64,000 bases of DNA from assembly GCA_050251055.1 (NCBI GenBank), contig JBFWNL010000001.1:651825-715824 (forward strand), read 5' to 3'. Each line of letters starts with the position of its first letter. The stretch's first letter is position 1. Below the pieces are notes generated by a model. That model was not told the DNA's origin. It saw only the letters and a list, made by a program, of their open reading frames with translations, and did no database searches. Source of the DNA: Bacteriovoracia bacterium. Its GTDB lineage: Bacteria; Bdellovibrionota; UBA1018; JBFWNL01. The translations under genes and the position numbers were made by a program. Shown piece by piece: positions 1 through 64,000 of the stretch.

Positions 1-801
1 CTCGCGGGCCAGGTGGCTCACCTCATCGTCGCGCGCGGTGGAAATAAACGGAAGCGTGCTTTTGTCTTCCTTGCGTAACCCGCGCGTCGCGATGTCGCGT
101 GCGAGCCTCGTTAGCTCCGCGAGCGGACGCAGGGCGCGCTCACCAAACCAGAACAGCAAGAGTGACAAAGCCATGATCAGGATCAAGATTCCCTGCAAAC
201 CCGTACGTAGGCTACTTACGCGCGCGTCGGCGTTCCCAAAAGTGCGGCGAAGCGAGTTATCTGACTCACTCAGCCCCCATTTCAGCTGGCGGTTCCACTC
301 CGACATATCGGAAAGCCACTGCGGGTAAAGACGGGCTGCCGCCTCTTCATTCTTCTGCTCGAGCGCTTGGTAAAGCTGCGACGCCGCCCGCTTGAGCCGC
401 GCAAACCCCAGCCCCAGCTCGCGTGCCCACTCCTTCCACTGCGCGCGAATCTCTTCCGGCGCCCAGTCGATGTCCTGATTCAAAGTCTTTTCGAGCTGCT
501 TGATCTCCGTCTCGAGCAAGTCGGTAATCCAAAGCGGAATGGCCTGCGGCTTCCAATGAGGATCGTTCCAGTGCGAGTAACCTAAGCGGCGCTCCATCTC
601 GCGGCGCAGGACTTCCGAATCCGATTTCAACTGGCCCAACGTGCGCCCCAGGGGAACGGAAACCCGATTGATCGCGGTGAGCGAGCGGTTCACGTCGGTG
701 ACGTGAAAGAGGCTCATGGCCGAACCCGCGAAAGACAGCAGCATGAGCGCGAAAACGGCGAATAGGATGCGCTGCCGCAATGTGGTGCGAGGCGAACTCA
801 T
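1..801 (-). CDS. HAMP-domain membrane sensor protein, probably a histidine kinase (N-terminal part; runs off the window)
   Basis: Not in the ORF track. Manual translation from ATG 801 gives MSSPRTTLRQRILFAVFALMLLSFAGSAMSLFHV (TM). Near position 1 there is a second TM and a HAMP-like segment, RALRPLAELTRLARDIA...DDEVSHLARE. The kinase or MCP output domain is outside the window. Confidence 0.75.
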   Translation of the reverse strand, partial: MSSPRTTLRQRILFAVFALMLLSFAGSAMSLFHVTDVNRSLTAINRVSVPLGRTLGQLKSDSEVLRREMERRLGYSHWNDPHWKPQAIPLWITDLLETEIKQLEKTLNQDIDWAPEEIRAQWKEWARELGLGFARLKRAASQLYQALEQKNEEAAARLYPQWLSDMSEWNRQLKWGLSESDNSLRRTFGNADARVSSLRTGLQGILILIMALSLLLFWFGERALRPLAELTRLARDIATRGLRKEDKSTLPFISTARDDEVSHLARE

Positions 802-852
802 TCTAATAAGGAATATACCCGATTCGCACGGTTTCAGCTAATATTGGACGCC

Positions 853-2022
853 ATGAACAAACGTCTCGGGCTCGTCGTGGTCTTATTCATTCTCGCGATT
901 TTAGCTGTCGTTTTTTTGACGCCGCTTCGCGGCAAGTTCTTCAAGTCCGAGGTGATCGTCGCGGTGCTCGACACGGGCGTCGACACCCAAGCGGGATTAA
1001 ACGACCGGTTGTTACAAGTGAACGGACGGTACGGCTGGAACTTCGTCGAAGGAAATGCGGTGACCGAGGATCTGAGCGAGCAGAAGCACGGCACCCTCGT
1101 GGCGAAGGCGATTGCCCTCGCCGACCCGAAGATTAAGCTCCTCATCGTCCGCGTCGCTCAACACGGCGGAGGTACGGGCGATGGCTTCGCAAAGGGCGTG
1201 CATTACGGCCTTGAACACGGCGCGGACGTGATCAACATCTCTTCAGGACTCGTCTATCACACCCCCGAAATGGATGCGGCGGTCGCCGCCGCCGCCACGC
1301 GCGGTGTACCCATCGTCACCGCGGCGGGGGTAGGCGTGCCGAACCCGTTCGCACCGGTGGCGCTCAGCCAAATGTACCCGCAAGCCTATCCGGGCGTGAT
1401 CGTCGTCGGTAAAGCGCTGGGCACGAACCAACCGGATATCATCTCCAACTTCGGCCCCGCTTTGGACGTCGTGGTCGCGCCATTGCCCAACGGCAACTAC
1501 TTGCCCGAGGAAATAAACTCACATGGCTCGAGCTTCGCGGCCGCAATCGTCTCCGGTGCCGTGGCCAAGTACCGGCTTGCGCACCCATCGGCCGCACCTG
1601 CCGAGATCCGCGCGGCGCTTCGCCACAGCACCATCCCCCCCTACTTTCGCGAAGAAGACCGCGCGAAGCTCGATCGACTGGGTTCGGGCACCGCCCGCTT
1701 GGTGGAATTCCAAAAGATACCGAACGACGGGTATTTTGCGCGCATGGGGCAGAACCCATTCACCCTGAAACACGAGATCGAAATCAACTCCTCAGAAGCG
1801 CTCCAGGGAGCGAAGGGAACCTACGAATGCGCGCCCGACGCGACCCCGCGACCGGCGGGCGAACTCGAGCTGCTCAGCGTGGCGCCGGCGAATCCCGAAA
1901 AAGGCCGGCTGCATTACGTGGTAGCGGATTTCCCCCAGAAAACTCAAGGCTGCAAAATAAAACTGGCGCTCACTCCCGTTTCCGGGGGCGAGCGCCAGCT
2001 CTCGATTACTTTGGCTAACTAA
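853..2022 (+). CDS. S8 (subtilisin-like) serine peptidase with N-terminal membrane anchor
   Basis: Triad motifs VAVLDTGVD, HGTLVA and GSSFAAAIVSG; hydrophobic N-terminus. ATG 853 preferred over TTG 844. Confidence 0.85.
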   Translation: MNKRLGLVVVLFILAILAVVFLTPLRGKFFKSEVIVAVLDTGVDTQAGLNDRLLQVNGRYGWNFVEGNAVTEDLSEQKHGTLVAKAIALADPKIKLLIVRVAQHGGGTGDGFAKGVHYGLEHGADVINISSGLVYHTPEMDAAVAAAATRGVPIVTAAGVGVPNPFAPVALSQMYPQAYPGVIVVGKALGTNQPDIISNFGPALDVVVAPLPNGNYLPEEINSHGSSFAAAIVSGAVAKYRLAHPSAAPAEIRAALRHSTIPPYFREEDRAKLDRLGSGTARLVEFQKIPNDGYFARMGQNPFTLKHEIEINSSEALQGAKGTYECAPDATPRPAGELELLSVAPANPEKGRLHYVVADFPQKTQGCKIKLALTPVSGGERQLSITLAN

Positions 2023-5000
2023 TTAAAGGACCGACTTGCCGTCTTCGTCGGTGACGGTGTCACCGAGGTCGAACTCAAGGGCCGTGCCGGCCTTGACGTC
2101 TTTCTTTTCCTTCTTGAGCTTGGACTCGAGCTCGTCGAAAGCCTTCGTCAGGTTCTTGAACGTCGACACGTAAGCGTCGCCCGTCGTGGCGAACGGACCG
2201 ACGTAGTAGACCTCCTGACGAATCTGACGGATCACCGGCTGGAATTTCACCAAGCTCATGCGGACCGTCTCGTTGTGGACGCTGTTCAAGGCTTCCGTCA
2301 CGAACTTCACGAGCAACGAACGCTGCTTGCGTTTGTCGTCGCGGAAGATGGACTTCTTATCTTCCTTCGACTTCTTCTTGCCTTCGGCAATCCAGTAGTC
2401 ATCCATCGCTTCCTGGTTGAGCATGTGCACCAGCGAACGACCCGTAACTCCCTTCACGGCTTGGTTGCCCGAAGTCAGCGTGCCGATGTAGGCGGCGAGC
2501 GTTTCCTCGAACGACTGCGTGACGAGCGCGAAGGTCGCGATGCGGTTAGCAATGCCCTGCACGGAGCGGTCACGATTGTTCGTATCCACGCCGACCGAGA
2601 ACGGCTTCAGATCGGTCAACTCGCGCGTGCTCGGACGGCTGAGCGCCATGCCTTCCACGGTGCGGGTATTGACCCAATCCGTCGCCTTGACACGGCTGAT
2701 GCCGGCGCCAACTTGCGTTTCGCTTCCGCCGAAGGACAGGTTCGCGTAGAGCTTACCGCCGGCCTTCACGTAGGCTTCGAGCGCGTTACCGAGCTCGGCG
2801 TCCATCGCGCCGGTGACTTCCGGCAGGATGATCATCTTACCCGCGTACTTAGACACGATCGCTTGCTTCGTGACGTTCGTGGGGATCCCCAGATCCAGGA
2901 TATCGAGCGGCATGCCCGACGCCTGAATGATGCGTTCGGCGGAATTCATGAGATCGCGATTCGCGACGATCAGGAGACCCGCAGAACCCGGGTTGTACTC
3001 CCAGGACTTGGTGCTGTTGACCGTGAAGCGGCTGAGACCCAGCAACCAGTTGCCTTCGAAGACCTGGACTTGGAACGAGAGTTCCTTACCCGCGTTCGCC
3101 TTCGGAACCGTGAGGCTCAAGGTGGCGTTACGCACTTCGTTGACGGCGATATTGCCGATGAGCACGTCGTTCTTCACCACGGTCGAAAGACCATCGAGCG
3201 AAACCATGCGGACCATCACCGACTTGGCCGAAGCCTTGTTGCTGACGTTCTTCACGGAAATCGTGGCGGTGGTTTCTTCCTCCGCGGTCACGAGATTCTT
3301 CACCGCGACCTGCGGCACGCTGTACGGGTAGCTCACCGTGAAGCGTAGCTCTTGGTTCATGAGCTGGACGTTGCGGCGGCTAGTGCGGCCATCTTCTTCA
3401 AGCACGGCGATGTTGGCGTCGACCGTGATCTGCAGAGATTGCCGAGAACCGATCGCGACATCTTGCGGAATCTGGAAAGGCAGGAGACCCGTCACCGTGG
3501 AGCGGGACTGGCTCGGGAGCGCGACCAGGTCCGTCTCGGTGGCGTTCATGAGAATGCCGTTCGAGAGCAGCTTGACCCGCACTTTCACCGGTTGGTCCTG
3601 CGAGACTTTGCCGTAGTTTTTCATCACGAGCTGGATCGATCCGGTTTCACCCGGGGCAAACACGGCGTCGCCGTTGTCTTCCACGATGCTCACCGCTTCG
3701 GCTTGCATCACCGCGAAGCCGTTGAAGTAGCTGGTCGCGATATCGGATCCCTTCTGCTTGGCCTTACCCAAGAAGTCGGTGTAGTGATCGCTGTAGCCCT
3801 TCGCAATACCGTCGGCTTTGCCGTCGGCGATCGCTTGGGTGCGACCTTGATTGTAGCCTTCCAGGCTGCCGCCGCTGCCGGTCACGCGGCCTTGGGCATC
3901 CACGGTGACCGAACCCTTACCACGGACAACGGCACCGGGATAAACTTGGCCGTAACGGATGTCACGCACCCGAGCTTCTTCGGCTTGGTAGGCGGCGGAT
4001 TTTTCCGCCGCGTAAATCACCACGCCGGTTTGCGGGTCCTGCACGCGGGCAACCGCGCCTTGGTTACGAACCGCGTTCTGGTACTGCGTGTAATCCGGAG
4101 TGCCTTGGGCATCGTACGTGATCAGGTTCATCCACTGCTCGTAGGACGAGCTCCGGGCCTGTTCAAACACGATCGGGAACGTCGCATTGAACTGGCGCCA
4201 GAAAGCGGTGCGCGCGAACTCTACGAAGTGAAAATCGTACGAGTCGTAGTACGCGTCCGCGACCTCATCGCTAAGGTAGCCGTAGTGGCGAACCGGCTGG
4301 TACTCACCCGCCGAGCGGAAGTCCGGCTCGCCGAAAGCTTGGGAAATCGCGCCGGGAACTTCGGGACCGCCGTCGTTGGCGATGGTCACGTTCTTCAGCG
4401 GAACGTTGTAGAAATCGCGCTCCGTCGCGCGACGACCTTCAGGGATGCCTACGCGGTTCGCTTCGTTCTGGGCGTTCTGCTTGCCGGCTGGGTAGCCTTC
4501 CAGCTGATCGTTGTAGCCTTGGTTATATTCGCCGTACTTGCGGCCATCGGAGCGCCCGATCGGGTACTGCTCATTGCGACCAGAGGTGCGGCCAGCCGCC
4601 TCACCGTCACGGTTCGCTTCGCTCTCGCCGCGATTCCAACCCACGGGGCCGCCTTCGCGGAAGCCGTCGATCTGGCCTTGGGCTTGGTCACGGCCCCAGA
4701 GGGAGCCTTGCTCGCCACCCATCTGGTTGCCGTAGCTGATCCCCCAGCTCGTGCCGACCGCCGCACCGGGAGCCGCGGCATCGTCGCGGCCGAACTGAGC
4801 GGCCAAGCGCTTGGCTTCGCGGATGTTCTCGTTCACTTGGCGAACGTTGGCTTCCGCTTCGTCCGATTCGCGCTTGAGATTCGCCACACCTTCGGCGCTG
4901 CGATCGCGCTGGGCCTTGGCTTCGTCACGCAGCTGCTTCTTGGCGGCGACCTGAATCTCGGCCTGCGTCAACTCCGTGGTCTTCGCTTGCAAGAGGGTCT

Positions 5001-6312
5001 TGAGCTCGACTAGGCGGTTGGCGGCGGTGATCTTATTGTCCAAATCGGTGATGGCCGCGTTCGCCGCGTCCAGCTCGCCTTTGATCTGGTCCACTTCCGT
5101 TTTCTTAGTCTGGAAGGCATTCACCGCGGCAGTTTCCGCGGCCTTCGTGGTTTGCACCGCGGTCTTAGCGGCAGCCACGGCGCTGTTCGCGTTGTTCACC
5201 TTCGTCGTCAGATCAAGCACCGCCTGATTGGCGGCGACGAGCTGCTGTTGAATGGTGGGTAGGGTCTTTTGGATTTCCGCGATGCGCGCGTTCACGCGCT
5301 GGGATTCCTGGTTCAACGTTTGGGCTTGGTGCTGGAGAGCCGCGAGCTTACGCTTAGCGGCGGCGAGCGCCTGCACGAGCGCCGGGTCCGGCTTGGTGGA
5401 ATCCGTCGCCTTGATCTTCTCTTCCAATGCGGCGATTTCCTTCGTCGTGGCGTCTTGCGCTTCTTTATTTTTTTGCATTTCGCCGGGAATAGCCTTCTGG
5501 CGCTCGACCAAGGTCGCTAGCTCCGGCCCCATTTGATTGGCCTGATTTTGAAGCTCGGTCACCTTGGCCTGGGCGGCAGTCAGCTTGCCCTGCAGGTCGG
5601 CGGCCGTCGCCTCCTTCGCGGTCAAGTCATCCTTAGCGGCCTTGGCGGCGGCCACGGCGTTGTCACGCGCGGTCTTAAGCGGCGCAAGCTGTCCGTTCAC
5701 GAGATCGAATTGCCCCTTCTTTTGATCGCGGGCAGAAACCGCGGCGGGACGACCCTGGCGCAAGGCTTGAAGGTGGTTGCGCAAGGCATTCAGCTCGGCC
5801 GGCAAACCTGGGTTTGCTTGGGTCACCGTATTGATCTCGTTCGTCGAGTTCGTGATGGTGGTTTGGATCGCGTCGCGCGCGGCGGTCGCGTTGTTCAGCT
5901 CGTTTTGACGGCGCGTGAGGTCTTGATCCAAGCGAACGAGAGAGTCCTTCGCTTGGTCTAGGCGTTGATTCGCCACCTGGGCGCGACGGCGCGCGCCTTG
6001 CTCGTCGAGATCGTTACGGTCGAAGCGGCGTTGGATCTCGTCTCCATTGCGCATACGATCGTTGCCACCGAAGCGGTCACCGAAACGACGGCCGTTCTCG
6101 GCGCGGTCGCGCTCACGATTCCAGCGATCGCGCTCATTCCGTTCGCCCGGCAGGGGCCCGCGGCGGTCACCCAGACGATCAGCGCCCGGCAGTGGCACGG
6201 GGTGCGCAACCGGAGGTTTGCGACCTGGGCGCGTCGGCGGGTCGGCTAAACCAGCGACCGAGCTAAGCACCATTACTGCACTGAGCACCAAACTGAGCTT
6301 TTTCATTTTCAT
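2023..6312 (-). CDS. Large secreted coiled-coil protein of unknown function (1429 aa)
   Basis: Signal peptide MKMKKLSLVLSAVMVLSSVAGLA, long Ala/Gln/Lys heptad region, GxxxG repeats, beta-rich Ig/CARDB-like segments (EDNGDAVFAPGETGSIQLVMKNYG), and a C-terminal alpha/beta domain. Confidence 0.85.
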   Translation of the reverse strand: MKMKKLSLVLSAVMVLSSVAGLADPPTRPGRKPPVAHPVPLPGADRLGDRRGPLPGERNERDRWNRERDRAENGRRFGDRFGGNDRMRNGDEIQRRFDRNDLDEQGARRRAQVANQRLDQAKDSLVRLDQDLTRRQNELNNATAARDAIQTTITNSTNEINTVTQANPGLPAELNALRNHLQALRQGRPAAVSARDQKKGQFDLVNGQLAPLKTARDNAVAAAKAAKDDLTAKEATAADLQGKLTAAQAKVTELQNQANQMGPELATLVERQKAIPGEMQKNKEAQDATTKEIAALEEKIKATDSTKPDPALVQALAAAKRKLAALQHQAQTLNQESQRVNARIAEIQKTLPTIQQQLVAANQAVLDLTTKVNNANSAVAAAKTAVQTTKAAETAAVNAFQTKKTEVDQIKGELDAANAAITDLDNKITAANRLVELKTLLQAKTTELTQAEIQVAAKKQLRDEAKAQRDRSAEGVANLKRESDEAEANVRQVNENIREAKRLAAQFGRDDAAAPGAAVGTSWGISYGNQMGGEQGSLWGRDQAQGQIDGFREGGPVGWNRGESEANRDGEAAGRTSGRNEQYPIGRSDGRKYGEYNQGYNDQLEGYPAGKQNAQNEANRVGIPEGRRATERDFYNVPLKNVTIANDGGPEVPGAISQAFGEPDFRSAGEYQPVRHYGYLSDEVADAYYDSYDFHFVEFARTAFWRQFNATFPIVFEQARSSSYEQWMNLITYDAQGTPDYTQYQNAVRNQGAVARVQDPQTGVVIYAAEKSAAYQAEEARVRDIRYGQVYPGAVVRGKGSVTVDAQGRVTGSGGSLEGYNQGRTQAIADGKADGIAKGYSDHYTDFLGKAKQKGSDIATSYFNGFAVMQAEAVSIVEDNGDAVFAPGETGSIQLVMKNYGKVSQDQPVKVRVKLLSNGILMNATETDLVALPSQSRSTVTGLLPFQIPQDVAIGSRQSLQITVDANIAVLEEDGRTSRRNVQLMNQELRFTVSYPYSVPQVAVKNLVTAEEETTATISVKNVSNKASAKSVMVRMVSLDGLSTVVKNDVLIGNIAVNEVRNATLSLTVPKANAGKELSFQVQVFEGNWLLGLSRFTVNSTKSWEYNPGSAGLLIVANRDLMNSAERIIQASGMPLDILDLGIPTNVTKQAIVSKYAGKMIILPEVTGAMDAELGNALEAYVKAGGKLYANLSFGGSETQVGAGISRVKATDWVNTRTVEGMALSRPSTRELTDLKPFSVGVDTNNRDRSVQGIANRIATFALVTQSFEETLAAYIGTLTSGNQAVKGVTGRSLVHMLNQEAMDDYWIAEGKKKSKEDKKSIFRDDKRKQRSLLVKFVTEALNSVHNETVRMSLVKFQPVIRQIRQEVYYVGPFATTGDAYVSTFKNLTKAFDELESKLKKEKKDVKAGTALEFDLGDTVTDEDGKSVL

Positions 6313-6423
6313 GACTTTCGCGATCCTTCGTTCTCGTTCGTTATAAAATCACGCGCCGCACCAAATGCATCTTCTGGACCGATTTGCAATTTCGGACCAA
6401 AACGGTGTTGTGACGCGTAGCGT

Positions 6424-6452
6424 TATCTATCGAAACAACGAAGTTATGTCAA
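6424..6452 (-). promoter_or_regulatory. Putative sigma70-type promoter for the 1429-aa gene
   Basis: TTGACA (6452-6447), 17-nt spacer, TAGATA (6429-6424), in an AT-rich intergenic region. Confidence 0.5.
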
Positions 6453-6566
6453 AAGAATCCTAATAGATAAGACAGAGTGGCTTAGTTTAATAAATAGACC
6501 ATATGGAAGCGCAGCTAGGGCACCGCCTGGGTGCATAAAAGCAGAAAGATTTCCGGAAGATCAAAA

Positions 6567-7037
6567 TCAGTGCCTTTTCGGCACCAATTTATCCAACATC
6601 TCATTGAGGACAACCGCCACTTCGCGGAAGTCGTCTTCCTTACGCAGGTGCACGCGCGTGTCCACCTCGCCGTCCCGTACCTTCTCCATGACCTTTTTCA
6701 TCTGGAACATAGGGCCGGCGGTGCGATGAGAAAACAGAAGAGCGACGCTGCACATGAGCACCATGAATACGATTGACCAAATCATCAGCTTCCAACCAAG
6801 CGAGTTTAGATACGCGATGGCGGTGTCCTTAACCTCGTTGGGGAGCGAGCTAATACGCACGAAAGCCTCAAAATCCCGCTGCACGTAAAGGTGAAACACG
6901 CTCGCATTCAAAATGACGAGCACGAGCCCGAGTACGGTCATCCAAAAAATGAATTTCAGCTGGTAACGCGGATTGATCAGTAAATTGCGCACTCGGCGGC
7001 CGGGATGTCTCCCGCCGGCTCTATTTTCTTCGGTCAT
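6567..7037 (-). CDS. Small 2-TM HAMP-domain protein with no output domain
   Basis: RRVRNLLINPRYQLKF, two TM helices, then the HAMP segment SHRTAGP...VHLRKEDDFREVAVVLNEML. Confidence 0.8.
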   Translation of the reverse strand: MTEENRAGGRHPGRRVRNLLINPRYQLKFIFWMTVLGLVLVILNASVFHLYVQRDFEAFVRISSLPNEVKDTAIAYLNSLGWKLMIWSIVFMVLMCSVALLFSHRTAGPMFQMKKVMEKVRDGEVDTRVHLRKEDDFREVAVVLNEMLDKLVPKRH

Positions 7038-7089
7038 TTTCCGTCCCCCCGTATCTCCGTCTCTCGACTCGTCACCCGGGGCGAGGCGC

Positions 7090-8028
7090 TTAGCGCAGGC
7101 CCTTGGTCTTTAAAAACGCGATCAATGCTTCCGGGTCATCGGAAATGATCCCATCCACCCCGGCCGAAAGCAAGTACTCCCACTCGCGGGAGTCATTCGC
7201 CGTCCAAGGGATGACCTGAAGGCCAGCAGCGTGCAGCTCGCCCACCCATTCCCGGGTCACCCAACCCAGATGCGGAGAGATGATTTCAAACCCGGCTTTT
7301 TTGGCGGCGCCGACGACATTAAGCATGAAATTCGCCGCCAAAAGGGCCGAGACCCGTTGCTTCGGGGCCTGTCGTTTCACTTCCACAAGGTAAAGATGAT
7401 TGAAGCATTGCACGACGGTGCGCGAAGCCATGCCGGCGGCGTCGATCTCCTTCAACAGAAGGCGCGTAAACTCCTTGGCCCCTGGATCCAACCCGGGCAG
7501 GGCCGGTACCGTCTTCATTTCTACGTTAAACTGCACCCGCTTGGCCTGGGGCAAGGCCGAGGTTTTCACCAAATCGAAGACCTCCCGAAGGGTCGGAATC
7601 CGCTCTCCGGCGATGCGCTTCTGCCGAGGAAATTTCGGGTTAGGCACGCTACCGCAGTCATACTGCTTCACCTGCTCCAAAGTGAGCGTACGGATCGCAA
7701 TCGGAGCCGCAGGCTTCTGACCGGCGGAGTCCACGCAGAGCTCGGGAGTGATGAACTGTTCGTGCGAGACGACTACCACGCCATCTTTCGTGACGTTGGT
7801 GTCGAGCTCTAAGGTTTCAACTCCGAGTTCAAGCGCGTAACGAAACGCGGCCAAGGTATTTTCCGGCATGACGGCGCGAGCGCCGCGATGGCCCTGCACC
7901 TCGATCTTCCGCGGGGTTGAGCCTTGAACGCTCGCCGGCGCGGCGATCACCACGAACAAGCTGAGGTACCAGTTAAACCGAACGGAGAAAGACCCGCAAA
8001 AAAATCCCTTAAACGCCGTGTAATTCAT
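7090..8028 (-). CDS. Glycerophosphodiester phosphodiesterase (GlpQ/UgpQ family)
   Basis: Motifs GHRGARAVMPENT, ELD, SH, RIPTL, NVEMK, PWTAN and GVDGIISDDP. Start codon uncertain. Confidence 0.92.
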   Translation of the reverse strand: MNYTAFKGFFCGSFSVRFNWYLSLFVVIAAPASVQGSTPRKIEVQGHRGARAVMPENTLAAFRYALELGVETLELDTNVTKDGVVVVSHEQFITPELCVDSAGQKPAAPIAIRTLTLEQVKQYDCGSVPNPKFPRQKRIAGERIPTLREVFDLVKTSALPQAKRVQFNVEMKTVPALPGLDPGAKEFTRLLLKEIDAAGMASRTVVQCFNHLYLVEVKRQAPKQRVSALLAANFMLNVVGAAKKAGFEIISPHLGWVTREWVGELHAAGLQVIPWTANDSREWEYLLSAGVDGIISDDPEALIAFLKTKGLR

Positions 8029-8066
8029 TGGGGGGCAATATGGATGGGGAGGAGAAGGAATTCAAG

Positions 8067-8262
8067 TTAGGAATGAGTGGGGGCCGTGAACTGCTCCTCG
8101 CGTCTCTCGAAAGGCAGACTTGGAATCTCGCGATTCCAAGGGTGGTGGGCTTCAAGCGACCGATTCTTTTGAAGGAACCGGTCGTTAGATGAGGAGTGAA
8201 GAGGTATCGATGGAGGGTGACCTTCCGAAAGACTCTTCACTAGCCTTCCACTCATTCCTGAT
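8067..8262 (-). ncRNA. Candidate structured ncRNA or 5' leader RNA (~195 nt), sigma54-driven, family not recognised
   Basis: Perfect 12-bp closing stem (8069-8080/8248-8259). Internal stems at 8119-8140 (9 bp, GCGA loop on the - strand), 8157-8184, 8094-8099/8191-8196 and 8195-8203/8233-8241. The upstream sigma54 box predicts +1 at ~8262. Confidence 0.6.
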
Positions 8263-8266
8263 CCCT

Positions 8267-8289
8267 CACTAGAGCAGGCGGGGTGCCAA
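8267..8289 (-). promoter_or_regulatory. sigma54 (-24/-12) promoter
   Basis: Minus strand reads TTGGCACCCCGCCTGCT-CTAGTG, with canonical GG-N10-GC spacing. Confidence 0.7.
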
Positions 8290-8370
8290 CTCCGCCAATT
8301 GGAGAAACAAGCACTTAGCCGGGGCACGGAAACCAGGCACCGGGGTCGAGGGCGACACATTCACGCGGAA

Positions 8371-8404
8371 AGGCCGCACCCGGTTTTCACGCCCGGTGCG
8401 GCCT
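8371..8404 (-). terminator. Hairpin, probable terminator of the 8433-9326 gene
   Basis: AGGCCGCACC/GGTGCGGCCT 10-bp inverted repeat about 30 nt after the stop codon; only a short U tract. Confidence 0.55.
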
Positions 8405-8432
8405 CCTTATAATACCCCTCTTTTTCTCAAGC

Positions 8433-9326
8433 CTAGTAGCAGTACCCTCCCGCCCGCAGATTATTCATCTTGTTCAAGGCGTTCGTGAGGTTATCATCGG
8501 CGTCGACGATTTCATTGCCGATGGCGATTCGGTTATTCCATGAGTATCCGCGATAAGCGCCGCCCCCTAAGAGCTGGCAGGCACCGCGAGCTTGCACGCG
8601 GCAGACTCCGGCCTGTTCTAGCTTACCGACGATCGATTCGATGGAGCTCATCGAATCGGCGGCAGCGACCTGCGCCCCGCCCACGCTCACGCGGAAGTTG
8701 TAGTTGTAGCTGCCGTGCGTACCGACGCCCGAGAGCGTACAGGCTTCGACAACCGTCGTGCAAACCCGCGCGGCTTCCAAATCACGCAGCTTGCTGAGCG
8801 CGGTGTCGAGGCTGTCCGCAGCGGCTAACGACGACCCATTCACGAGAATACGGTAGTTGTAATTGTACCCATTGTGAACGCCAGGACCCACTAGCTCGCA
8901 TTGGTTCACGCGAGGAGGATACGGGCCAGGCGAAGGCGGATATGGTCCGGGGATAGGGGGAGTCGGGCCATAGTTGTCCAACTCCGCCTGGGCCTCTCTC
9001 AGTAAATCTTGGATGCGGGCCGATTGGGCTCCGCTTAGGCGGTGACCGCGCTGGCGTAGATCGCGCGCCAAATCTTCGGCTTTGGCCGCCAAGGCTTGGG
9101 CCGGCCCACCCGAAGGCGGTAGGTGCGGCACCGGACGACCGGGGTTGCCGGGGCCCGAGCCGGGGTAACCCGGAGTCGTGACGGGAGGGCGTCCGATCCA
9201 ACCACTCACCGGAGGATCCGCCAAGGCCAGCTGAGAAACCCCCGAAGCGACCATCACGGCGCCCGCGACGATGGCTTTCGTTGAGATTCCCCAGGCATTT
9301 TTCCTCGAAAAGATAGACGTGTTCAT
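8433..9326 (-). CDS. Secreted Pro-rich protein with three Cys-bounded ~53-aa repeats
   Basis: GGAGG SD before ATG 9326; signal peptide ending ALA|DPP; three C-x-L-x-G-x-G...R-[IV]...AxD...[VY]C repeats. Confidence 0.8.
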   Translation of the reverse strand: MNTSIFSRKNAWGISTKAIVAGAVMVASGVSQLALADPPVSGWIGRPPVTTPGYPGSGPGNPGRPVPHLPPSGGPAQALAAKAEDLARDLRQRGHRLSGAQSARIQDLLREAQAELDNYGPTPPIPGPYPPSPGPYPPRVNQCELVGPGVHNGYNYNYRILVNGSSLAAADSLDTALSKLRDLEAARVCTTVVEACTLSGVGTHGSYNYNFRVSVGGAQVAAADSMSSIESIVGKLEQAGVCRVQARGACQLLGGGAYRGYSWNNRIAIGNEIVDADDNLTNALNKMNNLRAGGYCY

Positions 9327-9406
9327 TGGATAGTCCTCCACTCTTGATTCAGTTTGTTTTTGATTTCACACTCGCGGATTTCAGGTCCGCCCTAACTCCG
9401 GACCGG

Positions 9407-9429
9407 CACTAGTGCAACGGCGGTGCCAA
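9407..9429 (-). promoter_or_regulatory. sigma54 (-24/-12) promoter
   Basis: Minus strand reads TTGGCACCGCCGTTGCA-CTAGTG, a near-perfect consensus. Confidence 0.8.
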
Positions 9430-9510
9430 GCGCGTAAAAGCGCTCATCGGCGTTTTAAGCGAGTTTACCTCAGAGTTCCGGCGCCCGCCGGTGCCAAGGT
9501 GAGACCAATT

Positions 9511-10968
9511 CTAGATATTCGAAACGATCCGGAGGGTCTGGCCGGTGTAAATGCGGTCGCGGTGGAGGCGATTTGCCTTCCGAATGACGCCGACCGTAAC
9601 GCCGAATTTCTTGGCAATGGCCGCCAGGCTGTCACCCGACTTCACGCGATATTTGGTAAGAGCCGCACGATGATACGACTTCTTCACGATCCGTAGCGTC
9701 TGCCCGGCGTAGATTTGGCTGGATTTCAGCCCATTGATGCGCTTGAGATAAGCCACCGACAGGTGCGTACGACGGGAAAGCTGGGAAAGCGTCTCTCCTC
9801 TTTTGACCTGTACGGTGTGCGCGATTCGCGCACGATCGATCGAGGGTTCGCGACGCGCACGCAGCCCGCTCAAGCGGTAAGAGGCCAACCTCGTAACGAT
9901 ACGATCCACGGCCGCCTTTTTTTCCTGTGGCACCCAGATCTCGTATTTCTTCGATTGCGGCGAGGTCACTCCCCGCACGAGATGCGGATTCACCCGCTCT
10001 AGCTCCCCGCGCGGAATTTTCGCCAGGCGTGAAACGTCGCTCAAGCGCACCGGCGATGGAACCTCCACCGCCTCTAAGTCTGGGTAGCTTTCCGCCTTGA
10101 TGTCACCGAAGCCGAACATATCGGGATTACGGCCGATGATCACGGCGGCCAAGAATTTAGGCACGTAATCGGCGGTTTCGGCCGGGATGAAACCCCGCTG
10201 AGCGAGTGTCCAATAGTCTCGCGTGCGGCCACGACGAATTGCTCCATTCACCCGACCGGGCCCGGCGTTATAAGCCGCCATGGCCAGGTACCAAGACTGA
10301 TAATTTTCGTACAAGTCACGCAGGTGCTTGGCGGCAGCCTCGGTAGCACGAATGGGGTCTTTGCGTTCATCCACGTAGTAGTTCGACTCTAGCCCATAGG
10401 TCTTGCCGGTGGCGCGCATGAACTGCCAAACGCCGACGGCACTCGCGTGCGAGAGCGCATGCGTGTGGAACCCACTCTCAATCAAGGCGAGATAATAAAG
10501 CTCGGCCGGCACGTTGTTTTCCTCGAGGATGTTCTCGACCACTTCGCGGTATTTTTCTCCGCGATAAAGAAAACGGGTGAAGCGCTCGCGATCCTTCACC
10601 GTAAAGTAGTGGATCCACTTGCGGACCTGCTGGTTCACCTCGACCGGAATCTCGGCGAACTTGCGCCCGCCCTTCCCGTTCCCCTTTTCCTCTTCGATGC
10701 GGCCCAGCTCCTTGGCGGCGGTGGTGGCCGACTCGTCGCTAGCCTCCGTCGATTCGTCCTCCTCTACGCTGGGCTGATCTTGAAGTTTGGTGTTCGTAGC
10801 GAGGATCTCCTCGACCAGAACCTTGGACTGCATGTCTTTAGTAGTTTCCTGGGTAGCACCTGAGGCGGCGTCTCCCGTCGATTCGGATGCGGGCTTAAGC
10901 GGAGTACTCGCGCAACCGGCGGCCAAAAGGCAAAGCATGGCTCTAAAAGGGATTTTAGACAGGCTCAT
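9511..10968 (-). CDS. mltD: Membrane-bound lytic murein transglycosylase D-like protein (SLT plus LysM domains), lipoprotein
   Basis: Lipobox LAAGC; motifs LALIESGF, AVGVWQFM and AAYNAG; C-terminal LysM repeats (VKRGETL, VKSGDSL). GGAGG SD before ATG 10968. Confidence 0.9.
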   Translation of the reverse strand: MSLSKIPFRAMLCLLAAGCASTPLKPASESTGDAASGATQETTKDMQSKVLVEEILATNTKLQDQPSVEEDESTEASDESATTAAKELGRIEEEKGNGKGGRKFAEIPVEVNQQVRKWIHYFTVKDRERFTRFLYRGEKYREVVENILEENNVPAELYYLALIESGFHTHALSHASAVGVWQFMRATGKTYGLESNYYVDERKDPIRATEAAAKHLRDLYENYQSWYLAMAAYNAGPGRVNGAIRRGRTRDYWTLAQRGFIPAETADYVPKFLAAVIIGRNPDMFGFGDIKAESYPDLEAVEVPSPVRLSDVSRLAKIPRGELERVNPHLVRGVTSPQSKKYEIWVPQEKKAAVDRIVTRLASYRLSGLRARREPSIDRARIAHTVQVKRGETLSQLSRRTHLSVAYLKRINGLKSSQIYAGQTLRIVKKSYHRAALTKYRVKSGDSLAAIAKKFGVTVGVIRKANRLHRDRIYTGQTLRIVSNI

Positions 10969-11218
10969 TCTCCTCCATGAGAAACGCTTGGCCAAACCCT
11001 TCGTGGATTTGGGGTCTAGTCTTTTAGTATGACGGGGCCCTCTAGAAATGGCAACCTGCGAAAAATTTGACTGCTCCCTTACCCCATACGAACCCACCCC
11101 CCGTGGCCTATAAAAGTCAGGTATGGGGAAAACCTTTACAAATCCCAGCGCTTTAGGGTATTTGCAGGGGCGAACCCGCCAATCTATTTTTACCCGGCCG
11201 GTGTGTTAAGGAGCCGTC

Positions 11219-11539
11219 ATGGCAAATACTCGTCAGTCCGCGAAACGTTCGCGGCAAGCGCTGAAGCGCCAAACCCGTAACATCGTTATCCGCAGCGAAG
11301 CGAAGACCGTCCTGAAGAACGCCCTCCAGGCGATCCAAAAGAAGGACGTGGAAGCCGCCAAGGCCGCTTACGCCATCGCGGTGAAAACCATGGCAAAAGC
11401 CGTGAGCAAGGGCGCCGTTCCCGGCGGTCGGGCTTCCCGCAAGGTGAGCCGTCTCACCCACTTCGCCATGAAGACGCTGCCCGAAGTGCTGCCCTTCAAG
11501 GTGAACACGGTGAAGAAGTCCGCCGAAGCCCGCAAGTAA
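11219..11539 (+). CDS. rpsT: 30S ribosomal protein S20
   Basis: MANTRQSAKRSRQALKRQTRN...KAVSKG...ASRKVSRL. Confidence 0.97.
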   Translation: MANTRQSAKRSRQALKRQTRNIVIRSEAKTVLKNALQAIQKKDVEAAKAAYAIAVKTMAKAVSKGAVPGGRASRKVSRLTHFAMKTLPEVLPFKVNTVKKSAEARK

Positions 11540-11569
11540 GCGCGCCTCGTCCGCTAGCACCAAAATTTC

Positions 11570-11977
11570 TCAAAGCTTTAAAAAGTCGGCGATGACCGGA
11601 GGGTAGGTTTTTGTATCCACCGGTTTCGGCAGGAACCGAAACGGCGCCGTCGACTTCGGCAGCATCCCCATTATCGTCTCTTGGGTCAGGCCCGACATAA
11701 GGATAAACGGAAGGCGCGGGTACGCCTGTTGGCAGTGGCGTAAAAGGTCGATGCCGTTACTGTCGTTCGCGAGCAAGCAATCGGCGATTACGAGGGAAAA
11801 CTTCTCTCGCGCCAGAAGCTCGCGCGCGCCCACTACGGTTTCGGTGGCGGTGACCCGGATATTCTTCCGCATGTTCTTGATCACCATCGAGAGCACCAGC
11901 CGCGAGGCCTGGTCGTCCTCGACGATCAGCACCTGGGGAGCGGTGAATCCAAGACGGGTTTTAAGCCAATTCAACAT
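11570..11977 (-). CDS. Single-domain response regulator (REC)
   Basis: VLIVEDD, LVIAD (phosphoacceptor), ILMSG and FLPKP. Start placed at ATG 11977. Confidence 0.88.
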   Translation of the reverse strand: MLNWLKTRLGFTAPQVLIVEDDQASRLVLSMVIKNMRKNIRVTATETVVGARELLAREKFSLVIADCLLANDSNGIDLLRHCQQAYPRLPFILMSGLTQETIMGMLPKSTAPFRFLPKPVDTKTYPPVIADFLKL

Positions 11978-11983
11978 GCCTCG

Positions 11984-12012
11984 ATTGTAACGCTTGCCCC
12001 CGCTCGCGACAA
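11984..12012 (-). promoter_or_regulatory. sigma70 promoter predicting a leaderless response-regulator mRNA
   Basis: TTGTCG-N17-TACAAT-N6-ATG(11977). Confidence 0.6.
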
Positions 12013-12014
12013 CC

Positions 12015-12593
12015 TCAGGCTTGCGTGTAAGGGGCGCATTCCCACCGCTCGAGCGGCTTTGAGAAACGATAAACATCCCCATGCGCGAACGCAACGCATG
12101 CTCCGACATTCAGTAATTTCTGTAGAACCTGCCCAACCATCAAATGCCCCACGAGGAGAGCCGGATGGGCGAGATCCAGGACCTTGCTCAAGCCTTCGCT
12201 CACTCGGTGCTCGAAAGCATCCAACGACTCGCCACCCGGGATAATCGCGGGAGCTTCGGACAGGCCCGGCGCAGACGCGACGGGTTTCCCTTCCCACTGG
12301 CCAAAGTGCCGTTCGGAAAAATGCGGAAGCGCCCGCATCTTCACGTGGAGCATGTCGTGCGCGAAGTCCGCGCTTTGCATCGATCGCAGCAGCGTGCTGC
12401 TGAAGATCGTTTTTATCTTTTGAGGATTTTTGGCGAACGCCCGCGTGGTCGCCCGTCGGATCTGCTCCTTCCCCTCATCACTCAATCCAAGGTCGCTTCC
12501 CCCGCCGCAGACTAAGCCACGGGCATGCGCCTCGGTTGCGCCGGCGCGCATGAAGTAAAACCCCGGCGTACCTTGTTGCTGTTTACGTTTCAT
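12015..12593 (-). CDS. Histidine phosphatase (PGAM) family protein lacking the catalytic His
   Basis: FMRAG in place of RHG; also DLGLSDEG, SSTLLRSMQSA, ERHFGQWEG, GGES and LVGH. GAGG SD before ATG 12593. Confidence 0.85.
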   Translation of the reverse strand: MKRKQQQGTPGFYFMRAGATEAHARGLVCGGGSDLGLSDEGKEQIRRATTRAFAKNPQKIKTIFSSTLLRSMQSADFAHDMLHVKMRALPHFSERHFGQWEGKPVASAPGLSEAPAIIPGGESLDAFEHRVSEGLSKVLDLAHPALLVGHLMVGQVLQKLLNVGACVAFAHGDVYRFSKPLERWECAPYTQA

Positions 12594-12638
12594 TTTCCAC
12601 CTCACTCGTTACACACTCGAACTGACTCTCGGGTCAGC

Positions 12639-12660
12639 CACTAGAGCAAGAGGGATGCCG
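12639..12660 (-). promoter_or_regulatory. sigma54 (-24/-12) promoter
   Basis: Minus strand reads CGGCATCCCTCTTGCT-CTAGTG. Confidence 0.7.
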
Positions 12661-12784
12661 GGAAAAACGGGGAGGTTTCAGGATTTTCAGAGTCACCTTG
12701 GCGCTGATCGCGCGCCCAGTTAGGTCAAATGGTAACTGATCGGTCGTTCAGGTTACTAATGGTTACTTAGAGTTGCCGTCCGGC

Positions 12785-13375
12785 TTAGCGGTGATTTCGC
12801 ACTTCGGAAATCGTGGCGAGCGCGATCAACTGGAGCCCGAGCTCGCGGAACTTCTCGGCGCCGCCCTGCTCGCGATCGACGATAGTCAGAACCGCCGTCG
12901 GGCGATAACCCGCTTCGCGCAGGCGCTCGATCGCCTTCACGCTCGAACCGCCGGTGGTGACCACATCCTCCAATACGAGCACGGGCATACCTTCGCGGAG
13001 GTTCTCCGTCCCTTCGATGAACTTCGAGGTACCGTGCGCCTTGGCTTCTTTACGCACGATAAAAGCGGGCCACTCCAGGCCGGCTTCGCGCGCCGCGAGC
13101 GAAACCGCAGTCGCGATCGGGTCCGCCCCCAACGTGAGTCCCCCCACCGCTTCCACCGGTAGGCCGAGCTCCTGAACACGGGCCACCGCGAGCTGTCCCA
13201 ACAAGTAGGCCCCTTCCGGATGGAGGGTCGTGGGTTTTAGGTCGATGTAAAAAGTGCTCTTCTGCCCGGAGGCGAGGGTAAAGTCACCCTCCCGGTAGCT
13301 GCGCCGACGAATGAGCTCGATCAGCTGGGATTTAAGATGTGATGTATTTTTCGATGGCTTTAGTGGCGTCGGCAT
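12785..13375 (-). CDS. pyrE: Orotate phosphoribosyltransferase
   Basis: FTLASGQKSTFYID, VRKEAKAHG and the PRPP-binding motif VLEDVVTTGGS. Confidence 0.96.
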   Translation of the reverse strand: MPTPLKPSKNTSHLKSQLIELIRRRSYREGDFTLASGQKSTFYIDLKPTTLHPEGAYLLGQLAVARVQELGLPVEAVGGLTLGADPIATAVSLAAREAGLEWPAFIVRKEAKAHGTSKFIEGTENLREGMPVLVLEDVVTTGGSSVKAIERLREAGYRPTAVLTIVDREQGGAEKFRELGLQLIALATISEVRNHR

Positions 13376-14219
13376 TGAGCTTTTCGAAACGGAAGCTGAA
13401 ACCCCGTCCGTCCTCCAAAACTCGAACTACCACACCTTCCGCCACAAAGGGATCAAAATGGTTTTCTTCCGTGGGCGTCACGTTCATGCGCACCCGGGTG
13501 CCGATCGGGCCGGGAGGCTTTTCGGTGAGGATCTGCATGCCGCCGACGCTGATGTCGCGGCACACCCCGACCATGATGCCGTCTTGATGCGCGAGCATGA
13601 TGCGCGCCACCATGGGTTTGCGCGGGGTACTGCGTAAGTCAATGGTTCGATCGCCAGGAGCGCGGGGTTGTTCCAGTTCCACGGTAATGGTCTCCTCTCC
13701 GGAAGCGGCGAGCTTCTTCACGATGCCCTTAAAGTCCTCGATCTCTTTCAGTCGGTGCCAGCCGTCCATGCCATCTCGCCAGGCGTGCACGCGGCCGTTA
13801 ATTTTTCCAATCTTAAGGTAACGCTCCACCTCGGAAAGAGAAAACGGCCCGTACTGGCTATGATTGAAATACAGGAACCAATCGCGCGGCTCGACTTCCA
13901 ACGTATCGGCCGATTCGGCCTTCTTTACCTTGGGTTTAGGCTTGGCCGCATCTGCCTGCTCCTTCGCGCGCGCCGAAGCTTTCGTCTTCACCGCGCTCCC
14001 CGGCTCCGCCGGCGCTAAATCACGGAAAGTAGGGCAATCGCAAATGCGCACCCAGGCGCCCTTCGGTCCCTTCCAGATAAAGTGCCCCCAGCTCAACTCG
14101 TGACTCTCAATCCGGCGTAAAACCTCTTTCGAAGTCAGCGGCCCGCTGAGCTGCTCGCCAGCCGCGACGTACCAGTGCGGTGTCGAATCGTCGAGGATGC
14201 GATCGCCCGTATTCTCCAC
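13332..14219 (-). CDS. Tandem GYF_2 (DUF4339) domains plus PilZ domain protein
   Basis: WYVAAGEQLSGP...IWK and WFLYFNHSQYGPFS...AWRDGMDGW; PilZ motifs RSTPR (RxxxR) and DISVGG (DxSxxG). Confidence 0.85.
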   Translation of the reverse strand: MENTGDRILDDSTPHWYVAAGEQLSGPLTSKEVLRRIESHELSWGHFIWKGPKGAWVRICDCPTFRDLAPAEPGSAVKTKASARAKEQADAAKPKPKVKKAESADTLEVEPRDWFLYFNHSQYGPFSLSEVERYLKIGKINGRVHAWRDGMDGWHRLKEIEDFKGIVKKLAASGEETITVELEQPRAPGDRTIDLRSTPRKPMVARIMLAHQDGIMVGVCRDISVGGMQILTEKPPGPIGTRVRMNVTPTEENHFDPFVAEGVVVRVLEDGRGFSFRFEKLNADATKAIEKYITS

Positions 14220-14220
14220 C

Positions 14221-16305
14221 TCACTGTCCCCCGACCGGTCGGAACTTGAAGGGATAATTCACCTGGACGACTCCGCCGCCCCGAGGAATCGGGAAATCGA
14301 TGCGCTGAATGACCTTCAGGATACAACGCTCGGTATTGGTGTTCTTCAGAGTGGTGGAAACAATACCCGCGCGAGTGACCCGGCCACGCGGCCCAATCAC
14401 GAACGTCGTACCCACGCGACCAGCGAGATTGGGTTGGCCCGCGTTGATCTCGCGCTCATAACAAAGCCTAAACTCGTCTCGATGGGCCAATAGCGCCGCC
14501 TCGACGGCGTCGGCGTCGATCGCGCCCATGACCACGGTTTCTTCCGGACCCCCGGTATTCAGCACCACCCGCGCACGCCCACCCACGATATTCTCGCCGG
14601 TGCCGGCCGCGCCCAAACCCGTACCGACGCGCCCGCCGCCCCGGCCCTTGTCGCTGAGCCCCCCGAGCGATTCGGCGTTACCGCCACCGCCCGAGCCAGT
14701 GCCCGAGAGTGCCAAGCCTCCGCTCCCTTGCGTATTGAACGCGCCAAAACCCGACAGTTTCCCACCCGATTTACCGAGCTGGCTTGCCGTATTGCCCAGC
14801 AAGCTTTGGATCTTCGCGCTCGCACCCTTGAGCAAGTCGACGTTGCCCTCGTTTTCCTCAACCTGGCTGTTGCCGCCGCCCTTGCCCGCGCCCATCATCT
14901 GACCGCGGCGGCCCGCTACCGTTTGGTTCTCGGCGTGCTTCGGCCCGGTCTTCGTTCCACGCGTGCCCTCGGCGCCCTTCGCCCGCGCGCCCTCCCCTTC
15001 GCGACCCTGGGTCTGCGCGAGAGGATTCTTGGCCTGATTTTGTGCCGATGCCTCGTTCTTGGGGTGAATCGCGACGCTCGCATCCATCTTGTCTGGCACA
15101 CGCTTCGACGGATTTGCGCTCGGATTAATATTGAGCGTGACCACGGGTGATGGTTTCGGCTTCACGTTCGTAGGCTTCGGTTGAAACACCGTTTGGTCGG
15201 TCGACGGATTTTGCGCCTGATGGCGGTAGAAGTAGGAGTATTTCTCCGGCTGATAGAGCACGGTCGCGATCCGCTCAGGCAGCTCCTCGACATCGAGGTG
15301 GTCTTTAATCGGCACGCTGACCATGCCCACGATGGCCGCGGTGGTCATCAAAAAAGAGGTGAGCAGGACCTTCACGAAGAAAGCGTCGCGGTCAAGCAGG
15401 CGCCGCCGTTTGAGGTTCGGAGGCGCGGCGGTGTAGCTCAAGTAAAAATCCACCTCCCCGACGGACACCTTGGCGAACTCGCTCGCCCGCAGAAGGTAGG
15501 TCTTTTCTTTTAAGCCCGCGATCTCCTTGAGCTGCCCTTCGGATTGAATCACGCCCTGCATGCTTCCATCGAAATGCAAGGCGTAGCCCTGAGGACCCTT
15601 GGATACGAATGAGTAGGGGCTTGCCGGGAGCGCCCCCGGGATGGGGAAATCGCTCTGGGCGGATTCGCCGATCGTGACGAGCGGTTCGTCGACGAAGTGC
15701 TCGACGTCCATGATCATTCCTCGCCACGACATGATCACTTCCAACGCCCTCTGCGTGTTCGGCGCCGGCTCGAATATCTCCTCGACCTCGCGCTCGTCCT
15801 CCAAGATCAGCGACGAGAAATCTTCCTTAGGATCGAAGAAGAGCTTGCGACCTTCAAACTCCGCGCCCGGCTCCGTCTGGGAGGCATGCGCCGCATCTTC
15901 GATGAAGAACTTCACCTCGTGACCGCCGATCTTAATTCGATCGCCCTCTTTAAGGTTCGCGGAAATGACTTTTTTGCCGTTTAGGTAGAGACCTTCGTCA
16001 CTCGCCAGATCGAAGATGTGACCGGCGCCCTTGTCGTATTCCCCAAGCTCGATCACGGCGTGAATCGGCGCCACTCCTTTACCAGCAAGCTTGAGATCGG
16101 CGGATTCGACGGAACCAATGACGATGCGGCTCTTATGGAAACGAAAAGTCGACTCTTCCTTGCTCTTATGCGGATCGCCCAGGGTAACGAGGGTCACGAC
16201 CTTCTTCGGCAGCTCAATCAAGGGCGCCGCCGTGGCGCCTTCACTGACCTCATCCACGGCGTCGGTGGGGCGCGGGGGAAGCGGGTTGTTTTTCTTCTTG
16301 TCCAT
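14221..16305 (-). CDS. GltG/PglI-like gliding protein (FHA-like, TM, Gly-rich linker, AgmX/PglI TonB-C-like domain)
   Basis: N-terminal FHA fold and one TM; C-terminus FRLCYEREI...GRV...F...ERCI...FPIPRGGGVVQVNYPFKF. Confidence 0.85.
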   Translation of the reverse strand: MDKKKNNPLPPRPTDAVDEVSEGATAAPLIELPKKVVTLVTLGDPHKSKEESTFRFHKSRIVIGSVESADLKLAGKGVAPIHAVIELGEYDKGAGHIFDLASDEGLYLNGKKVISANLKEGDRIKIGGHEVKFFIEDAAHASQTEPGAEFEGRKLFFDPKEDFSSLILEDEREVEEIFEPAPNTQRALEVIMSWRGMIMDVEHFVDEPLVTIGESAQSDFPIPGALPASPYSFVSKGPQGYALHFDGSMQGVIQSEGQLKEIAGLKEKTYLLRASEFAKVSVGEVDFYLSYTAAPPNLKRRRLLDRDAFFVKVLLTSFLMTTAAIVGMVSVPIKDHLDVEELPERIATVLYQPEKYSYFYRHQAQNPSTDQTVFQPKPTNVKPKPSPVVTLNINPSANPSKRVPDKMDASVAIHPKNEASAQNQAKNPLAQTQGREGEGARAKGAEGTRGTKTGPKHAENQTVAGRRGQMMGAGKGGGNSQVEENEGNVDLLKGASAKIQSLLGNTASQLGKSGGKLSGFGAFNTQGSGGLALSGTGSGGGGNAESLGGLSDKGRGGGRVGTGLGAAGTGENIVGGRARVVLNTGGPEETVVMGAIDADAVEAALLAHRDEFRLCYEREINAGQPNLAGRVGTTFVIGPRGRVTRAGIVSTTLKNTNTERCILKVIQRIDFPIPRGGGVVQVNYPFKFRPVGGQ

Positions 16306-16332
16306 CGTACAGTCCTTTGGGCGGCGGCCCCT

Positions 16333-16626
16333 TTATTTACTCAAAACCACGTCGCGCAACATCTCGCGATGAAAGTTCTTACGGCGTTTGACCAAGGAAT
16401 CGAACTTCTCCTGCGGACGGTGCTGGAAGTAAAATTCGCCGGGGTCGTCGAGCTGGCCCTCGATCTGCAGGCCCTCGAAATCCAGCTTCGTTTGCTCCTT
16501 GAAGATCACCTTGGGAGGCGGCGGGGCCTTTTTCATCGATGCCTTGGGAGCGCCGTGAGCGACGTTCGCTTGCGCCGCCCCCCAGACCACGCCCACGATC
16601 ACCACCATCTTCACGACCATCATCAT
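16333..16626 (-). CDS. GltF/CglF-like small secreted gliding protein
   Basis: Signal peptide followed by TKLDFEGLQIEGQLDDP...FDSLVKRRKNF. ATG overlaps the upstream TGA (ATGA). Confidence 0.75.
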   Translation of the reverse strand: MMMVVKMVVIVGVVWGAAQANVAHGAPKASMKKAPPPPKVIFKEQTKLDFEGLQIEGQLDDPGEFYFQHRPQEKFDSLVKRRKNFHREMLRDVVLSK

Positions 16627-19600
16627 TGCTTCCATGCTTTGCAGCTCCCCTCCAGGTGCATGACCGCGCTTTTCTCGAAGCCGCCGGCATCTCCGTCCAG
16701 GCGCTTTAACGCCGACAAACATTCCCCGGCGTACTCGGCAACCTGCTCCGGATTCTTACTCACCGCCGCGCGCTCGGCTTGCGCCGCCGCCTCATGATAA
16801 GCTTGCGCAAACCGCCCTTTCTCCGCGCCCGCGTCGCGCGCCTTGCCTAAATAGGCCTGCGCGGTCTCGACGTCTCCCGTTCCGAAATGAACGGTCGCCA
16901 ATCCATCGTAAATCCAAGGCGCATCCGCGCCACGCCCCTTCGTCTTGGCGTGGATCTGCTGCCAAAGCGGTTTCGCTTTTCGAAATAGACGGTAGTAGTT
17001 CATCAAGCTCGCAAGATTGAGCTTAGCGGCGTCATGATAGTGGTCACCCTTCAACGCCTGCTTGAAAAGGTAGCTCGCCCGGGCCGCGCGTAGCCAGTCT
17101 TCGGGGCCTTCGCCGCCCAGAAGCACCACGCCCTGATTGTTGAACGCGGCGACATTGCGGGGCTCCAGCTCTAAAGCGCGCGCATAAGCTACGTCGGCCA
17201 ACAGCGGTTTGCCCGAGCCCATCAACACGTTGCCGTATTCAATCCAAGCCGCGGCGTCCTTCGGATTGTGCATCAACTTCTTGCGCACGCCCTCGGCGCT
17301 ATCGCCAGCGGCACCCGCCAAGCGGTAACGTCCCCGGGCGCCCTGCGCGCGATGTGGGGGACGGACTCCCAAGTCGGCCAGCTCATCCACGGTCTCGGGC
17401 ACCGCGGGGCTGTAGATCTCCGCCTCCACGGCCTTCTGGTAAGCCTGTGACCAGGTCTCGGCGGCTTTCTTGCGTAGCGGGTTACTCACATCAAAGAGCG
17501 ACTTGCGAAACTTTTCGATCGCCTTGGGCTGAGAGCCATCGGGAGGCTGGATACGATCCACCTCGGACGCGAACGTGTTCGTCCACTTCGCGAGCCGATA
17601 GAGCGAAGCAATTGCCCAAGGCCCGCCCACGTCGAGCGCGGCGAGGTAAGCCTTACTCAAACGCTCGAAAAACGAAAGCCGCTCGGTAAGGGCTTTCTGC
17701 AGGGCCGTCTCCGGTAGCACCAACGGGCTGAACTTGGTTTCTTCTTCAAGGATCTCCGCGATCCGGTAGCGGGCGTAACCGATAAAAGGAGAACGCCCCT
17801 CGCCCGCCCGCCCCGGCAGGGTCGAAACGCCTTGAAAGGAGGCGATCGCCCGCCGCGGATCCTTTAGGCGTGCCTGTAGGTCGCCCATGCGGGAGCCGCA
17901 CTCGGCCCGAAACTCCACCGGCACCACTTTGCCCTGGGCGCAACTCGCGTAAGCGCGTTCGGCCTCGCTTTCCTTGCCTTGGCGCTCAAAGGCGCGCCCC
18001 ATCTGCAAAAGGGTGGCCCACCGGTCGGTGCCGTTCTTATATATTTTCAAGGCGTCGTCGCGTGCGGCCTGGGCCTTGGAAACTTCTTCGGTGCCCTCAT
18101 AAATCCGCACCGCGGTCTCGAGCGACGCGGCGTCCGTGCCCTGCCGACCTAGGCGTCGAAACAACGCCGCCGAAGGGCTAAAATAGCCTTGGATCAGCAG
18201 CGACGTTGCCGTGCCCTTGGCCTCGGCGTATGCCGCGCGGCTGTTCGGATACTTATCCAGCCATTGATTCGCCAGTCGATCCATCGCGTCCCAGTCGCCG
18301 GACTTGGCGAAGGAACCCAAGGCGTTCGTGTAGGCTTTCTCCGAAAGGTCCGTGGATCCGGCGTTAGCCGCAAAAGTTTCGTAGGCCTTGCCAGCCGAGG
18401 CAAAGTCTTTTTCCTTTTCGTAGACGGCGATCTCGCCCACCCGGAGGCGGTGTTCGAGGTCGTCGATCTGTTTCTTCAGATGCCCGGAGTTTTCGCGCGC
18501 GTCGTAATCCATCAGGGCGCGGTTGCCCCGGATCTCTTGGTTCACTTCCGCCAGCTCGTGGGCCGCCGCGACGTAGCGTTTGGTTTCAGCCTGTTTGGGA
18601 TCGGGCAGGCGATCCGCCGCGACCTGCAGCCAAAGCTTGGCGGCCACGATCGCTTGCTTGGTAGACGGCGCATCTTTGACGATTTTGCGGGCGCGGCTTA
18701 CCGCCGAATCCTGCGTATCTTTATAGTCAGCCAGAAACTGCGCCGACTGCAGAGCCGCCGCGCGCGCTTCCGGAGAGCCCGGCAGGATATCCTGCAGCTC
18801 ATCGGAAGCCTCTACGAAGGTTTTCTCCAGTTCCGTCGGCTTCTCCGATCGCGCGCTCTTCGATTTTGGATTCGCTTTCGCGTATTTCTGAATAGCGTCG
18901 GAGAGCGTGCCCACCCAGAGCGCGGCCGCCTCCTTGGTATAACGCGGATCCTTCGACTTCACGACCTCGTGGTAGTAACCGGTCGATTGCTCGGGCTTAC
19001 CCAGCTCGCGCTTCACCTCGGCAACGTACATTTGAACTTCCGGCGTCTCGCGTCTCGGATCATCGCGCTTGAGAAAGTAGCCCAGATAAGCCTCGTAGTA
19101 AGCTTCGGCGATCTTCAATGAATCGCGGTCCGCCTTCTTCCGAAACTCCTCATGGTGCTCCGTCGCCGTCCGACGTACCATCGCCCGCAAATTCTGAAGG
19201 GCGGCGGAGGTGTCGTCGTCGCCTAGGCTGGGGATGTCGAGCTTACGGATCCGCTCGAGCGCGGGATTATAGCGTTTGCGGCGCAGATCCAAGTCCACGA
19301 GCTTCACGCTAACGCGAAAATGGGTGGCGGAATTGGGGTTCGTGCGCAGGAGGGATTCGTAAACGATCGCGGCCTTATCCGGTTGCACGCGCCGCTCGAA
19401 CTCCCGCCCTAAGCGCTCGAGCGTCTTGGGAAAGTAGGATTTGTCCCCCGCGACCTTTTGAAAGTAGGCGATCGCCTCCTCAACCTGGCCTTGCTCGGTC
19501 ATGAAGATGGCCATGTCGCGCAGGGCTTCTTCGCGGATGCTCAAGAACTTCTCTTCCGACGTCGAAGCTTGCGCCACGGCACGCTTCATCGTCTCCACCG

Positions 19601-20321
19601 CGCGGGAATACTGTTTCGTACGGTAATACGCCCAAGCCAAACGGTGATAAATCCCCGGCAAGAGATCGTTGGGTCGGGCGCGCAGGGCGAGCTCGAAGTA
19701 AGCCTGCGCCTTCGGCAACTCGTTTTGACGAAACGCCTCGTTACCCAGATACCGGTAGGCCTCCACCACGAACGGGCTGCGCGGGAATTTATCGGTCAAA
19801 AGCTGCGCGTAGAGCAGGCTGCGCTTGCGGTCGCCCAGTTCATCGTAGTTGAAGGTCAGAAAATAATAGACGCGGTCCATCTTCTCAAACGGGATATTGA
19901 ACGCGAGGATCTCTTTACAGGCCTGGATCCCGGCGGCCAAGAATTTACGCGAATGCGTCCGGTCGATCAGCTTGTCGGGCGTGCCATTCTCGAGCCGGCG
20001 CTCGTGCACGCGCCCCTCCAGCAAGAATGCGGCCCGGTAAGCCTCGAGGTAAATCTCCGCCAAACGGAAATATAGGTCGGCCATGCGGTTTGTCGGCAGG
20101 CGGCGGCCCAAGGCGATTCGAATCGTCTTGATTTCCTGATCATGAATGCTGCGAATCTGCGATTCGCGGCTGGTCTGCACGGCGCGCAGCTCTTCATCGG
20201 TATAAGCCGCTTCGGCGGACCAGCTCGTGGCCGCCAGAAAGAAGAAAATCCCTAGCGCTAACGCGACGGCCGCGAGGCTACGAAGCGCCAGACTGGCATT
20301 CTGATTCGAGTCCAAAGACAT
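16623..20321 (-). CDS. Large secreted TPR protein, GltD/AgmU-like with a GltE/AglT-like C-terminal TPR block
   Basis: Signal peptide and multiple TPRs (LYFRLAEIY, YHRLAWAYY, EEALRD); sits between the gltC-like and gltF-like genes. Confidence 0.75.
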   Translation of the reverse strand: MSLDSNQNASLALRSLAAVALALGIFFFLAATSWSAEAAYTDEELRAVQTSRESQIRSIHDQEIKTIRIALGRRLPTNRMADLYFRLAEIYLEAYRAAFLLEGRVHERRLENGTPDKLIDRTHSRKFLAAGIQACKEILAFNIPFEKMDRVYYFLTFNYDELGDRKRSLLYAQLLTDKFPRSPFVVEAYRYLGNEAFRQNELPKAQAYFELALRARPNDLLPGIYHRLAWAYYRTKQYSRAVETMKRAVAQASTSEEKFLSIREEALRDMAIFMTEQGQVEEAIAYFQKVAGDKSYFPKTLERLGREFERRVQPDKAAIVYESLLRTNPNSATHFRVSVKLVDLDLRRKRYNPALERIRKLDIPSLGDDDTSAALQNLRAMVRRTATEHHEEFRKKADRDSLKIAEAYYEAYLGYFLKRDDPRRETPEVQMYVAEVKRELGKPEQSTGYYHEVVKSKDPRYTKEAAALWVGTLSDAIQKYAKANPKSKSARSEKPTELEKTFVEASDELQDILPGSPEARAAALQSAQFLADYKDTQDSAVSRARKIVKDAPSTKQAIVAAKLWLQVAADRLPDPKQAETKRYVAAAHELAEVNQEIRGNRALMDYDARENSGHLKKQIDDLEHRLRVGEIAVYEKEKDFASAGKAYETFAANAGSTDLSEKAYTNALGSFAKSGDWDAMDRLANQWLDKYPNSRAAYAEAKGTATSLLIQGYFSPSAALFRRLGRQGTDAASLETAVRIYEGTEEVSKAQAARDDALKIYKNGTDRWATLLQMGRAFERQGKESEAERAYASCAQGKVVPVEFRAECGSRMGDLQARLKDPRRAIASFQGVSTLPGRAGEGRSPFIGYARYRIAEILEEETKFSPLVLPETALQKALTERLSFFERLSKAYLAALDVGGPWAIASLYRLAKWTNTFASEVDRIQPPDGSQPKAIEKFRKSLFDVSNPLRKKAAETWSQAYQKAVEAEIYSPAVPETVDELADLGVRPPHRAQGARGRYRLAGAAGDSAEGVRKKLMHNPKDAAAWIEYGNVLMGSGKPLLADVAYARALELEPRNVAAFNNQGVVLLGGEGPEDWLRAARASYLFKQALKGDHYHDAAKLNLASLMNYYRLFRKAKPLWQQIHAKTKGRGADAPWIYDGLATVHFGTGDVETAQAYLGKARDAGAEKGRFAQAYHEAAAQAERAAVSKNPEQVAEYAGECLSALKRLDGDAGGFEKSAVMHLEGSCKAWKQ

Positions 20322-21861
20322 AGTCCCCTATCTCATCGTTCCAAAACTCACCATTGAACGTCCAAAAGTACTGGTCGTCGCGCCGAGATGGCTCGACGTT
20401 CCCGCGCGAGCGCTCCTCGCTGGCCGACTTTCCGTAGATCAGCTTCTCCTTCGTACGGCTGAGCATCTCCACCTTAATGAAAGACATCTTTTCGAAGTCC
20501 GACAGTAGAATGGAGTAGTAATCCAGCAGGCTGTTCTTCACGAACGCCCCGCCGAGCTGCCGCAGCACGTTCCGCTTCCAACCCAAGACCTGGCGCAAGA
20601 ATCCAGGAAAGCCCTGGTTTTTTTCGTGCGACACCCCCGGCTGCAGCTGGTCGAACTGCGTAATCGCGTTCAGCTCGCCGTTGAGGCTGTTCTCGGCCAC
20701 GACCAGGCTCTGGAAATAAGGGCCGCGGATGAAGCGGTTGATCAGCCGGTAAAACTGATTCTGGGTGGTCCACGGTGTTTGCAGGGCCTGCCGACCTTCG
20801 CGGTGGAAAACATAGAGATTGGTGCTGTTCGCTTCGATGAAGCGCTTGAGATCCTCGCCGAGCTTCGCATATTTGGCATTGAACTCGTCGATGACCTTGT
20901 TCGTGTCAGCGTAGAGGCAAAGCGCGAGATAGGTCTGCGCCCGCAGCACGTCCACCTCGGTGTTGAACACGAAGCTTAGCCCCGGGCTCTTATAAGAAAC
21001 GAGCTTACCCAGCGTGCGGTTGTATTCCTTGCGTGCGAACGAGTTCCAAGCTTGCTCGAATAGAATATCGGTCCAAACGAAGGTTTTCTTGGCGATCTGG
21101 TCGTACTCGTAATCAGCCTGCGAGAAATCCTCCATCTGGTACAGGGTGCGCGCCACGCCCGCTTGGCAGCGCGCCTCAAGGTCCTCCGCCAGCTGGCGGC
21201 GTTGCCGGCGCCAAGCGCTCGTGACGCCTTTACGCGTTTGCGCGGTATCGCCTATCTGCTCGGCCCGATTCACGCACTCGCGAAAGTCCGCTAACGCCGC
21301 CTGATTCTGCCCGTTGATCGCCCGCGCGGAAGCGCGCATCTGGAGGGCAAACGGCCAGAGCGGGCTCGCCGTCGAAACGCCGCTCAGGTACTCGATGGCC
21401 TTGCGCTCGTCGCCGCGCAGGAGCGCGGTTTTGCCCAGCGACATAAGATATGCGCTTCGGTTAACGGCGTCGTAATCATCGTTCGAGGTATATTCGACCA
21501 GGTACTTGCGGAAGAGATCCGGCCCGGACTGCACCAGGAATTCTTGGGTGCGGGGCAAGACCTTGCGGATCGCTTCCTTGTCCTTCGTCTGCAGGGTGCG
21601 GATGAAGAAATAGGCCGCCGAGTGGTCTAGTCCCGCCGACGCGAGCGACTGGGTGATCAACGCGTAGATTTCCGGCTTGCGCGCCTCGCCGTCATCCAGC
21701 GCCGAGAACGCGTAGCGGGCGGCCTTGAAATACTGGCCCGCTTGCTGAAGCGCGCGCGCCTGTTTCAGCGCTTCCTCGGCTTCCGCCGGCCCAGCCAACC
21801 CCGTCTGCGGCCACGCCGCCAGGAGCACGACCAAGAGCCCGGGAAAAAACCCAAACCTCAT
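20278..21861 (-). CDS. GltC-like secreted TPR protein
   Basis: Signal peptide, TPRs, ILFEQAW...TLGKL and C-terminal YFWTFNGEFWNDEIGDY...C. Confidence 0.78.
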   Translation of the reverse strand: MRFGFFPGLLVVLLAAWPQTGLAGPAEAEEALKQARALQQAGQYFKAARYAFSALDDGEARKPEIYALITQSLASAGLDHSAAYFFIRTLQTKDKEAIRKVLPRTQEFLVQSGPDLFRKYLVEYTSNDDYDAVNRSAYLMSLGKTALLRGDERKAIEYLSGVSTASPLWPFALQMRASARAINGQNQAALADFRECVNRAEQIGDTAQTRKGVTSAWRRQRRQLAEDLEARCQAGVARTLYQMEDFSQADYEYDQIAKKTFVWTDILFEQAWNSFARKEYNRTLGKLVSYKSPGLSFVFNTEVDVLRAQTYLALCLYADTNKVIDEFNAKYAKLGEDLKRFIEANSTNLYVFHREGRQALQTPWTTQNQFYRLINRFIRGPYFQSLVVAENSLNGELNAITQFDQLQPGVSHEKNQGFPGFLRQVLGWKRNVLRQLGGAFVKNSLLDYYSILLSDFEKMSFIKVEMLSRTKEKLIYGKSASEERSRGNVEPSRRDDQYFWTFNGEFWNDEIGDYVFGLESECQSGAS

Positions 21862-22688
21862 AGCTTCACCCCGATGCCGAAATTGAAGTTGTAGTTGCTA
21901 AAGAGGCTGCTGTTGCCCGCGTTGCCGAAAAGCGGCGCGGTATAGAGCGCGCCCATGAAATCCAAGCGGACGATCCACTTCTGGTTCAGGTGATACTGGT
22001 GACCAGTACCCACCATGAAGGCGAACAGACTTTGCTGGATGAAATTCGACGGGGCCCCCACCAGAGTGTTGGTGTCGAGGTAAGAGTTCAGCGAACCCAG
22101 GCCGGCCGAAAAATACCAATCGAAGTACAGAACGGTGTTGAAGACGTTGATCTTCGCGTACCACGGGGACCAGTGGGCGAGCAGCCCGTACTGGGAGCGA
22201 ATCTCACGGATCACCGGTAATGCGCTGGTGGTGGAAGTGTTCCGGGAGAGCGCGTTGTACGTGTTGTTCTGCACGTTCGAGGTAAAGGTTCCGAAAACCT
22301 CGATACCGAGCGATTCAGAAAGATAATACGCCACGCGCGGCTCGAGGTTGTAGGTATTGCGGTAAGGATTGGAGGTGCCGATCCCCGTCATGAGCGTGAA
22401 GAGCGCGTGATTCGCCTTGCGAAACTTGCGATTCTGCAGCACGTAAATCCGCTTGTCGGGATCGAGCCAGCTGAAATCGTAAGTGTCGTCGTCGTCCTTG
22501 TCCCGGGCCGCGGCGGGTTCGCGCTCGCTTGAGGCCTGCGACGTCGTGAGCGCCGAAGGCTCGTAAGCGTCGTAGACTTCGACCTGGGGTACGGGAGGAG
22601 CGCCGTCGATCGGCGCGTCAGCGGCGAACGCCGGTGTCATTCCAGCAAATAAACAAACAACTGCGATGCGGGTACGGAAACGTCCCAT
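21858..22688 (-). CDS. Outer-membrane beta-barrel protein (GltA/GltB-like)
   Basis: Signal peptide, IYVLQNRKF, WSPWYAKINVF and amphipathic beta strands. GGAGG SD; first gene of the glt-like operon. Confidence 0.78.
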   Translation of the reverse strand: MGRFRTRIAVVCLFAGMTPAFAADAPIDGAPPVPQVEVYDAYEPSALTTSQASSEREPAAARDKDDDDTYDFSWLDPDKRIYVLQNRKFRKANHALFTLMTGIGTSNPYRNTYNLEPRVAYYLSESLGIEVFGTFTSNVQNNTYNALSRNTSTTSALPVIREIRSQYGLLAHWSPWYAKINVFNTVLYFDWYFSAGLGSLNSYLDTNTLVGAPSNFIQQSLFAFMVGTGHQYHLNQKWIVRLDFMGALYTAPLFGNAGNSSLFSNYNFNFGIGVKL

Positions 22689-22849
22689 TTCATCACCCTC
22701 CTTGGAGATGACAACGTCGATGCAATACGTGCAATGCTTGCCGTTCTAAATGCTGTGGCTTTTCACTACCTTAAGTACCAAGTTTAACTGCCGGTCCGCC
22801 AAAAGCAAAGCTTTTGCGCCAATCGTCAGCCTGATCGAAAATAACGGCT

Positions 22850-25800
22850 TCAGCTATCCAGGACGGAAGTGGCGCCAGTTTTTTGACTCTTCGCTTGTAG
22901 GCCCTCGGGGCAATCAGGACGAAACACGCAATGCGAGCACTCCGGACCCGGTTGGGGCCGCCCAAAATCCCCGTCCACCAAAGCATTCGCCGCTTCGGTC
23001 AATCGGGCCAACTCTTCCGGCCAAGGCGTGGATATCCAATCCGGTAGCGTCAGAGGTACCTCACGCACACCGTCGGAGGTGATTTGCACCAGCACTGCCC
23101 GGGTCTTTCCTCGAGCGGCAGGTTCCAATCTTCCCAACGCCCATGCGTAAAGTTCCATCTGGAAGCGATAGTCCGCCTCGAGCGCGGCGGTCGACTTTCG
23201 GGGGCCGGTCACTTTGAAATCCAACACGCACCACTCGTCACCGATGCGCGCTACACGATCCATGGCCCCCACCAGCACGTCATCGAGTTTCGCGCCGACG
23301 GGAATTTCGAAGGCAAGCTCCGGCCAGGCGGCGTCGGCCTGGAACCAAGGCGTGCTCTCCGCCCATCGCACGAGCGCGTCAGCATCGAAGCGCGCGGCCG
23401 TTCCGTCGTCGCCGAGGCTAACGTCCCTCAACGCGCGCAGCTTTTCCGCGGTTTCGGCGATGGTCGCGCGGGTGCCTAGGTGCTCGAGGCATTCGTGGAT
23501 GCGCGTACCGAGTTCCCGCGCGTCGATGCCTTGGGAGCTGGGCGCCTGGCTTTCGGCACCCCCACCTTCGTTGACGAACTTCGCAAGCACGGGCGAGGCG
23601 AACGAGGAGGCCGGGCGTGGGCGAATCACGTTCCACTCGTAGGCCCGGGGGCACTTTTTCAACAGGTTCCATTCGGTGACGCTGAAACGGGGCCGACGCC
23701 AGCTGACCCGAGGCGCGGTGGACGGCGAGAGCGGCCCAAGGCTTGGGTTTCGTGGGGTCTCCATGTTCGGAACGGGAACCTCCCGCTCACCCTCCGATCC
23801 AGAAGTGGCCGAGGAGGCGGGCAGGATTCGGTCCAGTGGCTGCGCGTCGGCCTCGATCCAGCCGCGCCAGTTGTCCTCAAGGTAGATCGCGCCCGGCTCC
23901 GCCGCCTTTGCGGGACGTCCGGAGGGCCGCGCCGCCGCCTTATCGGGAAGCATCGCTAGCACGAGACGCTCCTGGGCGCGCGTCAGCGCTACGTAAAAGA
24001 GGCGCTTGGATTCGGCTAAGTTTTTTCGACTCTCGCTCTCCCGCCAAAGCTCTTCTTCCGGATCGCCCCGATCCCGCTCGCCGTCTTCGTTCCGCTGGGC
24101 GAGATAGGCGCCGTCCACGCGATCCCAAAACAGCAGCGGCGCATTCGGCGCGCGCGTCTTGCCCTCCAAGTCGACCAGAATCACGTGCGGAAACTCCAGC
24201 CCTTTGGACGCGTGCAGGGTGAGTACGCGCAGCTGCCCGCGGTTCCGCGGCGGGGGCACGTCCCGCTCGCGTTTGCTTGCCTCCACCGCGCGCGCGAGCT
24301 CGAGCACCGTCGCGTGAAAGTCCAGGCCCTCCGCTGAAAACTCCTCACAGCGATGCCATAGTCCGAGCAGCTGCGCCCCCAGCTCCGCTTCGATCGTGGA
24401 GTCGGCTAGTAACGCGAGCAAGAGTTCGCCCGGGCGCGGGGCGCGCGCGCGCCAAGGCGCCAACGTGCGCGCCAGCAAACCGGCGGTCAGCGCCGCCATG
24501 GGTGATTCGCTCGGCGCCGCGTTCGCCAGCGCGAAAAATGGCTTTACCCAAGTGGGATCCTGTCGCGACCACTCGTCGAGCACCAGGTCGGGCGTCCCCA
24601 CCCAGGGCGCACGCAGGAAAATCGCGCCGGAGAGCGTGTTTTGTGGGTCATCCCACCACTTCAAAAAAGCGACGAGTTCGCGAACGCGAGGGTCATCCCA
24701 AAACAACCCACCGCTACCAATGGCCAGCGGCACGCCCCGCTTGGCCAAGCCTTGGATCCACTTCTCGTTGCCGCGGATCTTGCGCAGGAGCAACGCGAAG
24801 TTCTCCAACCCCACCCCATCCGCCTGCTCGGCGAGCAACCAGTCCGCCAACCCTGACGGCTCCGTCAGATCCAAACGTAGGACTTCGGATCCGCCGACGG
24901 AAGGGCGCTGCGGGGCAAGCGCCTCGAAACGCAGATCGGAGCTGGGAAACGCTTCCGCGCAAACGCGGTTGGCGAATTCAATAATGCCGGGACGACTGCG
25001 GAAGTTCCGCGTGAGCGAAAGCTTCACGGGCATGCGCTCGCAGAACTGGTCGAAGAGCGTGACGTCGGCGTCGCGAAAGCGGTAAATCGACTGCTTGGGG
25101 TCCCCGACCACGCAGAGATTGGAGAGATCCGGGCGCGCGAGACGCTCGATAATTCGCGCTTGCACCGGATTCGTGTCCTGGAATTCGTCGACGAGCACCA
25201 TTTGGAAACGAGCGTGGTACTGGGCGCGCACTGCGGGATCGGCCAGCGCCCGGTCAGCGAACCGCTCCAGATCGTCGAAGTCGAGCCAACCGCGGCGGCG
25301 TTTCAGCTGGGCGTAATGCTGAATCACGTAGCTCGCCACCTCGACCAACGCGCGCGTGTCGGCGTCGCCCGGTAGGCGCTCCAACACTCCGAAGCTCATC
25401 AATCCCTTCACGCGGCCCAAGAGCTGGACGAGACCGGCCTGGCTTTCACGCCCCATCAAGCGGTCGAGTGCCGCCTGCACCTCGTCGGGCAAATCCTCGA
25501 ACCAAAGACGATCGAGCGCAGCTTCCCAGAGCAGCGTCGATTCGGCCTCGGAAATGATCGACTCCTCGCCATCAAGACCCACCGCACGCGCGTTCTCGCG
25601 CAGGATCGCGCCACAAAGCCCGTGAATGGTCATCACCCAGTGGCGATCGAGCACGCTTTGCCCATGGCCAATGCCCGCGCGACGCGCGAGCTGTTTGCGC
25701 AGATCTTCGGCGGAACGCTCCGTGAAAGACACCGCGGCGAACTTCGCCTTTGGATCGCGGAGCAGGAGTTCCCGGCACTTCAGAACCAGTGTCGTGGTCT

Positions 25801-25927
25801 TGCCCGAGCCCGCCCCGGCCGTGACGGCCAAGCCCCGGCCCCACTCGTTCACCACGGCGGATTGCTCTTCGGAAAGGCGGATTTCGTTTGGGGAAGCGGC
25901 GGAAGTCACGTCCCACGGAGCTATCAC
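22850..25927 (-). CDS. UvrD/AddA-like SF1 helicase fused to a PD-(D/E)XK nuclease with four Cys (probable Fe-S cluster)
   Basis: Helicase motifs AGAGSGKT, DEFQD, VGDPKQSIYRFR, HASKGLEF and YVALTRA; nuclease GAMDR...LDFK...QMELY; Cys motifs CPRAY and CSHCVFRPDC. Confidence 0.9.
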   Translation of the reverse strand: MIAPWDVTSAASPNEIRLSEEQSAVVNEWGRGLAVTAGAGSGKTTTLVLKCRELLLRDPKAKFAAVSFTERSAEDLRKQLARRAGIGHGQSVLDRHWVMTIHGLCGAILRENARAVGLDGEESIISEAESTLLWEAALDRLWFEDLPDEVQAALDRLMGRESQAGLVQLLGRVKGLMSFGVLERLPGDADTRALVEVASYVIQHYAQLKRRRGWLDFDDLERFADRALADPAVRAQYHARFQMVLVDEFQDTNPVQARIIERLARPDLSNLCVVGDPKQSIYRFRDADVTLFDQFCERMPVKLSLTRNFRSRPGIIEFANRVCAEAFPSSDLRFEALAPQRPSVGGSEVLRLDLTEPSGLADWLLAEQADGVGLENFALLLRKIRGNEKWIQGLAKRGVPLAIGSGGLFWDDPRVRELVAFLKWWDDPQNTLSGAIFLRAPWVGTPDLVLDEWSRQDPTWVKPFFALANAAPSESPMAALTAGLLARTLAPWRARAPRPGELLLALLADSTIEAELGAQLLGLWHRCEEFSAEGLDFHATVLELARAVEASKRERDVPPPRNRGQLRVLTLHASKGLEFPHVILVDLEGKTRAPNAPLLFWDRVDGAYLAQRNEDGERDRGDPEEELWRESESRKNLAESKRLFYVALTRAQERLVLAMLPDKAAARPSGRPAKAAEPGAIYLEDNWRGWIEADAQPLDRILPASSATSGSEGEREVPVPNMETPRNPSLGPLSPSTAPRVSWRRPRFSVTEWNLLKKCPRAYEWNVIRPRPASSFASPVLAKFVNEGGGAESQAPSSQGIDARELGTRIHECLEHLGTRATIAETAEKLRALRDVSLGDDGTAARFDADALVRWAESTPWFQADAAWPELAFEIPVGAKLDDVLVGAMDRVARIGDEWCVLDFKVTGPRKSTAALEADYRFQMELYAWALGRLEPAARGKTRAVLVQITSDGVREVPLTLPDWISTPWPEELARLTEAANALVDGDFGRPQPGPECSHCVFRPDCPEGLQAKSQKTGATSVLDS

Positions 25928-25966
25928 ATTTTTTTAAAACGTGGATTACCTAAGGAAAATCGATAT

Positions 25967-25995
25967 TTGACAATATGCGTTATAGCTTGTAGATA
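25967..25995 (+). promoter_or_regulatory. Putative sigma70-type promoter
   Basis: TTGACA-N17-TAGATA upstream of the 26032 gene. Confidence 0.5.
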
Positions 25996-26031
25996 CGGGA
26001 TCCGAGCCCATTTTAAGTGGAGAATATATTT

Positions 26032-26538
26032 ATGAAGATGTTCGCGATCTTAGCGGTTACCGGCGGCCTTTCTACCTTATCGTTAATGCCCGCTAGGGCA
26101 GATACGACGGTCCAAGTGATCCGCGTATCGAACCAAAATCTCCAACAGGTCTCGACGACCCTGACGGATTGCGTGGACCTCCCGCCGGGCCAGCGCAACA
26201 ACGCGAATAAATCGACGAGCCTGGTTACGACCCTCCAGCTTAGCACCGGCGTTACCCTCATCCAGACACAGAAGCAGGAGTGGGACGCGAACTATTATAC
26301 CGCCGCTGCCGGGTATGGCTGTGAGTATTTTCAGCAACAGCTCGCAGCCAGTGCGGAAGCCTTTCTCTTGGATCTCCATTCCATACGGGAAAACGACACT
26401 TTCCGCGAAGGGCCAAACGAAGGGTGTTACAGCAAAGTCCGGGACTTCCGGGTGGTCGTCAAGAATCCCGAAGAGCGATCTTTCAACCTGAACGGCGCCC
26501 TGGGGCGCGAACTCAAAGTCGCGGTCCGTTGTCCTTAA
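26032..26538 (+). CDS. Secreted hypothetical protein (paralog 1)
   Basis: Signal peptide, four Cys, LHSIREND...VRDFRVVV...VAVRCP; GGAG SD. Confidence 0.75.
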   Translation: MKMFAILAVTGGLSTLSLMPARADTTVQVIRVSNQNLQQVSTTLTDCVDLPPGQRNNANKSTSLVTTLQLSTGVTLIQTQKQEWDANYYTAAAGYGCEYFQQQLAASAEAFLLDLHSIRENDTFREGPNEGCYSKVRDFRVVVKNPEERSFNLNGALGRELKVAVRCP

Positions 26539-26555
26539 GAAAGGCTGCTTAATAT

Positions 26556-27056
26556 ATGAAATCGCATTGCGTCGCATTCCTCTCGCCCTTCCTTTTTATC
26601 CCCACTCTTGCCGTTTCCGCGTCCACCGAGCTGCCGGTCCGCTTCGTACGGGTATCTCACGCATCCCTAAGCGACGTGATTCTGGAGACCAGTGGATGCG
26701 AGGAAAAAGAGGCCGACGGGCAAGCCAAAGCCACGGGCACCCTCGAAGCCAAGCTGAAAATCCAGCTGCGCACGGGAATTGTGCTCGAACGTACCTTCAA
26801 GGAGAGTTGGGGACCCAACAACCGCCGTAGCCTCACCTGCAAAAACGCGGAGGAAAATCTGCTGAAGTCAGCGGAAACCCAGTTCCTAGAGCTGCATTCC
26901 ATCAAGGAGAACGACGTCTTTTATAAAGGCGACGGGCGTACCTGTTTTTCCCATGTTCGCGACTTCCGCGTGGTAGTGGAACAACCCAATCAATCGACCT
27001 TCGACATCGGCGCCCAAAACGGCAAGGACCTGGAAGTCGCCGTACCTTGCCCCTAG
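26556..27056 (+). CDS. Secreted hypothetical protein (paralog 2)
   Basis: Signal peptide, four mature-region Cys, LHSIKEND...VRDFRVVV...VAVPCP. Confidence 0.75.
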   Translation: MKSHCVAFLSPFLFIPTLAVSASTELPVRFVRVSHASLSDVILETSGCEEKEADGQAKATGTLEAKLKIQLRTGIVLERTFKESWGPNNRRSLTCKNAEENLLKSAETQFLELHSIKENDVFYKGDGRTCFSHVRDFRVVVEQPNQSTFDIGAQNGKDLEVAVPCP

Positions 27057-27074
27057 GCGAAAGAATCCACCACG

Positions 27075-27482
27075 CTAATCGCGAACATGCTCGGCGCGCA
27101 CGATCGTCTTGATGTTGCCGCGCACGTTGAAGTCACCCACGACGTGGATTTCCCAAGGGTCGAGCAGCGCGACTAGATCATCGAGGATGTGGTTCACGAC
27201 GTCCTCATGGAAGATTCCTTTGTCGCGGAACGAATTGATATAAAGCTTGAGGCTTTTGAGCTCCACGCACTTCTCGCGCGGCACGTACTTGATATTGAGC
27301 GTGGCGAAATCCGGAAACCCCGACATCGGGCAGTAGCAGGTGAACTCCGGCGTGCTGAACTCGATCCAGTAGCGTCGCACCTGCGTGCGGTTCGGGAAGC
27401 TCACGAGCTTCGCGTTTTTGATCATGGCGCGGCCCTTCGCGCGCTGGATTTTCGGCATCTGCGACTTAGAACGCTTGGCCAT
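27075..27482 (-). CDS. queF: NADPH-dependent 7-cyano-7-deazaguanine reductase (type I)
   Basis: [32 protein letters not shown] and FNVRGN. Confidence 0.95.
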
Positions 27483-28402
27483 TAGGTGACATCCTTCTTG
27501 TTGTTGCCGGTCGGGATCTCGAAATGAATGCTATCGCGGTTCTCGCCCTTGATCTCCGTGCATTGCTTGAGGCGCACGCGGCGCAAGGTCTCGCGAATAT
27601 GCGGAAGGCGTTTCACGAGCAGCTTTTCGTGCAGGTGATCGGACTTCACTTCCACGACCATCACGCTGGTTTGGAGGTGACGACGACGATCAACCTTTTC
27701 GCGCTGAAAGGATACGTAGACGTCGCGTTTGCCGTTCAGACAATGGCCAAAAAACGAGCTCGCGTCGAGCAAGAGCGCCCCCGTTTTACGGTCATTCACC
27801 TTGCCGGGGAGCACGAGCGTGGTGAAGCTGCTGCCGTCGGCGCGAATGAGGTAGAGATGCTTTTCCACGCATTTCTCGCATTCGGTCGCCTTCACCATGA
27901 GGTAGGGAAAACCGCCATCCTGCGAATGAAGCATCCCCAAGTACTCAATGCCATGGAGCCGAGTTTTCAGCGGATGGGGCGACGAGCCCTTTTGCGGATC
28001 TTTAGATGGGCCCACAAAGTGAATGGTTTGCCCTTCCACGCGGTGAAAGTCACTGCCCGGCGGCCACCCTTTCACCGTTTCGGGGGGGCCAGCTATCTCG
28101 GGCGCGGGCTTGAGCACCTCGGTGTCCGGGGGCACCACGACCGCATCGGTCGCTGCAGGCGACGGGGAAGTCTCCGGAGAAACCGTGGCGATCGGACTAA
28201 CCACGGGCGCACCGGAAGCCCCCCCCGAGGCGCTCGGCGTGGTCAAAATCGCCTGTGGCATCCCCCCCGCGCTCGGGGTCGTGAGTACCGCCGTGGGCGT
28301 CGGTGCGGGATTCAATGGCGTCTGGGCTTGCGTCGCGGCCGTTAAAAGCAAGACCAGGCCCGAGACGCCCCATTTTCCAAGTATTTCAGCGTGTTTTCTC
28401 AT
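27482..28402 (-). CDS. Secreted hypothetical protein with a Pro/Thr-rich linker
   Basis: Signal peptide, low-complexity PTS region and Cys-containing C-terminal domain. Its stop overlaps the queF start. Confidence 0.7.
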
Positions 28403-28515
28403 AGTTGAGGAGTTTCACTCTAATCGAATTTCGTGCTAAGGTGGTATTAAGAAGTTACCCTGCTCCGCGTCATACTTTAGCTTTTTTGGGCGGAGCTTTT
28501 TTACGGAGCATCCTT

Positions 28516-29118
28516 ATGAATCAAACCCCTCAAGACGCCCCCGGTTCGCTCGGCACCCCCGTTTACGTTTCTTTGGAGTTCACTCCGAACCCGAACACCT
28601 TGAAGTACTCGGTGAATCGTCAGCTGTTGTCGCAGGGCGCGGCTAACTTCACCCGCAAGGCCGATGCGGAAGCCCGCTCTCCCCTGGCGAACCAGCTCTT
28701 CGATATCGAAGGCATCTCGGCCGTGATGATCGGTAAGGACTTCGTGACGGTCACTAAGAGTGAGGCGGGCGATTGGGATCACGTGCACAAGCACACCTCC
28801 AAGCTCATCGAAGACTACCTTTCCAGCGGCGCGCCGGCCGTAAACGAAAACGCGCCCAAAGCGGCTTCCGGTGCGGCCACCGGTGGAAACACCGAGGCCG
28901 AGCGCAAAATCATGGAAGTGCTCGACAACGAGATCCGCCCGGCGGTCGCCATGGACGGAGGCGACATCACGTTTGAAAAATTTGAAGACGGCGTGGTTTA
29001 CCTTTACTTGCAAGGCTCCTGCGCGGGCTGTCCGAGCTCAACCATGACGCTGAAGGTCGGCATCGAAACCCGCCTCAAGGAACTTGTGCCCGAAGTGAGG
29101 GAAGTGGTATCCGTCTAG
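28516..29118 (+). CDS. NifU/NfuA-family Fe-S cluster carrier
   Basis: EFTPNPNTLK (Nfu N-domain) and IRPAVAMDGGDI...GSCAGCPSS. GGAG SD before ATG 28516. Confidence 0.93.
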   Translation: MNQTPQDAPGSLGTPVYVSLEFTPNPNTLKYSVNRQLLSQGAANFTRKADAEARSPLANQLFDIEGISAVMIGKDFVTVTKSEAGDWDHVHKHTSKLIEDYLSSGAPAVNENAPKAASGAATGGNTEAERKIMEVLDNEIRPAVAMDGGDITFEKFEDGVVYLYLQGSCAGCPSSTMTLKVGIETRLKELVPEVREVVSV

Positions 29119-29121
29119 GGC

Positions 29122-29931
29122 ATGACCTATCGCCCGGTAGTTGTCGCCAGTCTCGTCGCCCTCGCCTTTGTCCTAGCGCCTAGCTGCGCGACATCCCCCG
29201 AGGGACGACGCCAGCTCATCATTATGCCCGAATCCCAAATGAACGCCATGGGCACCCAAGCGTTCGGAGAGATGAAGGCCAAGACCACGATCGAAACCAA
29301 TCCCGCCGTCACCGCCTACGTCAGGTGCGTAGCCCAAAAAGTGGTAGACGTCGTCAAAGCAAGACAAGGCGGAGGCGACTGGGAGATTGTCGTATTCCGC
29401 GATTCTCAGATCAACGCGTTTGCCTTGCCCGGCGGAAAGATTGGCGTTTACACCGGCATCTTGCCCGTCGCCAAAACCCAGCATCAGCTCGCCGCGATCA
29501 TCGGCCACGAGGTGGGACACGTGCTCGCCCGTCACGGCAATGAGCGCGTTTCGGAAACCTTGGCCGCGCAAGGGGGTCTGATCGCCGCGTCCGCCGCCCT
29601 TAACAAAGAAGGCAGCACCCGCACCGCGATCCTCGCGGCCCTGGGGTTAGGCGCACAGTACGGGGTGCTTCTCCCCCACGGGCGCACGCAGGAATCGGAA
29701 GCCGACATCATCGGACTCGATCTCATGGCCCAAGCGGGGTTCGACCCGCGCGAAAGCGTCGAGCTTTGGAAGAACATGGGCGCGGCCGGCGGCGGACAAC
29801 CGCCTGAATTCTTGTCCACTCACCCGTCCCACGAAACCCGCATCTCAGGATTGCAATCCCGCATGAACACCGCGAGCGCCACCTTTCAACAGGCCCGCGC
29901 AGCGGGCAAGCATCCGAATTGCCAAATGTAA
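29122..29931 (+). CDS. M48 family metallopeptidase lipoprotein
   Basis: Lipobox LAPSC; INAFALPGG, HEVGH, QESEAD and FLSTHP. Confidence 0.93.
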   Translation: MTYRPVVVASLVALAFVLAPSCATSPEGRRQLIIMPESQMNAMGTQAFGEMKAKTTIETNPAVTAYVRCVAQKVVDVVKARQGGGDWEIVVFRDSQINAFALPGGKIGVYTGILPVAKTQHQLAAIIGHEVGHVLARHGNERVSETLAAQGGLIAASAALNKEGSTRTAILAALGLGAQYGVLLPHGRTQESEADIIGLDLMAQAGFDPRESVELWKNMGAAGGGQPPEFLSTHPSHETRISGLQSRMNTASATFQQARAAGKHPNCQM

Positions 29932-29944
29932 GGACCAAATTTAA

Positions 29945-31635
<1,691 letters not shown>

Positions 31636-31684
31636 GAGATGGCACGCGCGATCCCGCCCCCCCATCTCGATCGATCACGCCTAT

Positions 31685-32389
31685 CTAAACCACTCCGCAC
31701 TTGAGGTTCGCGGGCACGGCGACGTCGATTTTTTTTGGCGGCGCAAGCTTCAAATCGCGCATAATCTGCGCGAACTGCTCGCGGGTCTTCCCTCCGCCCA
31801 AGCGCGGATTATGCGCCCGCTCCAGCGCAACGGTCGTCGAAGTGAGTCCCTTGTAATCGTGGCCCGGGTGCACGATCGTCTCCGGCGGCAGCGAAAAAAG
31901 CTTCTCGTGGACACTTTGATAAAGTTTGTCCGAAGACCCTTGCTGAAAATCCGTACGCCCACAGCCGCGAATCAAGAGGGCATCACCGGTGAAAACGCGG
32001 CCTTCGCAGTAGTAGCTCATACAAGAATCGGTATGGCCCGGCGTCGCCAGCGCTTTGAGAGAAAAACGCCCGAAGCGAAGCTCGTCACCGTCTTTGAGCG
32101 CGATGTCCGCGCAGCCGACTTTTGCCGCCGCTGCGATCGCCGTGCGCGCTCCCGTGCGCTTCTTCAACTCCCCGGCGCCCGTGACATGGTCGGCGTGCAA
32201 ATGGGTGTCGATTGCGTAGAGCAGCTTCAATCCCGCTTCCGTGATCCACTTGTAGTCGCGCTCGATCATTTCCAAGACCGAATCGATGATCACGGCTTCG
32301 CCCGTTTGTCCGTCGGCAAGTAGATAGGTATAGGTCGAAGTCTCTGGCTCAAATAACTGGAAAAAAACATACGGGGCGGGCGCGAGCAT
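31685..32389 (-). CDS. MBL-fold persulfide dioxygenase (ETHE1/Sdo-like)
   Basis: [37 protein letters not shown] and PGHDY. Confidence 0.92.
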
Positions 32390-32523
32390 GGGACTACTTT
32401 AGCGAAGGGTTCGCGACGCATCCAGGCCTTTGCGCAGGTTTTGCCAAATTCGTGACGCCCACTTTGACAAGCGCTTTAACTTTCGTCACACTGAGTAATG
32501 GGTCCAAGGAGGACCCCGAACGC

Positions 32524-32727
32524 ATGGCATTTGGAAAAGTGAAATGGTTCAATGACGCAAAAGGATTTGGCATGATTGAAGGCAAAGATGGGCGCGAAGT
32601 TTTCGTCCACTACAGCGCCATCCAAAAAGAAGGCTACAAGACCCTAAACGAAGGGCAAGAGGTGGAATTCGACCTCTACGAGGGACAAAAAGGTCCCCAA
32701 GCCCAGAACGTTCAGCGGATCGTTTAA
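32524..32727 (+). CDS. Cold-shock protein (CspA family)
   Basis: [13 protein letters not shown] and [15 protein letters not shown]; upstream TTGACA at 32464. Confidence 0.96.
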
Positions 32728-32826
32728 GCGGCTTTTCTCAGTAAAAACGGCAGCTTTACCCCCCAAGGGTTCATTTGACTAAAAATGACGCCTATTGTAT
32801 TTTGCGTCATCTTGTTGAGGAACCTT

Positions 32827-33576
32827 ATGGCATTCGCACGCGCTTCATTTCTGATTCCCCTCACCCTAGCGTCCGGCCTGACGCTGGTCGGCCTCTCGAG
32901 CTGCGGCATGCCCGACCCCACCCTGGGGACGAGCTGCTCCACCGAAGTAGTGAAGGTGTATCAAGACCTGAAGGATGCCGAGCAGCGGGTGGAACAAGCC
33001 TTGGGTCGCTATCAGAACCTGCAGAACAAGCCGGCAGCGCAGCTCAAGCGCCTGGAAACCTCCCAACGTATCCAATTCGATCGTAAGCGCAACGAAATCG
33101 CGGCGACGAACCTTATGGAAGCCGCTTCGCAAATAGAACCGCTAAATGCGGCGGCTGAAAAACTCGCCACGCATGGGGAAAAGCCCTGCGCGGTGTACAA
33201 CCCCAATACCTCCACCAGCATCGTGGTGAAAGTAGGCAAGGTATCCCAATCCGCGAAGGCGCGCGCCGGGCAGTTAAAACCCCTACTCGACCCCATCGGA
33301 GAGATCTACCTTAAGTCCAAGGACGCGGGCTGCGGGGTTAGCCTCGAGCAAGGCCCCGTGTGCGACGGCGCCGCCTCGCCCGAGCAAACGGAAGCCCGCC
33401 GAGCGCTCCCGGCGTTTGTGAACGAGCAGGCGAAGAAGGCGCTGGCCGCCGTGCCGACTTCGGCCGACGACCAGTTCGCCGCCGAAGTCAAAGCCCTGTA
33501 CCTGGTGCGCTTCCTGGAGAAAATGCGGGACCGCACCCAAGCGGGGGTAGCGGCCGTCTCCGAATACGAATTCTAG
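32827..33576 (+). CDS. Hypothetical alpha-helical lipoprotein
   Basis: GAGG SD, lipobox LSSC and a helical/coiled-coil body. Confidence 0.7.
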   Translation: MAFARASFLIPLTLASGLTLVGLSSCGMPDPTLGTSCSTEVVKVYQDLKDAEQRVEQALGRYQNLQNKPAAQLKRLETSQRIQFDRKRNEIAATNLMEAASQIEPLNAAAEKLATHGEKPCAVYNPNTSTSIVVKVGKVSQSAKARAGQLKPLLDPIGEIYLKSKDAGCGVSLEQGPVCDGAASPEQTEARRALPAFVNEQAKKALAAVPTSADDQFAAEVKALYLVRFLEKMRDRTQAGVAAVSEYEF

Positions 33577-33588
33577 AACGGGTAACCG

Positions 33589-35040
33589 CTAACGAGTCGA
33601 AGTCTTGCCGTGAATATGGTTCACGGCGTTCAACGCGGCCGTTTTGTAAGCCTCGGCCAGCGTCGGGTAATTCACGACATTGCGAATAAAATAGTGCACA
33701 TCCCCGCCTAGGTTCATCACGGCCTGGCCGATGTGGATGAGATCAGCCGCGCTATCGCCCAAAATGTGCACGCCTAGAACCTTCAGGGTTTGACGATCGA
33801 CCGCGAGCTTCAATATCCCCCAGCGATCGCCCACGATTTGACCGCGCGCGAGCTCTTTATAGCGGGCCTTGCCGACCACGAAATCCACCTTTTTTTGCTT
33901 CAACTCTTCTTCCGTACGCCCGACCATCGAAATTTCGGGAATGGTATAAATTCCGTAGGGGTAGTTCTCCGGCATTTCGGTCGTGGCGAGTTCGCCCGTG
34001 ATCTGAAAGGCGTGGCAACAGGCAATGCGTCCCTGCTCCATGCTGGTGGACGCAAGCGCCGGCTGACCGACGACGTCCCCCACCGCATAAATACTGGGGA
34101 CCGCCGTGCGGAAACTGCGATCCACTTTAATCAAGCCTCGCTCGTCGGCCTGTAGCCCCGCCTTCGCCAAGCCTAAATCGGTGGTGTTGCCGAAACGCCC
34201 GAGCGCGACCATCATCGTTTCGGCTTCGACGACTTTGCGGCCGTGCTTTTCGCTATTAAAGGTGACCCGTACGGTGCGCTCGCTCCCCTTCTCCAATACT
34301 TCCACCTTCTCGGTTTCGTACTCGAGCAAAACGTGCATGTCGTGGTGACTGAAACGCTCCAGCAACGCACCGACGATCTCGCGATCGACGCTCGCCAAGA
34401 TCTCGTGCCGACGATCCACGAGGGTGACCTGGGTACCGGCGGTGGCAAACATACTGGCGTACTCGCAACCAATCACGCCCGCGCCCAGCACGATCATGGA
34501 TTTCGGCGTGCGCTTCAGGGTGAGAATGTTATTGCTATCAAACACGCCCTTGCCATTGACGGGAATGTTCTTCGGCGCCACGGGCCCCGCTCCGACCGCG
34601 ATGATGACGATGTCCCCTTGAATGGTCTCCCGCTTTTTCGGGGAGACGATTTCAATCTCGTTGGGGGATAAAAAGGACGCGGTTCCGTGGAACATCTGGA
34701 TGCGATTTCGCGTCAGTTGATTGAAGATAATCTGCGATTCCACGCTCACGACCCGGTCGCGCCGCCGCAGCAGGCGCTCCATCTCGGGCAGATCGGCGTG
34801 CTTGGTGGCCCCCCGCGCGTCGATTTCCTGTCCGAGCGCTCCTCGCGAGCCTAGCGAGTAGCGATACACGGACTCACGAAAAGACTTAGAAGGAAGCGTG
34901 CCGAAGTGCACGCAACCGCCGCCAAACGCGGAGTACTTTTCGATGATCGCGACTTTCTTCCCGGCCTTCGCGCCTTGCAGCGCTGCCTTTTGACCTGCGG
35001 GACCGGAACCGATGACGATCAAATCGAAGTGCATATCCAT
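33589..35040 (-). CDS. sthA: Soluble pyridine nucleotide transhydrogenase
   Basis: GSGPAG, GGGCVHFGTLPSK (single Cys), GAGVIGCEYAS, YGIYTIPEIS and NYPTLAEAYK. Confidence 0.93.
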   Translation of the reverse strand: MDMHFDLIVIGSGPAGQKAALQGAKAGKKVAIIEKYSAFGGGCVHFGTLPSKSFRESVYRYSLGSRGALGQEIDARGATKHADLPEMERLLRRRDRVVSVESQIIFNQLTRNRIQMFHGTASFLSPNEIEIVSPKKRETIQGDIVIIAVGAGPVAPKNIPVNGKGVFDSNNILTLKRTPKSMIVLGAGVIGCEYASMFATAGTQVTLVDRRHEILASVDREIVGALLERFSHHDMHVLLEYETEKVEVLEKGSERTVRVTFNSEKHGRKVVEAETMMVALGRFGNTTDLGLAKAGLQADERGLIKVDRSFRTAVPSIYAVGDVVGQPALASTSMEQGRIACCHAFQITGELATTEMPENYPYGIYTIPEISMVGRTEEELKQKKVDFVVGKARYKELARGQIVGDRWGILKLAVDRQTLKVLGVHILGDSAADLIHIGQAVMNLGGDVHYFIRNVVNYPTLAEAYKTAALNAVNHIHGKTSTR

Positions 35041-35177
35041 TTTAGATTCTCGCGGGGGGAGCTAGGGCCCGTCAATGATTGTTGTCACCGAGCGACGGAA
35101 AATCAGAAAAAAGAGCCGATTTCCCGCTTCCCGACCCCCGCTTGACACATTTAGTCGAAATCAGTATTTAGGCCGCC

Positions 35178-35657
35178 ATGAGATGGGTCGTAGCGACGAT
35201 GGTGGGGATCGGAATGTTAGCCAATGGCGTGCTCGCGGATGCGGCCGTGAGCAAAACCAAGTCCGCAAAGACGCGACTGGCGCCGAAAACGGCGAAAACG
35301 GTGCGGCCAAATCCGAAGCTCGCCGTAACCAAAAAATCCAAGACAACAAAGTCCACGGTCAAAAAAATGGCCAAGCCGACTCGACCAGCGAAGACCGGGG
35401 CCACCCGCCCGGCCGCCACTCCCGCAGGTAACCCGCGGGTGAGTAAGCCTAACTCGCGCGAACCTCGCAAGGCACTCAACCTGGTGGCGCTCACCCGGGG
35501 AAATTCGAAACTCTACTTTCAACGTGGAGTGAACTCGATGGTGAACTCCACGCGAGCCGAGCTACCCTCGACCACGGACGCGGTCCGCGAAGGCAATCTG
35601 CGCCGCACGGGCGGCACGGGGTACGAAGTTTTTTCCACGAATACCATTAAGGAATAG
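35178..35657 (+). CDS. Secreted Lys/Thr/Ala-rich basic protein
   Basis: Signal peptide followed by a K-rich low-complexity region; fills the space between sthA and the CpaF gene. Confidence 0.6.
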   Translation: MRWVVATMVGIGMLANGVLADAAVSKTKSAKTRLAPKTAKTVRPNPKLAVTKKSKTTKSTVKKMAKPTRPAKTGATRPAATPAGNPRVSKPNSREPRKALNLVALTRGNSKLYFQRGVNSMVNSTRAELPSTTDAVREGNLRRTGGTGYEVFSTNTIKE

Positions 35658-35678
35658 GTAGCCAAAGCGCGCAAGCGC

Positions 35679-36815
35679 TTAAGCCGCGCGCTCTTTCTTC
35701 TGCAAAGCCAAGAACCACTCCGGCGCCGTGAACTTATCGCGCGTGAACGGAATGCGGTTCACCTCGATCTCGTCCATGAACGAAGGCACGTACCCAGTGG
35801 GCACGATTTCGCCCACGATCTTGCCGTCGGCGCCACGGCCCCGCTGGACGAATTGGTAGATGCTGCGCACCTCGTACCGGCCACGATCATCGAGCTCGGG
35901 TAAGATCTCGGCGATGTCGACGACCTTGCGGGTTCCGTCGCTCATGCGCTTGATCTGCGCCACGATATGAATGGCGGAGGCGATCTGCCGGCGAATCGCC
36001 TGCGCGGGCACGTGGGAGTCGCCCATCATGGCGAGCGTTTCCAAACGTACGAGCGCGTCGTAAGGCGAGTTCGCGTGGGTCGTTCCCATCGAGCCCCCGT
36101 GGCCCGTGTTCATGGCGTTGATCAGATCGAGCGACTCCGGCCCGCGCACTTCCCCGACGACAATGCGATCGGGGCGCAGACGGAGGGCGCTACTGACGAG
36201 GTCACGCACGCTCACCTCGCCCTTGCCATCGGCGCGCGCGGCCTTAGTCTCGAAGTAGACGACGTGATCGGTGTGAATTTTCAACTCTGAAGAATCCTCG
36301 ATGATGAGCAGACGTTGGTTGCCCGGAATGCGCGAGCCCAAGACGTTGAGGAAAGTCGTCTTACCCGAACCCGTGCCGCCCGAAATAATCACGTTCTTAG
36401 CGAGATACACGCAGACATCGAGGAAACGTGCGGCATCTTTACTAATGGAGCCCCGATTGATGAGATCGACAAACGACGGCACGCCCTTTTGGAATTTCCG
36501 GATAGAGAGCGTGGTCCCCCGGCGCGCGCAGGGGGGAAAGACGGCGGCGATCCGGCTGCCGTTGGGGAGCCGGGCGTCGAGCCTAGGATTTTCGTCGTCG
36601 ATGCGGCGGCCCACGAACTGGGCGATGTTGCGCACGGCGGCCTGCAAGGACTGTTCGTCTTTGAATTGGGCCGGGGTCTTCTCGATCAACCCCTTTTTTT
36701 CGATGAAGATTTCCTTGGGCCCGTTGATCATGATCTCGGAAACGGCGTCGTCATCCAAGAACTCCTTCACGGGAGCGAGAAAGGTGGCGATGGAATCTTC
36801 GAAAATGGAACTCAC
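35679..36815 (-). CDS. CpaF/TadA-family pilus assembly ATPase
   Basis: [16 protein letters not shown], Walker [33 protein letters not shown] and [17 protein letters not shown]. Confidence 0.93.
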
Positions 36816-36866
36816 GGGCGGGTCTCTCCTCGGCCTAGGCGCAAGCCTAAATACTTAAAATACCAC

Positions 36867-37511
36867 TCAGTTCAACGCGTTGTTCGAAGCCATCTCCTTC
36901 ACCACGAGATTGCCCTCCATGCCGTTGACCGGGCAGTAAAAGCGGTACTGGCCGGGGAACTTCGGCGTGAAAGTGATCTCTTCGATCTTCTTGGAGCTGA
37001 CCTGTTTGCGAACGTTGAACGAGTCCATCATGATGCAAAGGGTATCTTTCGACGCCCCCGTGATGAACATGCGCACGGGGATGTCGCGCGTGACGAAAAC
37101 GGTTTTCGGGAAAAAACCCAAATCGCTCGCGATCAGCGCAACCTCTTGAATGCCGCGACGTTTGTTCGGCACGAGATCAGCGGGATTGCTCCCCTGACCG
37201 GGGACGCCTTCGCTGGCGGCCAGACCGTTTTGTCCATCGGGTTGGGACATGCGGGGATTCGGCGCGAGCACCAGGCCGGCCGGACTGCGGTCGGGCTCCG
37301 ATTCCTTCGCCGTGGCCATCTTCAAGGGATGCACAGGTGCCGCACCGAAAGCCGACGGCGGATATTCCGTATCATCGGTCGACGGCGGCTCCGCCGGCGA
37401 AAGAATCACTCCCGCCACCGAAGGCAGGGCGATACAAAACGCAAAGATCATTATAATCGCCGCGCTCAGAGCGGCGGAGACCGTGGAGACTAGGGTTTTA
37501 TTCCGTTCCAT
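36867..37511 (-). CDS. Exported cupredoxin-like domain protein
   Basis: N-terminal TM/signal, Pro-rich linker and FTPKFPGQYRFYCPVNGMEGNLVV. Confidence 0.8.
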   Translation of the reverse strand: MERNKTLVSTVSAALSAAIIMIFAFCIALPSVAGVILSPAEPPSTDDTEYPPSAFGAAPVHPLKMATAKESEPDRSPAGLVLAPNPRMSQPDGQNGLAASEGVPGQGSNPADLVPNKRRGIQEVALIASDLGFFPKTVFVTRDIPVRMFITGASKDTLCIMMDSFNVRKQVSSKKIEEITFTPKFPGQYRFYCPVNGMEGNLVVKEMASNNALN

Positions 37512-37530
37512 AGAAAATCCTCTACCTTCT

Positions 37531-37558
37531 CTATCGGGTCAGGACTGACGCAGCTAAA
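37531..37558 (-). promoter_or_regulatory. FliA (sigma28)-type promoter
   Basis: TTTAG-N15-CCCGATAG compared with the consensus TAAA-N15-GCCGATAA; ends about 20 nt upstream of ATG 37511. Confidence 0.6.
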
Positions 37559-37710
37559 GACCTATCCGTATGCTCGCCCAGGTTTTCCCTACGAGCGTCA
37601 GAAGCACAGCATCAAAATCGAGTCATTTATTTGGCGGGTGATAAAAAAACTCGACCTCCGGCCCACCCGGTCTAAAATACGGGGGTTTGCTACTGAAGGG
37701 GGAAATGAAT

Positions 37711-39255
37711 ATGGCCTGGGTACGGAAGTCTCGTGTTTTCGTAATTTTTCTAGGACTGTTGTCGCTAGGTTCGAAGAGTTCGGAAGACCAAGGATTCCGC
37801 TTCCAAGCCGGCAAGTGCGTGAATGCCCGCGGGGAAACCGGACTGAACCCCTCCTACCTCGGACAATGCGGTGACTTGCGGGGAAGCGCTTTCGGACGTT
37901 TAGACTTTGATCGCATCGACTTGCGCGGCTCCGACTTCAGCAATGCCGAACTGGGTAAAGTGACTTTTCGCGGTGCCCAGTTGGAAGGAACCAAATGGGA
38001 TTCCGCTTCCCTGCAGGGCGTGGATTTCTCGGAAGCAAACCTAACCGGGTCCGTCTTTACCGGCAGTCGTTTCAGCCGAGTCGTGATGGGGGCCGCGACG
38101 CTTGACGGCGCCGACTTCTCCCGCTCGACCTGGAAGGACAGTGAAATTTCGTACTGTGAGTGGAACAAAGCCCGTTTTACGAAGGCAGTCTTCGAGAGCA
38201 CCACGTTCGAGGAACTCTCCTTCGGCAACGCCTCGTTCGCGGAGGCCCGATTCTCGAGCCCGGTTTTTAAGCAATGCGTTTTCCGGGGAGTTTCAGCCGA
38301 AAATGCCACCTTTATCGGGGTGAACCTACGACGAGCGGACTTTCGCGGGGCGAACCTAAAGGGGGTTCAGCTAATACGCGCCCCGTTGGAAGAGGCCGGA
38401 TTTGAAGACGCCGACCTCACGCTGGCCAGCTTTCGCTTCGCGACGCTGGCGCGTGCGCGATTCACCAAAGCGAAGTTAGCGGGCACCGACTTCGCTTACG
38501 CAGACTTAACCGGAGCCAGCACGGAAGGCGCGGTTTGGACCGATGCCACTTACAACCGGCGGACGAAGCTGCCTTTCCCCGAGGCCGACGCCAAGACCTT
38601 GGGCATGAAAGAGATCCAAACGCACGTGGCGCGTCTCTATTACAATCCGCGCCACGTGGACTCGGGAGCATCCACCACCGACAACGAACCCTTCACCCTC
38701 TGGGAAACAATCAAGCAGTTCGAGGATTCGGCGCAATTCACGGACTACTCGTTGGGCGCGCTCAAAAAGACCCTGGGCGAAAGCACCGTCGTGATCTTTC
38801 CGGAGTTTGAGATCGGCGATCCGAATTCGGATTTCGGAACCGAGCATCGGAACGCTTTGAAAGAGTACGTGATGAACGGAGGGCGACTGGTGTTTCACGG
38901 CGACGCCAATAACCGCGCCAATGTTCTCATCGCCAATGTCTTCGGCTTGAAGGTACCAACCCGAATGAGTCCAGCGGCCGAACAGACCCTGCAGGTGGAA
39001 GCCGCCAAGGAAACTCTTTTCGAGGGGACGAGCACCCAAGCCTTGAGCGTAAACAACCAAACATCTTGCCTCACTGGGTTATCCGATACCGTGAAGGCCA
39101 TCTACAAAACCCCGCAGTGCGCAACCGTTACCCTTTATGCCGCCGGCAAGGGCACCGTGATTTTCTTAGGCTACGATTGGTTTAATGCGAAGCCCGCCGG
39201 GGGCCAAGATGGCGGCTGGGTGGACACGCTCATTCGTGTCGCCGGCCCAAACTAG
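37711..39255 (+). CDS. Secreted pentapeptide-repeat protein with a C-terminal class I glutamine amidotransferase-like domain
   Basis: Signal peptide, Cys-capped N-terminus and a long A(D/N)[LF]xx repeat region; C-terminal ALKEYVMNGGRLVF...GKGTVIFLG. Confidence 0.85.
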   Translation: MAWVRKSRVFVIFLGLLSLGSKSSEDQGFRFQAGKCVNARGETGLNPSYLGQCGDLRGSAFGRLDFDRIDLRGSDFSNAELGKVTFRGAQLEGTKWDSASLQGVDFSEANLTGSVFTGSRFSRVVMGAATLDGADFSRSTWKDSEISYCEWNKARFTKAVFESTTFEELSFGNASFAEARFSSPVFKQCVFRGVSAENATFIGVNLRRADFRGANLKGVQLIRAPLEEAGFEDADLTLASFRFATLARARFTKAKLAGTDFAYADLTGASTEGAVWTDATYNRRTKLPFPEADAKTLGMKEIQTHVARLYYNPRHVDSGASTTDNEPFTLWETIKQFEDSAQFTDYSLGALKKTLGESTVVIFPEFEIGDPNSDFGTEHRNALKEYVMNGGRLVFHGDANNRANVLIANVFGLKVPTRMSPAAEQTLQVEAAKETLFEGTSTQALSVNNQTSCLTGLSDTVKAIYKTPQCATVTLYAAGKGTVIFLGYDWFNAKPAGGQDGGWVDTLIRVAGPN

Positions 39256-39285
39256 GCTGACTTCATTGTCAGGGCACGATTGCCG

Positions 39286-40509
39286 TCAAATATTCGCTAA
39301 CATACGCGCCAAGTACTCGGCCCCAATTTTCTCGGGCGAATAGTGGGCGGCGTACTCCAGCGCCGCGCGCGAAAGGTTTTCCCGGTCTTTCTCGGATGTG
39401 AGGAGTCGGCGAATCTGGCGTGCGCAGTCCTCGGGATCGCCCGTGTGGAAGAACGCCAGGCATCCCGGCTGGCGTCGCTCGATCTCTTTATTTAATGGGA
39501 GGTCGGAAGCGAGGATCGGCGCTCCCCTGCCTAGCGCTTGGGCCAACGAGCCCGAGCCCGTCGTCTCCAAAAAGGGCGCGAGCACTAGATCCGCGCGCGC
39601 ATAGTAATCATCGATAAAATCTTTTTGCACGAACCCGCTCACGGAAACGCGGTCGCCCAGCTCCAGAGCCCGCGCGGTTCCCAGGCAGCTCTCCATATAA
39701 TGATAGTCGGCCGTGCGTCGGGCGCCTCCCGCGAGCACCAGGTGTACGTCCCGCTCCAAATGCTCGAGCGCCCGGACCGCGAGGTCCTGGCCTTTTTCTG
39801 GCGAGAAAAACCCAAACACCATGACCGTCTTGCGCGCCGGCTCGCCGGGCGCCAAACGATGCGGCGTAATCACGGGGTGCTTCGCCGCGTTTCGGATCTT
39901 CCATTCGGTTTCAGGCGAGAGCTTTGTATTTCGGAGCCCCTCACCGGCGGGCGCTAAGGCAGGCACGAAGTGCGGGATGACCGTGACCTTGGGGCAACCC
40001 GAGGCGCGGACGTCACTTACCTGCAACTCGGAATGTACGATCACCTCGTCCAGGACGCCCCACGTTTCCTCGCTCCAGGCCCGGCGCATGCGCGGCATAA
40101 GCAGGTGGTTCGCGAGCACCCGCAGCGGCGCCTGCAGACCTCGCCCGCGCGTGGGAAAAACGTAGTCGCGCGCGAGCACGTTATGGGCGGTAGCGATGAG
40201 CTTCGCACGCGGCAGGCGGGCGCGGACGGCCTTCACGACCCGCGGAAAAAGATAGCGGGGCGGGCGCTTCCCGCCCCAGATGCCATACTCGTGCTGGAAG
40301 ATCACCACGTCGGGGCTTAAACGCGCGAGACTCTCCACCCAGGCCGCGACCTGCCCCCGGCGGCGCAGCTCATCGATCGGATGCAGCTCGATGGCGTATC
40401 CCGCAGGCAAAGCCGTTTTCGCAGCTGCCCGCACGGCGGGCAAAATGATCTTGGAATAGTCGGCAATCCCGCAGGTTTTATTCCAAGTCGATACCCACGC
40501 GACTTTCAC
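39286..40509 (-). CDS. Glycosyltransferase family 4
   Basis: STWNKTCGIADYS, QHEYG, FGFFSPEKG and SGSLAQALGRGAPILASD. Confidence 0.9.
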   Translation of the reverse strand: MKVAWVSTWNKTCGIADYSKIILPAVRAAAKTALPAGYAIELHPIDELRRRGQVAAWVESLARLSPDVVIFQHEYGIWGGKRPPRYLFPRVVKAVRARLPRAKLIATAHNVLARDYVFPTRGRGLQAPLRVLANHLLMPRMRRAWSEETWGVLDEVIVHSELQVSDVRASGCPKVTVIPHFVPALAPAGEGLRNTKLSPETEWKIRNAAKHPVITPHRLAPGEPARKTVMVFGFFSPEKGQDLAVRALEHLERDVHLVLAGGARRTADYHYMESCLGTARALELGDRVSVSGFVQKDFIDDYYARADLVLAPFLETTGSGSLAQALGRGAPILASDLPLNKEIERRQPGCLAFFHTGDPEDCARQIRRLLTSEKDRENLSRAALEYAAHYSPEKIGAEYLARMLANI

Positions 40510-41549
40510 AAACGGGCCCTCCCACGCGCGCGTACCAGCGGCTCGGCGGCGGATAGACAGCGCTCAGCGACGTTCCGCCAGCTCAACAGGAGCGGACGAT
40601 TCACCTGCGCGCGTGCCTGGCGCGCGGCTGGATCGTTCGGAAGCCGGTAAGCCTGCTCCACGGCCTGGGCCAAAGGGTCCGCTCGAAGTTCCTTCACCAC
40701 GAAAACTCCCTGGAGTCCCTTCGGAAGCTCGGTCACAGCTCCCACCTCCGTCACGACGATGGGCACGCCTTCGGCGAGGGTTTCAAGCACCACGATTGAA
40801 TATCCCTCATACCGAGAGGGCGCAATCACGGCCCGCGCGCGCCGCAGGAGCGCCACCACGCCGGTCGGGTCCAAGCGTCCCGTTTCCAAGATTTGCGGGC
40901 TGGGTGAAAATCCCTCACCCGGCGCGGCCACGAGCCGCAGGTGCGTGTTCCGGCGCAACATCTCGGCCAACACGTCGGTCCCCTTCACGGGATCGGCGCC
41001 GCGGCCCACGAAAAAGAGAAAATCGCCGTGCTCGTCCAAGCGCGGGCCCAAATCCGGCGGCAACCGCGACGGCATCCCACTCGGCGCGGTATCCCAACCA
41101 TTTCCACAGACCACCCCTCTCTTCCCGATTTTCAAGGCCCACCGGAAGAGTGAGACGCGCTCGCGTACGCAGCACACGAGATCCGCCGCCGAAACCGATG
41201 CGACTTCACGCGCGTACGCGAGATAGCCGCCCGGCCATGTATACTCACCGCAGGCGCGCATGCGCTCCCAAGTCGAGCCATGCAAGGTCACGATCCGTAA
41301 AGGACCGGCCTGGCCTAGCCGCGCGCGAAGCTTCTTTCCGGCGGGCTCCCACATCGCCCGTCCGTGGGGCAGAAGGCTTCCATGAGTGTGAATCACGTCC
41401 CAGCGCGGATCAGAAAGGTCACGCGGGTCGTGAGAGAGACTCGCTTCCACGCCCAGTCCCCGCAGCTCTTCCGCCAAACGCCGGGCATGGACTTCCACGC
41501 CTCCCAGGCCTTTGGCTAAATCCACGTTCGCCCATTGCAGCCAGCGCAT
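40506..41549 (-). CDS. Glycosyltransferase family 4
   Basis: Start at ATG 41549 (TAATG overlap); GGVE, FVGR...KG and PSRYEGYSIVVLE. Confidence 0.88.
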   Translation of the reverse strand: MRWLQWANVDLAKGLGGVEVHARRLAEELRGLGVEASLSHDPRDLSDPRWDVIHTHGSLLPHGRAMWEPAGKKLRARLGQAGPLRIVTLHGSTWERMRACGEYTWPGGYLAYAREVASVSAADLVCCVRERVSLFRWALKIGKRGVVCGNGWDTAPSGMPSRLPPDLGPRLDEHGDFLFFVGRGADPVKGTDVLAEMLRRNTHLRLVAAPGEGFSPSPQILETGRLDPTGVVALLRRARAVIAPSRYEGYSIVVLETLAEGVPIVVTEVGAVTELPKGLQGVFVVKELRADPLAQAVEQAYRLPNDPAARQARAQVNRPLLLSWRNVAERCLSAAEPLVRARGRARL

Positions 41550-42913
41550 TACCTCGCGCCCCCGGCCGTGCGCGGTCCCACGAGCATCGCGAGTACAAGC
41601 AGGGAATACACTCCGCCCACGGCGATATTTCCATAGGCCGCTCCGGTGAATCCCCCATCCGTTCCCAAGAGTGGGCCGAAGAGGCGGATCGCGAGCGTAT
41701 AGATGAAAATCGCGGCAAATATCCAAACGAAGGAGGTGCGCCAGAAAAATTCCTGGGCCGATCGCCGCAAAACTAGCCATGTGTTCAGCGGAAGGCTGAG
41801 GGTCAGGAGAGCCGAACCTATGACCATACAAATCAACCAGCTTCGCATCACGGCTTGCTCCGTAAGCTCCCAGCGACCTCGCGAGAGAAGGCGCAAAACC
41901 CACGGCGAAGCAATCGCGAACGCAGCGACCTGGCCAATCCCCAACGCAAAAAACAGCCAAGTGAAACGACGGACCTCCAGTCGCTCCCGCGCCGGAGGGA
42001 CCTGCGTGTTGCGCCCCAGCCAAATGGAAAAATAATTGCCGATCGCCAGCGGCAGGGCCTGGGAAAAGTTGGCGAGCTTCAAGGTCGAGGCGTAGAGGCC
42101 AATCTCGCGCGCGGGCAGTCCCAAGGCGCCGAGGATGAAAATATCCATCGTCTGCACCCAACCCCAGATCACGCCCGAAAGATGCTGCCAAAGGGAGAAG
42201 CTACCGATCACCCGCCGCAGGATCGGCCAAACCTCAGCCGTCGCTACTCCCTCTGCCGGAATGCCGGCTTCCCGCTGGGCTTCGCGCGCGGACAAATAAG
42301 CCCAAAGCGCCGTCGCGGCCGCCGAAATCCCCGCCGAGGCACCCAGCGCAAGGAAAAGAGCTTTGGACGGTACGGCACCCCAAATCAGCAACGAAAGCAC
42401 CGTCAGCCCCAAAAGCGTTCCCTTCTGAAAGAGCGTGAGCTGGTTGAGACGCTTGAGCTTCAGAGAGATCCGCAAAAACTCCCGGTCTGGGCCCGACCAT
42501 TGAGGCCCGATCATCAAAAACACCGCCCAGAGGCTCACGCCTAAGCCCAGGTACGGATGGCCGGCCGGAACCGTAAGCCAACTCAGTAAGAACGCGATTA
42601 CCAAACACACGGGAAACTTCCCGTAAGCGAAGCGTCGAAACACGGCCAAGTGCCGGCCTAAGGTCCCTTCCGCGCGCCAGCGTTCGAAATCGCGGTAGAG
42701 CGCCGTTTCGGGACAAAGCAAGAAGAGCAGCACGGGCGCCACCCAAGCCTGGGCCAGGGCTAGCGCGGAAAAGCTTTCGGGAGAAAGCCAGGCGATGAGA
42801 AGCAGAGACGTAGCCGCATCCATCACGCGCGTGAGCACGTGCTCGACCGTATTCAAAACGCCGCTTTTGAGCCACGATGGGGCCGGCGATGGCGGGGGTT
42901 TCACTTCAGTCAT
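41549..42913 (-). CDS. Wzx-like polysaccharide flippase
   Basis: Many TM segments and D(IFILG)...IGLY motif; located in a GT cluster. ATG 42913 overlaps the upstream TGA. Confidence 0.75.
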   Translation of the reverse strand: MTEVKPPPSPAPSWLKSGVLNTVEHVLTRVMDAATSLLLIAWLSPESFSALALAQAWVAPVLLFLLCPETALYRDFERWRAEGTLGRHLAVFRRFAYGKFPVCLVIAFLLSWLTVPAGHPYLGLGVSLWAVFLMIGPQWSGPDREFLRISLKLKRLNQLTLFQKGTLLGLTVLSLLIWGAVPSKALFLALGASAGISAAATALWAYLSAREAQREAGIPAEGVATAEVWPILRRVIGSFSLWQHLSGVIWGWVQTMDIFILGALGLPAREIGLYASTLKLANFSQALPLAIGNYFSIWLGRNTQVPPARERLEVRRFTWLFFALGIGQVAAFAIASPWVLRLLSRGRWELTEQAVMRSWLICMVIGSALLTLSLPLNTWLVLRRSAQEFFWRTSFVWIFAAIFIYTLAIRLFGPLLGTDGGFTGAAYGNIAVGGVYSLLVLAMLVGPRTAGGAR

Positions 42914-43968
42914 CGGCGCTTCAATCTTAACGCGGCTTGCAGCCAAAGACTACGCCTAGGATCAGTTTGGCGGAGAATCTGGCGCGCGAGCCACGCCCCC
43001 ACCGGCATGGTGAAAAGGGGCCCGGCCGCGCGCACGGCCCGCACTTTCAGGCGATCCACGCCGCCGAAACCCGCGAGATCATCGCCCGTGAACTCGCGCG
43101 CAAGCACCTCGAGACGGTAGCCCGCGGACTTTTCCATCGTACCGCGCGCGCAGCGGTTGAGCTCGGCTTGGAACTGGTCGAGGCGGCGCAGAGCATCGGC
43201 CCGACGTTGGTCTGCGGGAGAGAGTGGGCTACGGTCCGCGTACCCACCCAGCACTTCAAAATAATCCGAAGCCCCCGTACGAGCCTGGTCATAACGCGCG
43301 CTCGCCTGCGCGGCTTCGAAGCGCACTTGAATCAGGGGATCCGGCAAAACCGCCATCCGATAGCGGGAAAAGAGCACCCGCAGAAAAAACTCCACGTCGC
43401 CACTTTGCGGGAAGCGCGTGGAAAAATCCCCCAGTTCCTGAAAAATAGAGCGACGATAAAGCGCGGAAGGCGCGAGAAAAAAAGAATTCCCGTGCAGTGA
43501 GAGGTGTCGATAAACCTGCGCCGGATCGAGGAGCGGATGCGCGAGCCCGTCCGGCAACTTCACGGGCCAGAGGACTTCATCCCGGCTGCCGATCCCGGTG
43601 CCGACGGCGGTAACCACGCCGAGCTCGGGATGTTGCTCGAAGAGTTCGATCTGACGGGTGACAAGGGCGGGGTCATACAGATCGTCGGCGTGAAAGAATC
43701 CCACGTAAGGCGCCGTAGATTCAGCAAGGCAGACGTTCATGTGCTCAAAAATACCCGGCGCCCAGCCCGGGCGACGCACTCGCACCTCGAGCCCCCGATT
43801 TGCCGTCAAAAAAGGCAACAGACGCTCCAGGCTTCCGTCGGAGGAGCCATTTTCAGAAACGATGACTTTTTTTGCGAGATAAGTTTGATCTAAGACCGAC
43901 TCAACGCTAGCGACGACCGTCGAGGCCTTTTGGTAGCTCAGCACGAAGAGATCGACGTAGGGCGTCAT
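42910..43968 (-). CDS. Glycosyltransferase family 2
   Basis: SVLDQTY, ENGSSDGS, FHADD and GDVEFFLR. Confidence 0.88.
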   Translation of the reverse strand: MTPYVDLFVLSYQKASTVVASVESVLDQTYLAKKVIVSENGSSDGSLERLLPFLTANRGLEVRVRRPGWAPGIFEHMNVCLAESTAPYVGFFHADDLYDPALVTRQIELFEQHPELGVVTAVGTGIGSRDEVLWPVKLPDGLAHPLLDPAQVYRHLSLHGNSFFLAPSALYRRSIFQELGDFSTRFPQSGDVEFFLRVLFSRYRMAVLPDPLIQVRFEAAQASARYDQARTGASDYFEVLGGYADRSPLSPADQRRADALRRLDQFQAELNRCARGTMEKSAGYRLEVLAREFTGDDLAGFGGVDRLKVRAVRAAGPLFTMPVGAWLARQILRQTDPRRSLWLQAALRLKRR

Positions 43969-44016
43969 CAGTGGATGATCTTTACATTTCGCCATGAAAT
44001 AGGCAAGTTGGAGCGC

Positions 44017-45024
44017 ATGTCAGGGTCCACTCCCGCACCTGCCCCCGTACTCGTGACGGGTGGCGCCGGTTACATCGGCAGTCACACCTGCAAGGCCTTG
44101 GCGCGCGCGGGCTACCTGCCCGTCACCTACGACAATCTCGAAACCGGTTTTCGTCACAACGTGAAGTGGGGACCCCTCGAGGAAGGCGATATCCTCGACG
44201 GTACCCGATTACGCGAGGTACTCGCCCGCTACCCATTCGTGGCCGCCCTTCACTTCGCGAGCCTTGTGCGCGTGGATGAGTCCGTGGCGCAGCCAGAGAA
44301 GTATCGGCGGGCGATCGTAGACGGGTCGCGCACGCTCGTGGACGCGCTGCTCGAGACGGGTGTAAGCAAGCTGGTTTTTTCCAGCACGGCCGCGGTGTAC
44401 GGAGCGCCCGAGCTTGCGCCAGGGATACTCATTCGCGAGGACCATCCCAAGGCGCCCATCAATCCTTACGGTCAGTATAAGTGGGAAGTGGAACAGTACC
44501 TCGAAGCCGCCACCACGCGTGGCCTACGCTCGGTGCGGCTGCGCTACTTCAACGCCGCCGGTAGCGATCCGGATGGCGAGCTGACGGAGGAACACAACCC
44601 GCCGTTGCATCTGATTCCAATCATATTCCGCGCCCTGCGGGATGATAAGCCGTTTACGATTTTTGGCGAGGACTATCCCACCAAGGATGGGACCTGTGTG
44701 CGGGACTACATCCATGTCTCCGATTTGGCCGAGGCCCACTTGCTGGCTTTGAAGTACCTGGATGACGCGGGAGCAAGCGCGCCACTCACGCGTGCTTTCA
44801 ACCTGGGGACTGGCGCCGGCTACTCCGTGCGGCAAATTGTGGACGCTTGCCGGAAAACTGCGGCAAAACCGCTGGAAGTGCGGGTAGGCCCCCGGCGGGC
44901 GGGCGATCCGCCTTCGCTGATTGCGGACTCAAGTGGCGCCCAGCGCGAACTCCGGTGGCATCCCCGTCACTCGAGCTTGCCGGAAATCGTGGGATCGGCG
45001 TGGCGAAACACGGCGGGACGTTAG
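44017..45024 (+). CDS. galE: UDP-glucose 4-epimerase
   Basis: VTGGAGYIGSH, FSSTAAVYG, NPYGQYK, LRYFNAAG and DGTCVRDYIHV. Confidence 0.93.
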   Translation: MSGSTPAPAPVLVTGGAGYIGSHTCKALARAGYLPVTYDNLETGFRHNVKWGPLEEGDILDGTRLREVLARYPFVAALHFASLVRVDESVAQPEKYRRAIVDGSRTLVDALLETGVSKLVFSSTAAVYGAPELAPGILIREDHPKAPINPYGQYKWEVEQYLEAATTRGLRSVRLRYFNAAGSDPDGELTEEHNPPLHLIPIIFRALRDDKPFTIFGEDYPTKDGTCVRDYIHVSDLAEAHLLALKYLDDAGASAPLTRAFNLGTGAGYSVRQIVDACRKTAAKPLEVRVGPRRAGDPPSLIADSSGAQRELRWHPRHSSLPEIVGSAWRNTAGR

Positions 45025-45782
45025 AAGCGCCAAACCGAGAGCAGGGATTGGCCGAGCGGTAAACGCAACACCTTATGGGCAAAGTCGTCGAACGGCGCCA
45101 CCCACGGACAGATTTTTTCGAAGGCTTCTACCGCGCCAGCGCCGATTTCTTTCTTTTTTAGCACTCGCCCCATCATCCACCAGCCCGGCAGGCCCACGGC
45201 GTTGAAGTAGCGCATCTCCTCGATGCGGGCATCGGGCGCGTGCGTGCGGGCAAGTTTGCGTAACATACCGGCGCTGTAACGGCGGAAGTGGCCAAAGGCC
45301 TGATCAACGCTGCCAAACGCCCACGGATGGGCGGGCACGAACAAGATCAAGCGGCGGGGGCCCAAGGCCTGAGAGTTTCGCAGAATCTGCGCTTGAGCGG
45401 CGATGGCGCGGCCATCGTCCTGAATGTGCTCGAGCATGTTGAAAGAAACGATGGTGTCTAGATTTTCGCTCGCAAACCGGGCGGGGTCGTCCTGCAGGAG
45501 GTCGAAGCGGTCGGTGGAAATTTTCTTCTGCAGGTCGGGGGCGTGCCACGTCGCGAGGTCACGTTGGAGGATTTCTAAGAGGCTCGCCTCGTACTCCGTA
45601 AGGATGAGGCGTTCGCGCACGGGCAAATGACGCGACATGTTGCCAATGCCGGCGCCCATTTCCAAAATACGCTGTCCCAAGTAGGGCTGCACGGCCGAGG
45701 TCGCCCACTTTTGGTAGGCGTGGGCGCGGGAGAGGGATTGGAGCTCAAAGGGAACGGTGGCGGAGAGAGAATCGGCCGACAT
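45021..45782 (-). CDS. Class I SAM-dependent methyltransferase
   Basis: ILEMGAGIGN, NMLEHIQDD and VPAH...GHFRRY. Confidence 0.88.
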   Translation of the reverse strand: MSADSLSATVPFELQSLSRAHAYQKWATSAVQPYLGQRILEMGAGIGNMSRHLPVRERLILTEYEASLLEILQRDLATWHAPDLQKKISTDRFDLLQDDPARFASENLDTIVSFNMLEHIQDDGRAIAAQAQILRNSQALGPRRLILFVPAHPWAFGSVDQAFGHFRRYSAGMLRKLARTHAPDARIEEMRYFNAVGLPGWWMMGRVLKKKEIGAGAVEAFEKICPWVAPFDDFAHKVLRLPLGQSLLSVWRF

Positions 45783-45886
45783 GGCGGTGACCGTATGCGA
45801 GCGATGACGGGTTTTCAAGCGATTTAGCCTTGTCGATCCATCGTGGACCTTGTCCAAGGTCGCCAGGTCGGGTAAGGATCTCTAAC

Positions 45887-46651
45887 GTGAGCGCCCAAAA
45901 ACTGTCCATCGTCATTCCGGTCTATAACGAGGAAAAACACCTGCGCGAAGTCGTGCACTTCCTGATGGAGTCACCCTGTCCCATCGAACGCGAGTGGATC
46001 TTCATCGACGACTGCTCCCGAGACGGCAGCCTGGCAATCTTGGAAGAGCTGTCCAAACAGTACAGCTTCCGCGTGATTCGCCAGAATCCCAATCAAGGCA
46101 AAGGCGCCGCGGTCATCCGGGGATTCCAGGAGGCCACCGGCGACATCATCATGATCCAGGACGCGGATTTCGAGTATGACCCCCGCGACGTGCCCGCATT
46201 GCTGATCCCAATCCTCGAGAACAAAGCGGACGTGGTCTACGGCAGCCGCTTCAAGAAAAGCGCCTACCAAGTCCACCGCACCTACCACTACTTCGTGAAC
46301 CGTTTTCTCACCGTGATGAGCAACCTGATGTCGGGCATCTACCTGACCGACATGGAAACCTGCTACAAGATCTTCCGCGCCGACATCTTGAAGGCGATGA
46401 ACCTGAAATCCCAGCGCTTCGGCATCGAAGTGGAGCTTACCGCTTACCTCGCGAAAGTGCGGCCAAGGATATACGAACTTCCCATAAACTATTACCCGCG
46501 CACCCAACTACAGGGGAAGAAGATCAACTGGAAGGATGGCGTGGCGGCGCTTTGGCATCTGATGCGCTTCAATTGGTTCACCCCCGTCGATCGGGCTTAT
46601 ACCCGGTTGCCGGAGCATTACTTCCAACGAGCAATCAAGCAATTCACATGA
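45887..46651 (+). CDS. DPM1-like (polyprenol-phosphate) glycosyltransferase, GT2
   Basis: IPVYNE, DDCSRDG, NQGKGAA, QDADFEYDP, VVYGSRF, TDMETCYK and GKKINWKDG. Confidence 0.92.
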   Translation: MSAQKLSIVIPVYNEEKHLREVVHFLMESPCPIEREWIFIDDCSRDGSLAILEELSKQYSFRVIRQNPNQGKGAAVIRGFQEATGDIIMIQDADFEYDPRDVPALLIPILENKADVVYGSRFKKSAYQVHRTYHYFVNRFLTVMSNLMSGIYLTDMETCYKIFRADILKAMNLKSQRFGIEVELTAYLAKVRPRIYELPINYYPRTQLQGKKINWKDGVAALWHLMRFNWFTPVDRAYTRLPEHYFQRAIKQFT

Positions 46652-47970
46652 ATGCGCCCAAGCGCCCGACGTTGGATTGGATCGTGGCGATCATCCTTGC
46701 CCTGGGAATCCTCCCCTCCTTCACAGCCGGAACTCGCGCGCTCGCCGAGCTTTCCCCCGTTTTCGGGATCGCCGGACCCTTAAACGCAGTCAAACTCGGA
46801 ATCCCGATATTGCTTTACTACGCTTGGACACGACGAAAGGAGATGCCGAAACATGCCCGCACCCTTGGAATCGCCGCCGTCTTGATCGGCTCCGCTAGTA
46901 CGCTCGTAGCGGCGATTCCTTGCGAGATGCCGACCGCTTTCCTACGAGATTGGGCCGCCACCCTCTTCGGAGGGCTGGCCGGATTCTGCCTTTGTTTACT
47001 ACCCAAGCGGCCAGCGAGTTTCGTGCTCTACGCGATTGCCGCCTTGGTACTTGGCTCCGCGGCATTAGACTTGGTCTCACCATCGGCCGTGGACTGGCTG
47101 CTGCAAAATTTCTTCGATCCTAAGACGAACGCTCAATATGTTTCAGAGAGTAAGCACCGGTTGCTCGGCGGCATTTTCGGAAAACAGTCTTTGGCCAAGC
47201 TGCTCGCTTGGGTACCTGCGCTGGTCGCCCTCGCCTGGGTCCGTACGCGCGCGGTCCGTACCTTTCCGCCCGGACCCGCATCCGCGATACTAGCACTTTC
47301 GTTCGCCTGTATATCGCTCAGTTTAGCGACCACTCAACGCGGGCCGTTTGTGGCGGGCATCGCAGGCCTTGCCATCGCTATTGTTCATTACCTACGCCAT
47401 CACCGTGTGCCGAGCCTGAGCCGTAAGCGGTTATGGGCCGCCTTCGCGGGAGGCCTTGCCATCTGCGTCGCTGCTGCGTTCCTGATCTTACCGACCGACA
47501 TCCTTTCGGTACGCCTGAAGTCCCTCCTCTGGCTAAACCAGGGTGTGGAACCCAGCTCCCTGGGTTACACCGCCGACGGGAACCGAGACATGCGGATCCG
47601 CGCTACACTCTTTTCACTCGATAAGATTCGACAAAACCCGCTGGGCGACGCCTGTATTCCCTGGAACGACTTCAATGTGTATGCTCTCGAGTTTAGCCAC
47701 GCCCACAGCTTGATCCTCGAGCAACTTCGCTCGCGCGGTTGGATCTGGGGAATCCTACATCTTCTCCTCTGGGTCCTCGCTTGGCTGCGGGCTTGGCGCG
47801 ATCCAACCCTGGAGGCGACATTGATCCTTGCCGCCGTCACCACGACCTGGGTGTTAGGCCTCTTTGACCACCCCTGGTGGGTCATCAATCAGGCGATGGT
47901 GCTGAGCTTCATCCTCTTCAGCGGCCTGGCCTGCGGAAAGCCGACCCCAGAGCCACGCAACCAGTCATAG
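46648..47970 (+). CDS. O-antigen ligase/polymerase (Wzy_C) family membrane protein
   Basis: Multi-TM; TTQRG, periplasmic loop and HAHSLILE...G. Confidence 0.75.
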   Translation: MNAPKRPTLDWIVAIILALGILPSFTAGTRALAELSPVFGIAGPLNAVKLGIPILLYYAWTRRKEMPKHARTLGIAAVLIGSASTLVAAIPCEMPTAFLRDWAATLFGGLAGFCLCLLPKRPASFVLYAIAALVLGSAALDLVSPSAVDWLLQNFFDPKTNAQYVSESKHRLLGGIFGKQSLAKLLAWVPALVALAWVRTRAVRTFPPGPASAILALSFACISLSLATTQRGPFVAGIAGLAIAIVHYLRHHRVPSLSRKRLWAAFAGGLAICVAAAFLILPTDILSVRLKSLLWLNQGVEPSSLGYTADGNRDMRIRATLFSLDKIRQNPLGDACIPWNDFNVYALEFSHAHSLILEQLRSRGWIWGILHLLLWVLAWLRAWRDPTLEATLILAAVTTTWVLGLFDHPWWVINQAMVLSFILFSGLACGKPTPEPRNQS

Positions 47971-48039
47971 CGCCCTTCGGTTCGCATCCGCTGCCTAAAT
48001 TCCCTTGCCGTTCGGTCCCGAGCAGTTTATTCAAGCCCA

Positions 48040-49053
48040 ATGTCCAACACTAAACGCGCATTAATTACCGGAATTACTGGGCAAGATGGCTCATACCTGA
48101 CTGAACTACTCTTAGAAAAGGGGTACGAAGTTCACGGTCTCATCCGCCGCTCGAGCTCTTTTAATACGGGTCGTATCGACCACCTTTACCAAGATCCCCA
48201 CATCCACGGTACCCGGCTCTTCCTCCATTACGGCGACCTTTCCGATTCCACCGGATTGAACCGCGTACTCCGGAAAATCAAACCGAACGAGATCTACAAT
48301 CTCGGCGCCCAAAGCCATGTGAAAGTCAGCTTCGACGTTCCGGAATACACCGCCGACATCACTGGTACCGGTACGATCCGCCTGCTCGACGCGATCCTCG
48401 ATACCGGCATCGACACCAAGTTCTACCAAGCCTCTAGCTCCGAAATGTTCGGCAAAGTGATGGAAGTCCCCCAGAAGGAAACCACGCCCTTTTATCCGCG
48501 CAGTCCATACGGTTGTGCGAAGGTTTACTCTTATTGGATCACGGTGAACTACCGGGAAGCCTACAATATCCACGCTTCGAATGGGATTCTGTTCAACCAC
48601 GAGTCCCCGCGCCGCGGACAAACCTTCGTCACCCGTAAGATCACGCGCGCCTTGGGCGAGATTCTCGCGGGACGCCAAAAGGACCTCTACCTCGGCAATC
48701 TCGATGCCAAGCGCGACTGGGGTCACGCCAAGGACTACGTCGAAGCCATGTGGCTCATGCTCCAGGCTCCGCAGGGTGACGACTACGTGGTCGCCACCGG
48801 CGAAACGCATTCCGTCCGCGAATTCCTGGAGCTTGCCTTCGGATTCGTAGGGCTGGATTGGAACAAGCACGTGAAAATCGATCCGAAGTATTTCCGCCCG
48901 ACCGAAGTGGATCTCCTCATCGGAGACGCGACGAAAGCCAAGCAGAAGCTCGGCTGGAAACCGAAGATCTCCTTCCCCGAACTCGTGAAAGTGATGGTCG
49001 CCGAGGACGTTCGTAAAGCCGGGCTGGATCCACTCAAATACATGGTAAAATAG
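48040..49053 (+). CDS. gmd: GDP-mannose 4,6-dehydratase
   Basis: [25 protein letters not shown] and NHESPRRG. Confidence 0.97.
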
Positions 49054-49059
49054 CGGCTC

Positions 49060-50493
49060 ATGCTCAAGAACCGCGCCGAGCAAATCCATGTCCTGGTTCG
49101 CTCCATGGATGTCGTCCTTTGCGCGGCCGCTTTCGTCACCGCTTACTATTTGCGCGATGCCCGGATCTTCGACTTGGGGTTGGGTACGCTTCCCGCTATC
49201 GAATCACTCACGTGGATGCTCGGGGCAAGCGTAGTCATCCATTTCATCCTTTACCCCGCTTTTGGGTTTTACCAATCGCTAAGGCTCAAGCGTATTTCCG
49301 ATATCATCTTGATGGTGATGAAAGCGGCGCTCGCGGAAGTCGCGATTCTAGGGAGCCTCATTTTTATACTGCAGGCCAAGACCACGTCGCGTTACTTTTT
49401 TGTGCTTTTTCTTGGACTCAACTATGCATTCATCCTAGTTGAACGCCTCTCCGCGCGCATCGCGCTCTCCTCGGTGCGCCGGCGCGGATACAACTATAGA
49501 CGCGTGTTGATTGCCGGTACGGGTGTAAACGCCCGCCGCGTGATTGAGAGTCTGCATCGTAATCGGCACTGGGGTTATTTACCAAGCGGTCTACTACGTG
49601 AGCAAAGCTCACCGCTTCCGGAAGGACCGGGCTCTCTCGATGGCGTTCCGGTGGTAGGCACGGTCGCCGACTTGGAAAAACTCATCCATGAAATCGCCGT
49701 AGACGAAGTATACTTTGCGCTCGACCGTATCGACTCCGACGAAGTGAGCCGACAGGTTACCCTCTGTGAAACGCTCGGCATCCCGGCCCGCTTCTCGCTT
49801 GCGCTTTTTGATCTTCCCGCCTCGAAAGTCACGTTTTCCACGCTGGATCACTTACCCATCGTGACTTTCTACCGTAACCTAATGACCCCGTTCGAAGCGC
49901 TCATTAAGCGCTCCACAGATATCTTCATCTCGATCATTGGCCTCCTCATCACTGGCGCCGTCCTACCCTGGATCGCCTGGCGCATCCGTCGCGAAAGCCC
50001 GGGATCGGTCATCTTCAAGCAGGTCCGGGTCGGCGAAAACGGCCGGCGATTCAAATGCTACAAATTCCGCACGATGTATTTGGACGCCGAAGCACGCAAG
50101 CACGAACTCGCAGGGAAGAACCAAATGCAGGGTCCGATCTTTAAGATCGACAACGATCCGCGCATCACCCCGTTTGGGGCCTTTCTGCGTCGAACCTCGC
50201 TTGATGAGCTTCCTCAGTTCTTCAATATCCTGCGCGGGGATATGAGCGTGGTCGGCACGCGTCCGCCGACGCCCGATGAAGTAAGCCGCTATGAAACACA
50301 CTTCCGCCGGCGCCTCAGTATCCGGCCAGGCCTTACCGGACTTTGGCAGGTCAGCGGAAGGAATCAAATCACGCGTTTTGAAGATATCTTAGCCTTGGAT
50401 CTTCAGTATATCGATCGCTGGTCTATTTGGCTCGATTTTCAGATCATCGCGCGCACGATTTGGGTGACCCTCTTCGGTCGGGGAGCCTACTGA
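49060..50493 (+). CDS. Undecaprenyl-phosphate sugar phosphotransferase (WcaJ/CpsE-type priming enzyme)
   Basis: Four N-terminal TMs; YKFRTM, DPRITPFG, SLDELPQ and RPGLTGLWQVSGR. Confidence 0.93.
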   Translation: MLKNRAEQIHVLVRSMDVVLCAAAFVTAYYLRDARIFDLGLGTLPAIESLTWMLGASVVIHFILYPAFGFYQSLRLKRISDIILMVMKAALAEVAILGSLIFILQAKTTSRYFFVLFLGLNYAFILVERLSARIALSSVRRRGYNYRRVLIAGTGVNARRVIESLHRNRHWGYLPSGLLREQSSPLPEGPGSLDGVPVVGTVADLEKLIHEIAVDEVYFALDRIDSDEVSRQVTLCETLGIPARFSLALFDLPASKVTFSTLDHLPIVTFYRNLMTPFEALIKRSTDIFISIIGLLITGAVLPWIAWRIRRESPGSVIFKQVRVGENGRRFKCYKFRTMYLDAEARKHELAGKNQMQGPIFKIDNDPRITPFGAFLRRTSLDELPQFFNILRGDMSVVGTRPPTPDEVSRYETHFRRRLSIRPGLTGLWQVSGRNQITRFEDILALDLQYIDRWSIWLDFQIIARTIWVTLFGRGAY

Positions 50494-51270
50494 ATGGGTG
50501 CCGAGACCATGGCCAACCATACGCGGGTGATCGGCGTACGGATCTCGCGCCGCAGCCTTAGCGAAACCCTAGAAGCCGTACTTCGCCGCGTTTCGGAAAA
50601 ACGGGGTGGCTTTGCCTGCTTCGTGAACGTACATTTAGCAACAGAGTACCAAAGCAATCCCGCTCTCCGTTCAGCCCTCGATGAAGCGTGGTTGAATGCG
50701 GCCGACGGCGTACCCCTGAAATGGGTGTCGCGGCTCAAGGGGCAAGCCGTACGCAGTCGTGTCTGCGGTCCCGACTTTTTCCGTCTCTTTTTAGAGACTC
50801 AAAACGACTACGAAATGGCTTTTTTGGGCTCGACGCCGTCCGTGTTAAAGGCACTCGCGAGTCACTTCGGATTGTCTCACGTCCCTGCCTACAGTCCCCC
50901 AATCCGGGGCTTCTCGGTAGCCAACGCCAAAGAAGACTGGGAAGCATTGCTGGATCGATGCCCCGGCCGCCGCCCGCCCGCCGTGGTGTGGGTCGGCCTG
51001 GGCGCACCAAAGCAGGAACTCTGGATGCAGGCGGTGTCCCGTATCGCTCCCCAGACTCTTTTCTTCGGGGTCGGAGCCGCCTTTGACTTCTTGTCCGGCA
51101 ACAAACCACGCGCCCCGAAGTGGATGCAACGAGCCGGGCTGGAATGGCTCCATCGGCTGGGTAGCGAGCCCGGTCGCCTGTGGAGGCGCTACCTCACGAC
51201 GAATACACGCTTTGTTTGGCTAGCGACCCGCGATATTCTGGGGTCATGGCCACCCGGCCGATCAGGATGA
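50494..51270 (+). CDS. WecB/TagA/CpsF glycosyltransferase (GT26)
   Basis: ADGVP, RVCGPD, VGLGAPKQE, GVGAAFDF and GLEWLHRL. Confidence 0.93.
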   Translation: MGAETMANHTRVIGVRISRRSLSETLEAVLRRVSEKRGGFACFVNVHLATEYQSNPALRSALDEAWLNAADGVPLKWVSRLKGQAVRSRVCGPDFFRLFLETQNDYEMAFLGSTPSVLKALASHFGLSHVPAYSPPIRGFSVANAKEDWEALLDRCPGRRPPAVVWVGLGAPKQELWMQAVSRIAPQTLFFGVGAAFDFLSGNKPRAPKWMQRAGLEWLHRLGSEPGRLWRRYLTTNTRFVWLATRDILGSWPPGRSG

Positions 51271-52463
51271 AGGTACTCGTCGCCCACAACTCCTACCAAG
51301 TACCCGGCGGGGAAGATATTGCCGTCGAAAACGACCTCACGCTTTTGCGCTCCCAAGGTCATGAAGTGGATGCGTACTTTGTTTCGAATCTGTCGATCGG
51401 AACTCCCGGTAACAGCTCGGCAAGGGTCGCGCGGGAACTCACGCACTCCGCGCGGCAATACGCCCTAATTGTCGATCGTCTCGCGCAGTTTCGGCCCGAT
51501 GTCGTCCATGTCCACAACACTTTTCCATTGATCACGCCTGCGATCTACCTAGCTTGCGCCGACGCGGGGATACCCGTTGTGCAAACCCTGCACAACTATC
51601 GTCCGCTCTGCGCAAATGCACTCCTGCTACGTGATGGAAAACCCTGCGACCTTTGCGTAACCGCTTCCCCCTATATAGGAAGCTGGTTCGGCTGCTACCG
51701 AGGCTCGCGCTTAGCAACGCTTCCCGTCTCGCACCTGATTGCCCAGCAACGCCGCACGGACGGCTGGCGCCACATAAGGCGCTTCATCGCTCCATCTACG
51801 TTCGTGAAGCAAAAATTCATCGCCGGGGGATTCCCTGCCCATAAGATTACCGTAAAGCCGCATTACGTTCCCGATCCGTTTCCCAACTGGAGCTCGAGGC
51901 CAGACCCAGACTCTGCGGGACCGTCTTTCGTTTACGTAGGGCGGTTGAGCGCGGAGAAAGGCGTGACCCATTTGCTCGGTGCTTGGCGTGAACTTCCTCG
52001 GAATTTCCGTCTGAAAATGCTCGTTCGCCGACCCGCGAACCCGTCCGGTGAATTTACCGAATTCCTACGGGAGATCGAAGCGGCGCGCGGCGCGGGACTC
52101 GCCATTGAACTCGTCGAATCGGCGGATCGCACCGAACTCTTCCGGCAGATTCACGCGGCCGATTTTTCAATTCACCCGTCTCTTTGTTACGAAACATTTG
52201 GGCTGAGCGTGGCAGAATCTTTCGCTTCCGGCACGCCGACGATTGTTACCCGTCACGGCGCCTTGGCCGAGCTCGTGGCGGAGAATCAAACGGGTTTCTT
52301 GGTGCCGCCCCACGATGCTCCCACCTTGGCAAAGACGCTGCAACGGGCGGCCCAGGCGGACCGGGCAAAAATGTCGGCGGAGTCGCGCGCGTACTTCGAG
52401 GCGCATTTCACGCCAAAGCACCAGATCCAGGCCTTACTGGAGATTTATCGTGCCCCCCTCTAA
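51267..52463 (+). CDS. Glycosyltransferase family 4
   Basis: MKVLVAHNSYQVPGGE, HVHN, TLHNYR, VGRLSAEKG and YETFG. Confidence 0.92.
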   Translation: MKVLVAHNSYQVPGGEDIAVENDLTLLRSQGHEVDAYFVSNLSIGTPGNSSARVARELTHSARQYALIVDRLAQFRPDVVHVHNTFPLITPAIYLACADAGIPVVQTLHNYRPLCANALLLRDGKPCDLCVTASPYIGSWFGCYRGSRLATLPVSHLIAQQRRTDGWRHIRRFIAPSTFVKQKFIAGGFPAHKITVKPHYVPDPFPNWSSRPDPDSAGPSFVYVGRLSAEKGVTHLLGAWRELPRNFRLKMLVRRPANPSGEFTEFLREIEAARGAGLAIELVESADRTELFRQIHAADFSIHPSLCYETFGLSVAESFASGTPTIVTRHGALAELVAENQTGFLVPPHDAPTLAKTLQRAAQADRAKMSAESRAYFEAHFTPKHQIQALLEIYRAPL

Positions 52464-54103
52464 CGGGGAGTTACCCGCCAGATCGACCAAAGACCCCATT
52501 CCTCTTTCGTCAAATAGGCGGAAAGGTATGGTGTACAGGGACGGGGACTATCCCAACAACGCTCGCCCTCCTGGGGAATTTGCACCAACAAGCCACTCGC
52601 GGTAGGCGCGGTCATCAAGGCGGGCGTCTCAAGTCTGGGATGGTTTTGGAATAAATCGGAGACATTTAGGTTCCGGGCGTTGTACCCGACTAGGCCGACA
52701 AAGCAGGTGGCCGGTAGCGCGAGCGCCCAACGAAGACGGACTAGGTAAACGAGGGGCTCGCGTACCCAGAACGCCCAGCCCCAGATGAAGACAAGAACAC
52801 CCATCAAAACGAGCGGAGCTAGTCCAAACCGGACATCCGGGCCCTTCAGGAACCAAAAACCCAACCCGAAAACATTCGCTGCCAACCCCCTGCCCAGTGC
52901 GCGGCTATCTAATCCACGGCTAGAACGCCTAAAAAACCGGGCGGCGCTGGCGAGCGCGAGGCCCGCGGCCAGATAGGCCGCTACCGCCCAGATGAGACGC
53001 TGTTCAAGAAATGTTCGCCACCACTTCGGCAGCCAGCCCCACCCGACCAACGCGTCGGAAATCGGCGCTCCTGGCGCCTTGGCCCAGGCTTCAATCACCC
53101 TCTGCATTTCGCTGACAGCATCGATGGGTACGCTCCATGAAAACGAGCTGATACAGCTCGCCGGGAGCGGATAGACAGCACAGCCCGATTGCAGAAAGCC
53201 TCGCAAACACCAAAATACCCCCGCGGCGATTAAGATCAGTAACCACTTCCGATGAGTGAGGGTGTCCCGAAGAGCTCCCGCGATCAGGGGGAAGAGGACG
53301 ATCGGTAGCGCCGAGACCTTCACGAAAATCGCCAAAACGGCTAAACGAAGGCTGGCGAGTGCCAAACCTGGCCCACCGCTCTCCAGCGCACGTAACGCTT
53401 GGAGTACACAGTAAAAGGATGTCGCCACCGCGGGAAAATCATTCGATGGCCCTGCCAGTAGGCCGATCATCAATCCTCGGCTGAGGGAAAGCATCAGTAA
53501 AATAGAAAACGCATAAAGGCGAGAAACACCACGATGGGGATCGTTCCGCCCCCCCACTACACCTTCGAGCAAGCCTACCACCAAACAAAACGCAATCAGC
53601 GCATTCGCGGAGAATACTGGGGCTAGTCCCAATCCAGGGAGACCAAGCGACGCCGCCCAGGGAAACCAAAGGGAGTTAAAACCGAAGCGCCCGTGCAAGT
53701 TAGCCAATCCCCAGGCAACGGGGCCGTCGCCGCTCCAAAGAACCGCCTGTAGATGGTACAACCCAGTGTCGTAAGAAACCGGCGAAGCGACCACCGACAA
53801 CGACAAGGCGACAGCGATCAAAAGTCCAACGACGTAAGTGGCCAATCGGTTCGCGCCGATCCGGGTCCAAGCCCGATAGCGCACGCAAAAAAGCCATCCC
53901 GCGATGAGCATGATCATGCAGTAGAGCGGAGAAATCGCGGCGAAAAAATTCCAAACCGTGGCTGCAATAACTAATCCGAATATGCCGTCGAAAGCCGGAC
54001 GAGCAACGCCGTCCCCCGCCAGAGTACCGGGTGCGCGCATTCGTCGCTCAAGCCAGATCCCCCAACCTACGAGGGCGGGAAACCAGGCCAGTAGAGTGAT
54101 CAA
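52460..54103 (-). CDS. Multi-TM membrane protein (LIC_10190-like, probably GT-C)
   Basis: YDTGLYHLQ, GLANLHGRFGFNS, SGCAVYP, PDVRFG and CWDSPRPCTP. Confidence 0.7.
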   Translation of the reverse strand: MITLLAWFPALVGWGIWLERRMRAPGTLAGDGVARPAFDGIFGLVIAATVWNFFAAISPLYCMIMLIAGWLFCVRYRAWTRIGANRLATYVVGLLIAVALSLSVVASPVSYDTGLYHLQAVLWSGDGPVAWGLANLHGRFGFNSLWFPWAASLGLPGLGLAPVFSANALIAFCLVVGLLEGVVGGRNDPHRGVSRLYAFSILLMLSLSRGLMIGLLAGPSNDFPAVATSFYCVLQALRALESGGPGLALASLRLAVLAIFVKVSALPIVLFPLIAGALRDTLTHRKWLLILIAAGVFWCLRGFLQSGCAVYPLPASCISSFSWSVPIDAVSEMQRVIEAWAKAPGAPISDALVGWGWLPKWWRTFLEQRLIWAVAAYLAAGLALASAARFFRRSSRGLDSRALGRGLAANVFGLGFWFLKGPDVRFGLAPLVLMGVLVFIWGWAFWVREPLVYLVRLRWALALPATCFVGLVGYNARNLNVSDLFQNHPRLETPALMTAPTASGLLVQIPQEGERCWDSPRPCTPYLSAYLTKEEWGLWSIWRVTPR

Positions 54104-54126
54104 GACGCTGAAGATAAGGCCCCCTC

Positions 54127-56157
54127 TTATTTATCTAGAAAGGCGACGAACGCCGGCGGCACCAACAGGGCACAATCGTGAGTCAACTCCAACCCGCGAT
54201 AAGTTACGACTTGCGATGCGTCGCGAGCCTGAACGAGATCTGGAAAACGTTTCGCGGAAGGACCGCAAGCGTCGCCAACCGCGACTTCGTTCTCCCAGAA
54301 CAGCACGACCTTGAGATCGGCCCGCATCCGCACCGCTAGTTTTTCGCCGCGAATTCCGTCGGCTCTCAAGGCATTCACATCGATGAAGTTCGCTTCTTTC
54401 AGGGACGGAGGCACCTTGCTCAGACGTCGCCCTAGCCGTTTGGCCAGCAACGGAAAGCCTTCCGCCAACACGCCGATGTTTCGGTGATCGACACTGACAT
54501 TGCGTAGAAGAAACTGGGCATCCCGCCGGACCCGGTGGAAATCCCGTGCCTTGCGGGCGCCGATGTTCTTTAGGGCAGCGTTTTCACCATAGAGGTTCTC
54601 CATGGCCTCCTTATAGACGCCCATCCAACCACCATAAACGTTGTCGAACCAGTAGTGATCCTGCCAGCCATAGTACTGAAGATAGTCGTCCGCCCGTCCG
54701 CGTGTCCCGCATGCGTGCGCCCCGACGATCAAGGACAGGACTGCCAACGCCCAGGAGAGACTCACCGGCCAGGTGAACTGCGTGGCCGCGGGTCGCCGCG
54801 CCGGCCAAGCTAGCGCGAGTAAGCAGAACCCAACCACGAGTGGAAAGGGCTCCAGCCAGACTAAATCTTGCATTCGGTCCGTGCGAGTTCCGAAAGCGGT
54901 GTTTAAAACGACCAATCCCTCGAGACCTAGCGCCAGCGCCACCCGTCCCCGTTCTCGCACTCGTCGCGAAGCCAGGAAAACAAAGAATGCGGCCAAGTTG
55001 GCGCCAAAAATCCACGGGTACAGCGCGACCTGATCTACGAGGGTGCTCCAGAATCCCTCCCACGTACGGATTTGAACCGACGCCGGGATCCGCACAAAGA
55101 GCATCTTGAAGTCATAAAGAAAGTATTTTGCCCCCATGCGCGGGGAAAGGTAGACAAAAAAGTGGAGCGCGAATGAAGCAAAAACCCCGCTCATGACGAG
55201 GGTGATCGAGCGAACCATTCCTTCCCAAGGGCGATATGCGCGCCAACGTGGGCCAAGATAAACGGCAAGCGCTAAACCGACCAAGAGCAAGGCCATCGCT
55301 TTAGCGAAGAGATTTATCTTGAAGGACTCATGAAATGTCCCGAGATCAAACGGAATCGGGACCCGATAGGCGACGAACAAACAAACCAAGAAGAATCCCA
55401 AATTCCCGGCAGCGAGCCAACGCCACATCTGGCGCCCGAACCGATGGCGTTCCGGGATTTGAACCAACTCCGCCATCGTAACCCGATTAAACTGGGCGAA
55501 CACGAAAAGCATCAAGGGTACGGCCGCCAAGATGAAGATGGGCTGGATTTTGGTCAAGAACGCCAGTCCCAACGCGACTCCGCCCAAAAAAACACCGCCC
55601 AATCGCCCAACGGGGCGCGCCGCGCGTACGGCGCAGGCCAGTGCGAACCAGCCAGCGGCGAGAAACAGCATCCCATAGATTTCGGAGCGGACCAACGTCG
55701 CGTGAAAGAGGCCGCCCTCGAGTAAGCCAAAGAGCAGGAGCAGCCACACCCGCGCCCCGCCGGTGAGTCGAAAGGCGCGGACGACCGCGGCCCACATGAA
55801 AAACACCGTAGCGAGCGCAACTGCAGGCGAAAGCTTGCGGATAAAGTCGGTGTGCTCCGCCATCGCCGCCATGGGATTGAGAGCGACCTTGAGATCGGGA
55901 TAGTCAAATACGGAGAGTTCGCCCCAAAGCTGCACGAAACGCTGGGCCCACGCCACAAGGAAATATAGGCCAAAGCTTGGATGATTTAAGTGCACCGGGG
56001 TCTGGCCACTTTGAATGATGAGAGTGTCGATGGAAACCGTGAGATCCATGTCCCACGCGAAATAATACGGATAACTCGCGTAAAGCCGAAAGTAGACGAA
56101 GTACAAGCTAACGGCGACCAGGCCGAGGACTACATTCTCCCAGGCGCGTTTGGTCAT
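54127..56157 (-). CDS. Multi-TM membrane protein, GT-C-like
   Basis: WDMD...NHP in the first external loop, LAFLTK and a C-terminal soluble domain. Confidence 0.65.
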   Translation of the reverse strand: MTKRAWENVVLGLVAVSLYFVYFRLYASYPYYFAWDMDLTVSIDTLIIQSGQTPVHLNHPSFGLYFLVAWAQRFVQLWGELSVFDYPDLKVALNPMAAMAEHTDFIRKLSPAVALATVFFMWAAVVRAFRLTGGARVWLLLLFGLLEGGLFHATLVRSEIYGMLFLAAGWFALACAVRAARPVGRLGGVFLGGVALGLAFLTKIQPIFILAAVPLMLFVFAQFNRVTMAELVQIPERHRFGRQMWRWLAAGNLGFFLVCLFVAYRVPIPFDLGTFHESFKINLFAKAMALLLVGLALAVYLGPRWRAYRPWEGMVRSITLVMSGVFASFALHFFVYLSPRMGAKYFLYDFKMLFVRIPASVQIRTWEGFWSTLVDQVALYPWIFGANLAAFFVFLASRRVRERGRVALALGLEGLVVLNTAFGTRTDRMQDLVWLEPFPLVVGFCLLALAWPARRPAATQFTWPVSLSWALAVLSLIVGAHACGTRGRADDYLQYYGWQDHYWFDNVYGGWMGVYKEAMENLYGENAALKNIGARKARDFHRVRRDAQFLLRNVSVDHRNIGVLAEGFPLLAKRLGRRLSKVPPSLKEANFIDVNALRADGIRGEKLAVRMRADLKVVLFWENEVAVGDACGPSAKRFPDLVQARDASQVVTYRGLELTHDCALLVPPAFVAFLDK

Positions 56158-56954
56158 GCGGCGACGCCAGCGCTTGGTCGAAAAAATTCGCGATAAACCG
56201 CGTAAATCATGCCAATGCAGAGCCCCAGTAAGGCACCCAAGCCGGCGAAATAGGGGTAGCGAGGGCTCACCGGTCGGTCGCTCAACGAAGGCGGATCCAC
56301 CACCTCGGACGCTTTCACTCCCACCCCATTCATCATCATTTCGGTCGAGAAGCGTGCACGCTCGAGCTTGGCGATCTCCGCCAGCAGTGTCCCTTTGTGC
56401 ATTGCGATCGCGGCCCCGAGCGCGGCATCGCGTCCGGAGGCGCTATCCAATCGCTTGTCGAGATTCTCCACCAACGCGCGCTGTTTCGCGACGTCTTGAC
56501 GAAGGGTATCGATATAGCTTTGATAAGCATTAGTGAATGCGTCGTACCGTTTTTGGTGGGCAGCCAACAATTTCTTCACGGCTTGTTCCACGGCATCCTT
56601 TGCCGCTTGCGGGTTGGCGGCCTTACCAATCAAGGTAATAAAGGAATCAGCGGAACGGGCGTCGAGCCTCACCCCTCCGCTACCTTCCGTCGAAGCTGTC
56701 CGCACGCGCTCGATAGCGAGGGCCATGGGTTCGATGGGATAAGGTACCATGCGTTCGGTCACCTGCTCCATTGCTCCGACCTTGCCGATTTCAATCACGG
56801 CTTTGCTGGCGTAAAGCGTCGGGCGGGTCAGCGCGGTCACGACCCCTACGACCGCGCCGACCGCGGCAAAAACCGCGATGGTTTTCCACTGCTTGCACAG
56901 TACGTTGCCCAACTCCATAAAGCCGATTTCTTGAGTAACTGCTCGCGTGTTCAT
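56154..56954 (-). CDS. Wzz-like polysaccharide chain-length determinant
   Basis: Two TMs flanking a coiled coil; PTLYAS and PPSLSDRPVSP. Confidence 0.8.
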   Translation of the reverse strand: MNTRAVTQEIGFMELGNVLCKQWKTIAVFAAVGAVVGVVTALTRPTLYASKAVIEIGKVGAMEQVTERMVPYPIEPMALAIERVRTASTEGSGGVRLDARSADSFITLIGKAANPQAAKDAVEQAVKKLLAAHQKRYDAFTNAYQSYIDTLRQDVAKQRALVENLDKRLDSASGRDAALGAAIAMHKGTLLAEIAKLERARFSTEMMMNGVGVKASEVVDPPSLSDRPVSPRYPYFAGLGALLGLCIGMIYAVYREFFRPSAGVAA

Positions 56955-56990
56955 GTGATTCGAATTATATAACTCGTCGAAAAAAGTCCA

Positions 56991-58274
56991 CTAAACAGTG
57001 TGCCCCCTATAACTGAAAATCAAGCTAATCAGCAGGACCACCGGCAACATAAAAGAAGGATATTCGAGCCAGTTGTCCGAAAGGCACAAGACGGGCACCA
57101 AGACCAGGAGACCAAACCCGACGAAGCGTAGTGCTTCGGATGCGACAACTTGAGAAAGCCGCATGCCTAGCGCCAGAGCCGCTAGGACCACTATTAACAG
57201 ACCCACCAATCCCAACTCCATGACCCACGATTGCACAGATTGAAAGGGCTGCTGCAAGACCCCATCCTGATAGGGGATGCTGCGGCTGATACGGTTCCAA
57301 AGCGGGTAGATGTTCTCGTAAGTGGCCTCGCTCATCGACACCGGCAGGTCACCCGCCTGATCGGAAAGGTATTCGCCGGTAAGAATCATCGCCGCCCGAC
57401 TGGAATACTGCCCCAAACCCGCACCGAAGATCATCTGTGTACCGTGCTCCGACAGATAGTTCCAGCTACGTTGCACGGCTCGCGCCTTGCCGAGCCGCAG
57501 CTCTTCTCCCGACACTAACGCTCCGAACGTCACGCGCAGCGTTTTCTCCAGGTACTCGAGATTATCGCGCTGAGTGTATCCGAAAACCAGGAAACCCAAG
57601 ATCCCGGCCACCACCACCACCCCGCGCAGCCGCCACATGCGACCCAAGGGGGACCAAAGGACGATAACGCCCACCGCCGCGAAAAACAGCACGCTGACGA
57701 AAATCGCCGAACCATAAATCGCGCCCAGGACCGATGCCACCACTCCCGGCAGCACGTAAAAAGCGCGAAAGCCAAAACCGTAGGCGCACATCAAGACAAA
57801 GGCTTGCAGCCAGAGCTTCACCACCAGCAGATGGGAGTGCGTAAGCAACGTTCCCACCACAGCGTCGCCATCACCGCCGTATCGGAAGATAAAAGTCCCC
57901 TGCATAAGGTAGAGCTGGGCTAAACCGAGCATGAATTCAAAAATCGACGTGAACGCGAGCGCGGCTACCATGACGTGGAACAATCGTTCCGGGTTTCGCC
58001 AGCGCCAACCCAATAGAGCGAGCGAACCATACGTGAGAAGTCCAAGCGCGAAGTTGAGCGGCAGGAAATCCTCGGCATGCCAAAGCGCCCCCAGTAGGAT
58101 CAACGCAATAAAAGCGAAATTCACCAACCACCCGTAACGACCCCACCGCAACCGCCCGCTCAGTAGGCCATAGAAAAGCACGACGAGCGGCAAACCGTAA
58201 ACCACGCCCTGAAGCGCGCCCTTCACTGGAAACCAGCTGACTAATATAAGCGATAAGAAAAGCAGGGTTTCCAT
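56991..58274 (-). CDS. Wzy-like polysaccharide polymerase
   Basis: Start METLLF at 58274 (TGATG overlap); about 10 TMs; FGAGLGQY and ELGLVG. Confidence 0.65.
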   Translation of the reverse strand: METLLFLSLILVSWFPVKGALQGVVYGLPLVVLFYGLLSGRLRWGRYGWLVNFAFIALILLGALWHAEDFLPLNFALGLLTYGSLALLGWRWRNPERLFHVMVAALAFTSIFEFMLGLAQLYLMQGTFIFRYGGDGDAVVGTLLTHSHLLVVKLWLQAFVLMCAYGFGFRAFYVLPGVVASVLGAIYGSAIFVSVLFFAAVGVIVLWSPLGRMWRLRGVVVVAGILGFLVFGYTQRDNLEYLEKTLRVTFGALVSGEELRLGKARAVQRSWNYLSEHGTQMIFGAGLGQYSSRAAMILTGEYLSDQAGDLPVSMSEATYENIYPLWNRISRSIPYQDGVLQQPFQSVQSWVMELGLVGLLIVVLAALALGMRLSQVVASEALRFVGFGLLVLVPVLCLSDNWLEYPSFMLPVVLLISLIFSYRGHTV

Positions 58275-59095
58275 CAGCCGCGCTTCCACCAAATCCAGAT
58301 CGGCTGCAGTAGCCGGTTGAGCGGCGAAGCCTTCACGCGCTTGAGTAGGCGCAGCTCGGCGACTTTGGCCGCCCACTCCCCTTCGTTTCGCCAGCGCTGA
58401 ACGGGGTTGAGTTTCGGCGCGAGTAACTCCCGCGAGATCTCGCGAAACTCCGCCATCGACTGTCCCCAACGGACATCGGAGACGCCGCCGGCGTCCACCC
58501 GCGCCAGGCACTCCGTGCGCATGCGCGCACGCGCGCCGCCCACGTACGCCCGTACCAAGTGCTCGTAATCGCCCGCGATCGGATAGCGATCGGAGTAAGC
58601 GCCCATGCGAGCGAACAACTCTCGTCGATAAATCACCGCCTGGTGGCATACCCGATTGTAGCCCAGCAGGTTACCCAGGAAGCTCCCGCGAGGGCGCGTG
58701 GCGTAGCGTAACCGCCCTCCCTGCCAGCGCTCGGCCGCGCCGATCACCAGGTCGAGCTTCGCGTCGCGCGCGAACTCCCCCAGGAAGTCGAGCGCTACCC
58801 GCGCGTCGGCCGCGCGGTCGCCCCCGTTCAAAAACCAAAGCTGGTCCCCTTCGGCCTCCGCGATGCCGTCGTTCATGGCGGTATAGACGCCGCGAGCCTC
58901 GCGCACCACGTGCTTAAGCGGCCAATTCTTCAACCCCGCGATCACCCCGGCGTTCACGGCGGGTGAACCGTCGACGATCACGTGCTGCCAACGTCGACCG
59001 CGTCCGGCGCACGTAGCCGCGAACGGCTCGAGCGACGCGCAGGTAGCGGCCAGGGCATTCGGATCATTATATGTGATAGTGATGATCGAAAGCAT
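58274..59095 (-). CDS. Glycosyltransferase family 2 (WcaE/WfgS-like)
   Basis: SIITITYN, IVDG, GVYTAMNDG, FLNGGD, CHQA and GDYE. Confidence 0.9.
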   Translation of the reverse strand: MLSIITITYNDPNALAATCASLEPFAATCAGRGRRWQHVIVDGSPAVNAGVIAGLKNWPLKHVVREARGVYTAMNDGIAEAEGDQLWFLNGGDRAADARVALDFLGEFARDAKLDLVIGAAERWQGGRLRYATRPRGSFLGNLLGYNRVCHQAVIYRRELFARMGAYSDRYPIAGDYEHLVRAYVGGARARMRTECLARVDAGGVSDVRWGQSMAEFREISRELLAPKLNPVQRWRNEGEWAAKVAELRLLKRVKASPLNRLLQPIWIWWKRG

Positions 59096-59106
59096 TGCGC
59101 AAACCT

Positions 59107-59940
59107 TTAAGACGTCATCACCGTTTGCAAGCTACGCTTCAGCAAGCGAGCTGAATTCAAGAGCTTCGCCGAGGCCGAGGGCGAATACTTCAAGATCAAA
59201 GTCAAATGACAGCGCAGGTTATTCGAGGAACGGATACTGAAGAGATCCTTGAACTTCGACCAAGCAGGACGGGGTGGCTGCCCACCCAGGCCGGCGCGGT
59301 CTTTGTGATAGACAGCGGCCTGCCGGGACATCAGCAACCGGTAACCCGCGCGTTTAGCCCGAATAAAAAACTCCATATCCGCCGCGTAATGCGGGAGCGT
59401 CGTCTGATCGAATAACCCCAGGCGCCGAAAAAGCTCGATCGGAATCAGCGTGCCCCGACACGCGAGCGTGTCGACCTCGATCCAAGGCGGCGACTCCGCG
59501 TACGGGACCTTATTAAAAAGATACTTCTGCCAGTCGATGCGATAGCCGCTGTCTTCGACGTGGTTGCGCTCAAAAAAGTTCCGCGCCACCGAGCCCACGA
59601 CCGCGCGATCCTGGGATACCGAAACGTCCATGAGCGTCTGCAGGAAGTCGGGACCGAACTCCGTGTCATCGTTCAAAGTCATTACGTAATCACCGTCCTG
59701 CGCGCGCTCCAGGATGTGGCGCAGGCCGGCGTTCATGGATTTCGTCCACCACCAATCGCCGGGTCCGCGTAGGACTTGCACGTCCGGAAACTCGGCGCGA
59801 ATCGCGTCCCCCGATCCATCGGTGGAACCATCATCGAAGATCACCACCCGAAACGCCGGGCCTTTGAGCGCGGAAATGCAGCGCAAGCACTCCAACGTCA
59901 GCGCTTTGCGGTTATAGATGGCGAATAGGATGTAAACCAT
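59107..59940 (-). CDS. Glycosyltransferase family 2
   Basis: YNRK, DDGSTDGS, WWTKSMNAG, LNDD and HYAAD. Confidence 0.9.
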   Translation of the reverse strand: MVYILFAIYNRKALTLECLRCISALKGPAFRVVIFDDGSTDGSGDAIRAEFPDVQVLRGPGDWWWTKSMNAGLRHILERAQDGDYVMTLNDDTEFGPDFLQTLMDVSVSQDRAVVGSVARNFFERNHVEDSGYRIDWQKYLFNKVPYAESPPWIEVDTLACRGTLIPIELFRRLGLFDQTTLPHYAADMEFFIRAKRAGYRLLMSRQAAVYHKDRAGLGGQPPRPAWSKFKDLFSIRSSNNLRCHLTLILKYSPSASAKLLNSARLLKRSLQTVMTS

Positions 59941-59961
59941 CGTGTTACTCTTAGGTCGCCC

Positions 59962-60828
59962 CTAGGTCTCGCTAATACGCAGGAGGTATTGACCATATTC
60001 GGTCTTCGCCATGCCTTCGCCGAGCGCCTTGAGCGCGCCGCGATCAATGAAGCCCATGCGGTAGGCGACTTCCTCGGGACAGCCGATTTTCAACCCTTGG
60101 CGGGTTTCGACCGTATGGATGAACATGCCGGCCTGCAGGAGGGACTCGTAAGTTCCGGTATCCAGCCACGCCAATCCGCGGCCCAGGAGCTCCACCTTTA
60201 AATCCCCCCGCTCCATGTACAAGCGGTTGAGGTCGGTGATCTCGAGCTCGCCGCGCCCCGAAGGCCGCACGCGCTTGGCCATCTCGACCACGTCGCGATC
60301 GTAGAAATAGATTCCCGGCACGGCGTAGTTGGACTTCGGCTTCGCCGGTTTTTCTTCGAGCGAAAGCACCTTGCCGTCTTTGGCGAATTCCACGACGCCG
60401 TAGTTCTGCGGATCACGGGTCGGATAACCGAAGATGGTCGCACCTTTTTTCAGGGTCGCGGACCGCGCCAGGAGATCACTGAACCCGTGGCCATAGAAAA
60501 GATTGTCGCCCAAGACCAAACAAGCCGAATCACCGGCGAGGAATTCCTCCCCGAGCAAGAACGCCTCCGCCAGCCCACGTGGCGCGCTCTGGGTCGCGTA
60601 CTCGATGCGAATGCCCCACTTCGAGCCGTCGCCCATCAGGCGCTGAAACGCCGGACCATCCTGCGGCGTCGTGATGACCAGGATTTCCTTCATGCCCGCG
60701 AGCATCAACGTCGTCAGCGGGTAGTACACCATCGGCTTGTCGTAAATCGGCAAGAGCTGTTTGCTCGTGCCCAAGGTGATGGGATGCAGGCGGGTGCCGC
60801 TGCCTCCGGCCAAGATGATTCCCTTCAT
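59962..60828 (-). CDS. rfbA: Glucose-1-phosphate thymidylyltransferase
   Basis: MKGIILAGGSGTRL, SKQLLPIYDKP, LEEKP and WLDTGT. Confidence 0.97.
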   Translation of the reverse strand: MKGIILAGGSGTRLHPITLGTSKQLLPIYDKPMVYYPLTTLMLAGMKEILVITTPQDGPAFQRLMGDGSKWGIRIEYATQSAPRGLAEAFLLGEEFLAGDSACLVLGDNLFYGHGFSDLLARSATLKKGATIFGYPTRDPQNYGVVEFAKDGKVLSLEEKPAKPKSNYAVPGIYFYDRDVVEMAKRVRPSGRGELEITDLNRLYMERGDLKVELLGRGLAWLDTGTYESLLQAGMFIHTVETRQGLKIGCPEEVAYRMGFIDRGALKALGEGMAKTEYGQYLLRISET

Positions 60829-61817
60829 GCCATTCGCTCCAAGTACCACTTCACGGTGGCGCGCAGTTGTCCTTCGAATTCACCTGCCGGACGCCAACCC
60901 AGCTCCTCGCGCACGCGCGTGGAATCGATCGCATAGCGGAAGTCGTGCCCCAGGCGATCGGTCACGAACTGGATCAGGTTCGCGTAGTCGCCTTGCGGGC
61001 CCTTTCCCACCAGCTCGTTCAACGACTGGCAGATGGTCTCCACCATCTTGATGTTTTCAAGCTCGTGTTCGGCGCCGATGTTGTAAACGCCGCCCGCCTG
61101 ACCGCGCTTGAACACACGCGTGATCGCGTCGCAGTGATCGGTGACGTAGAGCCAATCGCGCTTGTTCTTACCGTTTCCGTAGACCGGGATCGGCTGACCT
61201 TTCAAGGCGGTGCGGATCACGGTCGGGATGAGCTTTTCGGCGTGCTGGTGCGGGCCGAAGTTGTTCGAGCAATGCGTGATCATCACGCGCATGCCGTAAG
61301 TGACGTGATAGGCGCGCGCGAAGTGATCGGACGCGGCCTTCGACGCCGAGTAAGGCGAGTTCGGCGCGTACGGGGTTTTCTCCGTGAAGACCCCGGTCGG
61401 GCCCAGGCTGCCGTACACTTCGTCCGTGGAAACATGCACGAACGGTGGAGCCTTGAGGTCGCCGGTCAGCCAAAGCTGGCGGCACTCTTCCAAGAGGTTG
61501 AACGTCCCCACGACGTTCGAGTTAACGAACGCCTGCGGGTCCTTGATCGAATTATCGACGTGGGACTCGGCCGCGAGATGGATCACGCCTTCGGGGCGGA
61601 ACGCCTGTACGGCTTCCTTCACCCGTGCCCGGTCCACCAGATCCACTTGCTGGAATTGGTAGGCGGGACTCCCCGCGACGCCTTTCAGGTAATCCAGATT
61701 GGAGGCATAACCCAGTTTATCGAGGTTCAGGATTTGGTCGCCCGGCGATTCCTTGATCCACTGCAAAATCAGGTGGGAACCAATGAATCCGGCGCCTCCA
61801 GTAACGAGAATTCGCAT
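60825..61817 (-). CDS. rfbB: dTDP-glucose 4,6-dehydratase
   Basis: VTGGAGFIGS, HLAAESHVD, VSTDEVYG, SPYSASK and GHDFRYAID. Confidence 0.97.
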   Translation of the reverse strand: MRILVTGGAGFIGSHLILQWIKESPGDQILNLDKLGYASNLDYLKGVAGSPAYQFQQVDLVDRARVKEAVQAFRPEGVIHLAAESHVDNSIKDPQAFVNSNVVGTFNLLEECRQLWLTGDLKAPPFVHVSTDEVYGSLGPTGVFTEKTPYAPNSPYSASKAASDHFARAYHVTYGMRVMITHCSNNFGPHQHAEKLIPTVIRTALKGQPIPVYGNGKNKRDWLYVTDHCDAITRVFKRGQAGGVYNIGAEHELENIKMVETICQSLNELVGKGPQGDYANLIQFVTDRLGHDFRYAIDSTRVREELGWRPAGEFEGQLRATVKWYLERMA

Positions 61818-61899
61818 GAAAAGTTAAATAACCGCCGGCACTTCCGGTGGCAAAGAAAAACCGCCTCGTAGGATCAGACACCCAATATCACGCGATGCG

Positions 61900-63384
61900 T
61901 CACAGCCCGAATTCGTATACCGACACCTTCGGGGTGGAAAATACTTCTTTAAAGCCATGCTGGCCGGGGTCCGGCAGTTTCATTCCCGTCATTAAGACAC
62001 AGGGACTCTTTTTCTTTAACTCCTCGGCCGTATAGCCATGGTCGTTAAATTGAACGAAGACTCGCCCCTCCCCGTTGTAAAACAACGCCTCCGGATACAG
62101 CCGATTCAAGTGCCACGAAAAGCGGTTAGCCAGGATATCGCCCAACCGAAACGCGGCGGGCACCCCAGACCCCAGATAAGTCGTGCCTTGCCGGCACTCC
62201 GGGCGGTTTTGGAGATACTGCGTCAACTGCTCCTCCGCGCGTACGTACTCCCGCTTTTCCGAAACGCCACGATAGTGCCCGACCGCGCCCACCAACAAAG
62301 TGCCGGCGACAAGCCAAGGCAACGGACGCCGGCTCTGAGCCGCCTGAGTTAAGTGCCGAGCGCAGAGCCACGCCAAGATCACGAACGAAGGCAGTAGATA
62401 GTGAGGCGCGGGATGCTTCAATACGACCAGAAACTGGAGAGTGCAGGCGATTACCGCTCCCACGAAGAACCGATCCCGCCGTCCATGAGCAATAATGAAG
62501 AACCAGGCACCGCCCAAGAGGCAGTAGAATTCCGGAATTTTACCGGCCAAGGAAATGAAATGACTACCCAGGGCCTTGAAATCAACGAAGCCCGCGTCGC
62601 CGCTACCGTACCTACCGGTGTGCGTCAGCAAGGATGAGAGCCAGAGCTGGAGCCGATCCAACTGCGACGAAATGGGCAAGAGCCAGCAAACCATGAAAAC
62701 AACCAGAAACAACCAGAACCACAACGTCCGGCGTTGACGTCCGGAAAAGGTCGGCCAGACGAGCAGTGGCAGGAAAACGACCTTGCTGGATATCGCGGTC
62801 GCGCCCGCGAGCGCCGCGCGCCACCCCGGCTTGAATGGCAAACCGGGCGCAGGCTCCATGAAATACGCGAAGAGCAGGGTCGCCAACACCAAAGTCTGCT
62901 CCGCGGTGAACTGATGGAGCAAATCCATCAGCGTCGGCGAAGATAACAGGCACAGCGCGAAGAAAAACGAAAAGGAATCCTGCGTCCGCCCGGAAGTCCG
63001 GCGATGGATCCAAAGCAATAAAAACGCGAAGGCAATCCGAAAGACCCAAGAGACCGTGGATAAATAAGCCTCCGGCGACTTCAGCACCGCCGAGGTGATG
63101 TCCTCGCGTTCGCTACCCACTGCCCGGGCGATTCCGTAGTGCACCCCCATCGCGACCGCCCCCACGATCTGGGCCGGCGTACCGGGATGATCGACGTAAC
63201 GGGCTTGATCCCGATTCAAAATCGTCAAGGAGCTGAGCAGATAGCCGTAATCGGGATCGGAATTCGCGCCGAGATAGACGGGGCCGCTCACCACGCGATA
63301 GCCGGAAACCACCACCATGATGGCCAGCCAGGCGCCGAAGAAGCGGGCGTTGGATGGGCTCAGGCCAAAACGCGAAAGCAACAA
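61900..63384 (-). CDS. Multi-TM membrane protein, GT-C-like
   Basis: DPDYGYLL...DHPG in the first external loop; ISSK and PHYLLP. Confidence 0.65.
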   Translation of the reverse strand: MLLSRFGLSPSNARFFGAWLAIMVVVSGYRVVSGPVYLGANSDPDYGYLLSSLTILNRDQARYVDHPGTPAQIVGAVAMGVHYGIARAVGSEREDITSAVLKSPEAYLSTVSWVFRIAFAFLLLWIHRRTSGRTQDSFSFFFALCLLSSPTLMDLLHQFTAEQTLVLATLLFAYFMEPAPGLPFKPGWRAALAGATAISSKVVFLPLLVWPTFSGRQRRTLWFWLFLVVFMVCWLLPISSQLDRLQLWLSSLLTHTGRYGSGDAGFVDFKALGSHFISLAGKIPEFYCLLGGAWFFIIAHGRRDRFFVGAVIACTLQFLVVLKHPAPHYLLPSFVILAWLCARHLTQAAQSRRPLPWLVAGTLLVGAVGHYRGVSEKREYVRAEEQLTQYLQNRPECRQGTTYLGSGVPAAFRLGDILANRFSWHLNRLYPEALFYNGEGRVFVQFNDHGYTAEELKKKSPCVLMTGMKLPDPGQHGFKEVFSTPKVSVYEFGL

Positions 63385-63387
63385 CGC

Positions 63388-64000
63388 TCAGCCCATCCGG
63401 AACTGATTCGCCACCTGGATCACGCGATCCTGGATCTCGGTCGTCATTTCCGGATAGATCGGCAACCCGAGCGCACGCTCGCAGATCCTCTCGACGTTCG
63501 GAAGCGCGCCCGGACGATGCCCCAGGAAGCGATTGGCTTCTTGCAGGTGCAAAGGCACCGGGTAGAAAACCGTGGTCTGAATCTGATGGGCTTCAAAATG
63601 CGCGCGCAAGGCCGCGCGATCGACCTTCGTCCGCGGGACGAAGAGATGGAAGCAGGATTTCGCACCCGGCGTGATGACCTGGTAGTCGAACAAGCGGGGA
63701 TCGAGCTCAGCTTGGTAGCGCTTCGCCATGCGAGCGCGGTTCTCATTCATCTCGTCGAGATGGCGCAGCTTCACGCGCAGGATCGCCGCCTGCATTTCGT
63801 CGAGGCGGCTATTGATGCCGGTAATATCGATGTGATCGCGATCCACCATGCCGTACATGCGCATGCGCTTGAGGCGCGCGGCCATTTCGGCATCGGGAGT
63901 GACGATCATTCCGCCGTCGCCGTAAGCCCCCAAATTCTTCGTGGGATAGAAGCTGAACACGCCGAACTCGCCGATGGAACCGGCCGGCTTGCCGCCCAGG
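63388..64000 (-). CDS. DegT/DnrJ/EryC1/StrS sugar aminotransferase (C-terminal part; start is outside the window)
   Basis: GSIGEFGVFSFYPTKNLGAYGDGG, NSRLDEMQAA and LPIYP. Confidence 0.93.
   Translation of the reverse strand, partial: LGGKPAGSIGEFGVFSFYPTKNLGAYGDGGMIVTPDAEMAARLKRMRMYGMVDRDHIDITGINSRLDEMQAAILRVKLRHLDEMNENRARMAKRYQAELDPRLFDYQVITPGAKSCFHLFVPRTKVDRAALRAHFEAHQIQTTVFYPVPLHLQEANRFLGHRPGALPNVERICERALGLPIYPEMTTEIQDRVIQVANQFRMG

What the first reader, a model, noticed from the sequence alone, without database searches (positions are those of the whole stretch)
8067..8289. Candidate novel sigma54-transcribed structured RNA (~195 nt)
Seen: the intergenic region between the GDPD gene and the repeat-protein gene folds extensively. 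A perfect 12-bp stem (AGGAATGAGTGG/CCACTCATTCCT) joins the two ends and can extend through GGC/GCC and GTGAA/TTCAC. It encloses a 9-bp hairpin with a GNRA-type GCGA loop (8119-8140, - strand), a 10-bp hairpin with one G-U pair (8157-8184), a CTCCTC/GAGGAG stem, and a 9-bp stem (8195-8203/8233-8241). The segment 8236-8240 can pair either locally or with 8086-8090, giving two mutually exclusive folds. A sigma54 box at 8273-8288 predicts +1 at ~8262, three nt before the closing stem, and a hairpin at 8371-8404 separates it from the upstream gene. A C/U-rich anti-SD-like tract (CCUUCUCCUCCCC) follows the 3' end. Known: sigma54-driven sRNAs exist (Pxr, Qrr, CrcZ, GlmY), but I see no signature of these or of tmRNA, RNase P or SRP. 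Inference: a new sRNA, or a switchable 5' leader of the downstream GDPD gene.
Basis: partly seen in the sequence, partly recalled or inferred. Interest (0 to 1): 0.8.

Follow-up and report, generated by a model that had tools for sequence, protein, structure and literature searches.

The report
Orphan structured leader behind sigma54 promoter
A 191-base stretch in front of a phosphodiesterase gene is predicted to fold into a tight multi-hairpin RNA right after a credible sigma54 promoter, but it occurs only in this one genome, so whether it has a function could not be tested.

Summary
It is a 12-bp perfect closing stem around four hairpins. It folds better than all 200 shuffles on both strands (z -4.73 minus, -5.04 plus). 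The sigma54 box (8273-8288, minus) is credible. The genome has rpoN and 19 strong activator genes, and the box fits the local consensus YTGGCACCCCGCTTGCTCTA at every informative position but one. Rfam gave no match, and the genome's 6S RNA lies elsewhere. The element is single-copy.

No homologue was found in 115 order genomes, 400 phylum genomes, plasmids, phages or viral contigs. None of 24 fetched orthologous GDPD loci has a matching leader. Covariation therefore could not be tested, and no RNA data exist.

Among this genome's own intergenic regions the fold is notable but not extreme: 59 to 96 of 3960 windows fold better.

My best reading is a lineage-specific structured 5' leader of the GDPD mRNA (0.45), because only 40 nt and no terminator separate it from the start codon. 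The rivals are a free sRNA (0.2) and a functionless palindromic relic (0.28). Interest is low to moderate.

The parts
8273..8288 (-). Sigma54-type promoter box TGGCAC-N5-CTGCT (GG at 8287-8286, GC at 8275-8274)
   Evidence: Sequence. It is one of 39 TGGCAC-N5-NTGC sites in the genome, and 4 of the 6 CTGC variants are intergenic although only about 8% of the genome is. It fits the local consensus YTGGCACCCCGCTTGCTCTA at all but one position.
8261..8263 (-). Predicted transcription start, about 12 nt after the C of the -12 GC. Inferred, not measured.
   Evidence: Inference from the usual spacing of sigma54 promoters (established knowledge) applied to the sequence.
8069..8259 (-). The structured element (191 nt): closing stem P1 8069-8080/8248-8259 plus 4 bp 8082-8085/8242-8245
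   Evidence: P1 pair probability is 0.99. The fold z-score is -4.73.
8195..8241 (-). P2: 9-bp stem 8195-8203/8233-8241 with a weakly paired tip (8207-8228)
   Evidence: P 0.61, I6.
8157..8184 (-). P3: 10-bp hairpin with one G-U pair and an 8-nt loop
   Evidence: P 0.99.
8119..8140 (-). P4: 9-bp perfect hairpin. The loop is GCGA (GNRA type) on the minus strand only.
   Evidence: P 0.99, I5.
8091..8117 (-). P5: weak hairpin (4 + 5 bp) that contains GAGGAG
   Evidence: P 0.36-0.45.
8086..8090 (-). GTGAA (plus-strand letters), the alternative partner of 8236-8240. In that fold a 14-bp helix also forms between RNA positions 30-43 and 147-160.
   Evidence: -79.7 against -80.1 kcal/mol; pair probability 0.27-0.38.
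8029..8068 (-). Linker to the start codon: C-rich and G-poor (18 C, 2 G of 40 nt). It holds the anti-SD-like tract 8046-8058.
8002..8063 (-). Predicted hairpin around the start codon: 9-bp stem 8055-8063/8002-8010 and inner 5 bp 8036-8040/8026-8030 that cover the AUG at 8026-8028
   Evidence: unpaired probability 0.0-0.3 in the stems.
7090..8028 (-). Downstream gene: glycerophosphodiester phosphodiesterase (312 aa). No SD-like motif in front of its start codon.
   Evidence: PF03009, E 6.4e-39; sequence.
8371..8404 (-). Hairpin after the upstream gene (13-nt arms, 92% complementary), followed by only three U
   Evidence: I3. It is not scored as a terminator.
8433..9341 (-). Upstream gene P0002 (302 aa, no family), which has its own sigma54 box at 9413-9428

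Best explanation
The element is the 5' end of the GDPD mRNA. RNA polymerase carrying sigma54 starts at about 8262 on the minus strand. The first 191 nt fold into a compact domain: a 12-bp closing stem that begins 3 nt after the start, enclosing four hairpins. A 40-nt C-rich, G-poor linker then leads straight into the GDPD start codon. Shown here: the fold prediction, the promoter match, the gene order, and the absence of a terminator-like site. Inferred: the domain acts in cis. It most likely shields the 5' end from decay. Together with the linker and the small hairpin over the AUG, it may also set how much full-length, translatable mRNA is made. It arose in this lineage only.
For: - Fold z-score of -4.73 on the minus strand, with 0 of 200 shuffles as good.
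- The element keeps its fold when the whole leader plus 60 nt of coding sequence is folded.
- The sigma54 machinery is present: rpoN and 19 strong activator genes.
- The box fits the local consensus built from 16 intergenic sites at all but one informative position, including the T before TGGCAC and TCTA after the GC.
- CTGC variants are intergenic in 4 of 6 cases, while about 92% of the genome is called coding.
- No sigma70-like promoter on the minus strand and no terminator-like site were found in 7900-8600. This box is therefore the only candidate promoter for GDPD, and transcription should run on into the gene.
- The closing stem begins 3 nt after the predicted start (sequence).
- The GNRA loop exists only on the minus strand.
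- ORFs across the element show no coding signal.
Against: - No homologue was found, so selection on the structure is untested.
- Of 24 GDPD orthologue loci in relatives, none has a TGGCAC-type box. Two have only weak 9-of-11 matches about 400 nt upstream.
- 13 of the 20 loci with a visible upstream ORF leave at most 50 nt of gap. The 6 with gaps of 100 nt or more fold no better than shuffles (z from -0.66 to +1.10).
- The plus strand folds as well or better (-91.9 against -80.6 kcal/mol). This fits DNA-level palindromes as much as an RNA.
- The stems are almost all perfect Watson-Crick pairs, as in young repeats.
- The -12 element is CTGC, not TTGC.
- I found no shared upstream activator site with the neighbouring sigma54 promoter.
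- In the genome background the fold is only in about the top 1.5-2.5% of windows.
Confidence: 0.45

Rival explanations
1. It is a free sigma54-dependent small RNA of about 195-235 nt. The RNA ends by Rho-dependent termination or by processing in the C-rich, G-poor linker. Its C/U-rich tail could pair with Shine-Dalgarno sequences of other mRNAs. GDPD would then be made by read-through or from a weak promoter of its own.
For: - The linker has 18 C and 2 G in 40 nt. That composition is typical of Rho loading sites (established knowledge).
- Two other sigma54 sites in this genome have leaders over 200 nt with C-rich tracts followed by strong GC hairpins (C1:648196 and C1:579149). The second lies next to an activator gene, as sRNA genes such as those for Qrr and GlmY do (recalled).
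- A weak sigma70-like pair, TTGAAT-17-CATATT at 8065-8037, would start GDPD near its AUG (my reading; 8 of 12 matches).
Against: - No intrinsic terminator was found.
- Only 40 nt lie before the AUG.
- The sigma70-like match is below the scanner's threshold.
- The nearest activator domain found is at C1:649655-650158, about 10 kb from the box at C1:660112.
- There is no transcript evidence.
Confidence: 0.2
2. It is a set of palindromes without RNA function. One origin would be the relic of a small mobile element with 12-bp terminal inverted repeats; another would be local duplication and inversion. It happens to lie between promoter and gene and is simply carried in the leader.
For: - Both strands fold equally well.
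- The stems are nearly all perfect.
- The element is confined to one genome.
- The orthologous loci lack it.
- The same genome holds about 25 copies of another palindromic family, so palindrome-making processes are active here.
Against: - It is single-copy. The only other exact copy of the 12-mer, at C7:124341, has no inverted partner within 5 kb.
- I see no target-site duplication.
- There is no match in plasmids, phages or viral contigs.
- Four different nested palindromes that together form one consistent branched fold, starting 3 nt after a predicted start site, are not what a simple relic predicts.
Confidence: 0.28
3. The palindromes are DNA operators for dimeric transcription factors that block or tune transcription after the promoter.
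For: The 22-bp and 28-bp inverted repeats (8119-8140 and 8157-8184) have the size of operators.
Against: - Operators do not explain a 12-bp repeat whose arms are 167 nt apart, nor the nesting of all four repeats.
- No regulator gene lies beside them.
- The arm sequences are not markedly enriched elsewhere in the genome. The two most enriched are at about twice expectation (45 found against 21.8 expected, and 19 against 8.7).
Confidence: 0.04
4. It encodes a small protein: 62 aa on the minus strand from the AUG at 8255, or 39 aa on the plus strand from 8073.
For: One frame is open across the whole element on the minus strand.
Against: - The codon-usage score of the minus-strand ORF is -0.198 per codon. 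That is below the 5th percentile (0.015) of 288 real-gene chunks.
- Its GC3 is 0.54, against 0.68-0.77 in neighbouring genes. The plus-strand ORF scores 0.034.
- No Pfam family and no homologue were found.
Confidence: 0.03

Closest known systems
Sigma54-dependent small RNAs (GlmY/GlmZ, Qrr1, NrsZ, and an RpoN-dependent sRNA of Campylobacter jejuni). Seen only as search listings and starts of abstracts: PMC3045617, PMC10162802, PMC4253122, PMC11187230.
   Same: A sigma54-type promoter directly in front of a multi-hairpin RNA of roughly 150-250 nt.
   Different: No Rfam family matches, even at E up to 10. No terminator follows the element. It abuts a coding gene. No activator domain was found closer than about 10 kb. 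It is not conserved beyond one genome.
5'-terminal stabilising stem-loops of bacterial mRNAs, such as the ompA leader (recalled, not looked up)
   Same: A strong helix that starts within a few nucleotides of the 5' end of an mRNA, followed by an unstructured stretch and the start codon.
   Different: This one is far larger and branched (five helices, 191 nt). An effect on stability is inferred only.
Riboswitch or leader control of Rho-dependent termination, as in the mgtA and corA leaders (recalled, not looked up)
   Same: A long structured leader with alternative folds, followed by a C-rich, G-poor stretch in front of the gene.
   Different: The two predicted folds do not change the pairing of the C-rich stretch. 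The domain is not conserved upstream of orthologous genes. No ligand is suggested.
MITEs (miniature inverted-repeat transposable elements)
   Same: About 190 bp bounded by perfect 12-bp inverted repeats, and foldable on both strands.
   Different: One copy only. I see no target-site duplication. No relatives in 400 phylum genomes, plasmids, phages or viral contigs.
6S RNA (RF00013)
   Same: Similar length, and a long helix joining the two ends.
   Different: There is no 6S match at this place. The genome's 6S scores 67.4 bits at C4:170863-171033. The fold here is branched, not a rod with a central bubble.

Membership tests
Any Rfam 15 family (including 6S, GlmY/GlmZ, Qrr, CrcZ, Pxr, tmRNA, RNase P, SRP) | A covariance-model score at or above the family's gathering score | tested here: not met
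   There were 0 matches at gathering score in the whole window. In 7900-8500 at E up to 10 there were only 5 chance-level hits, the best being 19.6 bits against a gathering score of 44.
6S RNA | It would be the genome's copy of the 6S model | tested here: not met
   The only RF00013 match in the genome is at C4:170863-171033 (67.4 bits).
Sigma54 promoter | GG and GC dinucleotides spaced as in TGGCAC-N5-TTGCW | tested here: met
   TGGCAC-N5-CTGCT at 8288-8273 has one departure, C for the first T of TTGC. It fits the local extended consensus.
Sigma54 promoter | The organism has sigma54 and enhancer-binding activators | tested here: met
   rpoN at C10:43613-44092. There were 24 PF00158 matches, 19 of them with E below 1e-40.
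Sigma54 promoter | An upstream activator binding site, and transcription that depends on sigma54 | not testable with these tools
   I recognised no shared upstream motif with the neighbouring sigma54 promoter. No RNA data exist.
MITE | Many dispersed copies in the genome | tested here: not met
   One copy was found by BLAST, by blastn with 7-nt words and by nhmmer.
MITE | Terminal inverted repeats | tested here: met
   12 nt, 100% complementary (I2).
MITE | Target-site duplication flanking the repeats | tested here: not met
   The flanks ...CAAGTT and GATCCC... share no direct repeat.
Riboswitch or conserved cis-regulatory leader | The same structured domain recurs upstream of orthologous genes in other taxa | tested here: not met
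   In 24 GDPD orthologue loci there was no full-length model match, no TGGCAC-type box and no unusually stable upstream region.
Structured functional RNA in general | Base pairs kept through compensatory changes | not testable with these tools
   No second sequence was found. The only sequencing runs that hold the locus are identical to it.
Retron non-coding RNA | A reverse-transcriptase gene directly downstream | tested here: not met
   The downstream genes are GDPD, a HAMP-domain protein and a coiled-coil protein.

The most novel reading that the evidence does not exclude
The 191-nt domain is a new, self-contained sensory RNA at the very 5' end of a sigma54 transcript. It toggles between two near-isoenergetic folds when a ligand or protein binds. 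Through the adjoining C-rich, G-poor stretch it decides whether Rho ends the transcript, releasing a roughly 200-nt RNA with an anti-Shine-Dalgarno tail, or the polymerase reads on into the GDPD operon. One locus would then yield both a trans-acting sRNA and a regulated mRNA.
Probability: 0.1. Interest if true: 0.6.

Novelty: new member of a known kind. Interest (0 to 1): 0.3.

Why it matters
If real, this would be a sigma54-driven structured leader or sRNA in a poorly studied lineage. The genome is the only one of its family among the species representatives searched. It would also link sigma54 control to glycerophosphodiester use. As it stands, it is a single unconserved candidate with no expression data, so it adds little beyond a testable locus. 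The most useful results are negative: it is not a known RNA family, not 6S and not a dispersed repeat. The sigma54 promoter call is well founded for this genome.

Tried and rejected
Searches for relatives of the element:
- DNA search of 60 same-order genomes: 0 matches.
- DNA search of 400 phylum genomes: 34 had only scattered 18-38 nt pieces, best E 0.0045.
- A single-sequence covariance model R1 was run over 115 other order genomes and then 126 other class genomes. It hit 3 genomes of one genus.
  - The G092 hit lies inside a long ORF of about 620 aa that reads like a DNA primase. That label is my reading of the translation and was not tested.
  - The G094 match is the same coding stretch, with differences that look like third-codon-position changes (my reading, ORFs not listed).
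  - The G090 match is only 57 nt, and I did not check it for ORFs.
  - A second hit in the window's own genome (window 19356-19505) lies inside the 1232-aa TPR-protein ORF.
  - I rejected the G092, G094 and own-genome hits as spurious and set the short G090 match aside.
- Metagenome and genome-contig scans with the GDPD protein returned only 34-50% identical relatives. Model R1 found nothing convincing in them.
- Plasmids, phages and viral contigs: no match.
- Translated ORF P0001: no homologue in proteins of 53-170 residues; longer or shorter forms were not searched.

Other lines that led nowhere:
- Sequencing runs: no RNA holder was listed. Two landfill-metagenome DNA runs hold the stretch whole, are identical to it and may be its source. 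One bioreactor-sludge run holds only 7051-7259. No variants were seen over the element.
- The upstream gene P0002 has homologues in 3 of 115 order genomes. The two I examined (G097, G102) have no sigma54 box and a downstream ORF within about 100 nt.
- Lack of an SD in front of GDPD is not a signal, because only 24-31% of crude gene starts show one.
- I could not name the organism with the tools available.

Full report
**What is there.** The stretch between a GDPD gene (7090-8028, minus; PF03009, E 6.4e-39) and a family-less 302-aa gene (8433-9341, minus) holds a 191-nt element at 8069-8259.
- A perfect 12-bp inverted repeat joins its ends, 8069-8080 with 8248-8259.
- On the minus strand the predicted fold has that closing stem plus 4 more pairs.
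- It encloses P2 (9 bp, 8195-8203/8233-8241), P3 (10 bp with one G-U, 8157-8184), P4 (9 bp with a GCGA loop, 8119-8140) and a weak P5 (8091-8117).
- Pair probabilities are 0.99 for P1, P3 and P4, 0.61 for P2 and 0.36-0.45 for P5.

**Is it more than chance?**
- Against dinucleotide shuffles the answer is yes: z is -4.73 on the minus strand and -5.04 on the plus strand, with 0 of 200 shuffles as stable on either.
- Against the genome's own non-coding DNA the picture is more modest. I folded 3960 strand-windows of 190 nt taken from 529 long intergenic runs. The exactly bounded element had 59 (plus) or 96 (minus) windows that fold better after correction for G+C.
- The best unoptimised tile over it is 47th of the 53 loci with z below -2.0.
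- Many of the better-folding loci are tRNA genes or an unrelated palindromic family.

**Promoter.**
- TGGCACCCCGCCTGCT lies at 8288-8273 on the minus strand.
- The genome has rpoN and 24 matches to the sigma54-activator domain, 19 of them strong.
- There are 39 TGGCAC-N5-NTGC sites genome-wide. Sites fully outside the crude gene calls, which cover about 92% of the genome, number 14 of 24 for TTGC, 4 of 6 for CTGC and 1 of 8 for ATGC.
- Sixteen intergenic sites give the local consensus YTGGCACCCCGCTTGCTCTA. This box matches it at every informative position except the first T of TTGC.
- A second such box, at 9413-9428, lies 72 nt before the upstream gene.
- The predicted start, about 8262, is 3 nt before the closing stem. 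That is an inference from promoter geometry.
- No sigma70-like site on the minus strand and no terminator-like site were found in 7900-8600.

**What it is not.**
- It matches no Rfam family.
- It is not 6S, which is at C4:170863-171033.
- It is not repeated in the genome.
- It is not coding. The 62-codon minus-strand frame scores -0.198 per codon, below the 5th percentile of real-gene chunks. The 97-aa ORF over it has no family and no homologue.

**Search for relatives.** The genome is the only one of its family among the species representatives held.
- DNA searches of 60 order genomes and 400 phylum genomes found nothing beyond 18-38 nt pieces.
- A covariance model built from the single sequence hit three genomes of one genus. 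The G092 hit lies inside a long ORF that reads like a primase, and the G094 hit is the same coding stretch. The G090 hit is a 57-nt fragment that I did not check for ORFs. A further hit lies inside a TPR-protein ORF of the window's own genome.
- GDPD orthologues (40-49% identical) exist in 28 of 115 other order genomes, and I fetched 24 of those loci.
  - None has a full-length model match.
  - None has a TGGCAC-type box within the upstream sequence available. That was under 450 nt for four loci, and two loci have only weak 9-of-11 matches about 400 nt upstream.
  - 13 of the 20 loci with a visible upstream ORF leave at most 50 nt of gap.
  - The 6 loci with gaps of 100 nt or more fold like shuffled sequence (z from -0.66 to +1.10).
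- The upstream gene has homologues in 3 of 115 genomes, and the two I examined have no sigma54 box and a downstream ORF within about 100 nt.
- Plasmids, phages and viral contigs gave nothing.
- So the element, and the whole promoter-leader-gene arrangement, is specific to this lineage as far as the data reach. Covariation cannot be tested.

**How it most likely works.** Only 40 nt lie between the element and the GDPD AUG. This linker is 18 C and 2 G and has no terminator, so a transcript from the sigma54 box should carry the element as its 5' end and continue into GDPD.
- When the whole leader plus 60 nt of coding sequence is folded, the element is unchanged. A separate 9-bp stem (8055-8063/8002-8010), with an inner 5-bp stem, covers the AUG.
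- I therefore read the element as a cis-acting 5' domain. Protection of the 5' end is the simplest function.
- Control of read-through at the C-rich stretch, which looks like a Rho loading site (established knowledge), or of start-codon access is possible but only inferred.
- The predicted bistability does not by itself make a switch, because both folds keep P1, P3 and P4 and leave the linker alone.

**Against this reading, and the rivals.**
- The plus strand folds at least as well, and the stems are nearly all perfect Watson-Crick pairs. Nothing is conserved. That fits a young palindromic relic with no RNA function (0.28).
- A free sRNA ending in the linker (0.2) is suggested by two other long sigma54 leaders in the genome that carry C-rich tracts and strong terminal hairpins. 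Here, however, no terminator follows.
- Operators (0.04) and a small protein (0.03) are unlikely.

**Comparison with known systems.**
- It works most like a structured 5' leader, or a sigma54-dependent sRNA of the GlmY/GlmZ, Qrr or NrsZ kind. I saw those papers only as listings and starts of abstracts.
- It fails the membership test for every curated RNA family.
- For a MITE it meets only the inverted-repeat criterion.

**Verdict.** This is a plausible but unverified lineage-specific leader, a new member of a known kind. Interest is 0.3.

Noticed in passing
Own genome outside the window, e.g. G000 C8:42321-42525, C9:105961-106193, C4:265376-265530, C4:84339-84533, C1:126359-126586, C2:410845-411080: A family found with a 17-nt degenerate motif (27 hits, up to 2 mismatches). 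A conserved core of about 60 nt is enclosed, in many copies, by very long near-perfect inverted repeats of tens of base pairs that differ between copies. MFE reaches -177 kcal/mol. About 15 of the 27 lie just 3' of a tRNA gene, on its opposite strand. At E <= 0.001 the core found only 23-nt pieces in 2 of 115 other order genomes. Its only Rfam hint is a sub-threshold TwoAYGGAY match of 36 bits against a gathering score of 43. None lies in the window.
   Followed up: partly
window 9413-9428 (minus): A second sigma54-type box (TGGCAC-N5-TTGCA) lies 72 nt upstream of the 302-aa gene 8433-9341. That gene has a hydrophobic N-terminal stretch, Pro-rich stretches and three similar Cys-containing segments, but no Pfam or NCBIfam family.
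   Followed up: partly
G000 C1:579149 (+) and C1:648196 (+), both outside the window: Two further sigma54 boxes are followed by leaders over 200 nt. Each has a hairpin, C-rich tracts and a strong GC hairpin, and they look like sRNA candidates. The first lies close to an activator domain at C1:577900-578385 (minus strand). The second lies about 1.5 kb from another at C1:649655-650158. Neither has an Rfam match.
   Followed up: partly
G000 C4:170863-171033 (minus): The genome's 6S RNA, at 67.4 bits against a gathering score of 46.4.
   Followed up: yes
G000 C7:124341 (+): A 16-nt exact match to the 5' arm of the element and the four bases after it (AGGAATGAGTGGAAGG), with no inverted partner within 5 kb. 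I take it as chance.
   Followed up: yes
window 6567-7037 and 2023-6312 (minus): Downstream of GDPD on the same strand lie a 156-aa protein with a HAMP domain but no kinase part, and a 1429-aa protein with only weak SMC/Rad50-like coiled-coil matches. They may form one operon with GDPD.
   Followed up: no
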